A DNA stretch of 64,000 nt from Salpingoeca rosetta. Lineage: Eukaryota > Protista > Choanoflagellata. Under the pieces are notes generated by a model, which was not told where the DNA came from, did no database searches, and worked only from the letters and a program-made list of their open reading frames with translations. The position numbers and the translations under genes were made by a program. Below are positions 1 to 64,000 of the stretch, one piece after another. The first letter of the stretch is position 1; every line of letters begins with the position of its first letter. The stretch is from contig JAWQFM010000003.1 of the NCBI GenBank assembly GCA_033442325.1, positions 93,873 through 157,872 of the forward strand, written 5' to 3'.

Positions 1-1578
1 GCCCGCGGCAGCGAGGACGGCGGCAGCGAGATAAGCGCCATCCGCGGGCGTGCACAGCGGACACACGGGAGCCTGCGACTCCGTGGAGACAGCCAGACCG
101 CATTTAGCGACGACGTGAGCAGCGATGCAGGCAGCATCAGCCCCCGCAGCACCACCCGCATGCTCTCTCCGCCGCGACAGTATGATGTCGGTGGCACGGA
201 GAGCGAGACAGATGTGGATGACGCTGTATCGCGGGCGTCTGCTGCCCACGACCACGCCACTTCGCCTGCTGCCGTGCTGCCATCCATGACACACGACGCC
301 AGCGACTACGATGCCAACAACCAACACAGCGCGGATACACAAGCGATCAGGCCAGCATATGGGGCTGAGTCTGAGGGCACGGCGCCACGGCCGCTCGAGA
401 TGCGTTCTCCGCTCCGTCGCATATGGGCGGTGGTCACGGGCGCGGGGGCAGACGTGCGCGACATCCTGAGCAACCCGACCTTCACCGCCGTCTCTGTGGG
501 GAACACGCTCGACGGGTTTATTGTCGGCGGCGTGGGCACGTTTCTGCCTGCGTTTGTGGAGACGCAGTTCCACGTGTCTGCCTCTGAGGCAAGCTTCTAC
601 ACGGGGGTGGCCATCATCATGGGCGTGACCACGGGCACCATGGCGGGCGGGTGGCTGGTTCGGCGCCTCAACCTCACCGCAAAGCAGACTGCCCTTGCCA
701 TTGTGTGCTTTGCTGTGATGACGCTGCTGTTTCTCAGCATGTTCCTCGTGACGTGCGCGACGCTTGATGTTGCCGGCGTCAACACCCCCTACAACTACAT
801 GCAGGACTCGCACGACATCGTCCCCGGCTGGGGCGACAACGTGACTGGGCCCGTGTGGGAAGGGTGCACGCCAGACTGCCACTGCTCCCTGCGCGACTTC
901 CGTGCGGTGTGTCATCGCCCCACGGGTGTCACCTTCTTCACACCCTGCGCTGCAGGCTGCACACTGGACCTCTCTGCTGAGGGCATGTATGGCAACTGCT
1001 CCTGCGTCATACCCGCCAACACCACGACGACAACAACGACGACAACAACAACAACGGCAATGCCAGCGACAACGCCTGTTGCTGGTGGTGGTGGGAATGG
1101 CACGTATGGCGAGGTGGTGCACGTTGGGCGGTGCAGCGGCAACTGCAACTCGCTTCCGGTCTTCCTTGTTCTCCTGTTTGCAGCCATGGTCACCCTGTTC
1201 ATGGCAGCGGTGCCCGTCACGCAGGTGCACCTGCGCTGTGTTGCCGAGGAGCAGCGCAGCATGGCGCTCGGCGTGTCGCAGGCCCTCTCGCGCCTCTTTG
1301 GCGCTGTTCCCGGCCCCATCATTGCGGGCGCCCTTCTTGATCGCGCGTGTTTGCTGTGGGAGGAGCGCTGCAACGGCACACGCGGCTCCTGTCTCCAGTA
1401 CAACAACCCGCAAATGGCGCGGACGCTTGGCCTGGCCACCCTCATTGCGAAATGCGCGTCGGTGGTTGCGTACTTCTGGGGATACTACCGCTTCCCGCGC
1501 CACAGGGACGTTGCCTATCAATCTGACAAGAAGCAGATTTACGAGCTGCAAGAGCAAGGCGACGAGTCTGTGGCCTGA
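1..1578 (+). CDS. Organic anion transporting polypeptide (OATP/SLCO), 3' part; 5' end lies upstream of the window
   Basis: MFS-type TM helices ([22 protein letters not shown]), a Kazal-like Cys domain ([12 protein letters not shown]...[10 protein letters not shown]) and the OATP C-terminal motif [24 protein letters not shown]...GSCLQYNN. Stop at 1576-1578. Confidence 0.9.
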
Positions 1579-2422
1579 CTTTAGGGATGTCTTGCTTTGT
1601 GTGTGTGTGTGTGTCTGTGTGTGTCTGTGTCTGTGTGTGTGCGTGTGTGCGTGTGTGTGTATGGGTGTGTGTCTGTGTGTATGGGTGTGCGTGTGTGTGT
1701 ATGGGTGTGTGTCTGTGTCTGTGTCTGTGTGTGTGTCTGTGTCCGTCTGTGTGTTGCTGGCGAGCTTATCCTTGGTAGCTCGTGTTCATTGTCGCGACGC
1801 TGATGTGCCAGGTCGCCTGCAGTGCTTCGTATTGCATGTAGCACACCAACCAGGCTTGCTAACCTTGTCGTAGACATCTTCTTTCTCTGTGCACCATCAT
1901 TGTCGCTTCATTATTTTTTATCCGCTTAGGTTCTGTTCCCACGAGGTCACCCCCCCCCCACTTCCATATGCTTCCTGTAGGTTCTGCTGACGTTGTCTCA
2001 TAGCGCAGACTGAGAGCTTTCGTGCTCACGGCGCTGCACGAGTAAACAGTGACACAATGTTGAAGTTGACTGCTGAACGTTGAATGTTCAAGGTTGGATG
2101 CTGAATGTTGAATGTGTAACTTTACTTTGGGGCCCTTGGTTGCTCGGAATATTTCGCGGGACAACAAAGAGCCAGCTGGCATGTGAGGTCGTCGTGGTGG
2201 ATGACTGCGTGGCTGAAGCAGCACAGTGAACAAGGATAACAAACAGCGGGGCAGCGGGGATGAACCAGGAAATGGCAAGTGCGCCAATTCATGCTTGTTC
2301 ATATACACGCCAGGCGATGACCACAAAAAGAATGATGGCGGGTGTTGTTCTAGTGGTGGTGGTGGATAGTGAGGCCGGCGTGTTTGCGCTCCGCGTCACA
2401 GGTGCGCCTGCAGCTTTGCGAG

Positions 2423-4619
2423 TCACTGCACAATCTTGAGTGCCGTCTCCCGCTCTTGTTGCTGTCGGGAAGAGATGAGGACAGAGGCACAAAAAAAGGA
2501 AACAGTGGTACAAGACAGTGGGTGCAGGAATGCGTGCGTGAATGTGTAAGTGTATAAGTTATGAGCATTCGTAGATGAGCATGAGTGAACAGTGCCAGAG
2601 AGATTGCGTGTGCGTGTGTGTGCGTGTGTTCGTGTGTGTGTGTGTGTGTGCGTGTGTGTGTATGTGCGCGCGTGTGTTCGTGTGTGTGTGTGTGCGTGCG
2701 TGCGTGTGTGTGTGTGCGTGTGTGTGTGTGTGTGTGTGTGCGTATGTGTGTGTGTGTGTGTGTGTGCGTATGTGTGTGTGTGTGTGTGTGCAGTGGTGTG
2801 AATACGCGGACCCAGTGGAACGTGTGCACAAGAGTTCCCGCCTCCACTCCATCCATCACATGCCGCCGACACGGACCAGTTCGTGCTCGGTTGCGCGCAT
2901 CTTGTCACGCGAGAAATCGCTGATCTCCAGCCCCTCAACAACGCTGATGACGCCGTCCTGTCATTCAGACACACGCACACACATGTACACACATACGCAC
3001 ATGCCCGCGTGCAAGCACCAATAGCAGCGCGTGTGAGTGCAGCAAAGCAACTTTGACACGCAGCTCCACAGCGAAGACAGCGCGCAGTGCAATCCACACA
3101 CAGCACGCAATACATCACGCAGCACACAGCACACAGCACACAGCACACAGCACACAGCACATAGCACGCATAACACACACGTGCAAGTGCGCGAACACCA
3201 CCATACCTTGATGGTGACGGGCATGGAGAAGACAATGCCTGCGTTGATGCCGTACTTGCTGCCATCCGTCATCACACCCATCGACGTGAACTCGCCCTGC
3301 TCACCACCGCGTCACCATCGTGCGTGTGTGAAGCAAAGTACAAGTGAGTGGGCCTGCAACGCCTTGTGGATGTACACGGGCAAGCGGAAGTCAAACCAGT
3401 TGACCGTATCTGCCAGGACAGAACATGACAACAGCTCCATGTGTGCGGAACGCGATGAGCAAACCACGGTGCTCACCTCCTTTGTGCCGTGCCACCAGAC
3501 ATGCATGTGGTCTGCCACAGCCTTTGCGGCCGACATGGCGCTGGACAGCTTGCGCGCCTTGATCACAGCAGCGCCACGCGTCTGCACAGCCTGTGGTGGC
3601 AGCGGTGGTGGTGGTGGTGACATGGGGTAACACGATGATGATGGTGAGACACGAGAAGCAAAGCTCGGTGTAGGGGTGCAGTTGGAACGCAACGCACGAG
3701 GAAGACAAACAAATGAAATCTGCCGAACAAAACCCACAGGCAAATGCCACCCCATACTACAACACCACAGACAACTCGTCATTCGGCCACTGCAGCCAGT
3801 ACCTTGATGAAGTCACCATGGAGCCATGCCTCGTCGCCAACGGCCTTCTTCACAGACGTGCGCGCGCCGTCAGCGCTCACAATCACGGCGTGCTCGACAT
3901 CCGGGTACTGGGTGGAGGAGTGGTTGCCCCAGATGATGACGTTCTTCACCTGGCTCGTGTTGACGCCGGCGCGCTCGGCAACCATGGCACGCGCGCGGCT
4001 CTACACGCAGGAGAGGACGTGGGGAGGGTCGAAGGAGAGGGTGTAGGAGGGTGGGTTGGTGTGCGTCGAGAGGTGTGGCGAGTTGTGACGTGAATGGGGA
4101 GTGGCGGTGGTGGCAATGAAGAAGATGGTCAAGGACAATGTGTGTAGCGGGAGGATGGGAGGGAACAAGATGGGGGAAAGAGCCGGGGGTAGGGGGACAA
4201 ACCAATGGCACGCTCATGGTTGCTTTCGAGTGACAGGGCAGAGATCAAAGTGCAGGAATGTAACGCATGAATGAAACAGATTTGCAGGTGCAGTCTGTGC
4301 TGTGGCTGGTGCACCGACCTGGTCGAGGTGGGTGAGTGCGGTAAACTGGGACTTTGGGATGCTGGGAGCAAACTCGGAGGTGACGAGGGCGTTGGTGTTG
4401 GCCGGGTTGCCGACAACGACAACACGCACAGTCTTCTTGGCAACCTTGTCCAGCGCGGCGCCCTGCACCTTGAAGATGCCGGCGTTCTTCTCCAGCAGGT
4501 CCTTGCGGAGCATACCCTCGCGGCGTGGCATTGCACCAACCTACTTGGGCAGCGAGTGCACACGAAGGGACGTTGGTGTGCGTGCGCGTGTGAGCAGGTA
4601 GGTGTGAGTGAGGGGAGGG

Positions 4620-4650
<31 letters not shown>

Positions 4651-5362
4651 AACATAGGGACCACAGCAACACATTCGTGTGTCTGCATGCACGCACGCAT
4701 GTACGCAGACACAGTGTGACACATTGCTACGCGCACATGCAAATACCACACACACGCTCGCACCAGCATGGCTGCGTCGCAGTCCTTGAAGGCGACCATG
4801 GGATCGTCCGTGGCAACAATCTCTGCACAGCACATTCCCCAGAGCAGCACAAGCACAGGAGGGAAACAAAGGGTTGGGGAATCGGAGGCTGTGTGAGGGC
4901 AAGACACCGCAGCAAGAGGTCGCAGCGAAAAAATAAAATAAAGAATGTTGTGAACATGCGCAGCAAAGAGCGAACTTACTGTTGACGAGCTCAAAGGCGC
5001 AGTCCGAGAGCTCCATGATGACTCCGTTGACCGTGCCCATCATGGGAGTGATGTCAAGCAGGTGCAGGTTCACGGGCTGCCACACATTGTCAGTGGCAGG
5101 GTTCATCGTCATCATGATGACGGTGGTGGTGGTGGTGGTGGTGGTGATCATGAGCTCAGCACAAAGCGCAGGTTGGGATGCGTGTAAGTGTATGATTGCG
5201 TGCATGCAAACGCTCATGGGTGGTGCGTGGAAGATGATGTCACACACCTGGTCCTCGCCAAAGACGTTGCCGCGGCAGATGAGGGGAAGAAGGGAGTAGG
5301 CGATCTGGCCGGCGGCGCCGGTCACGCACACGTTGATGGGTTCCTGAACAAGTCATATGTGC

Positions 5363-5440
<78 letters not shown>

Positions 5441-5672
5441 ATGTGTGAGCAAGAGGGTGTGCACATGTGTGAGAACCAGTGCTGGATGGCAGATGACGTG
5501 AGACAACTCCACGACAACGAATGTCCGACAAGACAACACACGGACGCACACAGCCTTGCACACCCACACGCATCTCATGCGCCCACGATCGCACCAAAAC
5601 CACACAGATCATGCATCTATCCACCCGTAGGACATCCTGTGCAGTCCCCCCTCCCCTCACCTTCTGAGCCAT
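2423..5672 (-). CDS. MDH1: Cytosolic malate dehydrogenase (multi-exon)
   Basis: Spliced MAQK|[84 protein letters not shown] and ...[14 protein letters not shown] junctions. Confidence 0.96.
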
Positions 5673-6018
5673 GATGCTGGTGCTAAGAGGTGGAGAGAAC
5701 GAGACGGTTGTGAATTGGCTGGATGGATGGTCACTCGCGGTCAGTGAGTGGTCGGTCGGTTGGTTGAGCAGTGCGGAAAGAAAAATGATTTGTGTGCACA
5801 GTGGCAACGAAGCAACAACAAAGATCTGATTGCACTTGTTGCTTTCGTTTGCTTTTCGTTCGCCCCAGACATTGCGTCACGCTCACATACAACTGAATTC
5901 AGTCACTGTGGTGTTGAGATGAATTGCACATATTAATCGCCCGATATCGACCGCTGCAAACGACACAATCAGCAACAAGCAGCGCCATCTCGAACACGGA
6001 GACCACCATCACAACGCC

Positions 6019-8781
<2,763 letters not shown>

Positions 8782-8965
8782 TCTCCCTTGCCTGTCGATG
8801 TCTGTGTTTCTTCTGGGTGCAGAGAGAGAGAGAGAGAGAGAAAGGGAGGGGGGGGGCGAGGGAGGGTCTTGCTGTTCTGTTGTTCAGAGAGACACACACA
8901 TAAACTCACAGCACAGAAGCAGCAAGGAAGTGAAGACAGCAAAAAGCAAAGCACACACACTGAAC

Positions 8966-9484
8966 ATGGCAACTGTTGGGCGAAGCACGCAGGAGACCAC
9001 GTCTCAAGGCCAAGATGGGCAGCACCGCATGCGCGTCGATGCCAAGTACAACCAGCTGAGCGAGTACAAGCCGAAGCTGCGCAAGGTCATGCTGGTGCTG
9101 AATGCCTTCTATCTCATCACCGCCATCGTCTCCGCATATGTGTACAAGCAGAACGGCTCCACCTACCTGCACCCTGCCATCTTCGCCGGCCTCGGGCTGC
9201 AGGTGCTGGCCAGCCGCGCCCTCAAGCGCAACAGCGCAGGCATCCTCGTCCTGTTCTCCACCCTCACCTCCGTCGCGGGCGCGTACCTGGTGTATGCGGG
9301 CGTGGGCCGCACCATGACCGTCATCGAGATTGCCGGCGCGTCGCCGTTCACCATCTTCCTGCTCGTCGTCAACGCATTGGGGGCTCTCGGCCATCTTGTT
9401 GCCGTGTACTACGCTCGTCGCCTCGTCGATGCCATGCGCATCACCGCCAGGCAGCGACCAACCAAGTCCAAGAAGGCCCAATGA
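8966..9484 (+). CDS. JAGN1: Jagunal-like ER membrane protein (intronless, 172 aa)
   Basis: N-terminus GQDGQHRMRVDAKY resembles jagunal GxDGSDFxHRERVAxHY. Four hydrophobic segments, YYARRLVDA near the end, and a C-terminal KKAQ (KKxx ER retrieval signal). Confidence 0.75.
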   Translation: MATVGRSTQETTSQGQDGQHRMRVDAKYNQLSEYKPKLRKVMLVLNAFYLITAIVSAYVYKQNGSTYLHPAIFAGLGLQVLASRALKRNSAGILVLFSTLTSVAGAYLVYAGVGRTMTVIEIAGASPFTIFLLVVNALGALGHLVAVYYARRLVDAMRITARQRPTKSKKAQ

Positions 9485-9526
9485 TTCTATGTCTGTGTCT
9501 CTGTGTCTGTGCCTGTATCTGTGTGC

Positions 9527-9590
<64 letters not shown>

Positions 9591-10219
9591 CTGTGTCTGT
9601 GTCTGTCTGTCTGCCTTTCTGTGCATGTGTCTGTGTGCGCGCGCTGCTTGCGCTTTCTTCGCACAGCACGCCCCTCTTCTCTTCTTGTTTGTCTTGGCGC
9701 TGCGTACTGCCTGCCGTGCTCTGGCGCGTGCAGTGCCAACTTTGGCCTGACTTGCCACGATGTGCCCATGTACCCACGCTGCTGTAGCTCGAACCAATGA
9801 ACCGTGATGATTAATGCATGTGGCTGCTGCCTCTTTGGATACAAGTGCGCAGTGTTGCTGCACGCATGAGTGCACCGAGCGCACGGTGTGGAGACCTGCA
9901 TGGCCCAACCGAGTGGGCCCAGCTCAATGGCTGGAGTGTGGGCGCTTCGATCAATCCATTTCACGCGCAGACGGTTACAGAGGACGATGTCGGCACTCGT
10001 GTCGACGCCGTGCTGGCGGCGTGCGCTGACACGTCCACGCCGTCAACTTGCAACGGTAACAACAGTCAGTTGACGGCAGAGAAGGGGAAGAGGAGAGGGA
10101 GTGTAGGTGCGGAGGCCTGCACTTTCTCTGGCTGACGCCGTCATTGGTGGTGTTGAGCTCATCGCCACTGCTGTTGTCACTCTGCTTGCATATGCCGCCA
10201 TATGCACATGGAATGCCAG

Positions 10220-10340
10220 ATGCCGTACTTCACGCTGCGTACGGGCGATCGGATCCCGGCCATCGGCATTGGCACGTTCACTGGCACGCGGTTAACGCAG
10301 CAGGCCGAGCCGGGCGACATGTACGACAACATCATGCCTC
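10220..10340 (+). pseudogene. Orphan aldo-keto reductase N-terminal fragment
   Basis: MPYFTLRTGDRIPAIGIGTF matches the AKR N-terminal consensus (TLxxGxxxPxxGxGT). No further AKR exons seen before the convergent PRORP stop at 10506. Confidence 0.5.
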
Positions 10341-10505
10341 TAACGCGCTTTAATACACGACCATACCTGGACAAAGCACAGAAGCTTCCACAACACTTGC
10401 ATTCGTGCACATTCCCATATGCACGCACACACGCATGCACGCACAAATGCATGATCACATGCACCTCCTCCTGTCCATTTGCTACTCCACACCATGTCTG
10501 TGCCG

Positions 10506-10741
10506 TCACCCGACGAGCTGGTCTGCATATGCGCAGCACAGCCAGGTGTTGTCGACACAGGGCAAGTGCCATGCAGTCTCGGTTGGCTGTGCGACGTTGT
10601 CATGCTTTGGCGGCCACATGAGGTTGATGGTGGGCTGTCGGCTGCCTCGTTTGTACACCATATCGTAGCTGATGCAGTGCCCGCGCCGCCACCGGTCAAA
10701 CAGATGTCCACCGGGTATCTGATTTGTGTGTGTGTGTGTGC

Positions 10742-10827
<86 letters not shown>

Positions 10828-11302
10828 GTTTGAGATCTTCATCCAGGCTCACACCGGCGGCACGTGAGCGCCCAGCGTCATCACAGCATCACCAACGGCA
10901 GGATGTCATCGCACCTTTGATACGCGGTACATGTGGTCGCGGAACATGTCGTTCGTCAGCACGTATGAATGCGGCTGTGGGTGTGTGGGTGTGTAGCAAT
11001 GGCGAAGCATAAGCAAGAATGGTGAGCTGTGTGAAACCATCTACAATTGGGGAGGGGGGGGGCTTGCAGAACAGTCATTGTTCCAAACACAACAGTGTGC
11101 AAGGAACGTCTTGCATGCACCAGCAAGACCACACCCCACTCACCACCCCACCCATACCGCCACCGCCCCGTTCCAGGACACGCCGTATTGCATACCCGCA
11201 ATTGGACGGCCGCACAGATGAATCGAATGTCATCGGACAATTTGTCCGCCAGCAGCAGGAGGCGACCTGTTCCATTGCAAAAAAACGAGTTCGTGGTAAG
11301 CC

Positions 11303-11396
<94 letters not shown>

Positions 11397-13241
11397 ATAT
11401 GCACTTGTGGCATCATCACACCACCCACCTTCGTCCTGCAGCTCGTCTATTCTTGCTTGTTGCCAACGATCTGAACCGTCAACACATACACACACGTACA
11501 CGCAAGTGCACACATCAGTTTGTGATGAATGACTGTGAGTGCCGAAACTGGCAGTGCAATGCCGATCAGTTCATCAGCTCGTCCACCAACGGCATGAACG
11601 TTCATGACGCAACTGAGTCAAATGTCACCCACTTGTGCGCTTGATGGCGTGGCGTCGCAGAACTACAACGTACGAATAACCGGCAGCCTGACAATCACAC
11701 ACAATGTGTGTTGTGTATGTGTGTTGTGCGTGTGCGTGTGCGTGCGTGTGCGTGCACGTGTGTGAGTGCTCAAAACTTTGGACGACCTCCACTCCATTCT
11801 CACGACCGCGAACAACAACGAACATCAGCATGCCCTCCACCAACACATACACCGGCATCACCTTGAGCTGGTGGGCGACAGCGAGAACGAGGTCGAGTTG
11901 AAACGCCTTCACGCCAAAGTGGCCGACGTTCAGCCCATCAATGAAAATCTCGACGTCACCCTGCACACACATGCACACACGCGCGCGTGCAGTGCAGGGC
12001 GATGCATGGGGTGGATGGAGGCGTCCTACGTGTGAGACACAGCCCACACACCATCTCGAAATCATGCACACATGCACAAAAGGAACGTGTTCACTCACGC
12101 ACAGCCGCACACACGCATGACACACACAAGTGTAACCACACACGCAGATGCCCGACAACACCCGCCCATTCACACGCACACACACATACGCTATTGACAC
12201 ACGCACACACATATGCTCTTACACACGTGAGTGCGCACTCACGAGGTTTTCGATCATTTGTTTGAGGCTTGCGACCTCCGTGTCCGGTACGCGCTCGTGC
12301 TGGAGATATTGCGTCACGGCGCCGCTCAGTTGCGAAAGGTCGTCGTCTGTCATGGAGACGGAGGTGGGGAGGCGGAGCGTGAAGGACGTGGCATGTGGTC
12401 ATCACATGGAGAACAGAATGCATGTGCGCGTGTGTCTGTCTGTCTCTCTGTCTGTTTGTGTGCCTGTCTGTGTGTGTGTGTGTGTGTGCATGTGTGCATG
12501 TGTGTGTGCATGTGTGTGTGCATGTGTGCATGTGTGCCTGTATGTGTGTGTGTGTGTTGTGTGTGTTCACGTGCATGTAGACCATTGTACCTCGCAAGCG
12601 TGCGCATGAATACATGGCAGTACGTACCGCTGAGGGCGATGGGTCTGAGGGCATCTGCGCATGACATACATCGACCCGTGTGCTGCTCGATGGTGGTGGG
12701 CGCCACATCCCACTCGTCGCTTCGCCCAACGTGCTCCAGAATGGCCGCGCACAGCCGCTCCCCAAGCGCTGGAGTCGTGATGTGGCGGCATGTGGTGGTG
12801 TGGTGGGTTCGTGTGATGGGGTGAAAACTCGGGCGTTGGTGCCCATCATTTGCAGATGAAACAGAGTGTACACCACCGTTGCCTGAAGAGCAGGGAGCAA
12901 GCACACACACACACACGCACATACACACGCCCACAACCACACGCTACAACCACACATACATCCACACACAAATGAATATGATTGATGCACGGGCACACGC
13001 AAACTCACGTTGATTTGATGTCTCGAAGAGGCGAAACAACACGGCCAATTGCTGAACACGTTCGTCTCCGCACAGCTGCTGCACCGCGCACTCGACCACA
13101 ACCGCCAGCACATCGTTCATGCTCTCATATGCAGAGTGACCCTGCGACCGCAGTATGCAGGCGCGAGCACGTGAGTTCGGGCCGCATTGAGCACGGTGTA
13201 TGTGTATGTGTGTGTGTGTGAGTACATGTTTGTGTGTGACT

Positions 13242-13286
<45 letters not shown>

Positions 13287-13618
13287 TCCCTGCTGCGCTG
13301 CAACCCTGCGTGTGTGAGCGTCTGTTCATACCGGATATGGCATGCGCAGCTCGTCCATGACGCGCGAGACCTCCTCAATGGCGACCGTTGCGTCCACGCG
13401 CGCTCGTGTTTCGATCAGCTACGTCCCGGCAGCAGCCAGCCGTGGGAAGATGGTGCGACCATGATGCACAATGGCGAGAAGCAACGTGGTGTTGGTGAGA
13501 ACAGTTGGCATCAAGCTACACACTCATTTCGAAACACCCGTGCGATCAAAACACCCACACACACACACACACACGCACACACACACACACGCACACACAC
13601 ACACGCACACACACACAC

Positions 13619-13665
<47 letters not shown>

Positions 13666-14816
13666 TATGAATGTGTGCGGGCGCAAGCAGTCAAACACGC
13701 CTCAACCGCGAACAAACACACACGCGCACACAACAACCCGTCAACCGCACATGCTAAACCGCACATACACATACACATCACATACATAGCATCATCACCT
13801 TCCCCTTCCCGTTTGCTTGTGGCATTGCCCACCTTCCAGAAGGTGCGGTAGTGCGGGACAATATTGAAGCGACGCATGGTGTTGATGACGTCCTGCGCCA
13901 AGTCCAAGTCGTTGTTGGACGCGCAGAGTGCCACCAGCTTGGAGAGCACGTTCTCCGATGGCTGGTAGCCCACAGAGAGCAGCATCTCGTACGTCTGGAA
14001 GGCTTTGAGGGGCAGGTTCGCTGTTGCAAAGATGTAGAGGAGGGAGTGGAAGCTGGTGTCTGGCAGCAGAATGCCTTGGTCTGCAAGCGCAACCGATTTC
14101 TGCAGCAGCACAGACGCCATATCCACGTCCAGATCCTTTGTTGCACGATGGATGTCTCCCAGCATCGGGTGTTTGCTGACCAGCTTTGGCTGAGAAGTGC
14201 TTTCGCTGTCTCCGTGATCGCCAGACAGCGTGAGCACCCGCGCGTCCTTGCTCAGGATGCGGCGAATGTCGGCGCGCTCGCTCTCCGTCAGCGCCGCTGC
14301 AACTGTCGCTGTCGAAGCCGCTGAGCCCACGGAAGCGGAGGAATACGTGGAAGTCCGCCACGCAGCGCTGCTCCTATGCAGATGTCGAATCGACGCCATC
14401 ATTCGTGTCATCATCGCACCTGTCGTGCATGTTCCTACTGTTGCTACTGGTGCTGTTGCCGTCGTTGTTACTGGTGCAACTGCTGCTGTTGTTGTTGGTG
14501 CTGCTGTTGCTGTTGATGATGCTGCTGCTGTGCATGCTGTTGGTGTTGTTGTTGTTTTTGATGATGCTGCTGCTGTGCATGTTGTTGGTGTTGTTGTTGT
14601 TTTTGGTGGTGCTGTTGTTGGTGCTACTTCTGTCACTGGTGCTGCCGTTCCCGTTACTGCAGTTGCAGCGGGCGCAAGCACGCTATGCGCCCTTGCAACA
14701 TGACCTGTGTTCCACAGTGTACTGCGACTCCTTGCCCACCGCACTGAACCACCACCGCCGCCGCCACACAATGCACACAATCCACCACCACGGGTCGCCA
14801 AGCGTGCCCACATCAT
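10506..14816 (-). CDS. PRORP: Protein-only RNase P (PPR + Zn site + NYN nuclease), probably mitochondrial; about 11 exons
   Basis: Exon 1 has an Arg-rich presequence and PPR repeats. Phase-compatible downstream exons give GRCMSC (Zn), EIFIDGLNVG (11862-11960), LSDDIRFICAA, VLTNDMFRDH, FDRWRRGH, WHLP and WLC, then TGA at 10506-10508. Confidence 0.92.
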
Positions 14817-14912
14817 CAACAACCAACGTGCCCACAGGACTCTGCGAGTGCGGAATGTTGTTTATGATACGCGTATATTTTCCACAACACGCGTCCGCGG
14901 AGAGAAGAGGCG

Positions 14913-17717
14913 ATGCGGAGGGGACGACAAGCAGCAACAGCAGCGCCGCAGCCGCTGTGGCGTGCGTTGGAGCGCATGGCCTGTGGCAACAGCTTTTACA
15001 AGGCAGCGTACGAAAGGGCGCAGAGGCACGTGCAGCCCGTTGTTGTACACGCCGAGAAGGTTGCAGCGCACCAGCACAATCAGCAGAAACAACACCAGTC
15101 ACGAACAGCTGCCACACCACCATCCATTGCACAAGGTCCAATGGCCAGCAACAGGAATCGCAGCGCCCACCACAACAACCACAACACACACCACAACACA
15201 CACCACAACACACACAACAACCTCAACACCCACAGCGCCGGTGCATTTAATGCGCAGGTCACGTCAGACACACATGCGGCGCAGGTCACGTCAGACACAC
15301 ATGCGGCGCAACGCACACAAATCACACACACTGCACACAATACACACACCAAACACAACACACATACCAAACACAACGCTCACAATACACGACCGCACCA
15401 GACCAGAAAGGGGGCGCCGTCGGCTTCATCATCGCCATCACCCGTGTGTGCCACTTCAGCGGCCACGCCAGCACGGAGGGCGCTGTCTCCAATTGCACTG
15501 CTGGCGCGGATTGTATCCTCGGCCAAGTCGCTGGCGGCTTGCCCCGTGGATGTTAGTGTGTCCCACTCAGACAAAGGAGCCTCGCCCCTCATGCTGACAT
15601 CCATGCCGTTGCCGGTGGGGTCTCAGTGCAACAGTGACTACCCACTGCAAGACCACCACCATCATCGCCTTTATCCGCAACACCAGGCACCAACCATACA
15701 ACAGCACCAACACAACCATGCCACGAACAAGCAGCGGCTGTCCCAGGGTACCTTCTTCAACACACATGCAGACGACGCGTTATCCCGCTCACACCTCAGC
15801 AGCACCAAGGGTGCAGGCACAATCGGGCACAGCAATAGCAGCGCCCCTGGCGCTGAAACGCCATTCTCAGCCGCAGCCCGACTGGCACTCTTGCAAGACG
15901 TGGAGACGACATCAGCTCAACACGAGGATGATACCAGTACTTCACAGCAGAACCGCCGGCACCGCAATGCCAAGCAGCGATGGCAGCACCAGCATCAGCA
16001 GCACCAACAGGGGTTTCGGTGCACGTCCCGGGCAGAGATGCAGCAGCATGCTGAAGCGGCGCTCAGGCTGTTTGCGGTTACGGAGACACCTGCAGCCGTG
16101 GCAAGCACGCTGCAGGCCATGGAGACAGCAGGCATCGCGCTGGACGAGGAGCACGTGCACCAGCTTGTGCGGTGTTACGCGTTTGCAGGCGACACAGAGC
16201 GCGTGCATGCCACGCTGCGTGTGCTCGCGGCAGGGCACCACAGCCCCTCCCCTGCCCTGTGGACAACTGTCATGTCGGCGTACGAGCCGCCAATCACAAA
16301 CGAGAAGCTCATCGCGCTCGGGCAGACACTTGATCTTTTCCTGTTCCCCGAAGCACAATCAGCATCCCTAGCCGCGGGCGACGAAGGCATCCCCTACAGC
16401 AGCCCACGCGGCAGCAGTGGCAGTGGTGCGTTGGTTGGCAGCATCGATGACATTGGTGTGCTGCGCGACCAGGTGGATCCCGCGCACCTGGTGGGTGTGT
16501 ACATGTCCGCGCTCTCTGCCAGCCGGCAGCTGCAGCAGCCGCTGCTGTCGCGGTACATCCTCAAGCATGCGCACGCGCGGCTGCCGTCTGCCCCGCCCGT
16601 CGAGCTGTGGGACCAGGTGGTGTGGTGCTATGCGCTGTGCAAGGAGCTGTCTGCGGCGCGGGCCCTCCTGCAGACGATGCGGCAGGCCGGCGTGGAGCCA
16701 ACCATGGACACGCACGCGTTTGTGATGATGGCGCACGGGCGCGCGTACGAGGCAGATATGGCACTGGCCATGTTCGACTCGCTGCAGCGGCAGCACACGC
16801 GGCTGTCGCTGTCTGTGTACCTGTGCATCATGGACGCCCTGGCACAGACGGCGCAGCCGCAAGAGGCACGGGCCGTGTTCGACACCATGGTGCGCAGCGG
16901 CATCGCGCCCACCACCACCGCATACAACAAGCTCGTCAAGGCCTATGCGCACAGCCGCAGCCCCGAGCTTGCCGCGCGTGTGGTGGACACGATGAGGGGG
17001 GATGGCCTCCTGCCCAACGAGACGACGTACCGGTGTTGGATGTACGGGTACGCCCGCACACGCGACCCGGCCGGCGCCGAGGCGCTGCTGCACGAGATGC
17101 AGCTGCACGGCATGCAGCCGTGTGCGCAGACGTTCAACATCCTTGTGTACTGCTACGCAATGGCCGGGGAGGTGGGCACTGCCCGGGCTGTCATCGACCG
17201 CATGATCGAGTGCGGGGAGAGGCCGCTCACCGTCTCGTTCAACGTGCTCGCAAACGCATACGGGCGCCAGCACAACCTCGATGCCCTGCGCGCGCTGGTG
17301 ACGGACATGGCTGAGGCGAATGTGGCGCCCAACTTGGTGACCTACAACACGCTCATCAAGTCGTTCTGCATGAACCACCAGGTTGACAAGGCGGAGGCGA
17401 CGGTTGGCCGCATGATTGAGTCCGGGCTCGCCGGCGACCTGTCCACCTGGGGCGCCCTTGCAGGCGCGTATGCACGCAAGGGCCACATCGACAGCCTCCT
17501 CCTCACATTTCGCCGGTGCATCGCAGGCGGCTGCTTGCCAAATAAGCAGATGTTCGACATGGTGGTGTTCCTCCTGTCGCGCGCGTCTGTGCCCGAGGCC
17601 GAGCGGTTGCACACCATCACGACTATTGCACACATGATTGTTGATGCGGCGCAGGACGACCCAGACGCAAACCGCGCCCTCATCCAACACTGCTTGCACA
17701 GCGTCACGGCGTCGTAG
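14913..17717 (+). CDS. P-type pentatricopeptide repeat protein (intronless, 934 aa)
   Basis: Tandem 35-aa PPRs in the C-terminal half (PTTTAYNKLVKAYA, PNETTYRCWMYGYA, PCAQTFNILVYCYA, PNLVTYNTLIKSFC). Low-complexity N-terminal third. Confidence 0.9.
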   Translation: MRRGRQAATAAPQPLWRALERMACGNSFYKAAYERAQRHVQPVVVHAEKVAAHQHNQQKQHQSRTAATPPSIAQGPMASNRNRSAHHNNHNTHHNTHHNTHNNLNTHSAGAFNAQVTSDTHAAQVTSDTHAAQRTQITHTAHNTHTKHNTHTKHNAHNTRPHQTRKGAPSASSSPSPVCATSAATPARRALSPIALLARIVSSAKSLAACPVDVSVSHSDKGASPLMLTSMPLPVGSQCNSDYPLQDHHHHRLYPQHQAPTIQQHQHNHATNKQRLSQGTFFNTHADDALSRSHLSSTKGAGTIGHSNSSAPGAETPFSAAARLALLQDVETTSAQHEDDTSTSQQNRRHRNAKQRWQHQHQQHQQGFRCTSRAEMQQHAEAALRLFAVTETPAAVASTLQAMETAGIALDEEHVHQLVRCYAFAGDTERVHATLRVLAAGHHSPSPALWTTVMSAYEPPITNEKLIALGQTLDLFLFPEAQSASLAAGDEGIPYSSPRGSSGSGALVGSIDDIGVLRDQVDPAHLVGVYMSALSASRQLQQPLLSRYILKHAHARLPSAPPVELWDQVVWCYALCKELSAARALLQTMRQAGVEPTMDTHAFVMMAHGRAYEADMALAMFDSLQRQHTRLSLSVYLCIMDALAQTAQPQEARAVFDTMVRSGIAPTTTAYNKLVKAYAHSRSPELAARVVDTMRGDGLLPNETTYRCWMYGYARTRDPAGAEALLHEMQLHGMQPCAQTFNILVYCYAMAGEVGTARAVIDRMIECGERPLTVSFNVLANAYGRQHNLDALRALVTDMAEANVAPNLVTYNTLIKSFCMNHQVDKAEATVGRMIESGLAGDLSTWGALAGAYARKGHIDSLLLTFRRCIAGGCLPNKQMFDMVVFLLSRASVPEAERLHTITTIAHMIVDAAQDDPDANRALIQHCLHSVTAS

Positions 17718-18218
17718 AACACGCACGCGCGTGTGAATGTGTGTGTGTGTGTGTGTGTGTGTGCGGCGTTGGGTGTGGCGTGAGCGAGACGTGGGTGTGA
17801 CTTGCGTGGTTAGCTTTGTGGGGTATTAGGCGTGTCACATCATGGCTAGCTGTCTGGCTGACTTGTGTTTGGTTCTTGGTGGTGCCTTTGAATTCGTTCC
17901 TCTTGTCGTGCTTAAAGGTGTGACTTGCTGCCCTGTGCTTTGCGGCAGAACATGCAAACTTCTGTACGTTTGTTTGTTGTGCCGTTGTTATATCTGACTG
18001 ATCCTCAGTGGTTCTCTGACTCCCCAGCGGTGTTTAATTTAAACGAGAGCAAGCTCCCCTGTTGGCGTGATTGTGTGTGTGTGTGTGTGTGTGTGTGATT
18101 GTGTGTGAAGGCGGCGACAATTTGTTGTTGGTTGGTTGCAGAGAGCAGGCACCGGCAACAAGCGGGTGAAGAACTGGTGGTGTGGAGATCACGAAAGCAA
18201 AACAAATAATAAAGATCC

Positions 18219-18290
18219 CTCCCCCACGGGGAATCGAACCCCGACCCCGACGGTGAGAGCGTCGTATCCTAGCCATTAGACCATGGGGGA
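18219..18290 (-). tRNA. tRNA-Glu (CTC)
   Basis: TCCCCCA/TGGGGGA acceptor stem, D arm TGGTCTAATGGCTAGGA, anticodon stem CGACG-CTCTCAC-CGTCG, GGTTCGATTCC T arm; T-rich sequence downstream. Confidence 0.97.
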
Positions 18291-19334
18291 TCTTGTAATC
18301 ACTCGGTAATTTTTACTTATATTTAGTTAATTGCTAGACGTCATGGACTTCATGGAAGACGGACAATGAAGGACTGACTGACCATATGTGGTGTGTGAAT
18401 TAATTTGATGTGACAATCAAACAATACAGGAGTCTTGAGTATCAGTCACAAGGTTCCACGTTGGTCATATGAAGCAGCACATGACCGTATTTCTTTAATG
18501 CCATCAATTTTAGACCTTTGCGCGGCCGCAACCAGGCAACCCCGTGACACGCCTCGTGCTCATGTCAACACCACCATCTTAAAGCACACGCCTTTGCACA
18601 CAACCCCGCAACTTACCTCGATCGACCTTGAGGGTATTGCTGCCATGAGTGGTTACGTCGATACCCAAAACAACCAGACACTGCAGCACGTGAACTGCCA
18701 CGGCTTGGGCTCGTGTTTGTGTGCTGACCGTTTGGCAGAAGCCACAAACTGTCCGTCTCTCTGTGAACCCGACGCTTGTCCCCCTCATTAAGGTTGCGCG
18801 AGGGCGCGTGTGTGATCATGCATGCATGTGTGTGTGTGTGTGCGACCGTGTATGTGCGCTCAATTACGTTCCCTTCAATGCTTTGTGGCATGGGCCTTAT
18901 TGTCCTCTCTGTCTCTCACTGTTCTGCCTCTCTCTCTCTCTTACGTGCATGCATCCCGTTCCCAACACCAGCCCAAATACACACCAACGTTACATGGAGA
19001 AGAGACGTATGTTCACCCGGTTGCTTCCGACAATTTATTCGCTGCACAGGCGAGGGGCACCGCCATCACCCACGCACACCAACACATTCAAAGGAGAAGC
19101 AAACGAACACAAACAGACACAACGCCACCTGCCCCCCCCCCAAAACAACACACGGCCCTCACACAAAATAAAGAAGAAAGAGGCCCCCAAGAGGACAGCA
19201 CAAACGCCAATCATTAAGCAAGAGAAGAGGATGAAGGGAAAGTCAACAAACACAACCGAGCACAAATCGCACCCAAGTAGAGCCATGCCACCACCAACCC
19301 CGGAGCAAGAGCACACTGGTCAGTAGTGGCCGCA

Positions 19335-20840
19335 TCACGGGGACAGAAGCTGCACGGGAAACACACGTCCACTCCTCGCACTCCACAGCAAGAAGGCCAG
19401 CCTCGACAGAGCATCAAGCCCGCTGACGGCATCCGCAGCCACGGCGGCATAGTCCATCGTGGCAAGGGCACGTGCACTGTAGTCCCTGCGCCCAGTCTCA
19501 TAGGCAGGCGTGTCAGAGACGCGTGCAGCTGCGCTGCTGCTGCCGTTGCCGTCGGGGCTATCGAGGGTGAGCTCGAAAGCAGCCGTTGGCACCGTGGCGC
19601 TGGACATGGCATAGTCTGTCGTGGCAAGGGCACGTGCACTGTAGTCCCTGCGCCCAGTCCCATAGGCAGGTGTGACAGAGACGCGTGCAGCTGCGCTGCT
19701 GCTGCCGTTGCCGTCGGGGCTATCGAGGGTGAGCTCGAAAGCAGCCGTTGGCACCGTGGCGCTGGACATGGCATAGTCTGTCGTGGCAAGGGCAAGTGCA
19801 CTGTAGTCCCTGCGCCCAGTCTCATAGGCAGGTGTGACAGAGACGCGTGCAGCTGCGCTGCTGCTGCCGTTGCCGTCGGGGCTATCGAGGGTGAGCTCGA
19901 AAGCAGCCGTTGGCACCGTGGCGCTGGACATGGCATAGTCTGTCGTGGCAAGGGCACGTGCACTGTAGTCCCTGCGCCCAGTCTCATAGGCAGGTGTGAC
20001 TGCGCTGCTGCTGCCGTTGCCGTCGGGGCTGTCGAGGGTGACGGGGCTGCTGGCGGGGGCGGGGAGCTCGTAAGCGGCCGTTGGGGATGTGGGGGCGGAC
20101 GTTGCCAGGTCTGGCTCCTCATCCTCTTTCCCGCCAGGCAGCTGTGCCAGGTGCCGCTGCGTGGCCGCAATCATGGCCTCTTGTTCCTCCTCACACCAAG
20201 CAAAGCGGAACCGGTCAAACAAGTCCATGGGGTCGTCGCCGCATTCCCACATGTGCGGGTAGATGTCCTCAAAGTGCGAGTCGGACAGTTGCTCTCCGCG
20301 CGAATAGGCGCGGGCGCGCATGCGGGCGACGATAATGTTGCGGCACGGGACGCAGAACAGCTTACACGGCGATGTGAGAAAGTAGACGTTGCCCACATCA
20401 CCACGGCACATGTAGCACACTTCGTTGCCCGGCACACGCCTAGTGCCCTTCAGCATCTTGTCTGCGCAGACGGCCCGGTGCTCCTCCAGGTCCTGCGTCA
20501 CCACGCGCAGCATGGCCGCACACAGGGCAGCGTCACGCGGCAGGCGCTCCGGCTCCCGCGACAGAATACAGCGCGCAAGGTGGCGGCGCGGAAGCACGTA
20601 GAAGCGCAAACGCCGGTAGTCAGCACGAAGCATCACCTCATACTGCAGCGCACACAATGGCGCAAGCCTCCACGACCAACGTACGCACTGGCCAAGCACC
20701 TATCGACATCAACACAAGGGAGGGCAGAAGCACAGAGACGTGGTCAGCGGTTGAATCGGTGTGAGTACACACCCAGCAGCACACACGCACCAGAAGGTGT
20801 GTGTGTATGTCATACATCTGTCGCCAGCGCTTCAGACCGC

Positions 20841-20912
<72 letters not shown>

Positions 20913-21911
20913 GCGACACCACCAGCCAGCCAACAAACAACGGCAAATGCTCACCCGAACCCAGTGGAGAGCGCCCGGGTTGATAAGGACAGCTTCGCCC
21001 GGCCCTTGGATGAACCGCACCAGCGGAATGTTCTCCTTGTCGAGCTCGTCAGGAGTCGGCCACCACCACGCTTCCTTGAAGTCGATACCATTCTTCTTGC
21101 AGAGCGACTCAACGCGGCCCACGTGCTCGAGAGCAATGCCGTACCACACGCACGACCCCGGCCCGACGTTGATGTGGACTTGCATCAGGCGGTCGCGGTC
21201 CTGGTGTGCAGGCGTCGCCCATCCTGCCTCCTCCAGGCGGATAGATTGACTGTTCACGCCGCGAACGACATCAAGCCCGGCGAGCATGGTGCCGCCTCCG
21301 CGCCAGTGCAGCTCGTCGGGGAGGGTGACTCTTAGCTCCTGCAGCTGCTCTTCGGACACGTTCTGGCTCAGACATGCGCTGGGGGAAAACGCCGCACACC
21401 CCCGGGTCTCGAGCATCCCCAGGGCTCGGACCGCGGCATCCGCCTCCGCATGTACGGCGCGCACGACGTCCTCGCTTGCTTGGTAGGCGCGGGGTGGGGT
21501 GACACGTGCTCGAAGGACGGAGATGGCACCGGCACTTGAGCTGGAACCACGGCTGCTGTCGACAGCTGGTATTGGCAACGACCATTTTGCTCGCTTGGGC
21601 TGGTGCTCGTCTTGTGTCGTGTGCGTTGGGTCGGTGGGAGCAGCCATCTGCAGGTAGGCGGGCAAGAGCACTGTCTTGCTGCTGCCGTTGTTCCTCTCTG
21701 CCTTGAGCCTCCAGCCGCTGCAGCTGGTCTGCACTTGGGTGCTCAGCGGTGTCGAGGGGCGGGCGTCCGGCAGCGGGTACTTGAAGGTGAAGCCCGGGCA
21801 GCGGAGAAAAGGTGGGCTATCGACTGTTGGAGTGGGCAGAACACCCGGCCCAACGCCGTGGGTCGTCAGATACGCATCCTTCCACACCACTGACGATGCA
21901 GTCCGAGGCAT
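19335..21911 (-). CDS. KDM6 (UTX/JMJD3)-like JmjC protein with C-terminal Zn finger and repeat tail; 2 exons (21911-20955, 20699-19335)
   Basis: TPAHQD...VHINVGPGSCVWY...LCKKNGIDF..WWWP...ENIPLVRFIQGPGEAVLINPGALHWVR|VLGQC follows the UTX JmjC pattern (TPGHQE...NINIGPGDCEWF...WWP...[28 protein letters not shown]). It is followed by a CYMC...CVPC Zn finger. Confidence 0.85.
19448..20085. repeat. 162-bp coding tandem repeat, about 4 copies (54-aa unit)
   Basis: Units start at 19448, 19610, 19772 and 19934. The first three are near-identical; the fourth is diverged with a deletion. Confidence 0.95.
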
Positions 21912-22237
21912 GGCGCAGGATAGCGCGCAGGAGAGGAAAGAGGGGAGAGAGAAGGGATGGATGAAGGAGAGTGGACGAGAGAGGAGAGAAGAAAGGTGGG
22001 TAATGGCCACCACCAGAAACGGAGAAGACGAGGCGTGCTTGGGAAGCACAGGCACCTCAAGTGCACAGGGAGGATAGCACAGATGCGCTCAAGGGACTGA
22101 CTTGATATCAGAGGTCCAGATGAAAATGAACCGAGAGGATGGCGCTGAGCCATGCATACATGCACCTATGGAAAAAAGGAGGAAGGAACGAAGAAGTGCA
22201 CAGCGAACCAAGCAAATGCTGCGGAAGAGGAATAAAC

Positions 22238-22303
<66 letters not shown>

Positions 22304-22548
22304 GGTGGTTGTGCTCGGCTGAAATTTGAATTTCGTTGCCAACGCAAGAAAAGTGGGAAAGGTGCCGAGGACGCACGCAACGCACACAACGCACAGAGCC
22401 GCCGATGCACAACGGGCATGGTGGATATGCGCCCGTGGCCTCAGACGGAAAAACTGCCAACACTGGTGCGAAAAGCAGCCATCCCCAAAGCAAGGGGCGC
22501 AGCGCACAGGCCGCAGTGCAACAAGGGTGTCCGTGTCCGTGTCCGTGT

Positions 22549-22590
<42 letters not shown>

Positions 22591-23659
22591 GGGCGCGTGA
22601 TGGCACGTAAGAGCGTGCTGGGTGGATGACGAGAGGAAGACAGTACGAGAGTGAGGGCATGAAAGGACCGTGAAGATGAAGATGAAGAGGAAGAGGAAGG
22701 AGGAAGGGGGAGGTAGTTGAGAAAAGGCGAGGCAGGCGGGTAAGAGTTGTGGTAACTGCCACAGGGACCCGCCAAGATGGAAACTGGCTGTCACCTTCAA
22801 TGCACAGGAGCGCGCGCTCATGCACATGTGCACACGCAAGAGACAGTGCTTAGAATAGGGCGCGCGAGACAAGAGGAGAGATGGAGACTGAGAAGCACTG
22901 GCACCAGCAGCAGCAAGGGAAGCGCTGGCAACAGCAGCAGCAGCGGCAGTAGCAAAAGCGCGCCAACAGTGGTGCAACAAGTGCAACAACAACAAGCGCG
23001 CAAGCACCAGAGAGACAAAGGGAAGAGCTGGCTGCCCGTGTGCCAACAGCAAAGAAACAACACACTGGCCAAGAAATGGGCAGTGCAGCCGGCGACCCAG
23101 CCAACCCAACCAAAAGCAAGCCACGCAGGCAAGCACAAAGACCCCGCTTTGCCCCCGCGATAGAGGGAGGGAAGAAGGAGAGGAAGTTGGTGGTCGCGGG
23201 TTTGGCGCCAACGTTCCCTCAGCCAAGCACCATCAGTCCTTCATCACGAAATGTGACGGGCACATGGCAGGGGGGGGGGGAGAGAGTGTGTGTGAGTGTA
23301 CGTGTGCGTGTGAGTGTGAATGTGTGTGAGAGAGAGGATGAGAGGTGAGCGCACAAAGAGCACCTCCACTGAAGAGAGGGAAGGAAGACGGGAAGAGGAT
23401 ATGGGGGTGGGGGTGGGAGAGGTGTGATGGGAATGGAGAGGAAGAGGAAGAGAGAGGAAGGGGGAAAGGAAAGAAGCAAGAGCAACGTGTGCCACTGCCG
23501 CAACGGAACCACGCGCGTGAATGAAAAACAAACCCATCTGACACGATGATGACATCAGCAAACACGTTTGTTGGTCCCCAACCACCCAAACACACCAACA
23601 ACAAAATAGCACAGGAGGAAGACGAAAGGAAGCAGAAAGGCAGTAGAAATGCAGTAGAA

Positions 23660-23772
23660 AAGAAGAAGAAAGGAAGAAGAAAGGAAGAAGAAAGGAAGAA
23701 GAAAGGAAGAAGAAAGGAAGAAGAAAGGAAGAAGAAAGGAAGAAGAAAGGAAGAAGAAAGGAAGAAGAAGAA
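23660..23772. repeat. 11-bp polypurine minisatellite (AAAGGAAGAAG)n
   Basis: About 10 consecutive copies read directly from the sequence. Confidence 0.85.
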
Positions 23773-24444
23773 AGGCGTGGGTAAAACAAACACAGACACA
23801 CAGACACACATACACACACACACACAGACAACAACAACAACAACAACAGCACGACAGCGATCAATGTGTCTCACCTGCTGCTGTTGTTGCGAGGAAACGA
23901 TGACGAATTTCGGAAGCAGCGTGGTTGGGACGTGGGTCCACTCATGTCACACCCATTTCTTGATATCCGTGTGACGGCTGATGCGAAGAAGCGCTCCGCC
24001 ATGCTTATATGTGTCCACTGCTCAACTTGATCGGGTGAAGGCGTGTGCCTGTGTTGTGTGGGAGCCGGTGTGGAAGAGAGGTGGGCTTTGCACACTCTTG
24101 CAGCAAGCAGCATGAACGCTTCACAGCATCACCCAGCGGTTATTGCTGCAGTTGCTGGTATGGCTACTGCTGTCATCCTCTCTTGCTCATGCTGTTCCGT
24201 CATCATCATTCCATTCCAATGACGCTTGAGGCGAGCAGAACGCTCGCGTGTCACTGTCACGCGGCAGTGGCTACGTGCCTGCTTCGTTTGTTTGGGTGCA
24301 TCGTGTCAGCAGCACAAGCAGTGGCGCGCCAAAACCAGGAAAGGCAATTTTGACCTTTTTCACAAAGGCAATTTTGACTGAAGCTTCCTTGCTTGTGTTG
24401 GTGAACTATTTTGAAATCTCCAAAAATTCTCAGGTCTCCGAAGA

Positions 24445-24516
24445 TCCCCCATGGTCTAATGGCTAGGATACGACGCTCTCACCGTCGGGGTCGGGGTTCG
24501 ATTCCCCGTGGGGGAG
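24445..24516 (+). tRNA. tRNA-Glu (CTC), identical to the copy at 18219-18290
   Basis: Same 72-nt sequence and cloverleaf. Followed by TTTTCTTTTT, a Pol III terminator-like run. Confidence 0.97.
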
Positions 24517-24991
24517 AAGTGTTTTCTTTTTGTCCCTGAACGACCCAAACGGCGTGCTCTGTTGTGCTGCGTTGAGCCCGTTCCTCACTTGCCATTGTGG
24601 TTTGTGGTTTGTTTGCTCGAACGCTTGACCTGACGCGCTTGACGTGGTGGATGGATGTCTTGGGCTGTATTGATGCAACACTAAAAGAACGGGAAAGGAC
24701 AGAAGCTATGCCCAACAGTGCAACCAACGCTGCTAACACTGCTGCGAGAGAAACCAGAAACATGACTCCGGTGACCAAGGAGATCGGGGAGGCAGGAAGT
24801 GGAGGGAAAGAATCAACCTCGCGTATTGTGTACGGCAGAGGAGACAACGAGCAGCGAAAAGAAAGAACAGTCAGTCACCGCCGAGCGAGGGAAAGGGCCG
24901 TGAGATAGGAAATGAATGATAACAGCAGGCGCTGGGGAGGGGAGAGAGCTGCAAGGCTACACACGCACACGCACACACACACGCAGCTTGG

Positions 24992-25215
24992 TTACTCCAT
25001 GCCCATCCTGTCGGTGAGCCAGAGCGCAAACTCATAGCCGACGAAGCAGGCCGCGTTGGCCGGGAACGCGCGCGCCATGACAGCGCTGAAGCCGCGGAAC
25101 AGAGCACCCACGCCTGTGCACGGTACGCGGGGGCGGCCAGGGGAGGTGAGTGAGGAGGGGGGGGGGCGTGGAAAGGAAAGGCGGAGAAGAGAAAGGCAGA
25201 ATCATGGGTGAGCGA

Positions 25216-25256
<41 letters not shown>

Positions 25257-25298
25257 AACGTGAACGCACATAGATAAGATTCACACCTCCCTCCACCA

Positions 25299-25341
<43 letters not shown>

Positions 25342-26203
25342 AACAAACACCCCCCCCCCTTTCAAGTACACCTGCACCCACACACGTGCGGCCCTACCGT
25401 CAGTCTTGATGATGTCTGCGAGCACGGGGAGGTAACCAGAGTAACGGCCGTTGGGGGCAACCTGCAACACGCACACAGGCAACGTATGGGGCGCAGCCAA
25501 GGGTGAAATCGAGCAAGGCAACACACAGCGAGTTAGAGCACAATGGCCAGGGAAACACAAAACAGACCACACAGACCCACTCATCACTGCCCCCATTCCC
25601 TTGCCCACGCACAAGCTCGCTCGCTCCACACAGACCTGGAAGCGTGTCTTGACAGTGTCGATAGGGAGGCAGACGGCCCAGTTGCCCATGCCGGCCAGAC
25701 CGCCAGCAAGCAGCAGGCCAGGCACGCTCGGTCCACGCTGGTGTTCGAAATCGACACACGAAGAAGACGCAAGGTTAAGAAGAAACAACAAGAAGCAACA
25801 GGCGTGCCACGCCAGGTGAGCGACGTATGACGTGACACACGGCACGGCACAGGTCTGGAACGAAGCAGTCCGGCAGGATCACGGTGGAAGAACGTACAGG
25901 CATTCAAAACAACAACACTCAAGAACAACAACCAAACACGCACAGACAGACACAGACACAGACACACACCCAGACACACACACACGCACGCACAGATACA
26001 CGCAGACACACCTCGCCTTCGGCGGTGAAGGCCAGCTTCAAGACTTCGTAGCCGGAAAAGTAGACAGCAGAACCAACACTGTAAACCAGGGCGTGCGTTG
26101 ATGGTGTCACCCATGAGAGCACGCCGGCAAATACTGTCGGCGCAATTGCGCACAGCCACACACATACAGCCACAGCCACAGCCACAGCCACACAGACAGC
26201 CAC

Positions 26204-26269
<66 letters not shown>

Positions 26270-27613
26270 ACACATGACTCACGCATCGCGGGCAAATGTG
26301 GCGATGAGGCCACGGTTGACGTTGCGCAGGCCGCCCTCCTTGTAGAGCTGCTTGAAGGCGTCCATGGTGCCGTTGTACTTGGGCTTCTCCGCAGCGTTCT
26401 GTCACGAGGGAAGGGACGACGAGTGGGAGTTGGTGTGTGCGGGGAAGAAGGGAATGCAGTGAGGCAGCAGCCGCGCAACGGAGGGTGGAGGAAACAGAAA
26501 CGACAGACGCGCAGAGGGGCACGCAGGCATGGGGCAACGTATGTACACACACTGTCTCTCTCATTCAGATGCACACACCCATACACACACACACCCATAC
26601 ACACACACACACAGGACAGACACAGACACAAACACACACAAACACATTCATACATACAAACACACACAAACACATTCATACATACAAACACACAAATATG
26701 TACACACACCTGAGTTTGGAGGAGGCACTTGACACGCTCGCCAGGGGCCATGATCGGGGTGGTGAAGAGGGCGGAGGTTGCGCCGGCAAGGGCGAGCTGG
26801 CCAAGCTTCCTGTTCTCAATGGCATCTTCGTCGCAGAACAGCTTCTTGCCGTAGCTGTCGGTACACCAAAGTGCATGAGAGCAGGGTGAAACAACAGCGA
26901 CACCGGCGGCAAGAGGGATGGACAGACAGCGACACGAGCGGGCCGGATGATGCACGCAGGGTCAAATGCAACCACACAATCACATTCCAACACATGCAAA
27001 CCCACAATCACACACTCACACACTCCAACACATCCACTCACACGCACGCGCACATACACGCACACAAACACCACAGGTATCCATACCTGTAGCCGAGGAA
27101 GCACAGGGCGAACATTGGAGCAACGCCAGCCAGAGGCGCAGCAACTCCCTTGTAGAGTCCAAAGAACCCCTCCTACATGCCAAAACACACGCGAACACAA
27201 CATAACTGCCGTTGTGAGATGTCGTGCACGGCAGACACACACACACATACACAGAGACACAGTCACAAGCACGAGCGAAGCATAGTGCCTCCAACACGCA
27301 ACTGTTCTTCTGGCCTCATACCTTGGTCACGGTCTGCCGGGCGCAATCGAACAGGCCAGAGTATTGGGGTGGCTTCCCGGGCACATGGGTCATGTTCTGC
27401 AACCGAACCTGGTTTGCGCACATTCGTTCGTGCGTGTTGTATGTGTGTGTTGTGTGTTGTGTGTTGTGTTGTGTGTGTGCATGAGTGTATGTGTTTGTGT
27501 GCGTGTGTGCACACACACGTTCAGTTGCAAACATGAAAAGCCAACTCACATCCATCGCATACAGAACACACACACACATACACACACACACACACAGGCA
27601 CATAGGCACACAC

Positions 27614-27660
<47 letters not shown>

Positions 27661-27802
27661 CCCTCTTCTCCAACTCCTTTGTGCACACCTTGATCGTGTC
27701 GAGAGGATGACCAACAATCACAAGGGCCACGCCACCAACGCCGCCAGCAATGAAGGAGCGCAGCGCTCCAGGCTGCTTGCTCATGCCTTTGTCTTCAGCC
27801 AT
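24992..27802 (-). CDS. SLC25A20: Mitochondrial carnitine/acylcarnitine carrier (multi-exon)
   Basis: [56 protein letters not shown] and [14 protein letters not shown]: three carrier signature motifs with CACT-type residues. Confidence 0.92.
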
Positions 27803-28118
27803 TGTCACGCTCGTCGTGTGGATGTGCGGATTGGACGCAGATCAATTCTTCGGGTCTTTGGGTGGTGCAGCAGCAGCTTCGCTTGTTGTCGATCGGGATG
27901 TGGGCTGGTGGGAATGGCGCGGCACAAACACCAGCAACTCCAAAAAACCAAAAAACAACAAAACTCCGCTATTTGATGATTCGATGGCAATTTACGATCA
28001 TCACTGCGCTGCACAACAAACAAGAAGAAGAAGAAGAAGAACAACGTCCACTTCTCCTGCCTCCGAACTGCTCACCGACTGTCGCTTCAGCGCTCGCGCT
28101 CTCACCCTCCAACCTCCA

Positions 28119-28727
28119 ATGGCGTCGTCGTTGCTCTCGCGTGCGGTGCTGAGAGGCACCCGGCGGCTAGTCGGGGCCATGGCTGCCCGCCGCCATGTCG
28201 GGCCTGTTGGTATACGTGCCCCTGCGCTGTCTCAAGCAGGGTTCGCGTGGCATTCCACTGCGCGAAACGACGCAAACAACAACAACAGCAGCAGCGGCAC
28301 AAATGCAAACAACGGTGACCGAGCCAACTTGGCCACTTCCACAGCAGATGCCACTACGGAAACCGTCACCAGCCTCACGGACATTGGCATCTTCTCAGAC
28401 CCAGGGTGCAAGAAAGGCAACGAGGACCGCTTTGTTGTCGGTTCCGTCGGGCCCTACAGCGTCATTGGCGTGTTTGGTAAGCTGTCAAGTCTCAGTCCTG
28501 CAGAGTCCGGGGCCGGGTGGGGGTTGCCTTCTGTTTTCATCCATACCCTTTTGTTCATCACGTCAGTTTGGTGTTGCTTTGTTTTTACGGCTTGCATGAC
28601 ACGTTGGCGGTGACGCCGACAACAACCACAACAACCACAACTACAACCACAACCATAACCACAACACGCGCTGAGTCAACACACTGAGTGAATACGTTTC
28701 ACCTCCGTTTCCATTCACACTCACGTT

Positions 28728-28795
<68 letters not shown>

Positions 28796-29569
28796 GCGCA
28801 CATTTGGCTGGCAGACGGCCACTCTGGATCGATGGCGGCGGACTATGTGGCAGACAACTTGCTGACACTGATGCGTGAGCTGCTGCCCACGTCCACCAAC
28901 AACGCGGAGAGTCTGTTGGAGGCACTTGTACACCGCCTGTGCAGCGGCCTCTTTGAGTTTATGGGCGCACAGTACCCGCTGGAGAAGATGCATAGCGGCA
29001 CCACGGCCAGCATCGTCCTCGTGAACGACAGCATGGTTCATTTTGCCCACGTCGGGGACAGCCGGCTGCTGCTGGTGCGCGGCGGCGCGCCTGTGCAGCT
29101 CACCCGCGACCACCGTCTCGAGGACGACAAGGAGCGGCAGCGCATCTTGGATGCCGGCGGGCGCGTCACATACACGGGGATCCCGCGGGTGGACGGCCGC
29201 CTGGCCATGACACGTGCCATCGGCGCCTTCTCCCTGCGCGACCAGGGCATCACGTGCGAGCCCGATATCGGGTCCCTCCCGCTCGACGCAGCCGTGGACA
29301 GCGCGCTCATTGTCGGCACGGACGGGCTGTTTGACGAGTTGCGGAATGACGAGGTGGTGTCGATTGCCGCCCAGCACAGGACAGCCAATGGTGCAGCACA
29401 CGCGCTGGGGGAAGCCGCCCTCATGTACCGCGCGCGCGATAACGTCACGGTTGCTGTCGTGCCGCTGCCTGCTTGGTCGAGTCTGCACAACTCAGCCAGC
29501 AGCAGCAGCAGCAGCAGCAGTACACAGCCGTTTGGACTGGACCGCAACCTTGTGCGACGCGTGTCTTAA
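28119..29569 (+). CDS. PPM1K: PP2C phosphatase with mitochondrial presequence, PPM1K-like (2 exons)
   Basis: Arg-rich presequence; NEDRF, VF|DGHSG, SGTTA, AHVGDSR, VDGRLAMTRAIG, TDGLFD, ARDNVT. Confidence 0.8.
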
Positions 29570-29979
29570 AGCACGACCGTGCACGTGCGCTCATGTGGAT
29601 GCAAACGGCGTGCATGCGTTCTTGTGTGGGCGGGCGTGTTTGCACATGGCTTCGTTGCGACGTTGGTTGTGCTGTGACTTGCTTGCTTGCTTGCGTGCTT
29701 GTCGTTTTGACAACCTGTCTGTCATTTCCTGTTGTTATTCAACGCTTTGCTTTGTTGCTATCATGGCGGTTGGCCTGGACAACCCCACCCGTGCTGGTGC
29801 TGGTGCCTTTCATCTGTTGTGATTTCCCCCTTGCTCCTCATCATTCATATGTCATTGACATGTGCACACACACATGCACACACATTCTTCATATAGTAAA
29901 CGTACACCCTTATTCTTGGGCCCTTGTGTAACTGTTGATGGTCGGTGAAATGGGTGCGTATGTTGTTCTCGTGGTTGAA

Positions 29980-30125
<146 letters not shown>

Positions 30126-30404
30126 AATTGTTGGTGGTATTGTGGCCTTGGTTGCGAGCATATCTGTGGCGCTTTTGTACTGCCGTGGAGGTTACAGCAC
30201 GCAAAGTGCAAAGTGGGAGCGAGACAGGAAGCAAAAGTGCGAGGAAGCAAGCAAGCAAAGGGGGCAATTAACGGAACAACGATCGAAAAGGACAAACCAG
30301 GCACAGGAGGTGGGGGAGGAGGGGACGGGAAGAGGGAGAAGGGAGAAAGCGGAAACAGCGAATCAGAAGGGTACAGCGACAACAGCGAGTGGAAGCTGCA
30401 CTGC

Positions 30405-30624
30405 TCAGTGCATGCCCTGCACACGTTTCACCTCCGTCTGTCACATGAAGGTGAGGCGAGCGAAGAAGAAGAGTGGCAGGTGGGAGAAGAAGGACAATGT
30501 GAGTTCATGCGCGATGATGTGAGGGGAGGAGAACAGACACACACAGACATGTGCACAGAGGGGGTAACACGCACGCACAAACACAAACGGACAACACACA
30601 AAAGTGATAAACACACAAACGCAC

Positions 30625-30681
<57 letters not shown>

Positions 30682-31930
30682 GCACGCACACGCAGACAAA
30701 TTACACACCTCAAACTCGTGTGTCATGCGCGTGATATCGGCGCGGCAGTCTGCAAGCGCCGTTTTCAACGCTTCTTTGGGCGAATAATCTAGGAACGGTC
30801 CAGACACGGCCACACCAAAAGCAGTACAGGTGAGAAGGGCCGCAACAGGCATTTCACCCAGCAGCACTCGATTATGTCACCGTGTCTCTGTGTTGCTGAC
30901 CTGGCGTTGTCTGTATTCTGAGCAAAAGATGGTGTTCCAGAGGATGAGGGCAGCGGTAGCCTGTGCAAATGGTGATGATGAAAATAGTGTTTGCAGTATT
31001 GTACGTGGGTGAATGCGGATCGACGTTGGACATGAGTACTGTCATGCCGACTTTGCAGTTCCATGTCGCAGCAACAAGACAGGACGCGTGCGCAGCATGT
31101 ACCCTGGTGAGCACTCAAGACAAGCATGTACACACAGACACACACAGACACACAAACACACACGGAGATACAGACACACAGACACACAGACACAGAGGTA
31201 CAGATACAGACACAGTCACGTTGGGGTGCGCACCAGAGAACAAGACGCGTGGATCTCTGCGGAGTTGGCTGCATTAGCATCACACAGAGGCACACAGGCG
31301 TGAGTACCGCATAGGCTAGTGTTGCGGTGCCATCGATTGGTGTTTGTCATTTTGGTGCTGTTGCATTGTGTGATTCAAGGAGCGTTGCGTCATTGGAATG
31401 GGTGCCGCAAGCAAGTAAGGCGTGGTGGGGAGCACCTTGCAAGCATGTTTCCGAGGGTGTGGTCTTCGCGGTTGATGCGGAACGTGCCGGCATTTGGCAC
31501 TTTTGTGTCTGGCGTGTAGGTGACCTTTTGCTCACCCGGAGCCAGCAAGATGCGGTCTGCAAGACGAACACGCACAAACACATGAGCCAACCGCAACGGG
31601 GCGCAACAAGAAACGCGCAACCACACAAAGGGGTATCGAAACGCACAGAGACAGACAGACAGACAGAGAGAGACAGAGAGGGAGACAGAGAGGGAGACAG
31701 AGGGGGACACACGAACACAGACACATACAGACAGTCACACACGTACATGCGTACACAGACACAGACACACACGTACATGCGTACACAGGCACACGTACAT
31801 GCGTACACAGACACAGACACACAGACACACACATGAACACACACGAACACACACGAACACACACACAGACACAATCCAAGCCACCCATCGCAATGGTGGA
31901 CCACGCACCAAACGTCTCAGGAGCGTTCAT
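30405..31930 (-). CDS. POLR2J: RNA polymerase II subunit RPB11
   Basis: MNAPETF|[66 protein letters not shown]. Confidence 0.95.
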
Positions 31931-31997
31931 CGTCGTCGGTGGCTTGTTGGAAAATTAACGACACCACATACAAATCCTCTACAACACGACCACCACG

Positions 31998-32635
31998 ATG
32001 AGCAGCAGCAACAAAGTCTTGAAACCAGCGCATCGCTGGCTCTTGCTCAGAGTGTAGGTTCCACCGTTATGCCTCGGTGTGCATGCGTGTGTGTGTATGT
32101 GTGTGCATGTACCACAGTGGTTACCCACCACACACCTCTACCACACACGCACCGCATTGCGTTCATCTCCACCCCCTCTCTCTCTCACCCTCTCACTCTC
32201 ACACTCTCTCACTGACACACTGGCAGGGCTTGGGAGGGACGGGAAGATGACTTGAATCCGCTGTCGGCGCATGCGGCGCTGAAGCAAGGGCTGACCACGC
32301 TGCACGGACAGGTAACTGAGAGCAACTCACGTTCGTACACAGCATGCACAAGCAAGCACATGCTACAACCAGCTGTTACCTCGGCTTTGTTTTCCCACAA
32401 TCCCAGCCATGCGAGGTGACCAACTCTCGTATCATCTTCGCTCACTGGCATTCGCGGTTGGTGTGCATGCGCTGCTTTGTCCCACAGGTGGGCGCGAGCA
32501 CACCTTTTGATGTTTTTCACGTGGAGGGCGCACTGTGCTACGTGCGCGTTCCAGTGAATGGACAGGTGAAACTCCAGTCCGCTGCGACTGCCATGTCCAC
32601 CTTTGATGCTTCCCCCATCACCATCGAGACCATCA

Positions 32636-32692
<57 letters not shown>

Positions 32693-33042
32693 GGAGTCAG
32701 TGTTGACTCCAAGTGTTTGATCCCTTGACATGGCTGCGTGTTGGTCTGTTCGTTTACTCCACATCGGATGTGTCTTCCCCACAGCCGCCATCATGACAAC
32801 AACCCGTTCCAATCCACCACAACAAAGCATACAGTCTGTTAGCCATCCGCACACCCATCCTCATCCCCATCCCCATCCTCATCCCCATCCCCATCCTTGT
32901 TCTCGTCCTCACAATTCCCGCGCATCTGCTCCCATCGCCCACACGTTTGACGCACGGTCAGGTGTCCAGCACGCTGCTTGCGCTCACGTATCAGGACGAC
33001 CCCTCCGCGGTGTCTGTCACCGTGGACTTGGACGCGGGCTGA
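31998..33042 (+). CDS. RPP14: RNase P/MRP subunit Rpp14/Pop8-like (4 exons)
   Basis: ALKQGLTTLHGQ|VGASTPFDVF...CYVRVP...VKLQSAAT...ETIK|VSSTLLALT parallels RPP14 (AVKDLFGEVDAALPLDIL...ILRI...VKLWSSLT...VIQVSPFLLALS). Confidence 0.75.
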
Positions 33043-34932
33043 GGGACGTGTGGATATCCCTTGTGCAAGCGCTGGCGATCCTCCTCCGAGCAGCCGGCAG
33101 CCTCCACCCACCCAACGAGTTCCGTGATCTTCGTGAGGTGTCGTGATGGTGGTGGTGGTGGTGGTGGTGGTGGTGGTGACGGTGGTGATGTGATAGAGGT
33201 GTTGGCGGCGGTGGCAGTGATGGCAGGTGAGGGAGCGCTTGGGTGTGAAGCTGCACGAGGAAAGGGGTGCGGCGCATGGAAACAGAAGCAGAAAACGGCA
33301 ACAACAGCAGTCACGTGTGCGATGTGCATTGCACGCGTCAGTTGCACTATCCCCACCATCATTCATCACCACCACCATCATCATCGCCATCATCACCGCC
33401 ATGATGGCCACGGTTACCTGTTCGAGTTCGTTTGGTGCGAGGAAGTCGAGAGCGAGATCAAAGCGGCGCGTGCGGCAAAACGCCTTCAGCAGCTTGCAGC
33501 ACACGTTCCAGTCTTCTTCCCTATAGTGCTGGCAACGAGCGAGGTATGGTGTGTGCACAGTGTGTGTGTGCGTGTGTGCGTGTGTGTGTGTGTGCGTGTG
33601 GGTGTGAGCTCGTGTGTGTGTGTGCGTGTGCGAGCTCGTGTGTGTGTGTGTGTGCAGGAAAGAGAGGGGCATGGAGAGAGAGAGAGAGAGAGAGAGTGTG
33701 TGTGTGTGTGCGTGTAGTGGTGTGTAATGGACGATAATAAGCTATGCTCCTCTTTGTTGTGTGGGACGGTGGTTACCTCGTGTAGAACTGCAATAAACTC
33801 GCCCAACAGGCCATGCCTGCACACATGACAAGGGCGGCGGCGGCAGTGGTGTTGTGGGGACACGAAGCGAATCACGGTGTGTGTGTGTGTGATTGTGTGT
33901 GTGTGTGTGATTGTGTGTGTGTGTGTGTGATTGTGATTGTGAGTGTGTGAGTGTGTGAGTGAGAAAGAGAGGGTGTGTGTGCATGTCCGCTTGCCGTTTC
34001 CATCAGCAAAGACACACACATATTCACACCAAAACGAGTGACATCTCACCCCAACTCTGGCTTGAAGAGGCGGTAGATGGTCTTGCCGCCGAGCTCCTTC
34101 AAGAATCTGAACCATGCAAGCAATGGTGGTGGTGGCGGTGGTGCATAGGCTGAGGAATTATGCGCTTCGTGCACACTCAAAGGTGTGTAGCACAACAACA
34201 TGCGTCACACATTGCATTCATGCACAGAACAATAAGATGGTAGACACCCCAGGCATACCAGCCACGACAAGAACACAGGGTCACGATGCAACTGTGTGAC
34301 TCACTCGTAGCGCTGTTTGGAGTCTGCTTTGTGCCGCCAGTGGCGAAGAAACGAGTTCACGTCGGTGACTGGTGGCAGCTGCAGTGCGCTCGCCTCCACC
34401 TCGTCCTCTTGCAACATCCGGCGGCGGTTACGCTCTTTTGCCCTGCGAAGGTGGTGGTGGTGGAGTGTAAGTGTACAATGGAGAAAAAACAACAGCTCTT
34501 GTGATGGATCATTACTTAAGAACGCGACGAGAAGTACATGTAACGCGCAAAGACAACAACCACATGCAGGTACAAATACACGCACAGCCACAGCCACAGC
34601 CACAACCACAACCACAGCCACAACCACGCACACACACACACACACACACAAAGCGCCAGAGCGTGTTCTGCCTGAACACACCTTCCTGTCGTGATCCATG
34701 CGGATCTGTTGAGCTTGAGCTGGGTGATATCCTCGGTCATGGGCTTGATGTGCGCGGCCTTGACAATCTCCTCAAACTCTTCGTATGTGGCCACTTTCTG
34801 TGCGACTGCTCGGAACTTTGCGTCGTTCTCACGCCAGTATTTGTCTTCGCGTTCCACGGCATGGCTCAGCTTTGCTTGCAGCTTGTCAAAGTTGACATCC
34901 CCGTCCTTCCCAATCAGCCCCCGTCCAGCCAT
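32991..34932 (-). CDS. CCDC103: Axonemal dynein assembly factor CCDC103
   Basis: VNFDKLQAKLSHAVEREDKYWRENDAKFRAVAQKVATYEEFEEIVKAAHIKPM, plus RPAP3_C-type exons (SFLRHWR, YRLFKPELG, RFDLALDFL). Confidence 0.9.
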
Positions 34933-34998
34933 GATGGCAATGGTACGTGTGCGAGTGCGAGTGTGCGAGTGCGAGTGTGTGTGTGAGTGTGTGTGTGA

Positions 34999-35091
<93 letters not shown>

Positions 35092-35200
35092 TGCTGCGTC
35101 GTCGTTATGTTGGGGCGGAAGTCGTGACGATTAATGAACAACACCGCCAATTTTCTCCAATCAACAGCAACACCACCACACGACCACCATCAACAGCACG

Positions 35201-35483
35201 ATGGATGAGGCAGAGTTCATGCGGCGGCTGGAGTCGTACCCTCCACTGACGCACTTGAAGGGCGACACAGCAAGCACAAGCGCAAGCAGTACACGGTCAG
35301 CGCTGCCGTCAGCGAAACAGAAGGCCCAGCGCCAGCAGCCAACACAGCAGCAGCAGCAGCAACAGCAGCAAAGGCCGCAAGCCACCACTTCATCGTCAGA
35401 AGTTTGCGTCAAGGTGCAAGGATTGCAGCCCGCCAACACCCGGCAACTCAACGCCACAGTGCGTGCATGTGTGGTGCATGTGT

Positions 35484-35552
<69 letters not shown>

Positions 35553-36803
35553 TGGGATGGGGGCGTGCGTGAGGCCTATGGGGTGTGTGTGTGTGTATGC
35601 GTGTGTGTTGTGTAGCGGTCTTGTCTGCAAAGTTCTGCACGTGTGCACAACCCTGTTTTCGTTCGTGTTCTGTGAATGACAAAGCCGCCTTGCCTTTCGC
35701 CACCCTGTGTGTGTTGTGGGTGCGTAGTGCTTGAAGACAGATACAGTGGAGGAGCTGAAGCGTCTGTGGAAGTCTCAGACCAAGTTCAACAAGCCTGTTC
35801 GCTGCATTTTCCGCGGCCGCTGCCTCCCAGGTGTGTTATCAACGAGCACTCGTCATGGGAATGTGTGGGAATGTGTGTGAACCGTGTGTGGATGTGTGTG
35901 GATGTGTGTGGATGTGTGTGGATGTGTGGGAATGTGTGTGAACCGTGTGTGAACCGTGTGTGAACCGTGTGTGAACCGTGTGTGAACTGTGTGTGAACTG
36001 TGTGTGAACTGTGTGTGAACTGTTCCTGATTTTGCGGTATGCGCTTGTGTGCGGGGTGTTGTGTTTGTGGTTCTTCGTGCGTCATTCCACACTCACGCTG
36101 CTCTTTTCCATTGCTTGTTGTCTGCTTCCCTTCTGCCCAACTCTGCAAACATGCCCTTGAACCTCCCTTGTTCACCTTGACAGACACATTGCCACTGAGC
36201 CACCTTGTCATTGGCAGCAACGAGACACTGTACATGATGCCAGCGAACGTGAAGTCAGCGAAGCGCCCGCTTCCGTTTGATGAGGTGTGCACGTGTTATC
36301 GCATCAGTTTGCGCGAATTAGCAGACACTTACTCACTTGCACGCGCTGTGGCTCGTTCGTGCTTCCTCCTGCCTCTCTTCCACGTGCACGCTCCACTGTT
36401 TTTGTCACAAGTGCGACTTTCGTTGCAACCGCCATTGCGCTCATATTTCGACTGCTGTGTCTTCTTCACTGCCACCATCGGTGCTACAGGATGAGTTTTG
36501 GCCGATGTTGAAGGTGTTTTGCGAGGAGACGTACGGAACACAGCGCGCAGCGACAATGATGGCAAAATTCAAGCAGGTGTGTGTATGTGTGTATGTATGT
36601 GTATGTGTGTATGTATGTGCGTGTGCATGTGTATGCGTGTGTGCGTCGATGTGTGTGTGTGTTGATCACTGCAGCTGGCTTGGTTGAAGGATGTTTCTTG
36701 TACGACGCGACCTGCATTGTTCTCACGCGCATGCCACCACCACCGCCACCACCACCACCACCGCCAATCACAGGACTATGCAAATCGGCCCGTACAATCG
36801 TGA
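35201..36803 (+). CDS. Get5/Mdy2/Ubl4A-like protein (N-terminal helix + ubiquitin-like domain + C-terminal dimerisation helices); 5 exons
   Basis: In-phase splicing gives VCVKVQ...NAT|CLKTDTVEELKRLW...VRCIFRGRCLP|DTLPLSHLVIGSNETLYMM (Ubl) and DEFWPMLKVFCEETYGTQRAATMMAKFKQ|DY (Get5_C/TUGS-like). Confidence 0.65.
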
Positions 36804-37020
36804 ACACCACACCATGCACGCGTACGTACACGTGCGTACACGAGTGGTTTGCATGGCAATGTATGACTGTGTGTCTGGTCTGTATTTCCGTGACAATAGA
36901 GCTGTGATGAAATCAAAACGCAACAATGAATGGCACATGGAACCTCCAGGACTTCAACTACACACCAATGCAAACACACACACACTGTGTGTGTGTGTGC
37001 GCGCGCGCGTGCGCGGTTGA

Positions 37021-41153
<4,133 letters not shown>

Positions 41154-41250
41154 TGTTGCGTGTGGTGTTGTGTGTGGTGTGGTGTGTTGTTGGTCGTTGC
41201 GCGTAATGTCTCGTGTGCATGCAGCGTGCAGGGCGGACAAAATGGCCAAA

Positions 41251-41286
41251 GGCAAATTTACCTTTGTGTCCAAAGTCAAATTTGCC
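41251..41286. promoter_or_regulatory. Imperfect palindrome in the DUS3 / Dpy-30-TerD bidirectional promoter
   Basis: GGCAAATTT-AC-CTTTG-TGTC-CAAAG-TC-AAATTTGCC. The half-site resembles the GGCAATTTTGAC direct repeat at 24340-24378. Confidence 0.35.
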
Positions 41287-41557
41287 GACGAATTTTTTTT
41301 TTTGGTTGCGTTCGGTTCGCTTTTCGTTGTTTGCTGTTGTTGTTGGCAACGTTGTTGTTGACTCAGGTTCACGCACACAACAACCCACGAAAGCATCATC
41401 CGCATCATCCACGACACCACCTCATCCGCATCATCCACTCAGCGCTGACAACCAAACCAGTCTCAGCAAACACAACAGTTGCACAACACAGCTGCCCACG
41501 AGTCAAACCAACAGCCAAACACTCAAAGAGCAGCGGCTGGCCGTACGTCTCACAGCA

Positions 41558-43882
41558 ATGGAGGCGGCATATGTGAAGAAGGCGTTGGGGACGACGCTGA
41601 CGGATGCGCTGTCCCTGCTGGCTGTGTATCGGCCAGAGGATCCCGTGGAGTGGCTTGCAGACTACCTGCGCCACGAGGACAAGCGCCAACGCATCATCGC
41701 CGTGAAGAGGGAGGAGCAAGAAAAGCGGGCAAAGATCTTGAAGAAGGCCCAAGAAGAAGAGGAGCGGCTGGCAGAGCTCAAGGTGCACGCGTTGACACAC
41801 TGCAGCGCCTCTGTGGCATTGCAACCTTTCTCATTGCAGGTTCAACACTCCCAGTCAATGTGCGCAAATCACGGTTCTGCAATGTGTTCTCACCGTCTCC
41901 GATTCTGCGCGTGTTCTTGTGCTGTTGTTCCCAGAGGGAGGAGGAGCGCCTGGCCAACCTGCGCAAGCCAAACCAGTTCCAGCTCGACTGCATGGCTTTC
42001 CTGCAAGAGGTGTGTATGCGCGTGTATGCGTGTGCGTGTGCGTGTGTCTGTGTGTGTGCGTGTGCGTGTGCGTGTGCGTGTGCGTGATACATGTGCATGT
42101 GCGTGTGCGTGTATGCGTGTGTGTGTGCGTGTGCGTGTGTGTGTGTGTGTGCGTGTGCGTGTGCGTGTGCGTGTGCGTGCGTGTGCGTGTGCGTGTGCGG
42201 GTGCGGGTGCGTGTGCGTGATGCTGTTGTGTATGCGTGATTGCAGTGCCAGCAGCGGTCAGACCGTGTCGCACGTGCTGCTTTCGCTTGAATTGATCTGA
42301 TCCATTGTGGTGGTGATTGGCCGACGCACTCTGCCTCAGATCACGGAGCTCGAGAAGAAGCTCAAGAACGAGGACAAATCTGTGCAAGAGATTGGCGAAG
42401 CCGTCATGCAGGAATCCCGCAAGAGCATGACACACATGCAGCTCAGCGAAGAGGTGCGTGCCCGCAGTACAGCGGCCCGAACACGTCTGTACACTTGGCT
42501 GTGCACACATACACGCCGATATGTCTCAACCCCACCTTTATTCTTCATTCTTCCCCACATACCGCACGACCATAACCACCACTCTCACAACCCTCCACAA
42601 TGCTTGTTCTCACCCCTGTGATGACGGCTGCTGGTCCGATTCCTCCGCAGGCGAAGGCGCTGGTGGAGGAGCCACCAAAGGCGATCCAGCAGCTCATTAA
42701 GGCCGGCATGGTCATCAGCGGATATCCGCTCGAGAAGCTCGAGAACTGGAGCGACATCTCCGAAGTTGTCCTCAACGGTGTGTATACACACAGACACAGA
42801 CATACACACAGACACAGACACAGACACAGACACAGACACAGACACACAGACACACACCCACACAGACATACACACAGATACACAGACACACGCACCGCGG
42901 TGCGTGTGTGCGCTGATCAAGTTGTTTGGGTTCCAGGCGTGCACAGCTGCACAGTCCACACCATGCTTCTCACACCTTATTCATCTTACACACACGGATG
43001 GTGAGCAGACTATGCACTGACGCGCTATGAGACGCTTGATGTGATGGCGGTTGCCAACAAGCACGACATCAAGGACGCTGTGGAGATGGTGGATGGCATC
43101 GACTACCTTGCCCGCCCTGTTCAGAAACACCCATTGGGCCCATTGGCCACACGCTACCACACGGTCTGTCATGTGCTATGTGTCTGCGTGTGCATGTACT
43201 TGCAAGTGTGTGTGTGTTTGCGTGTTGGTTCATTGTCCTTGTTCTGCAGCCTCGCACGAGAGGCCGTCGACATATCCACCGCACTTCCCAGTGCCACGCC
43301 ACACCACCTCACGTCACACCACACCATGCAACTGCCCAATCACCTCCACCCCCACCCCAACACCACCACCACCACCACCACCGCCAGTTTGTGCGTGCGG
43401 CGCTGCAGTCGTTTGGATACGAGCCATCGCAGTTTCTCTCGCTGGAATCTGTGGAGGAGGACAGGCAGACGTTCCAGCGAACCATCTGGCGCATGCCCGA
43501 AGAGGTGGAGAAGGTGCTTGATCTTGACAAGGACGGCGACACAGAGGCGTTGCGCGAGGAGAAGAAGAGAATACTGTCGACAATGGCTGGCCTGGACAGG
43601 CGGGTGCTGCCCAAGGAGATTACATCCAAGCTCATGCACGTCGAAGTCTGGTGGAAGTCAGCGGTACGTTTGAAAATGGGACAAGTCTTGCTCGCGTTGT
43701 GTGCATGTGTGTGCATGTGTGTGTGTATGTGTGTGCATGTGTGTGTGCATGTGTGTGCATGTGTGTGCATGTGTGTGCTTGTGATGAGACAGGCACGCAT
43801 TGCCCCCCTCCCCAACACACATTCCCATACTTGATCCCCACCCAACCTTCAACATCTCCTCCCCTCCACCTCCACACATACA

Positions 43883-43940
<58 letters not shown>

Positions 43941-45306
43941 ACCACGTGATTATTGCATTGTTCAGGAGAACGAGGAGACGGATGCGGATGCGTCGCTGAT
44001 CATGTTCAGCGAGCACGGGCAGCCCATCGACAGCGTGTACCATCTTGTCCGCCACAGCAAGGACAACGCCATCAAACACATGGGTGACATGGGTGAGGAG
44101 ACAGACGCTGAATACTTCACCTTCGACCTCCCAAAGCTGGCAAAGGTGCGCTGCGTGCGTGTGTGTGTGTCGCGTGCCTGTCAAGTTTGTGTTGTGTTGT
44201 TCAACAGCGCACTTGCTGTGCCAAATCATTTGCACGACACCACGCACCATCCACACACCATACTCACACCACTCTCCTCAACAATGTACACATCTGTATG
44301 CAACGCACGCCAGAATGTGGATGTGATTGGGGTGGTGCTGAACGTGGCGACGGATGGAGAAAGCCTGGAGCACACAGAGGCGTGTGGCATTCGCATTTAC
44401 CCATCAACTGGCGACACCAACGGTGGTGCTGGTGGTGGTGGCGCAGACAGCGCAGACAAGAAGGAGGAGGAACAGGAAGAAGAAGCAGGGGGTGACCAGG
44501 AGAAGAAGGACGATGAAGGCGAGGGCGGTGGCGATGACAAGGAGGGTGGTGACGAAGAAGAAGAAGAAGACAAGAAAGAAGAAGAAGACAAGGCAGAAGG
44601 TGACAAGGAAGACGAGGAAGATGGTGAGGATGGTGATGAGGGCGATGAGCAACAGAGCAGCAAGCCTGCATCGAAGAAGCCCTCCATGGCGCCACCTGCG
44701 ATGGTGCCGCCAAAGGCCCCGCCCGTCCTCACCATGAGCCTGGATGCGCATCTCATTGACAAGCATGAGGTGCTCATGACGCTGCTGCACCGTGATCAGG
44801 AGGACCCGGACCTGTGGCACATTGTCGGTGTTGGCGAGCAAGTCAAGGGCGAGTGGCGCGAGAAGGAAGAGTCACAGAACTTTCTCAACGCACTGCCGCT
44901 GGGCCAGCGCTACATTGAGCTGCTTGGCATCCGCCACGTGGACCACAGCGGGGAGAAGGTCATGCACCCGTTTAAGATGGTTCCTGGCGACTTTCTTGAA
45001 GTGCCGGCCCTTGCGGTGGAGCACCCTGTCGTCATTGGCATGGGCTGGGATGTCGATCCAGATGTCGCCATGGATTTGGACTGCGGGCTTGCCGTTTACT
45101 CAAAGGGACAGGTCAGTGTGTGCACGATGATGGCAGCGCGGCGGTGATGATGTTGGAGAGGCGGGTGGGTATGCAGTGGAACGTGATTTGCAGTGGTGAC
45201 TGGTAGCTGACGGCTGGCAGCCGTGGTTGTGGCCCATGTGCTTGAAAGATCTTGACTTGACTTGTTCTTCCTCGTTCTCACCGTTCTCACACATTTCTCT
45301 GCACAC

Positions 45307-45397
<91 letters not shown>

Positions 45398-46081
45398 TGT
45401 CCACAGCGAACGGACTACTGCGACTTTGAGAAGTTGGTGTCGAACGACAAAGCCATTGAGCACCAGGGCGACAACCGTGATGGCGAGGGCGAAGGCGATG
45501 ATGAGAGCATCATTGTCGAGTTCAGCAAGCTCGATCCAGAGACAGACACGCTGTTCCTGTACGCTGCCGTGTATGAGGGCGGTGCTCTGCGTGATGTGGA
45601 GAATGTTCATATTCGCATGCTCAGCAAACGCGGCGGAAAGCAGAAGGTGGGAATGCTGATTGCTGCTGCTGCTGTTTGGGTGTGGTTGTTGTCGTGGCTG
45701 ATTGCTGTTTGCTGTTGCGTCGTCGTTTGTGGTGGTTTGCTTGATGTGTCCGGTTGGGCTTAATTTGGCTTGTTGTTGGATGTGCTTGTTTGGTGTTTTC
45801 TGTGTTGCCTGCTGGGGTGCTTGCTTATGTGCATGTGTGCCTCCACACACTCGCTCACGTACTCCCGACCCCATGTCCATCCCCAAACGCCGCAATCACA
45901 ACAACAGGAGATCTGCCGGTTCTCGCTCGACTGGCTGGCCAAGGTTGAGGACGACACTGCCGTCATCCTGGCCAAAATCTCGCGTACACCCGAGGGGGCG
46001 TGGCTCTTCCAGACCATTGGCACCACGGCACCTGGCAGGACCATCGAGGAGCTGGAGAGCAGGCTCACAGAGCTGCTCTGA
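41558..46081 (+). CDS. Dpy-30 motif + coiled coil + dynein MTBD-like region + two TerD domains (10 exons)
   Basis: [34 protein letters not shown] (Dpy-30); GMGWD...DLDCG...[19 protein letters not shown]...EICRFSL...GAWLFQTIG (TerD); a degenerate first TerD (DADASLIMF...AIKHMGD). All nine GT-AG junctions keep frame. Confidence 0.8.
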
Positions 46082-46820
46082 TGACCCTCTGCGATGCTTT
46101 TGTTGACACTACGAATGATAGCTGATCGCACCTGCGTCCAATGAGCATTGGTGTTGCTGTATGACATGTTTCACAGCTCAGTGCGTTCTGTTTGTAATGG
46201 TGCAGGCGCGACGTTTGTGTTTTTGATGTGTTTATGTGCTCGTTGTTGTTGTGTGTTTGCATATGTGCATGTGCGTTTCGCTTGCTTTTGGTTGCGCTGT
46301 TGATACACTGCTGCTTGTTGTCGTTGTTCCTTGCCAGAGAATGAATGCATAAACGTCAGTCGAATTGCACTCATGATATGGGGGTGTTCAGAAGAGGCGG
46401 TGGCATGTCTGCACGGCGAACGGCAAACGGTCAGAACATGAAAGCAATCACGGTTGGAGTGACATAATATACATAATGTAACGTAATGTAACTTCAGAAC
46501 AAGGAGGAAAGGAAGGAAGTTGTAACATACCAGCATGCTGGTGGGAGGGATATCAGCAAACCGTGTTCGTGTCATGTGATATTGGCACACAAACACGTAT
46601 GTGCTTTGAGACGGAAGAGTAGAGGTCGCATTGCTTTTCGGGAACAAGAAGAAGGGGCGGGGGGAAGAGACTGTGCGAAGAGACGAGGCTGCCAGCACAG
46701 ACACACACACACACAGGTACAGACACACACAGGTACAGACACACACACACACACACACACACACAGGTACAGAGAGACACACACACACACAGGTACAGAC
46801 ACACACAGGTACAGACACAG

Positions 46821-46901
<81 letters not shown>

Positions 46902-46937
46902 TACAGACACAGACAGACAGACAGACACAGGTACACA

Positions 46938-49029
46938 TCAGGAGCGGTTGATGCGGGGTGAGGGCGGTGTTGGCAGCTGGCGAACAGCGGTCGGTGGTGT
47001 GTGCATGTGTTGATCGCGATGACCGCCGCGGACACCAGCGCCTTTCTTCCTTCTCGGCGCAACTGCCGCTGCCGTTGCCCTTGATGCCGGGCTCATGCCG
47101 TCACCACCACCATCAACACGACCACCGTCACCAACGTGGCGCCCAGCAGCCCTGTGCGGATCAGCATCGTCCTCGTTGTCATCAACACCAACATCCTGAC
47201 CACGCATGGGGCCACTCTGTGCACCGTGGTCACGGCCATCCACGCCCAAGCCATGGTGGCCGGTGGTGCTGTCACCGCTGCTGCTGTTGTCGTTGTTATT
47301 GGTGTGATGGCTTCGACCCGTGCTGGTAGTCTCGTATCTCTCCCAGCTCCTGCGCACGCGGTGGTTGGAGGAGAGCACGGGCCCGCGTGGTGGCGATGGC
47401 CGATATGCCTCATCACCGCCATCCCGATGATGGTGGTGATGGTGGTGGTGGTGATCAGGTGACGCCTGGTGTTGTGGTCTTCTCTTGCTGGTGTCAGTGC
47501 TGTTGCCACCACTCAATACTTCCCCGCCTTCCCTGCTGCCGTGTATGCGCCCATGCAAAGAGGGCGGTGGCGGCGATGATGTTGGTGACGGTGATGATGG
47601 CGCGATGGGCGGCACGACCGGGTAGTTGGCTGAGCCCAGCCGCCTGCGTCCAGACCCCCGCGCAGATGCAGACACGAGCCGCAGCCGCTCCGTCTCCCGC
47701 TGTATGTACTCGGCATCGGTGCCCACACCCGCAGTTGTTGGCGACGCTGCCGGGCGCGCGTATCTGCGGTGGCGCGTGCGTGACGCGCGCGTGGACTGGC
47801 GGGGATCCCGGGGCGGCGACATATCCGCCACAACGACACCACCACCGCCGCCGCCGCTGCTGTTACCAGCGGTGCTGCGGAGTGGGGATGTGACAGACGG
47901 GGTGCGCAGGCGACGGGTGGCGGAGGGTGGTGTTGCTGGCGATGTTGGGGAGAGTGGGGATGACCCGGGCTCGTGTGGCGCTGACGGTGACGGTTGTGTT
48001 GTTCGCGAGTGCCGTGGACCGCCCACGGCGTGCGGAGGGCGGGGACTGGCAAGCGTTGTGACGCTGTTGGGCGTTCTCGATCCAGATGAGCTTGTGCGCT
48101 GTGCAGTGTCGGGAGATGCCGCGTGGTCTTGGCTGTTGGCGGCATGGTGCTTGGCTGGCGATGGTGTTGCGCGAGCGTTTCGCAGTTGCATGACAAGCTC
48201 GGCTTGGCGGCGGGAGTATCGCGAGTTGTCGTCGCGTAACCGCTGCACCTCTTGTTCCAGGGCGGCGCATTGCTTGTGCAGACTTGTCTGTTCCGTTGTC
48301 ATTGTGCGGATGACGGCGTCTCGCTCCGCCACTGTCTCGTCCATGGCGGCCAGCTTGGCCCGAAGCATGTTGAGCTCTTGCTCTAGCGCATGGCGTGCTT
48401 GTTGGTGTGCGTGGCACTGCTGCTCCAACGCCTCGATCTTTGCTTCCTGTGCTGCTGTTGCGTTACAGGACGGTGGTTGTGAGGGCGTGTGTGCGTGTGT
48501 GTGTGTGTGTGTGAGTGTGTGAGTGTGCATGTGCATGTGCATGTGTGTGTTTGTTTGTGTGAGTGTGCATGTGTGTGTTGTGTGCGTGCGTGTGTGTGAG
48601 GCGATAGGCAGGAGATTCATATGTCACCAACCTGCAGTTGTCGGTTCTGGTTGTTGTTGTTGTTGTTGCTGTTCCGTGTCTGCATCTTGCAACAGCGTCA
48701 ACTTGTAGTTCAGATCTACATGCATACATGATACGGGCATGCGTGTGGGTGTGAGTGGTGTTCAAGCTGTCGTGTTAAAGCCATGCGAAGGAGGCCCACC
48801 AGGCAAAAGCCCGCAAGCAAGCGAAGAAGAGCGCAGAGGAGGACGGGGGAGGGCCCAGCCAACGCACGCAAACACAGCAAGGCGGGCACCACCACACCGA
48901 ACCTGTGTTCTTGTCTCGGAGTTGGGCAATCTCCTTGCGTAGCGCCTCCAGTGTCTTCTTATGCTCCGTCTTGAGGAACTCAATGACGGAGGAGGCGACC
49001 TCATCATCGTTGCCGCGTCCTGCCGGCAT
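46938..49029 (-). CDS. CCDC92/CCDC74-family coiled-coil protein with disordered S/P/R-rich tail
   Basis: SVIEFLKTEHKKTLEALRKEIAQLRDKNT|DLNYKL matches the CCDC92/74 N-terminal motif (FLQxEHxxTLxGLHxEIxxLQxxCxDLxxEL). Confidence 0.65.
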
Positions 49030-49203
49030 CTCTCCCAATACCAGGCCGCAACTGTGGTCGTGGTCGGTGGTTGTTGTTGTTGTGAAGCAGCAGAGGAGGA
49101 GCAGGCAGGAATCAAAACAAAACTCGAGAAAAGGAATGCACAAAGCAGAAAAACAAGCGAAGCAACAACAGAGGACAGCAGCGCCCAACCCACGTGTGCC
49201 ACC

Positions 49204-49298
<95 letters not shown>

Positions 49299-49610
49299 NN
49301 NNNNNNNNNNNNNNNNNNNNNNNNNNNNNNNNNNNNNNNNNNNNNNNNNNNNNNNNNNNNNNNNNNNNNNNNNNNNNNNNNNNNNNNNNNNNNNNNNNNN
49401 NNNNNNNNNNNNNNNNNNNNNNNNNNNNNNNNNNNNNNNNNNNNNNNNNNNNNNNNNNNNNNNNNNNNNNNNNNNNNNNNNNNNNNNNNNNNNNNNNNNN
49501 NNNNNNNNNNNNNNNNNNNNNNNNNNNNNNNNNNNNNNNNNNNNNNNNNNNNNNNNNNNNNNNNNNNNNNNNNNNNNNNNNNNNNNNNNNNNNNNNNNNN
49601 NNNNNNNNNN
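49299..49610. other. Assembly gap (other gaps at 51387-51486 and 62043-62443)
   Basis: Runs of N flanked by microsatellites. Confidence 0.99.
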
Positions 49611-49619
49611 ACGTACGTA

Positions 49620-49697
<78 letters not shown>

Positions 49698-49741
49698 CAC
49701 ATACATGCACACACACACACATACATGCACTGATGGGGCAG

Positions 49742-50165
49742 GAACTCTGGGATGGTGCTTGGGAAGAAGTTCATGGTTGCCGTGCGCACCACACTGCGAC
49801 TGGAGGTGCCGGTGGCCCATGACGGCGTGCTGATGGTCGACCGTCCCTATGTGGAGCATCTCGTTGCGCTGACCAACAGCATGTTTGCCACCAACTTTGC
49901 GCGCATCGCCCGCGTGACTGCTGCGATTGCGGCGTTCTTCAAGCAGCTCGAGGATGCCAAGATGAAGGCCGAGGAAAAGGCCCGCGCAAAGGAACTCAAG
50001 AGGCAGCGCGGCTTGGCGGCGGTGCGCAGTGTGATGTGATGCATGTGTACGTGTGCGTGCGTGTGCCTGTGCGTGCGTGTGTGCGCATGTTTATGTATGT
50101 GCGCATGTGTGTGGTCATGTGTGTGGTCATGTGTGTGTGGTCATGTGTGTGGTCATGTGTGTGGT

Positions 50166-50229
<64 letters not shown>

Positions 50230-50458
50230 AATTGCCGGCTGATCTTGCTTATCTGCGTTGCCGTTGCCACTGACATCGATTCATCCAACCCCCCCCCCCC
50301 CACACACGTACACACAGCAGAAGCAGCAGGCAGCGAGCTGCAAGTCAAGGGCAGCGGAAGCGGGCAGTATTGCATCTGAACCAGAGCAAGGCGACAGCAG
50401 CAGCAGTGGTGGTGGTGTTGGTGGTGATGCTGCTGTGTTTGATTTGTTTGATTCATAG
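49742..50458 (+). CDS. TYW3: tRNA wybutosine methyltransferase TYW3, 3' exons (5' part probably in the N gap)
   Basis: RNSGMVLGKKFMVAVRTTLRLEVPV...YVEHLVALTNSMFATNFARIAR matches the TYW3 C-terminal half. Confidence 0.8.
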
Positions 50459-50853
50459 CAGCGTCGCATGTATGGATGTAACAAACCAGTGGGCAGGTGC
50501 TTTTGGCTGCTCCGTTGGCTGTGGCTGTGTTGGGTCAGGATGTTTATTGGATGATGAGCGAACTATGGTCTTTGCAGGTGCACGTGCGCGTGTGTGTACA
50601 GAAGCGCGTAGACAGTTAAGAACAGGCGATGAATAAAGGCACGCAAGGCACACCAACAATGTCAGGGCCGCAGCAAGCATGCGTTGCAAGCAAGCGTTGC
50701 AAGCAAGTCTGGGCACACTATCAACCCAAGGAGGGGGCGGGGTGGAGAACACAATACAGGCAGACAGACAAGCAAGCAAGCAAGCAAACAGGTATGCAGA
50801 CACAAGCGAGCGAAGTGTAGCAAGCGAGCAAGGGATGGCGGGGTTGACAACAG

Positions 50854-51327
50854 CTATTGCGACGATGCCGTCCTGCTCGGTTGTTGCTGTTGTTGTGGTG
50901 CAGATGCTGCTGTTGGTGCTGTGTCTGGTGTTTGCGCGTATCCGAGCTTGGCCCAGTCTTCCTTTGCCATGAGCTGCTTCTCCATCCGGCACTGGAGGTA
51001 TGCCTTGGACTCTACACGGCACTTGCGCCCGTTGTTGTTGTTCTTCCGCAGGCACTCCAAGAACACCTTCATCGACTGCTTGCACTCGCCTGGTTCCGAG
51101 GGGAGAGGAGGAGGTGGGGGGGGGGGAGAGAAGGAGGAATGAGGTGGTGCAGGTGTTTGGAGGGGGGTAAAGGGAAAGGTGAAGACGCAGAGAGGCGGAG
51201 GGGCAGAGGGACAGAGTCAGAGACACACACAGACACAGACACACACAGGGACACACACACACACACACAGACACACACACACACACACAGACACACACAC
51301 ACACACACAGACACACACACACACACA

Positions 51328-51386
<59 letters not shown>

Positions 51387-51486
51387 NNNNNNNNNNNNNN
51401 NNNNNNNNNNNNNNNNNNNNNNNNNNNNNNNNNNNNNNNNNNNNNNNNNNNNNNNNNNNNNNNNNNNNNNNNNNNNNNNNNNNNNN

Positions 51487-51553
<67 letters not shown>

Positions 51554-51632
51554 CGTCGTGGTCGAGGGGAAAGCTGCCCTTGTCAGGCGGTGTCGCCTGA
51601 AAGGTCTTGCTCCCTGCATTTGGCATCCCCAT
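50854..51632 (-). CDS. COX19: Cytochrome c oxidase assembly factor COX19 (twin CX9C)
   Basis: TPPDKGSFPLDHD|GECKQSMKVFLECL...CRVESKAYLQCRMEKQLMAKEDWAKLGY. Confidence 0.96.
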
Positions 51633-51893
51633 CTCCACTGTGCTGCAGGTGTGCAGGTGTGTTGTGTCGTTGCTTGCTTCTTGACTCGCTTGCTTGTGTG
51701 TGTGTGTGTGGCGCAACGCTGCGAAATGTGCGCGAAGATGACGATGACAATTGCTCATTTCTCTCCACACACTCCTCCGCTTACACACAACACTGCACAC
51801 CACTTTGCACACCACGTTACACACCACTTTGCACACCACGTTACACGCTGCACCACACGCTGCACCACACGCTGCACCACACGCTGTGCCGCC

Positions 51894-54246
<2,353 letters not shown>

Positions 54247-54254
54247 CCGTGGCA

Positions 54255-54359
<105 letters not shown>

Positions 54360-54641
54360 ATGTGTATGTGTGTGTGTGTGCATGTGTGTGCATGTGATTT
54401 TCTGGTGGTAGGGTTGAGTGCAGATGCGCGTGTGTTGTACACATGATGATGCTGTGGTGCGTTGTAGGGGCTTTAAGGGAGCATTGAACGAAACCAAAAC
54501 TCAAGAGCAAGTTTGAACCCATGCTGCAGCGCCAACAAACAACAAGCAAACACAAATACACAACAAGCAAACACACATGCACACACGCACGTGCATTCGC
54601 AGAGGCCACAAGTGCGTATTGCCACACACGGGGGGCAGCGC

Positions 54642-55162
54642 TCAGTTGTTGCGGTCGAGGACCATGGTGACAGGCCCTTGCTGCTCACCGCTCGTGTGCA
54701 CGCGCGCAGTGACAACACCATCAGCGCTGGACGTGTCGTTGCGCGTGGTGGTGGTGCGGGTGAGGCGCACGTACACGCTCTCGTGCGGGCTGAGCGGGAC
54801 GGTGAGCGTGCCCTTGGCGGTGCCCATGCTGCGCTGCTTGAGGATGTTGTTGACGGTGACGGTGGCGGAGGAGGGCAGGCCGAGCCAACCAAGGTCCATC
54901 GTCACATTCGCCCGCCTGGCAAACAACATATTTAGCGGGAGGCAAGGCGGTGGGGGATGAGGGGTGAGGGGGAGCGTGACTCGCTCGCGTATTTCACACG
55001 CGAACGCAGACGCATGTCCAGGCATGTGTGTGTGCATGTGTGTGTGCATGTGTGTGCATGTGTGTGTGCATGTGTGTGTGTGTGTGTGCATGTGCGTGTG
55101 CACGTGTGTGTGTGTGCATGTGCGTGTGCACGTGTGTGTGTGTGTGCAGGTGTGTGTGTGTG

Positions 55163-55195
<33 letters not shown>

Positions 55196-55399
55196 CGTAC
55201 CCTGAGTCTGCGAGGTTGATGAGGACGGCTGCGTATGTGCCGTCGGAGAGCTTGCGGCCAAAGACGGGGCAGGTGGGCGCATCGCCGTCGCCGCCAGACG
55301 CGCACACGGGATCCCGGGTGTCACTGGTGATCATGGTGATGATGGTGGTGGTTGGTTGGTTGGTTGGATGTGAGCAGGAGGAAGCGACTGACACCAGTC

Positions 55400-55431
<32 letters not shown>

Positions 55432-55973
55432 CGCACACACACACACACACGCACGCACGCACACATGCGCAGACACACAGAGATACACACACACACACAC
55501 AGATACACGGATGGACGTACGATCCGATGAGTTTTCCGGCGGCGGACGTGTAGTCCTGGTTGATGGCGATGGCCTCCTTGTTGAGAAGACACTCCGTCAT
55601 GATTGCGGTCATGTTGCGAATGTCCGTGGCAACAATCAGCGGCGAGGACGCAATCGACCACACGCTGAACGTCTGCACACACATCATACACACATGCGCC
55701 GTAGCAGCGATGTGTTACTTGCGCCCCGTGTCATGCAACAACAGCGAGCAGCAGAAGTATGGACCAACACGCACGCGCAAAGCTCACACCACCACCATCC
55801 AAGCACGCCCCTTTAAACCACCACGACGCCCCAATGACAGCATCTCAGCCATCGTGGTCGGATATCGCCACGTACGGTGCGGTATTCGTCGTCTGTCTGG
55901 CGCGGGCAGTGCAGGGACGCGTTGACGTTGCACCCGGGACCGCCCGTCATCAGGAAGTCGCCGTAGTTCCTGA

Positions 55974-56058
<85 letters not shown>

Positions 56059-56496
56059 AGAGGGGGTAAGTGGTGTGGTGAGTGGTGCGGTGTGTGAGTG
56101 AGTGAGTGAGTAAGTCGTGAATGAGCAAGGACGGAGAGCACGCACATCAGTTGCACGACGGCGTGCACGACAACAGCAAGTCAGCCAAGGGAGGAATAAC
56201 TGACCATGCGTGGGGCACGGAAGGGTTGGACGGGTTCATAAACGCTTGGATGACCGTCTTGATATCGTGTACACCATGTCGTTGAATGCAAAGGAGTGAG
56301 CTGTCACATGTTCGCAACGAAAGAAGAGCGGAACAGACCCGAGCTGCACAAGCATGTGTGTGTTAGTTCACCTTGCTGTTGCTCCACTCGTCCTGGTGGT
56401 CACCGGTTGCACGCCAGCTCTGGGCAACCTGATGTACACACAGACACACATAAAAAAAGGGAGACAGAGACAGACACACACGCAAACACACACGCA

Positions 56497-56558
<62 letters not shown>

Positions 56559-58176
56559 GACAGACAGACACACACACACACACACACGCAAAGGTCAGCG
56601 CACAAAGATTATGTCCCAACACAGTCGCCTGCATTCAATATGCGTCCCCGCGCACAACACTCACTCCATCACACCCGCTTCGCCAGGCACAGCCATTCCT
56701 CTCCCCAACATCCCGCATAGCACGACGTGTGCCTGACCTCGGCGACGTATGGCGGGATGGGGTCGTACGAGTAGCCGCGGCAGAGCTCGAGCCAGATGGG
56801 CCGGCCCGTGGCATTCAGCGCATTTGACAGCTCTGTGTGCTGCAGCTTCGAGTCGAACAGGTCGTGCCCGCACCAGTCCACCTTCACGTAGTCCATGTGC
56901 CACGAGGCGAAGGTTGCTGCGTCCTCCTTGTAGTGGCCAAAGGAGCCTGGGATGTCCTTGGGGCGGCCGCCGCGGTTGCACGTGGCAGAGCCCATGCTCG
57001 TATACAGCCCAAACTTGAGGCCCTTCTTGTGCAGCCAGTCGGCCATGGCCCGCATGCCGGAGGGAAAGCGGTCGGGGTCTGGCTGGATGTTGCCTTGGGC
57101 GTCACGCTCCGTGGCGGCCCAGCAGTCGTCAAGGTTGATGTAGCGGTAGCCGAGGTCGTACATGCCGTTGGTCAGCATGGCCTCGGCAATGTCGCGGATC
57201 TCCCACTCGTTGCATCTTGGTGGCAGTGGGACGTGGGCGCATTTCAGGGCGGGTGATTGTGAGTTGGGCTTGCAAGAGCGCGGTGTTGAAGATATAAAAA
57301 AAAAAGAAGAAGAAGAAGAAGAAGAAGAAGAAGAAGAAGAAGAAGAAGAAGAAGAAGAAGAAGAAGAAGAAGAAGAAGAAGAAGAAGAAGAAGAAGAAGA
57401 AGAAGAAGAAGAAGAAGAAGAAGAAGAAGAAGAAGAAGAAGAAGAAGAAGAAGAAGAAGAAGAAGAAGAAGAAGAAGAAGAAGAAGAAGAAGAAGAAGAA
57501 GAAGAAGAAGAAGATCTCGCGTGCCACGAAGACAGTCAGATAGAACGCGCACAGATAAAGATACTCACCGGTCAAAGTACTTGTTGTCGCCGTTGTGGCA
57601 GTCTTTGTGTTGGAAGGGCCAAGAAGACGCAATCATGAGATTGGGGGTGAAGTGATGAAGGAAGCATAAGTAGCAAAATAACCAAAGCAGCAGCAGAAAT
57701 CAAAGCTCGATACTCGTCAAACAAGGAGACGTCACGGCAAAGTAGTCGCCGTACCACTGAGGGTGCACCAAGTGTTCCAGCCCTGTGCGAAGGAAAACAA
57801 TAAAACACACACACATCCGGTCCCATGCAGCCGCCAAACAGCCAAATGGAAACAGAACGGTCAGAAGCAACACAGTGGGACAAGCCTTTCAGCGAACCTC
57901 ACAGAACCCCATCTGAAAACAGCTCCACTGCAGCCTGTCAACACCACGACACGCACCAAACAACAAACGACAAACCGCCACACGCAAGCAGCCACGACAA
58001 ACCAGGACAAATTGCCATGCAACACGAGATACCGAACATAATAAACGCACCATGGCTGGCTTCAGGGCAACGCCATTGTCGTAGGCCAGGGAGGTGGCTG
58101 GCAGACAAGCCAGCACCCCAACAACAGCAAGTAGCACCACAGGCGGCTGAGCCCGCATCATCATCATCCTCATCAT
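54642..58176 (-). CDS. GH27 alpha-galactosidase / alpha-N-acetylgalactosaminidase, secreted or lysosomal
   Basis: Signal peptide; [10 protein letters not shown]|[32 protein letters not shown] (nucleophile), SWRATGD (acid/base), [17 protein letters not shown]. Confidence 0.93.
57304..57513. repeat. Pure (GAA)n tract of about 70 units following an A-run, inside a GH27 intron
   Basis: Read directly from the sequence. Confidence 0.97.
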
Positions 58177-58240
58177 CACTGCCGTCGTTACTGGAGGAGG
58201 ATACGGAAAATATGTGAATAATTTACATGAACTTTCACAG

Positions 58241-58929
58241 ATGTTGTGGGCGTTGGGGAAGAGGTTTGTGGTGACGGCTGTGGCTGCTGGCTGCAGCATC
58301 CACATCACCACCACCTACATCGGCAACCTCACAGTGGTGCGTTGTGCGGTCTTATGTGTGTGCGTGCTCTGTGCGTGCTCTGTCTCTATGTGCGTGCGTT
58401 TTGTGTGTTTGGCGTTTGGTGTGCGTTTGTGTGCGTGTGATTTGCAGTGGTCGTTTGATTTGCAGTTGTGTCCTGTGCGCGTTTATTGTGCTTGTTGTGC
58501 TGTGCGCGTTTGTTGTCCTTAGTGTGCTTTGTGTGCTTTGTGTGCGGTTGGAGTACATGTGTTTTCACCACGGCAACATCATGGTGTGGATGGTGGTGCT
58601 GTGTGTTAGAGCAAAGGGCCTTCGATGATGCCGACAATCAATCCCAGCGGAGATATCTTACTCACAGAGACCATCACCCCTCGAATGGGCAAGCTGCAGC
58701 GGTACGTGTGCCTTGCGTCCATAGCGTTGTTTGCTTCCTTTGCGTTGTTTGCTTCCTTTGCGTTCTTGCTACTTTCTGTACTTGCTTATGCTTGCAGTGC
58801 TGCACAGCAGCCTGGTACTTTGACTCATCCTGCAGGCCCTGTGCGTTTCTTCCTCAACAGGGGCGACGTGATTGTGGCCAAGTCCGTCACCAATCCAAAG
58901 AGCCTCGTCTGCAAGCGGATCATCGCCAT

Positions 58930-58986
<57 letters not shown>

Positions 58987-59576
58987 ATGTGTATTTTGGC
59001 CCAACCTTACTTTCCTTCCTGCCTGCTGGTGTGATTATGGGGTGTTGGACTTCACTTCACCCCATCCCGCCCCAGCTTCCCTCCCCGTCTCATCGTTTCC
59101 TTCCCGAACTCCACTCCTTTTCTTCGTGGTGCAGGAAGGGGAGCGTGTGTGCGTGAACCCCACTGGCTTTCCAAAGCGCTTCCGCACGGTGCCGCGCGGG
59201 CGTGTGTGGCTGCAGGGCGACAACCTGTCCAACTCCACAGACTCTCGCACCTACGGCTTTGTTCCGCTTGCCCTCGTCACATCACGCGTCGTGGCCAGGG
59301 TGCGTGTGCGTGCATGTGTGCGTGTGTGTATGTGTGATTGCAAGCATATAGACGCGAATGCGAAGGTTGTGACGAACGTGCGTACTCTCACGCACTCACT
59401 CACTGACACACTCACTCACTCACTGACACACTAACTCACTGACACACTCACTCACTCACCCACTCACTGATTATGTCTTCCCACTCCTTCCTTCCTCCCA
59501 CAACCTGTTATGCAGGTGTGGCCGCCGCAGCAATTCAAGTTCATTGAGCGCGAGCTCCCCCAATTCCTCCCATCGC

Positions 59577-59611
<35 letters not shown>

Positions 59612-60160
59612 CCATCACAACACTGCGAAGAGAGCATGACAGCAGCAATCAAGAAGAGCAGCAGCAAGGAGAAGGAACAGGGCCAAGCTGCTTGCACGAG
59701 GCCAGGGGAGCACACGTCAGTGCAGGAAGAGGGCAGTGGTGACGCAACTAGTCCGGCGGTTGGAGACAGTACCACGCAGCCAGGGTTGCGAAGACACGGA
59801 CCAAAGAGTAATGCCACCACCTCTGGCCAGCATCGGGCTGTGGTGGCACAAATCACTGCCGACAACAAGCAGGAAGGCGACGACAGGCCGCCCCTTGAGC
59901 CGCAAAGGCAGCAAGGGCGCGGGCTTGGAGGTGGTGGCGATAGCGATAGTTGTGGTGCTGATGGTGTTGTTGTTGTGGTTGGAGCGACGGAGGAAGAGGG
60001 CGAGGTTAACAAAGGCGGACAGGTGCCGCAGCAAGCTGACGGTGCTACAAGGGTGGCGGAGGGCGAGAGAATCGAGGTGTGCAGTGGTGGTGATTATGAC
60101 GGCCACAACAGGGGCCATGGTATCGATGGTGGTAACAGCACGACGCCTGCTGTGAGATAG
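58241..60160 (+). CDS. IMMP1L: Mitochondrial inner membrane peptidase subunit 1 with long C-terminal extension
   Basis: GPSMMPT (catalytic Ser), GDVIVAKS...VCKRII (catalytic Lys), [30 protein letters not shown]. Confidence 0.9.
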
Positions 60161-60455
60161 CTGAGTCCGTGGTTTGTGTTAGGTTTGAGTCAATAAACCG
60201 TTTGATGGCGTGGTCATGGTGTGTTGTTGGCTCGTTATTTGTATTGATGATTCAGCACAGACATCCAGAACAGACATCCAGCACAACACAGACAGCACGT
60301 TGACACGAAGGACTATGGAACCAAGTAACAGCCAAGAACTTGGGGAGGAGTACTGTGTGGGGGGGGGGGCACATGAGATGAGTGGTTGAGCGAGCACACG
60401 GGAAGTGATGTTGTTGGATGCTGGCGGGTGATGTTGGATGCGACAACGCACGGCA

Positions 60456-61133
60456 TCACTCCTTGGCGGTGCTGTCATTCGGTTGCTTGGAGGGGCTGGC
60501 AGATTGGGAGAGGGCGCGTAGACGCAGCGCACGGATCTCCTCATGGGACATTTGACGAGGTAACGGCGCCTGCTTGTCTTCATCATCATCCTCATCATTG
60601 TCATCATCGTCACCGTTGTTAGCATGAGATGTTGTCGTGTCGTTCTTCTGCGGTGGTGGATCCGCCACCACCTCTTCCACTTCCGCATCGTCATCATCAT
60701 CATCATCATCTTCTTCTTCTTCTTCATCGTTATCGTCATCATCGTCGTCGTCGTCGTCATCATCATCATCACCATCATCTTCTTCTTCTTCATCGTCGTC
60801 GTGGTTGCCATCACCGCCTTGTTCCGCCTTCTTCTCTGCCGTATCATCATCATCACCAGCGTTGTCGTCGTCGTCGTCATCATCATCATCATTGCGCTGG
60901 GCAGCCGTGGGAGCGGGTGGCCTGATGGTGCACACGGACCACAATCATCGCGCACAGAAGAGCAAGATGCGACGCAAGTCAGCACGGGGGGGGGGGGTGG
61001 GAGCACAGAACAATTATACACCGCATACCCACACACGTAAACACATACACGAACGCGGACACGGACGGACACGGAAACAAGAACACACACACACATACAT
61101 AGAGAGAGAGACGGACGGACAGACAGACAGACG

Positions 61134-61185
<52 letters not shown>

Positions 61186-61688
61186 CACACACACACACGT
61201 GTGTGTGTGTGTGTGCATAGGAGCAGGCGTACTCTGCGAGCGTCTCATATTGACCGAATCTGAGAATGAGTGCATCCACATCGCGCTTGAGGCGCCGCAG
61301 AAACGCAATGCGCGCCATCACCTGCAGCCATCAGCGTTGAGGTGGTCGTGACATGGGTGCTCGTGACACGGGTGGTGGCAGTGAATGCAAGTGTTGTTGG
61401 TTGTGGCACAGCAACAGCGACGTGCGTTCGAATGCGCATGTGCACACGTGTGTATGCGCGTGCATGAGCCTGTGTGTGTGCATGTGTGATGCCGTACCTG
61501 CTGGCGTGTGTTCCCCTCCATCTCCGCCAGCTGCTCATCAGAGAGCGGCTGCAGGTCCTCCGTCGAGACTGCACCGCGTGTGCAAATGACGACGGCAGCA
61601 GCGGTGTCGACACAAGAGTTAGATGTAGGGCGTGGAGGCGTCAATCACACAGAACAGCAGGCGCTTGTTGACGAGACACAACACACAC

Positions 61689-61729
<41 letters not shown>

Positions 61730-61972
61730 ACACACACACACAATACACACAGACAGAGACGCGCACGGGTACAGGCTAGATTGGATTGGTGCCGCAGCGC
61801 ACTTTGTCGGTTGAAGTCGAATTCCATGACGAATGGGGGCGGTGGAGGCGGCGGCGGGAGCATACCAGGCTGAGATGGCGGTGGTGGTGATTGTGGCAGT
61901 GGCGCAATGACCGTGAAGGGTGAGAGGGGCACGTATTGGATGTTTTGGGAAGCGACATGGTATTGAGAGAGA

Positions 61973-62042
<70 letters not shown>

Positions 62043-62460
62043 NNNNNNNNNNNNNNNNNNNNNNNNNNNNNNNNNNNNNNNNNNNNNNNNNNNNNNNNNN
62101 NNNNNNNNNNNNNNNNNNNNNNNNNNNNNNNNNNNNNNNNNNNNNNNNNNNNNNNNNNNNNNNNNNNNNNNNNNNNNNNNNNNNNNNNNNNNNNNNNNNN
62201 NNNNNNNNNNNNNNNNNNNNNNNNNNNNNNNNNNNNNNNNNNNNNNNNNNNNNNNNNNNNNNNNNNNNNNNNNNNNNNNNNNNNNNNNNNNNNNNNNNNN
62301 NNNNNNNNNNNNNNNNNNNNNNNNNNNNNNNNNNNNNNNNNNNNNNNNNNNNNNNNNNNNNNNNNNNNNNNNNNNNNNNNNNNNNNNNNNNNNNNNNNNN
62401 NNNNNNNNNNNNNNNNNNNNNNNNNNNNNNNNNNNNNNNNNNNGAGAGAGAGAGAGAGAG

Positions 62461-62527
<67 letters not shown>

Positions 62528-63131
62528 TGTGTGTGTGTGTGTGTGCGTGTGTGCATGTGCGTGTGTGTGTCAAGTCACCTGGAATGGCGGCATGGGGAAT
62601 GGGGGCATGAACGGCGGTGGAGCAGGGAGGCGGCGACCAGATGAAGAAGAAGACGACGCCCCGGCCGCTGATGATGATGATGCTGTAGTCGTGGTCGTGG
62701 TCGTGGTCGTGGCGGGTGCACCGGCCATCGCCGCGGGTCCAGGCTGCTGCCGCTGCTGCTGTTGACCATCACCACGCTCCTGTTGCTGGTCCCTTTGCTG
62801 CCGCTGAGCTGCCGCTGCCGCTGCTGCCGCCAGTGCTTGCGGTGTCGGCCAACCAAAGTTATCCGGCCGCTGTTGCTGCTGCTGTTGCTGCTGCTGTACA
62901 TGTGGTGGCGGTGGCCGTGGCTGTGGCTGTCCCGGCACACCTGGTTGCTGTCGCTGCTGCTGCTGCTGCTGCTGTTGTTGTTGTTGGCGCTGGCGCTGTG
63001 TAAGGAGGTCGAGGTCTGCGCGGCAGGCGGGGCAGGTCTGGTTCTCCTGCAGCCACCGGCGCAGGCAGTTGAGGTGGAACACATGCCCACACGGCAGCCT
63101 GTCGTCGTCGTCGTCGTCGTCGTCGTTGTTG

Positions 63132-63163
<32 letters not shown>

Positions 63164-63940
63164 GAGTGTGGTGGTGAATACCATGTGCATGTTTGCAACA
63201 AACGTTGGCCAGTGCCAAGGTCAGTGACAGCAACAGCAACAATAGCAAAGGTAAGCAGCAGGCAGTGTGTGCGTACTTCTTCCCGCTGTCCATGTCCTCC
63301 AGGCAGATGTTGCATGCGGGGCTGCCTTGAAGGTCCTCCGGCGTGGCGTCTGTGAGCGCTTCGCCCAAACGAGCGAGAACGCGACGCGCGCGCATGAAAT
63401 CCCGCAGCCGCCGCGTAAACGACCTGTTGTTGTTGGTGGTGGTGGTGTTGGTTGCCCGAGGGATGGCACAGGGGGTATGCATTGGTGGGTGATTAGACAG
63501 GGGGGACGGAGTGAAGTGAGTTGACAAGAGTTGGATTTGAAGCACAAACCACGAAGGACAAACAGCAAACACAGACACAGACACACACGCACACACTGAC
63601 ACAAGCCCCCAGACGCACGAGAACGTGATGAAGAGGTCGCGGAGGAGGTGGAGTGGGATGGTGTAGAAGTTGACGAGGATGCCGAAGAACGCAATGTACG
63701 CAAGCAGCCGGATAAAGTCTGCACGCGTTCCCGTGGGGCGGTGGGGGGGGCATGGGTGAATGGGGGACGTGTGTGTTTAAGTGAGTGAGTGTGTGTGTAA
63801 GTGAGTGTGTGTGGTGTGTAAGTGAGTGGCGTGTGGTGTAATTGAGAGGGTGTGTGAGTGAGAGAGTGTGGGTCAGTGAGTACATGTTGATGGGCTCCTC
63901 TAACGAGATCAGCAACGCGTCTAACGCGCAATCGGTGATT
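60456..63940 (-). CDS. SYVN1: ERAD E3 ubiquitin ligase HRD1/synoviolin, 3' part (continues beyond window)
   Basis: [11 protein letters not shown]...[13 protein letters not shown]; RING-H2 CNICLEDM...[26 protein letters not shown]; HAF-H-like [24 protein letters not shown]; terminal [11 protein letters not shown] (p97-binding-like). Confidence 0.9.
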
Positions 63941-64000
63941 GCTCTCCTGGCAACGTGAGAATATGTCAGGACGTCTAGGTGAAGTGCGGCGGCGCATCCC

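What the first reader, a model, noticed from the sequence alone, without database searches (positions are those of the whole stretch)
18219..24516. tRNA-bracketed island carrying a KDM6-like H3K27 demethylase gene
Seen: two identical tRNA-Glu(CTC) genes point outward and form a 76-bp inverted repeat (tRNA plus 5' AAGA) around ~6.15 kb. The only recognisable gene inside is a divergent, one-intron UTX/JMJD3-like JmjC gene with a young repeat tail. The island interrupts an otherwise compact run of housekeeping gene pairs. Established: tRNA genes act as chromatin barriers and as targets for retroelements (Ty1/Ty3, Dictyostelium TRE); KDM6 erases H3K27me3; H3K27me3 has been reported on transposons in choanoflagellates. 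Inference: this is either a tDNA-insulated chromatin-regulator locus or a duplicated/mobile cassette carrying an anti-silencing enzyme, potentially invertible via the tRNA repeats. No transposase, RT, TIR or LTR is visible.
Basis: partly seen in the sequence, partly recalled or inferred. Interest (0 to 1): 0.8.

Follow-up and report, generated by a model that had tools for sequence, protein, structure and literature searches.

The report
tRNA pair around young KDM6 paralog
Two identical tRNA-Glu genes in the choanoflagellate Salpingoeca rosetta flank the most diverged of three recently duplicated KDM6-like genes, but such inverted tRNA pairs are routine in this genome and nothing marks the interval as a mobile element.

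Summary
Two identical tRNA-Glu(CTC) genes (18219-18290 minus, 24445-24516 plus) point outward around 6,154 bp. The only recognisable gene inside is a one-intron KDM6-like JmjC gene with a young 162-bp coding repeat. It is Salpingoeca rosetta PTSG_02170.

- Inverted or direct same-anticodon tRNA pairs 0.2-14 kb apart are the norm here: 30 of 59 scored tRNA genes have a neighbour within 15 kb. Other first-reader notes of this scan report similar tRNA pairs elsewhere in this genome.
- The gene is neither single-copy nor the canonical copy. A ~4.2-kb unit (coding sequence plus 2.4 kb of conserved upstream DNA) occurs three times. The other two copies lie on another contig, with no tRNA found in the 30 kb scanned around each.
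- The unit ends 52 bp from the right tRNA. The tRNAs are not part of it.
- No transposon features were found.
- The window copy is the most diverged. It keeps an H-x-D...H metal triad but has lost two conserved 2-oxoglutarate contacts (Lys to Glu, Asn to His).

Chromatin insulation and inversion could not be tested.

Verdict: ordinary genome architecture around a lineage-specific KDM6 paralog. Interest is low to moderate.

The parts
18219..18290 (-). tRNA-Glu(CTC), left copy, transcribed leftwards
   Evidence: ARAGORN; Rfam RF00005 at 57.7 bits; identical to the right copy.
24445..24516 (+). tRNA-Glu(CTC), right copy, transcribed rightwards
   Evidence: ARAGORN; Rfam RF00005 at 57.7 bits. One of 4 identical copies in the genome.
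18291..19334 (-). Unique sequence between the left tRNA and the stop codon (presumed 3' UTR)
   Evidence: No other copy in the genome apart from microsatellite hits. Not shared with the paralogs.
19335..20699 (-). Exon 2 of PTSG_02170: end of the JmjC domain, helical and four-Cys zinc domain, repeat tail, stop codon
   Evidence: ORF and splice acceptor; identical to NCBI protein P0001; C414, C417, C435 and C438 are invariant in alignment A4.
19446..20000 (-). 162-nt tandem repeat, 3.4 copies at 97% identity, coding 54-aa units in the C-terminal tail
   Evidence: Tandem Repeats Finder; repeat families D5 and D8. Absent from both paralogs.
20700..20954 (-). The single intron (GT..AG, 255 nt, contains a (CA)n run)
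   Evidence: Sequence reading. The junction HWVR|VLGQ matches the NCBI model. The intron is kept in both paralogs.
20955..21911 (-). Exon 1 coding sequence: about 185 aa of unmatched N-terminus, then the JmjC core with H236, D238 and H316
   Evidence: Pfam JmjC E=4e-15; PDB KDM6B, UTY and KDM6A E about 1e-25; residues 1-181 have pLDDT below 50 and no KDM6 similarity.
21912..24393 (-). Conserved upstream region (presumed 5' UTR and promoter) shared by all three paralogs.
   Evidence: blastn against both paralog loci. P0-P1 JC distance is 0.21, against a coding dS of 0.39; indels are not in threes. Only three copies in the genome.
20148..24393 (-). Extent of the roughly 4.2-kb segmentally duplicated unit as seen from the window copy
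   Evidence: blastn end points against C8:1.553 Mb and C8:1.464 Mb. The P1-P2 homology ends within about 50-130 bp of the same upstream point.
24321..24378 (.). Promoter-proximal conserved motifs at the end of the unit: GTGGCGCGCCAAA (E2F-like) and two AAAGGCAATTTTGAC copies
   Evidence: Three-way alignment A3; sequence; exact motif positions.

Best explanation
The interval is one ordinary Pol II transcription unit lying between two locally duplicated tRNA-Glu(CTC) genes. Shown: the genome is Salpingoeca rosetta and the gene is PTSG_02170. It is the most diverged of three KDM6-family paralogs made by DNA-level duplication of a roughly 4.2-kb unit (coding sequence with its intron, plus 2.4 kb of conserved upstream DNA). 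The tRNAs are outside that unit, and inverted same-anticodon tRNA pairs are common in this genome. Inferred: the Glu pair is an old local inverted duplication of which only the selected 72-nt tRNA is still recognisable. Younger pairs in the same genome still have arms of 0.1 to more than 1 kb. Also inferred: the window copy evolves under relaxed constraint and no longer binds 2-oxoglutarate in the canonical way, so it is a modified or inactive demethylase homolog. The paralog at C8:1.553 Mb keeps the canonical residues and is the likeliest working H3K27 demethylase.
For: Identity of the genome and gene. Three loci only, whether searched with the window protein or with an animal KDM6 fragment (41%, 39% and 35% identity, window copy lowest). 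Extent of the unit and absence of tRNAs from the scanned paralog loci. Upstream and 3' DNA are not repeated elsewhere. The intron is retained in all copies, so the duplication was DNA-mediated. Divergence: dS 0.39 and dN/dS 0.55 for P0-P1; upstream JC distance 0.21. tRNA base rate: 30 of 59 scored tRNA genes have a neighbour within 15 kb, giving 21 pairs against 0.93 expected, 12 inverted and 9 direct. Nine same-amino-acid inverted pairs were verified, eight of them with the same anticodon. Arm lengths run from at least 1 kb at 100% identity (Trp) through about 0.8 kb (Ser) to 116 nt (Ile). Pocket changes: K227E, N246H, Y225R and E238D, where K, N and E are found in 22 of 22 KDM6 relatives and Y in 20 of 22. 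The Lys, Thr and Asn contacts are taken from the UTY structure paper PMC4140284.
Against: No expression or chromatin data could be read, so the transcription start, the UTR status of the upstream region and any boundary function are unverified. All three copies share nearly the same upstream end, and in the window this end lies 52 bp from a tRNA. Random segmental duplication does not predict that. The tRNA list is partial (63 of 498 candidates scored), so the base rate is a sample.
Confidence: 0.7

Rival explanations
1. Recurrent breakpoint at a tRNA gene. The tRNA gene, or the fork stalling and fragility it causes, set the upstream end of the duplicated KDM6 unit. That would explain why independent copies share one end, and why that end abuts a tRNA in the window.
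For: Homology of all three copies stops within about 20-130 bp of window position 24393, which is 52 bp from the tRNA 5' end. tRNA genes are reported at rearrangement breakpoints in yeasts (abstract of PMC2817429). Other tRNA pairs here bracket genes of expanded families: TIR/COR, COR-A, NPHP3-like TPR and AAA.
Against: Neither paralog has a tRNA or a tRNA remnant at its boundary in the DNA scanned. The direction of copying is unresolved. The window copy's unrelated C-terminal tail hints that it is the derived copy, not the source. The shared end could simply be the limit of an older homology that bounds later gene conversion between P1 and P2.
Confidence: 0.12
2. tRNA-gene insulation. The two tRNA genes bind TFIIIC and act as barriers that isolate the KDM6-like gene's chromatin from the flanking housekeeping genes.
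For: Both tRNA genes are intact, score well and have T-run terminators. Barrier activity of tRNA genes is established in yeast and mammals (my own knowledge). H3K27me3 domains exist in S. rosetta (PMC12572184).
Against: No chromatin data could be examined. The same bracket occurs around unrelated genes, so nothing ties it to this gene. The paralogs manage without tRNAs in the DNA scanned. The H3K27me3 paper does not mention insulators, boundaries or demethylases.
Confidence: 0.1
3. Mobile or invertible cassette. The interval is a transposable or recombination-switchable element whose ends are the 76-bp inverted tRNA repeat.
For: A perfect 76-nt inverted repeat. The inner gene unit exists in three places.
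Against: The repeated unit excludes the tRNAs and the 3' 1.9 kb. There are only 3 copies, and no transposase, reverse transcriptase, long terminal repeat or terminal inverted repeat was found. About 20 DNA or RNA runs from 8 studies hold the stretch, but none could be laid to look for the other orientation.
Confidence: 0.04

Closest known systems
KDM6 family (UTX/KDM6A, UTY, JMJD3/KDM6B) H3K27me2/3 demethylases
   Same: Best sequence, profile and fold matches. JmjC core with an H-x-acid...H triad, the two pocket cysteines, a helical linker and a four-Cys zinc domain.
   Different: Only 31-35% identical to animal KDM6. No TPR repeats. No recognisable N-terminal half of the catalytic fragment. 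2-oxoglutarate contacts changed: Lys to Glu and Asn to His. A lineage-specific 54-aa repeat tail.
Local tRNA gene duplications and clusters in eukaryotic genomes
   Same: Identical same-anticodon genes a few kb apart in either orientation, with flanks that decay while the tRNA stays identical.
   Different: Nothing distinguishes the Glu pair from the others. Its arms have decayed down to the tRNA plus 4 nt.
tRNA-gene chromatin barriers (for example the yeast HMR tRNA-Thr gene) and tRNA-targeted retroelements (Ty1/Ty3, Dictyostelium TRE)
   Same: tRNA genes sit at the edges of a gene unit.
   Different: No retroelement sequence lies next to either tRNA. Barrier function was not tested.
Young segmental gene duplicates with gene conversion
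   Same: Three copies. P1 and P2 are 96-98% identical over a bounded 4.1-kb tract, while their middles and tails differ.
   Different: The window copy is older (dS 0.39) and lies on another contig.

Membership tests
KDM6 (JmjC H3K27 demethylase) | JmjC fold with the Fe(II) triad H-x-E...H | tested here: met
   H236, D238 and H316. Asp replaces the Glu found in 22 of 22 relatives. Pfam JmjC E=4e-15.
KDM6 (JmjC H3K27 demethylase) | Conserved 2-oxoglutarate contacts (UTY Lys1084, Thr1090, Asn1103) | tested here: not met
   The window copy has E227, T233 and H246, so two of three are replaced. K and N are invariant in 22 of 22 relatives. Paralog P1 keeps them. P2 has lost the first metal-binding His.
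KDM6 (JmjC H3K27 demethylase) | C-terminal helical domain plus four-Cys zinc domain | tested here: met
   C414, C417, C435 and C438 are invariant in A4. The fold search aligns about 316-330 columns to the UTY, KDM6B and UTX catalytic fragments. The model was built on a KDM6 alignment, so this is not fully independent.
KDM6 (JmjC H3K27 demethylase) | N-terminal half of the catalytic fragment; TPR repeats in UTX and UTY | tested here: inconclusive
   No similarity in residues 1-185. pLDDT is below 50 there. No TPR match in Pfam.
KDM6 (JmjC H3K27 demethylase) | H3K27me3 demethylase activity | not testable with these tools
   Needs an enzyme assay.
Transposable element or mobile cassette | Transposase, reverse transcriptase or integrase; terminal repeats; target-site duplication; many copies | tested here: not met
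   No such Pfam hits on the interior ORFs. Three copies only. No terminal repeats other than the tRNAs, which lie outside the repeated unit.
Segmental duplication | A block of at least 1 kb, present elsewhere, with introns and non-coding DNA retained | tested here: met
   Window 20148-24393 matches C8:1.553 Mb and C8:1.464 Mb, intron included.
tRNA-gene insulator | TFIIIC-bound tRNA gene with a chromatin-state transition across it | not testable with these tools
   Both tRNA genes are intact. No ChIP reads could be laid.

The most novel reading that the evidence does not exclude
tRNA genes in S. rosetta are hot spots where segmental (often inverted) duplications begin or end. This would repeatedly yield 'tRNA-bracketed' young genes (KDM6-like here; Roco/TIR-COR, NPHP3-like and AAA genes elsewhere). 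It would also explain why independent copies of the KDM6 unit share one end that abuts a tRNA gene in the window.
Probability: 0.15. Interest if true: 0.6.

Novelty: new member of a known kind. Interest (0 to 1): 0.3.

Why it matters
H3K27me3 was recently mapped in S. rosetta (PMC12572184), but in my term search that paper never mentions a demethylase. This work shows that the species' whole KDM6 repertoire is three young, fast-evolving paralogs. One keeps canonical residues (C8:1.553 Mb). One has lost a metal-binding His (PTSG_03365). The window copy has a changed 2-oxoglutarate pocket. That tells experimenters which gene to knock out first, and it warns against calling PTSG_02170 an H3K27 eraser. 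The tRNA bracket itself is a routine feature of this genome and should not be read as a special insulated or mobile island.

Tried and rejected
- **Read laying.** No read evidence exists. I sent those places to no search tool afterwards and worked beside them (up to 23654 and from 23776).
- **First structure model.** The single-sequence AlphaFold model was useless (pLDDT 32).
- **Word-based protein search.** It found only the two S. rosetta models, so the whole-library search was used.
- **Exon 2 against PDB.** Exon 2 alone has no PDB sequence hit.
- **Papers.** No paper mentions PTSG_02170 or PTSG_03365. The H3K27me3 paper has no supplements held here and no mention of demethylases, insulators or boundaries.
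- **Upstream ORFs.** I tested whether the upstream 261-aa ORF, including the NCBI 128-aa model, is a real co-duplicated gene. I rejected this. Only a DNA-conserved core translates alike, the frames shift between copies, and only 10 of 28 indels are multiples of three.
- **RNA-mediated duplication.** Rejected because the intron and the promoter-side DNA are retained.
- **Other RNA genes.** Rfam found nothing in the interval except the tRNAs.
- **Direction of duplication.** It could not be resolved. There is only a weak hint that the window tail is the derived one.
- **Synteny.** An empty-site test in relatives was not attempted, because no close relative's genome is reachable with these tools.
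Full report
**Observation.** ARAGORN finds exactly two tRNA genes in the 64-kb window. Both are tRNA-Glu(CTC), at 18219-18290 (-) and 24445-24516 (+), and Rfam confirms both at 57.7 bits. They are identical over 72 nt plus AAGA on the 5' side. The longest inverted repeat in the region is this pair, and the flanks are otherwise unrelated. The interval between them is 6,154 bp.

On the minus strand lies a JmjC gene. Its exon 1 coding sequence runs 21911-20955, a GT..AG intron of 255 nt with a (CA)n run occupies 20954-20700, and exon 2 runs 20699-19335. My splice reproduces the NCBI protein PTSG_02170 of Salpingoeca rosetta (773 aa, record GL832959.1) exactly. The C-terminal tail holds a 162-nt in-frame repeat, 3.4 copies at 97% identity.

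**Is the tRNA bracket special?** The genome has only four identical tRNA-Glu(CTC) copies. Two are here and two are on contig C8, 42 kb apart. Random placement would not put two of them 6 kb apart.

A partial Rfam tRNA scan of the whole assembly scored 63 of 498 candidates and listed 59 genes. Thirty of these have another listed tRNA within 15 kb. That gives 21 pairs against 0.93 expected, 12 of them inverted and 9 direct. I fetched nine inverted pairs and checked them:
- Lys-CTT, twice
- Thr-CGT
- Trp-CCA
- Ser-AGA
- Ile-AAT
- Gln-CTG
- Ala-TGC/CGC
- Arg-ACG

Their spacing is 0.3-12 kb, and they occur in both outward and inward orientation. Arm lengths form a series. The Trp pair has at least 1 kb at 100% identity, the Ser pair about 0.8 kb, and the Ile pair 116 nt. 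The Lys, Gln, Ala and Glu pairs keep little more than the tRNA.

The genes between those pairs are unrelated to chromatin. They include TIR plus COR (Roco-like), COR-A, NPHP3-like TPR and AAA genes. Other first-reader notes of this scan report tRNA-Ala genes bracketing a Roco gene and an inverted tRNA+FBXO4 duplication in the same genome. I did not check those notes.

An AAAATT/AATTTT box lies 18-30 nt upstream of 11 of the 21 tRNA genes examined, against 0.9% of random 45-mers. It is present upstream of both window copies and absent upstream of the two C8 copies, so among the Glu genes it cannot be told from a remnant of their common origin. The bracket is thus the genome's normal way of carrying tRNA genes.

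**The gene is one of three young paralogs.** A six-frame search of the assembly with the JmjC part finds three loci: the window, C8:1553367-1554242 (P1, 68% aa identity) and C8:1463938-1464375 (P2 = PTSG_03365). An animal KDM6 catalytic fragment finds the same three loci and nothing else. P1 scores best (41%), then P2 (39%), and the window copy worst (35%).

blastn shows homology from window 20148 to 24393 with P2, and to 24235 with P1. This covers most of the coding sequence, the intron and 2.4 kb upstream. It does not cover the repeat tail, the 1,044-bp 3' flank or either tRNA. P1-P2 homology ends within about 50-130 bp of the same upstream point. The upstream and 3' sequences have no further copies in the genome beyond microsatellite hits.

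ARAGORN found no tRNA in the 30 kb scanned around each paralog, which reaches 14-15 kb on either side. A looser Rfam scan of the central 10-kb loci, L005 and L007, also found none. Because the intron and the promoter-side DNA are retained, the duplication was DNA-mediated.

Divergence figures are as follows. For P0-P1, dS is 0.39 and dN/dS is 0.55. For P1-P2, dS is 0.06 in the core, yet their middle parts and tails are unrelated, which suggests gene conversion or a mosaic origin. The upstream 1.7 kb that I could examine has a JC distance of 0.21 for P0-P1 and 0.021 for P1-P2. This is lower than the synonymous divergence, and the indels are not in threes. The region is therefore conserved non-coding DNA, presumably 5' UTR and promoter. 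The long ORFs there, including the NCBI 128-aa model, do not behave as coding sequence.

The unit ends just after an invariant GTGGCGCGCCAAA (E2F-like) and two AAAGGCAATTTTGAC copies. That point is 52 bp from the right tRNA.

**What the protein is.** Three lines of evidence place it in the KDM6 family:
- The PDB sequence search hits only KDM6B, UTY and KDM6A (E about 1e-25).
- The whole-library search gives next relatives at 31-40% identity. Of the ten top hits looked up, four are named KDM6A, UTY or KDM6B of animals, three carry only generic names, and three are unnamed.
- An alignment-based AlphaFold model (residues 182-513, pLDDT about 60-90) has KDM6 structures as its top 29 fold matches.

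The four zinc cysteines and the two pocket cysteines are present. Residues 1-181 match nothing, and there are no TPR repeats.

In the active site the window copy has H236, D238 and H316. It also has E227, where 22 of 22 relatives have Lys, and H246, where 22 of 22 have Asn, together with Y225R, N239R, S244Q and N326R. In UTY the equivalent Lys1084, Thr1090 and Asn1103 hydrogen-bond the 2-oxoglutarate mimic (PMC4140284). P1 keeps these residues, and P2 has Arg in place of the first metal-binding His. The window gene is therefore KDM6-like by descent and fold, but it probably does not work as a canonical 2-oxoglutarate-dependent H3K27 demethylase.

**Mechanism and rivals.**
- Most likely (0.7): an old local inverted tRNA duplication happens to flank one transcription unit, which is a lineage-specific, relaxed KDM6 paralog.
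- Next (0.12): the unexplained point is that all copies share one upstream end, which in the window abuts a tRNA gene. A role for tRNA genes as duplication breakpoints would explain it. The paralogs carry no tRNA remnant, however, and the direction of copying is unresolved.
- Insulation (0.10): cannot be judged without chromatin data.
- Mobile or invertible cassette (0.04): the evidence is against it.

**Limits.** No expression, transcription-start, inversion or ChIP evidence could be obtained. I sent those places to no search tool afterwards. Nothing in the window was taken for human. No close relative's genome was reachable for a synteny test.

**Verdict.** The sequence description was accurate, but the arrangement is ordinary genome architecture. 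The useful result is the three-member, fast-evolving KDM6 repertoire of S. rosetta and the altered cofactor pocket of the copy in this window.

Noticed in passing
window 18291-18335 and 24400-24444; loci L011, L012, L017-L020: An AAAATT/AATTTT box lies 18-30 nt upstream of 11 of the 21 S. rosetta tRNA genes examined, against 0.9% of random 45-mers. It looks like a Pol III upstream (TATA-like) element.
   Followed up: partly
window 24321-24378: An invariant GTGGCGCGCCAAA (E2F-like site) and a doubled AAAGGCAATTTTGAC motif sit at the upstream end of all three KDM6 paralog units. This hints at shared, possibly cell-cycle-linked, promoter control.
   Followed up: partly
L015 (G000:C26:196000-202500): The tRNA-Trp(CCA) pair sits inside inverted arms of at least 1 kb at 100% identity, around a 4.2-kb spacer with a COR-A (Roco-like) ORF. 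This is a very recent inverted duplication, or possibly an assembly artefact.
   Followed up: partly
L005 and L007 (G000:C8:1549000-1558999 and 1459500-1469499): Paralogs P1 and P2 are 96-98% identical over a bounded 4.1-kb tract, but their middle coding parts and C-terminal tails are unrelated. P2 (PTSG_03365) has Arg in place of the first metal-binding His. This looks like gene conversion or a mosaic origin.
   Followed up: partly
window 23594-23802: An 11-nt GAAGAAGAAAGG-type tandem array was seen in the first repeat scan.
   Followed up: no
window 20842-20910, 22240-22299, 22527-22591, 25215-25345: Long (CA)n and (GT)n microsatellites occur in the intron, in the upstream region and in the introns of the neighbouring carrier gene. 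They account for most of the other repeat pairs reported in the region.
   Followed up: no
window 14913-17717 and 24871-27802: The flanking genes are an intronless PPR protein (next to PRORP) and a multi-intron mitochondrial carrier, followed by PP2C. The left tRNA sits between two convergent 3' ends. The right tRNA sits between the carrier's 3' end and the KDM6-like upstream region.
   Followed up: partly

What the first reader, a model, noticed from the sequence alone, without database searches (positions are those of the whole stretch)
41558..46081. Dpy-30 + coiled coil + TerD x2: candidate Ca2+-sensing flagellar protein of unfamiliar architecture
Seen: ten in-frame exons join an N-terminal Dpy-30 motif to a charged coiled coil, a helical domain, a degenerate TerD with a ~90-aa acidic insert, and a canonical TerD (DLD...[15 protein letters not shown]). 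Established: N-terminal Dpy-30 motifs typify radial-spoke proteins (DYDC, RSP2) that dock on RSP3. TerD is a mostly bacterial Ca2+-binding stress-response domain, also found in Dictyostelium CABP1. Inference: a bacterial-type metal sensor has been grafted onto an axonemal docking module. I know of no described protein with this combination. Two other cilia-linked genes (CCDC103, CCDC92-like) are nearby.
Basis: partly seen in the sequence, partly recalled or inferred. Interest (0 to 1): 0.8.

Follow-up and report, generated by a model that had tools for sequence, protein, structure and literature searches.

The report
Radial-spoke RSP2-like protein carrying tandem TerD
This Salpingoeca rosetta gene most likely encodes the choanoflagellate version of radial-spoke neck protein RSP2/DYDC, which uniquely ends in two TerD calcium-binding-type domains, giving a testable candidate for how calcium could tune flagellar beating in animals' closest relatives.

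Summary
Ten GT-AG exons (41558-46081, +) give a 787-aa protein identical to the annotated Salpingoeca rosetta protein PTSG_02177.

It has five parts:
- a Dpy-30 motif;
- a long helix;
- a helical domain that is a dynein microtubule-binding-domain (MTBD)-like fold;
- a degenerate TerD with a species-specific acidic insert;
- a canonical TerD with an intact [13 protein letters not shown] motif.

The architecture recurs in four other choanoflagellate transcriptomes, a single-cell choanoflagellate genome, Chromosphaera, Pigoraptor and three unnamed mRNA-like contigs. It is therefore one gene and an old holozoan family.

The N-terminal half is RSP2/DYDC-like. Its sequence is closest to DYDC2/DYDC1, and its fold is collinear with Trypanosoma and Chlamydomonas RSP2, including the MTBD-like domain.

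Unexpectedly, Chlamydomonas spoke-head protein RSP1 also carries a degenerate tandem TerD (profile E 6.7e-12; structural Z 16.9). Tandem TerD therefore already sits in a solved radial spoke.

The nearest other TerD relatives are eukaryotic tandem-TerD proteins, so this is not a recent bacterial graft. An RFX site (GTTGCCAA) lies 208 bp upstream.

Localisation and Ca2+ binding are untested, and read-level RNA evidence could not be obtained. I found no paper describing this.

Verdict: a new variant of a known kind.

The parts
41558..46081 (+). Coding region of PTSG_02177, 10 exons, 787 aa: 41558-41782, 41935-42009, 42340-42453, 42651-42777, 43009-43163, 43388-43663, 43966-44145, 44314-45111, 45407-45646, 45908-46081 (stop included)
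   Evidence: All introns are GT-AG and the frame is continuous. The translation is identical to NCBI/UniRef protein P0001.
41561..41677 (+). Dpy-30 motif, aa 2-40 (dimerisation/docking domain)
   Evidence: Pfam PF05186 at 45.6-50.6 bits against a cut-off of 22. VIA Z 6.1 with 44% identity to mouse DYDC2 in the radial-spoke head-neck structure 8wzb_A.
41693..42369 (+). Long charged helix / coiled coil, aa 46-110 (spans introns 1 and 2)
   Evidence: AF2 helices 29-85 and 89-110. The family profile aligns to DYDC1 over positions 1-128 and to DYDC2 over 1-87, which is beyond the Dpy-30 motif.
42370..43423 (+). Dynein-MTBD-like helical domain, aa about 111-244 (spans introns 3-5). It contains the invariant [11 protein letters not shown](Y/F)H motif, aa 219-231 (43122-43160).
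   Evidence: The domain model has pLDDT 86.9. VIA Z 7.5-9.3, rmsd 2.5-3.4, 120-126 residues aligned to five dynein MTBDs in an unbiased search; the next unrelated chain scores Z 4.9. Chain 7jtk_C, inferred to be Chlamydomonas RSP2, gives Z 10.6. T. brucei RSP2 gives Z 5.6 with 169 residues aligned. The sequence profile hits dynein MTBDs almost exclusively (10 of 11 hits, one of them a mislabelled dynein heavy chain), at E 0.005-1.
43628..44847 (+). TerD1, degenerate, aa about 313-562 (spans introns 6 and 7, and includes the acidic insert)
   Evidence: Sub-threshold Pfam TerD hit on exon 7 (18.5 bits). It is the second TerD stretch in the whole-protein scan. The model shows a beta-sandwich. It aligns to RSP1 residues 13-170 via profile A4. 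The motif is reduced to [12 protein letters not shown].
44410..44721 (+). Acidic low-complexity insert, aa about 417-520, inside a TerD1 loop
   Evidence: pLDDT below 50 for aa 417-515. Net charge -28 over aa 419-520. Absent from all orthologues.
44992..46078 (+). TerD2, canonical, aa 611-787 (spans introns 8 and 9)
   Evidence: Pfam TerD best stretch at aa 623-773. VIA Z 21.2 to SCP2 (9a6r_B) and Z 13-16 to four TerD structures. phmmer E 4e-14 to 3ibz and 2e-13 to Klebsiella TerD 2kxt.
45467..45505 (+). [13 protein letters not shown], aa 671-683: the TerD Ca2+-site motif. The partner DLD is at aa 638-640 (45073-45081).
   Evidence: Aligned residue for residue with GDNRTGEGDGDDE of Klebsiella TerD, whose entry title reports calcium binding. 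Unchanged in all seven close relatives apart from one E-to-D change (P0008), and conserved as GDNMTGEVEGDDE in the P0012 clade.
41343..41350 (-). RFX monomer site GTTGCCAA, 208 bp upstream of the ATG. A second GTTGYCA match (GTTGTCA) lies at 41446-41452 (-).
   Evidence: It is the same 8-mer as the functionally tested S. rosetta spag6 site. That motif is found in 21.9% of conserved-ciliome promoters against 2.0% of all promoters (PMC10530576). The window holds 7 GTTGCCAA and 31 GTTGYCA, so this is suggestive only.

Best explanation
PTSG_02177 is a real, single, spliced gene. It encodes the choanoflagellate long form of the radial-spoke neck protein RSP2/DYDC.

Shown:
- It has an N-terminal Dpy-30 domain plus flanking helix of the DYDC/RSP2 type.
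- It has an MTBD-like helical domain that RSP2 of Chlamydomonas and Trypanosoma also carries.
- It has a C-terminal tandem TerD module. The second TerD keeps the complete acidic Ca2+-site motif under strong conservation.

Inferred:
- The Dpy-30 domain pairs with the Dpy-30 domain of NME5/RSP23 and docks on the amphipathic helix of RSPH3/RSP3. This would place the protein at the head-neck junction of radial spokes 1 and 2.
- The MTBD-like domain serves as a protein-protein contact in the spoke head, not as a microtubule binder, because it is acidic.
- The tandem TerD sits beside the MORN protein RSPH1, where Chlamydomonas has the tandem TerD of its own RSP1.
- Ca2+ binding to TerD2 changes the stiffness or contacts of the head-neck, and so changes the signal passed from the central pair to the dyneins.

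In Chlamydomonas the variable C-terminus of RSP2 is reported to bind calmodulin (from memory). In mammals CAMK4 sits next to DYDC2. The TerD tandem would be a third, built-in solution at the same site.
For: Gene and architecture:
- The model is identical to the NCBI protein.
- The same Dpy-30 + TerD architecture occurs in complete transcript-derived ORFs of four other choanoflagellates. It also occurs in Choanoflagellata sp. UC4, Chromosphaera perkinsii and three mRNA-like Logan contigs.
- On one 12-kb contig the Dpy-30 ORF sits 180 bp upstream of the TerD ORF on the same strand.

RSP2/DYDC identity:
- The family profile against PDB sequences gives DYDC2 1.4e-10 (positions 1-87) and DYDC1 5e-7 (1-128).
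- The same search gives DPY30 2e-4, RSP2 of T. brucei and Chlamydomonas 8.6e-4, NME5/NDK 0.009 or weaker, and AK7 0.04.
- The unbiased structure search of the full model finds T. brucei RSP2 with 255 residues aligned over model 1-294 (Z 6.1). It finds Chlamydomonas RSP2 over model 11-192 (Z 7.0).
- For the MTBD-like domain the best structural match is 7jtk_C (Z 10.6, residues 337-586). That range overlaps the RSP2 residues 461-534 matched in 7jrj_I.

TerD in spokes:
- The tandem-TerD profile A4 hits Chlamydomonas RSP1 at E 6.7e-12, collinearly at residues 13-170, 351-400 and 522-549.
- Foldseek gives E 1.2e-12 and VIA Z 16.9 for model 314-787 against 7jtk_A residues 14-550.

Ca2+ motif: conserved as described in the parts list.

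Literature:
- Dpy-30 domains of RSP2 and RSP23 are anchored by RSP3 (PMC3494852).
- RSP2 orthologues resemble each other only at the N-terminus (PMC12399478).
- DYDC2 lies in the RS1/RS2 heads next to RSPH1 and CAMK4 (PMC11779644).

Promoter: an RFX site lies upstream.

Taxa: the named holders (choanoflagellates and Pigoraptor) are flagellates, from my own knowledge.
Against: - No localisation, proteomic or expression data for this protein could be reached. PTSG_02177 occurs in no searchable paper or held supplement. The choanoflagellate ciliome tables are not held.
- Read-level RNA evidence failed.
- Whether S. rosetta has another, short DYDC-like gene is unknown. The N-terminal word search found only a fragment.
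- Sequence similarity to Chlamydomonas and T. brucei RSP2 is weak (E 8.6e-4) and confined to the Dpy-30 region. Structural Z scores of 5.6-7 for helical proteins are modest.
- The identity of chain 7jtk_C as RSP2 is inferred, not read from the entry.
- RSP1's TerD domains lack the Ca2+ motif, so a spoke TerD can be purely structural.
- In Pigoraptor and Chromosphaera the TerD2 motif is degenerate, although their TerD1 keeps more of it.
- Free tandem-TerD proteins occur in amoebae without flagella (Sappinia, Balamuthia). TerD itself is therefore not a ciliary marker.
Confidence: 0.6

Rival explanations
1. It is a radial-spoke neck protein, but the TerD tandem is only a structural brick, as in Chlamydomonas RSP1. 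Any bound metal would be structural, with no Ca2+ sensing.
For: RSP1's tandem TerD lacks the acidic motif yet is a stable part of the solved spoke head. TerD1 here is degenerate. The TerD2 motif is lost in Pigoraptor and Chromosphaera.
Against: [13 protein letters not shown] and the DLD are invariant or nearly so across choanoflagellates that are only 46-69% identical overall. They are also kept in the distant P0012 clade. Such conservation of surface acidic residues suggests that metal binding matters.
Confidence: 0.25
2. It is ciliary but docked elsewhere through its Dpy-30 domain. Examples would be CFAP91 in radial spoke 3, as for AK7 and EFCAB5, or the central apparatus. It would then not be the RS1/RS2 neck subunit.
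For: Dpy-30 domains anchor several different axonemal proteins (PMC11779644). Hits to AK7 and NME5 Dpy-30 domains exist, though weaker.
Against: The best sequence matches are DYDC2/DYDC1 and they extend into the flanking helix. Fold collinearity with RSP2 includes the MTBD-like domain.
Confidence: 0.12
3. It is not ciliary. It would be a cytosolic or nuclear Ca2+-binding stress-type tandem-TerD protein that uses Dpy-30 only to dimerise or to join another Dpy-30-binding complex.
For: Free tandem-TerD 'stress proteins' are common in protists, including non-flagellate amoebae. Dpy-30 also works in COMPASS (DPY30 hits at E 2e-4).
Against: The DYDC/RSP2-type N-terminus and MTBD-like domain. The RFX site in the promoter. 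The tandem TerD already present in a solved radial spoke. No non-flagellate is among the named holders of the fusion.
Confidence: 0.1
4. It is a gene-model artefact: two adjacent genes (Dpy-30/helical and TerD) wrongly joined.
For: No S. rosetta read-level evidence was obtained. Prokaryote-style gene callers split the orthologue on contig L008 in two.
Against: Complete single ORFs with both domains occur in de novo transcriptomes of other choanoflagellates. They also occur in six mRNA-like contigs of an unnamed organism. All exon junctions are collinear with these. There is no stop or start signal at the junctions.
Confidence: 0.03

Closest known systems
RSP2 (Chlamydomonas, Trypanosoma, Tetrahymena) and mammalian DYDC1/DYDC2, the radial-spoke neck Dpy-30 proteins
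   Same: N-terminal Dpy-30 motif followed by a helix, with best sequence matches to DYDC2/DYDC1. The helical MTBD-like domain is shared with Chlamydomonas and T. brucei RSP2 by fold. The C-terminal part varies by lineage, as reported for RSP2 (PMC12399478).
   Different: It carries a tandem TerD at the C-terminus. DYDC1/2 are about 175 aa and stop after the helix. From memory, Chlamydomonas RSP2 has a calmodulin-binding tail instead. Sequence similarity to protist RSP2 is marginal (E 8.6e-4).
Chlamydomonas RSP1 (spoke head; PDB 7JTK chain A, 7JRJ chain F)
   Same: Collinear tandem TerD-like module: profile E 6.7e-12, Foldseek E 1.2e-12, VIA Z 16.9 over 347 residues. It is located in the radial-spoke head next to the neck.
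   Different: RSP1 is a MORN-repeat protein (PMC6678824). It has no Dpy-30, and its TerD copies have lost the Ca2+ motif. PTSG_02177 has no MORN repeats. The two proteins are not orthologues; only the TerD module is shared.
Bacterial TerD/TerZ/SCP2 (PF02342), e.g. Klebsiella TerD 2KXT and Streptomyces 3IBZ
   Same: TerD2 has the same fold (Z 13-21) and the same Ca2+-site motif.
   Different: The bacterial proteins are single-domain and about 190 aa. Here two copies are fused to an axonemal docking module. The nearest relatives are eukaryotic tandem forms.
Eukaryotic free tandem-TerD 'stress proteins' (Sappinia, Balamuthia, Thecamonas, Amoebophrya; Dictyostelium CABP1 is from memory)
   Same: The family profile aligns across both TerD domains and the linker in one stretch, for example Sappinia P0026 at positions 311-674.
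   Different: They have no Dpy-30, helix or MTBD-like domain, and some come from organisms without flagella.
Dynein heavy-chain stalk tip (MTBD)
   Same: Same fold (Z 7.5-9.3, rmsd 2.5-3.4). There is also a weak shared sequence signature (PP...GY...W...F...D) at E 0.005-0.05.
   Different: It has no AAA+ motor and no long antiparallel stalk. Its net charge is -8, against the basic microtubule-binding face of dyneins (the dynein part is from general knowledge). The basic helix-1 residues of dynein are not kept in the alignment.

Membership tests
RSP2/DYDC radial-spoke neck proteins | N-terminal Dpy-30 dimerisation/docking motif | tested here: met
   PF05186 at 45.6-50.6 bits against a cut-off of 22.
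RSP2/DYDC radial-spoke neck proteins | Closer to DYDC/RSP2 than to other Dpy-30 proteins, with similarity running into the flanking helix | tested here: met
   DYDC2 1.4e-10 (1-87), DYDC1 5e-7 (1-128), DPY30 2e-4 (3-43), RSP2 8.6e-4, NME5 0.009 or weaker, AK7 0.04.
RSP2/DYDC radial-spoke neck proteins | Helical (MTBD-like) domain downstream of the Dpy-30 helix, as in protist RSP2 | tested here: met
   7jtk_C Z 10.6 with 154 aligned. 9e5c_2e (T. brucei RSP2) Z 5.6-6.1 with 169-255 aligned. 7jrj_I (Chlamydomonas RSP2) Z 7.0.
RSP2/DYDC radial-spoke neck proteins | Binds the RSP3/RSPH3 amphipathic helix with RSP23/NME5 and sits at the spoke head-neck | not testable with these tools
   Needs pull-down, tagging or cryo-ET. 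The basis in other species is PMC3494852 and PMC11779644.
RSP2/DYDC radial-spoke neck proteins | Is the only DYDC/RSP2-type gene of the genome (orthology rather than paralogy) | tested here: inconclusive
   The N-terminal word search returned only an 87-aa fragment. No whole-genome search was available.
TerD (PF02342) | Profile match above the gathering score, and the TerD beta-sandwich fold | tested here: met
   108 bits against 25.3. Z 13-21 to TerD/SCP2 structures.
TerD (PF02342) | Acidic Ca2+-site motif GDN(R/L)TG(E)G(D/E)GDDE plus an upstream DxD | tested here: met
   TerD2 has DLD at 638-640 and [13 protein letters not shown] at 671-683, aligned to 2kxt and 3ibz. TerD1 does not meet it.
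TerD (PF02342) | Actual Ca2+ binding | not testable with these tools
   Needs ITC, 45Ca overlay or NMR on recombinant TerD2.
Dynein MTBD | Six-helix bundle fold at the tip of a helical hairpin | tested here: met
   Z 7.5-9.3, rmsd 2.5-3.4, 120-126 aligned; background Z 4.9 or less.
Dynein MTBD | Part of a dynein heavy chain (AAA+ ring, long stalk) with a basic microtubule-binding face | tested here: not met
   No AAA+ domain. Domain net charge -8.
RSP1/RSPH1 (spoke head MORN proteins) | MORN repeats | tested here: not met
   No MORN hit in Pfam or in the regex scan. Only the tandem TerD is shared with Chlamydomonas RSP1.

The most novel reading that the evidence does not exclude
Tandem TerD is an old and so far unremarked module of the radial-spoke head-neck. 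It is carried by RSP1 in Chlamydomonas and by RSP2 in choanoflagellates, ichthyosporeans and Pigoraptor, and was lost on the animal stem. This pattern resembles a Rosetta-stone fusion. In choanoflagellates its intact second copy would be the spoke's own Ca2+ sensor, switching the flagellar waveform without calmodulin.
Probability: 0.3. Interest if true: 0.8.

Novelty: new variant of a known kind. Interest (0 to 1): 0.64.

Why it matters
How Ca2+ changes the beat of cilia through the radial spokes is an old open question. The known players are calmodulin bound to spoke proteins in Chlamydomonas and, recently, CAMK4 next to DYDC2 in mammals.

This protein puts a different Ca2+-binding-type fold directly on the neck subunit. 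The organism, S. rosetta, has gene editing, reporter assays and an in situ axoneme map, so the idea can be tested directly.

The finding also links three things that were not linked in the literature I could search:
- the long protist RSP2 and the short animal DYDC;
- a dynein-MTBD-like domain inside RSP2;
- a tandem TerD hidden in Chlamydomonas RSP1.

Together these suggest how the spoke head-neck was remodelled on the way to animals.

Tried and rejected
Read and expression evidence:
There is therefore no read-level splice evidence.
- Those places are a GT/CA microsatellite in intron 6. 
- The look-up of sequencing runs listed 20 holders. Several hold 0.55-0.57 of the sampled words, close to my estimate of the exon+UTR share. 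None is recorded as RNA, so this is only a hint.
- The look-up of encoding contigs found only the genomic record for P0001.

Literature:
- Searches for PTSG_02177, TerD + Dpy-30, TerD domain + cilia, TerD + radial spoke, and DYDC2 + RSP2 found nothing relevant.
- Gui et al. 2021, Sigg et al. 2017 and Gopal et al. 2012 are not held. I could not check how the authors of 7JTK describe RSP1 and RSP2. I could not look the protein up in the choanoflagellate ciliome.
- The supplements of the RFX paper do not name the gene.

Searches that gave nothing useful:
- ESM Atlas searches by shape and by features.
- The word search with profile A3, which returned only the P0012 clade.
- The word search with the N-terminal 140 aa, which returned only a fragment.
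- Earlier scan notes for Dpy-30, RSP2 or TerD in this genome.

Rejected or unresolved ideas:
- At first I doubted the 7jtk_A match (rmsd 15.8), suspecting a beta-hairpin/MORN artefact. The sequence profile hit to RSP1 removed that doubt.
- Microtubule binding by the MTBD-like domain is considered unlikely because the domain is acidic.
- A FastTree of TerD domains groups the family's TerD2 with long multi-domain eukaryotic proteins, apart from bacterial TerZ. Support is weak (80), so I draw no origin from it.
- CCDC103 was not found in an ORF-level Pfam scan of 31.8-35.7 kb.

Full report
**1. The observation**

Reading the + strand from 41558, ten exons with GT-AG borders join in frame into 2364 nt, giving 787 aa. 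The exons are listed in the parts. The protein is identical, residue for residue, to P0001. This is the NCBI 'hypothetical protein PTSG_02177 [Salpingoeca rosetta]', which UniRef names 'TerD domain-containing protein'. The gene lies on GL832959.1 of assembly GCA_000188695.1.

Pfam confirms both named domains. Dpy-30 at aa 2-40 scores 45.6-50.6 bits against a cut-off of 22. TerD scores 108 bits in two stretches, the better one at aa 623-773. Exon 7 alone gives a sub-threshold TerD hit of 18.5 bits.

The acidic stretch is real: about aa 417-520, with 41 D+E in the 102 residues of aa 419-520 and pLDDT below 50.

**2. One gene or two**

Those places are a GT/CA microsatellite in intron 6.

The indirect evidence is strong:
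- Four other choanoflagellates have complete ORFs of 689-745 aa with Pfam Dpy-30 plus TerD. Three are labelled as de novo transcript ORFs (P0003, P0004, P0008) and one carries a gene-model name (P0002). They are 46-69% identical to the S. rosetta protein.
- All nine exon junctions fall in stretches that align to these intron-free sequences without a gap, or with a gap of at most 2 aa.
- A more distant clade (P0012, P0158, P0159, about 26% identical) is encoded by 2.1-2.3-kb contigs holding one uninterrupted ORF with both domains. P0012 was seen in six sequencing runs.
- On a 12-kb contig of an unnamed organism, a Dpy-30 ORF lies 180 bp upstream of the helical+TerD ORF on the same strand. This looks like one gene split by a prokaryote-style gene caller.

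I put the chance of a fused-model artefact at about 3%.

**3. Distribution**

An exhaustive HMMER search with the family profile gave 2472 hits at E up to 0.001. Domain-wise re-scanning of the best 150 found the Dpy-30 and/or helical parts in only a few proteins outside the close choanoflagellate set:
- Choanoflagellata sp. UC4 (P0013, 1004 aa)
- Chromosphaera perkinsii, an ichthyosporean (P0020, 675 aa, Dpy-30 + two TerD by Pfam)
- Pigoraptor vietnamica (P0018, 561 aa, helical + two TerD; the N-terminus is probably cut)
- the P0012 clade
- some long unnamed metagenomic proteins with the helical domain and several TerD copies (P0010, P0022, P0043, P0106)

No named animal protein is among them. 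The acidic insert is absent from every relative and so is specific to S. rosetta.

**4. The N-terminal half is RSP2/DYDC-like**

Against all PDB sequences, the family profile ranks as follows:

| Match | E-value | Profile positions |
|---|---|---|
| mouse DYDC2 | 1.4e-10 | 1-87 |
| human DYDC2 | 2.1e-9 | 1-84 |
| DYDC1 | 5e-7 | 1-128 |
| DPY30 proper | about 2e-4 | motif only (3-43) |
| RSP2 of T. brucei and Chlamydomonas | 8.6e-4 | 3-65 and 2-79 |
| NME5/NDK | 0.009 or weaker | motif only |
| AK7 | 0.04 | motif only |

DYDC2 and DYDC1 are modelled subunits of the mammalian spoke head-neck (8wzb, 8j07, 9fqr). In bovine sperm, CAMK4 nestles between RSPH1, DYDC2 and PPIL6 (PMC11779644).

An unbiased structural search of the full AF2 model (pLDDT 71) against 48,161 PDB representatives gave two relevant matches:
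- T. brucei RSP2 (9e5c_2e): 255 residues aligned over model 1-294, Z 6.1.
- Chlamydomonas RSP2 (7jrj_I): model 11-192 against chain 18-534, Z 7.0.

The literature states that the Dpy-30 domains of RSP2 and RSP23 are anchored by an amphipathic helix of RSP3 beneath the spoke head (PMC3494852). It also states that RSP2 orthologues resemble each other only in the N-terminal part (PMC12399478). This fits a protein whose C-terminal 'effector' differs by lineage.

**5. The 'helical domain' is a dynein-MTBD-like fold**

This follows a lead from another first-stage note (s1-440697). I modelled aa 86-322 alone (pLDDT 86.9, pTM 0.84).

In the unbiased search the top five chains are dynein microtubule-binding domains, with Z 7.5-9.3, rmsd 2.5-3.4 and 120-126 residues aligned. 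They are followed by:
- 9fqr_Xl, a bovine sperm axonemal chain (Z 6.8);
- 9ya2_L, a Toxoplasma conoid-microtubule chain (Z 6.0);
- T. brucei RSP2 (Z 5.6, 169 residues aligned).

Everything else scores Z 4.9 or less.

Among Foldseek's own candidates the best match is 7jtk_C, at Z 10.6, rmsd 3.3, 154 residues aligned, chain residues 337-586. I infer that chain C is RSP2 for two reasons. The RSP2 chain of 7jrj matches the same domain at residues 461-534. Chains A and B appear to be RSP1 (section 6).

A sequence profile of the domain hits dynein heavy-chain MTBDs almost exclusively: 10 of 11 PDB hits at E up to 10, the best at E 0.005. One of the ten is a 4583-aa chain labelled 'Radial spoke head protein 9 homolog' that is evidently a dynein heavy chain. 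The shared signature is PP...GY...W...F...D.

The domain is acidic (net charge -8). The basic helix-1 residues of dynein are not kept in that alignment. I therefore read it as a protein-contact module of the spoke, not a microtubule binder. Its most conserved piece is the invariant [11 protein letters not shown](Y/F)H at aa 219-231.

**6. The TerD tandem, and a surprise in Chlamydomonas**

TerD2 (aa 611-787) matches the following:

| Structure | Z |
|---|---|
| SCP2 (9a6r_B) | 21.2 |
| 2qz7 | 16.1 |
| 3ibz | 16.0 |
| 2qng | 15.9 |
| Klebsiella TerD 2kxt | 13.3 |

The entry title of 2kxt reports calcium-binding properties. The motif [13 protein letters not shown] aligns residue for residue with GDNRTGEGDGDDE of 2kxt, and the upstream DLD with DLD. 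Across the seven close relatives the motif differs only by one E-to-D change, in P0008. It is GDNMTGEVEGDDE in the P0012 clade. It is degenerate in Pigoraptor and Chromosphaera, whose first TerD keeps more of it. TerD1 of S. rosetta keeps only DADAS...[12 protein letters not shown].

The best Foldseek hit of the whole model was chain A of the Chlamydomonas radial spoke 1 structure 7JTK, not a TerD crystal structure. It scored E 1.2e-12. VIA gave Z 16.9 with 347 residues aligned, model 314-787 against chain 14-550. The rmsd was 15.8, which is expected if two domains match but are oriented differently.

I first suspected an artefact. I then built a broader tandem-TerD profile (A4, 14 sequences including free tandem-TerD proteins). 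It hits 'Flagellar radial spoke protein 1' (814 aa; entries 7jrj, 7jtk, 8glv) at E 6.7e-12 and 47.8 bits. The three pieces are collinear: RSP1 13-170 on TerD1, 351-400 on TerD strands, and 522-549 on the C-terminal W-F-G...G-t-eelE motif.

A published benchmark describes chain 7jtkB as an 801-residue radial spoke protein (PMC13090124). Only RSP1 is long enough for that, so chains A and B are RSP1.

Chlamydomonas RSP1 therefore carries a degenerate tandem TerD without the Ca2+ motif, inside a solved spoke head. I found no paper in the searchable library that links TerD with radial spokes. I could not read Gui et al. 2021.

**7. Origin of the TerD part**

The best non-family hits that carry names are all eukaryotic tandem or multi-TerD proteins:
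- Thecamonas 'stress protein'
- Amoebophrya
- Sappinia
- Balamuthia
- Ploeotia

The profile aligns across both TerD domains and the linker in one stretch, for example Sappinia at positions 311-674. Hits of about 190 aa are bacterial TerZ/TerD.

A quick domain tree groups the family's TerD2 with long eukaryotic proteins, apart from TerZ. Support is weak (80), so I draw no conclusion on order or donor.

The domain is of a mostly bacterial type, but the fusion partner was most likely a eukaryotic tandem-TerD gene, and the fusion is at least as old as the sampled holozoan protists. Whether Chlamydomonas RSP1 and holozoan RSP2 inherited one spoke-associated TerD tandem or recruited it twice is open. 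Either way, two different neighbours of the spoke head-neck are fused to the same module, which argues that the module works there.

**8. Regulation**

The gene shares a roughly 400-bp divergent promoter with a zf-CCCH/DUS3L-type gene.

GTTGCCAA lies at 41343-41350 on the - strand, 208 bp upstream of the ATG. GTTGTCA lies at 41446-41452. GTTGYCA is the RFX motif enriched in S. rosetta ciliome promoters (21.9% against 2.0% of all promoters). GTTGCCAA is the very 8-mer whose mutation lowered spag6 promoter activity (PMC10530576).

The window holds 7 GTTGCCAA and 31 GTTGYCA, so two matches within 220 bp are unusual but not proof.

**9. How it most likely works**

Shown:
- the domain order;
- the DYDC/RSP2-type N-terminus;
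- the MTBD-like fold shared with RSP2;
- the intact and conserved Ca2+-site motif in TerD2;
- a tandem TerD in the Chlamydomonas spoke head.

Inferred:
- Dpy-30 pairs with NME5/RSP23 and docks on RSPH3/RSP3.
- The helix and MTBD-like domain build the neck-head contact.
- The TerD tandem lies beside RSPH1.
- Ca2+ binding to TerD2 alters the head-neck and so the central-pair-to-dynein signal.

I give about 0.6 to the spoke-neck identity together with a metal-binding TerD, and less (about 0.3-0.4) to true Ca2+ sensing. The rivals are a purely structural TerD (0.25), another ciliary docking site (0.12), a non-ciliary role (0.1) and a model artefact (0.03).

**10. Novelty**

The gene and its Pfam domains are already in public databases, so the architecture could be read from domain databases. 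No paper in the searchable library names the protein or the combination.

What is new here:
- the assignment to the RSP2/DYDC family;
- the MTBD-like domain as an RSP2 feature;
- the link to a hidden tandem TerD in Chlamydomonas RSP1.

I class it as a new variant of a known kind, of good interest because S. rosetta allows direct tests.

Noticed in passing
PDB 7JTK chain A / 7JRJ chain F (Chlamydomonas RSP1), residues about 13-550: Chlamydomonas spoke-head protein RSP1 carries a degenerate tandem TerD: profile E 6.7e-12, VIA Z 16.9. I found no paper in the searchable library that says so.
   Followed up: yes
window 41343-41350 (-) and 41446-41452 (-): RFX monomer motifs GTTGCCAA and GTTGTCA lie in the roughly 400-bp divergent promoter, 208 and 106 bp upstream of the ATG. 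GTTGCCAA is the same 8-mer as the tested spag6 site of S. rosetta.
   Followed up: partly
PDB 9fqr chain Xl (bovine sperm 96-nm repeat) and 9ya2 chain L (Toxoplasma intraconoidal microtubule): Two further chains that, from their length (9fqr_Xl) or their entry (9ya2_L), do not look like dynein heavy chains match the MTBD-like domain (Z 6.8 and 6.0). The fold may therefore be more widespread among microtubule-associated proteins. Their molecule names were not available.
   Followed up: no
window 44146-44313 (intron 7): Intron 7 is 168 nt long, in frame and free of stops. Its retention would insert 56 aa into TerD1 without breaking the frame. Orthologues show no insertion there.
   Followed up: partly
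window introns 2, 4, 6 and 8 (e.g. 42010-42240, 42790-42900, 43690-43940, 45300-45395): Long (GT)n/(CA)n and related microsatellites fill several introns. One of them (43694-43786) tripped the reads tool's filter.
   Followed up: no
P0046 (848 aa, unnamed) and P0010 on L009 (1244 aa, metagenomic eukaryote contig): Other TerD fusions turned up among the hits: EF-hand + TerD (P0046), and MTBD-like helical domain + four TerD stretches without a detectable Dpy-30 (P0010).
   Followed up: partly
window 48775-49722 (-) and 39555-40454 (-): The downstream neighbour has a CCDC92 domain (28.9 bits, just above the cut-off). The upstream divergent neighbour has DUS3L-type CCCH zinc fingers.
   Followed up: partly
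PDB sequence record 9fqr_Hl: A 4583-aa chain labelled 'Radial spoke head protein 9 homolog' matches as a dynein heavy chain. It has the same MTBD region as DNAH10, so the label is probably wrong.
   Followed up: no
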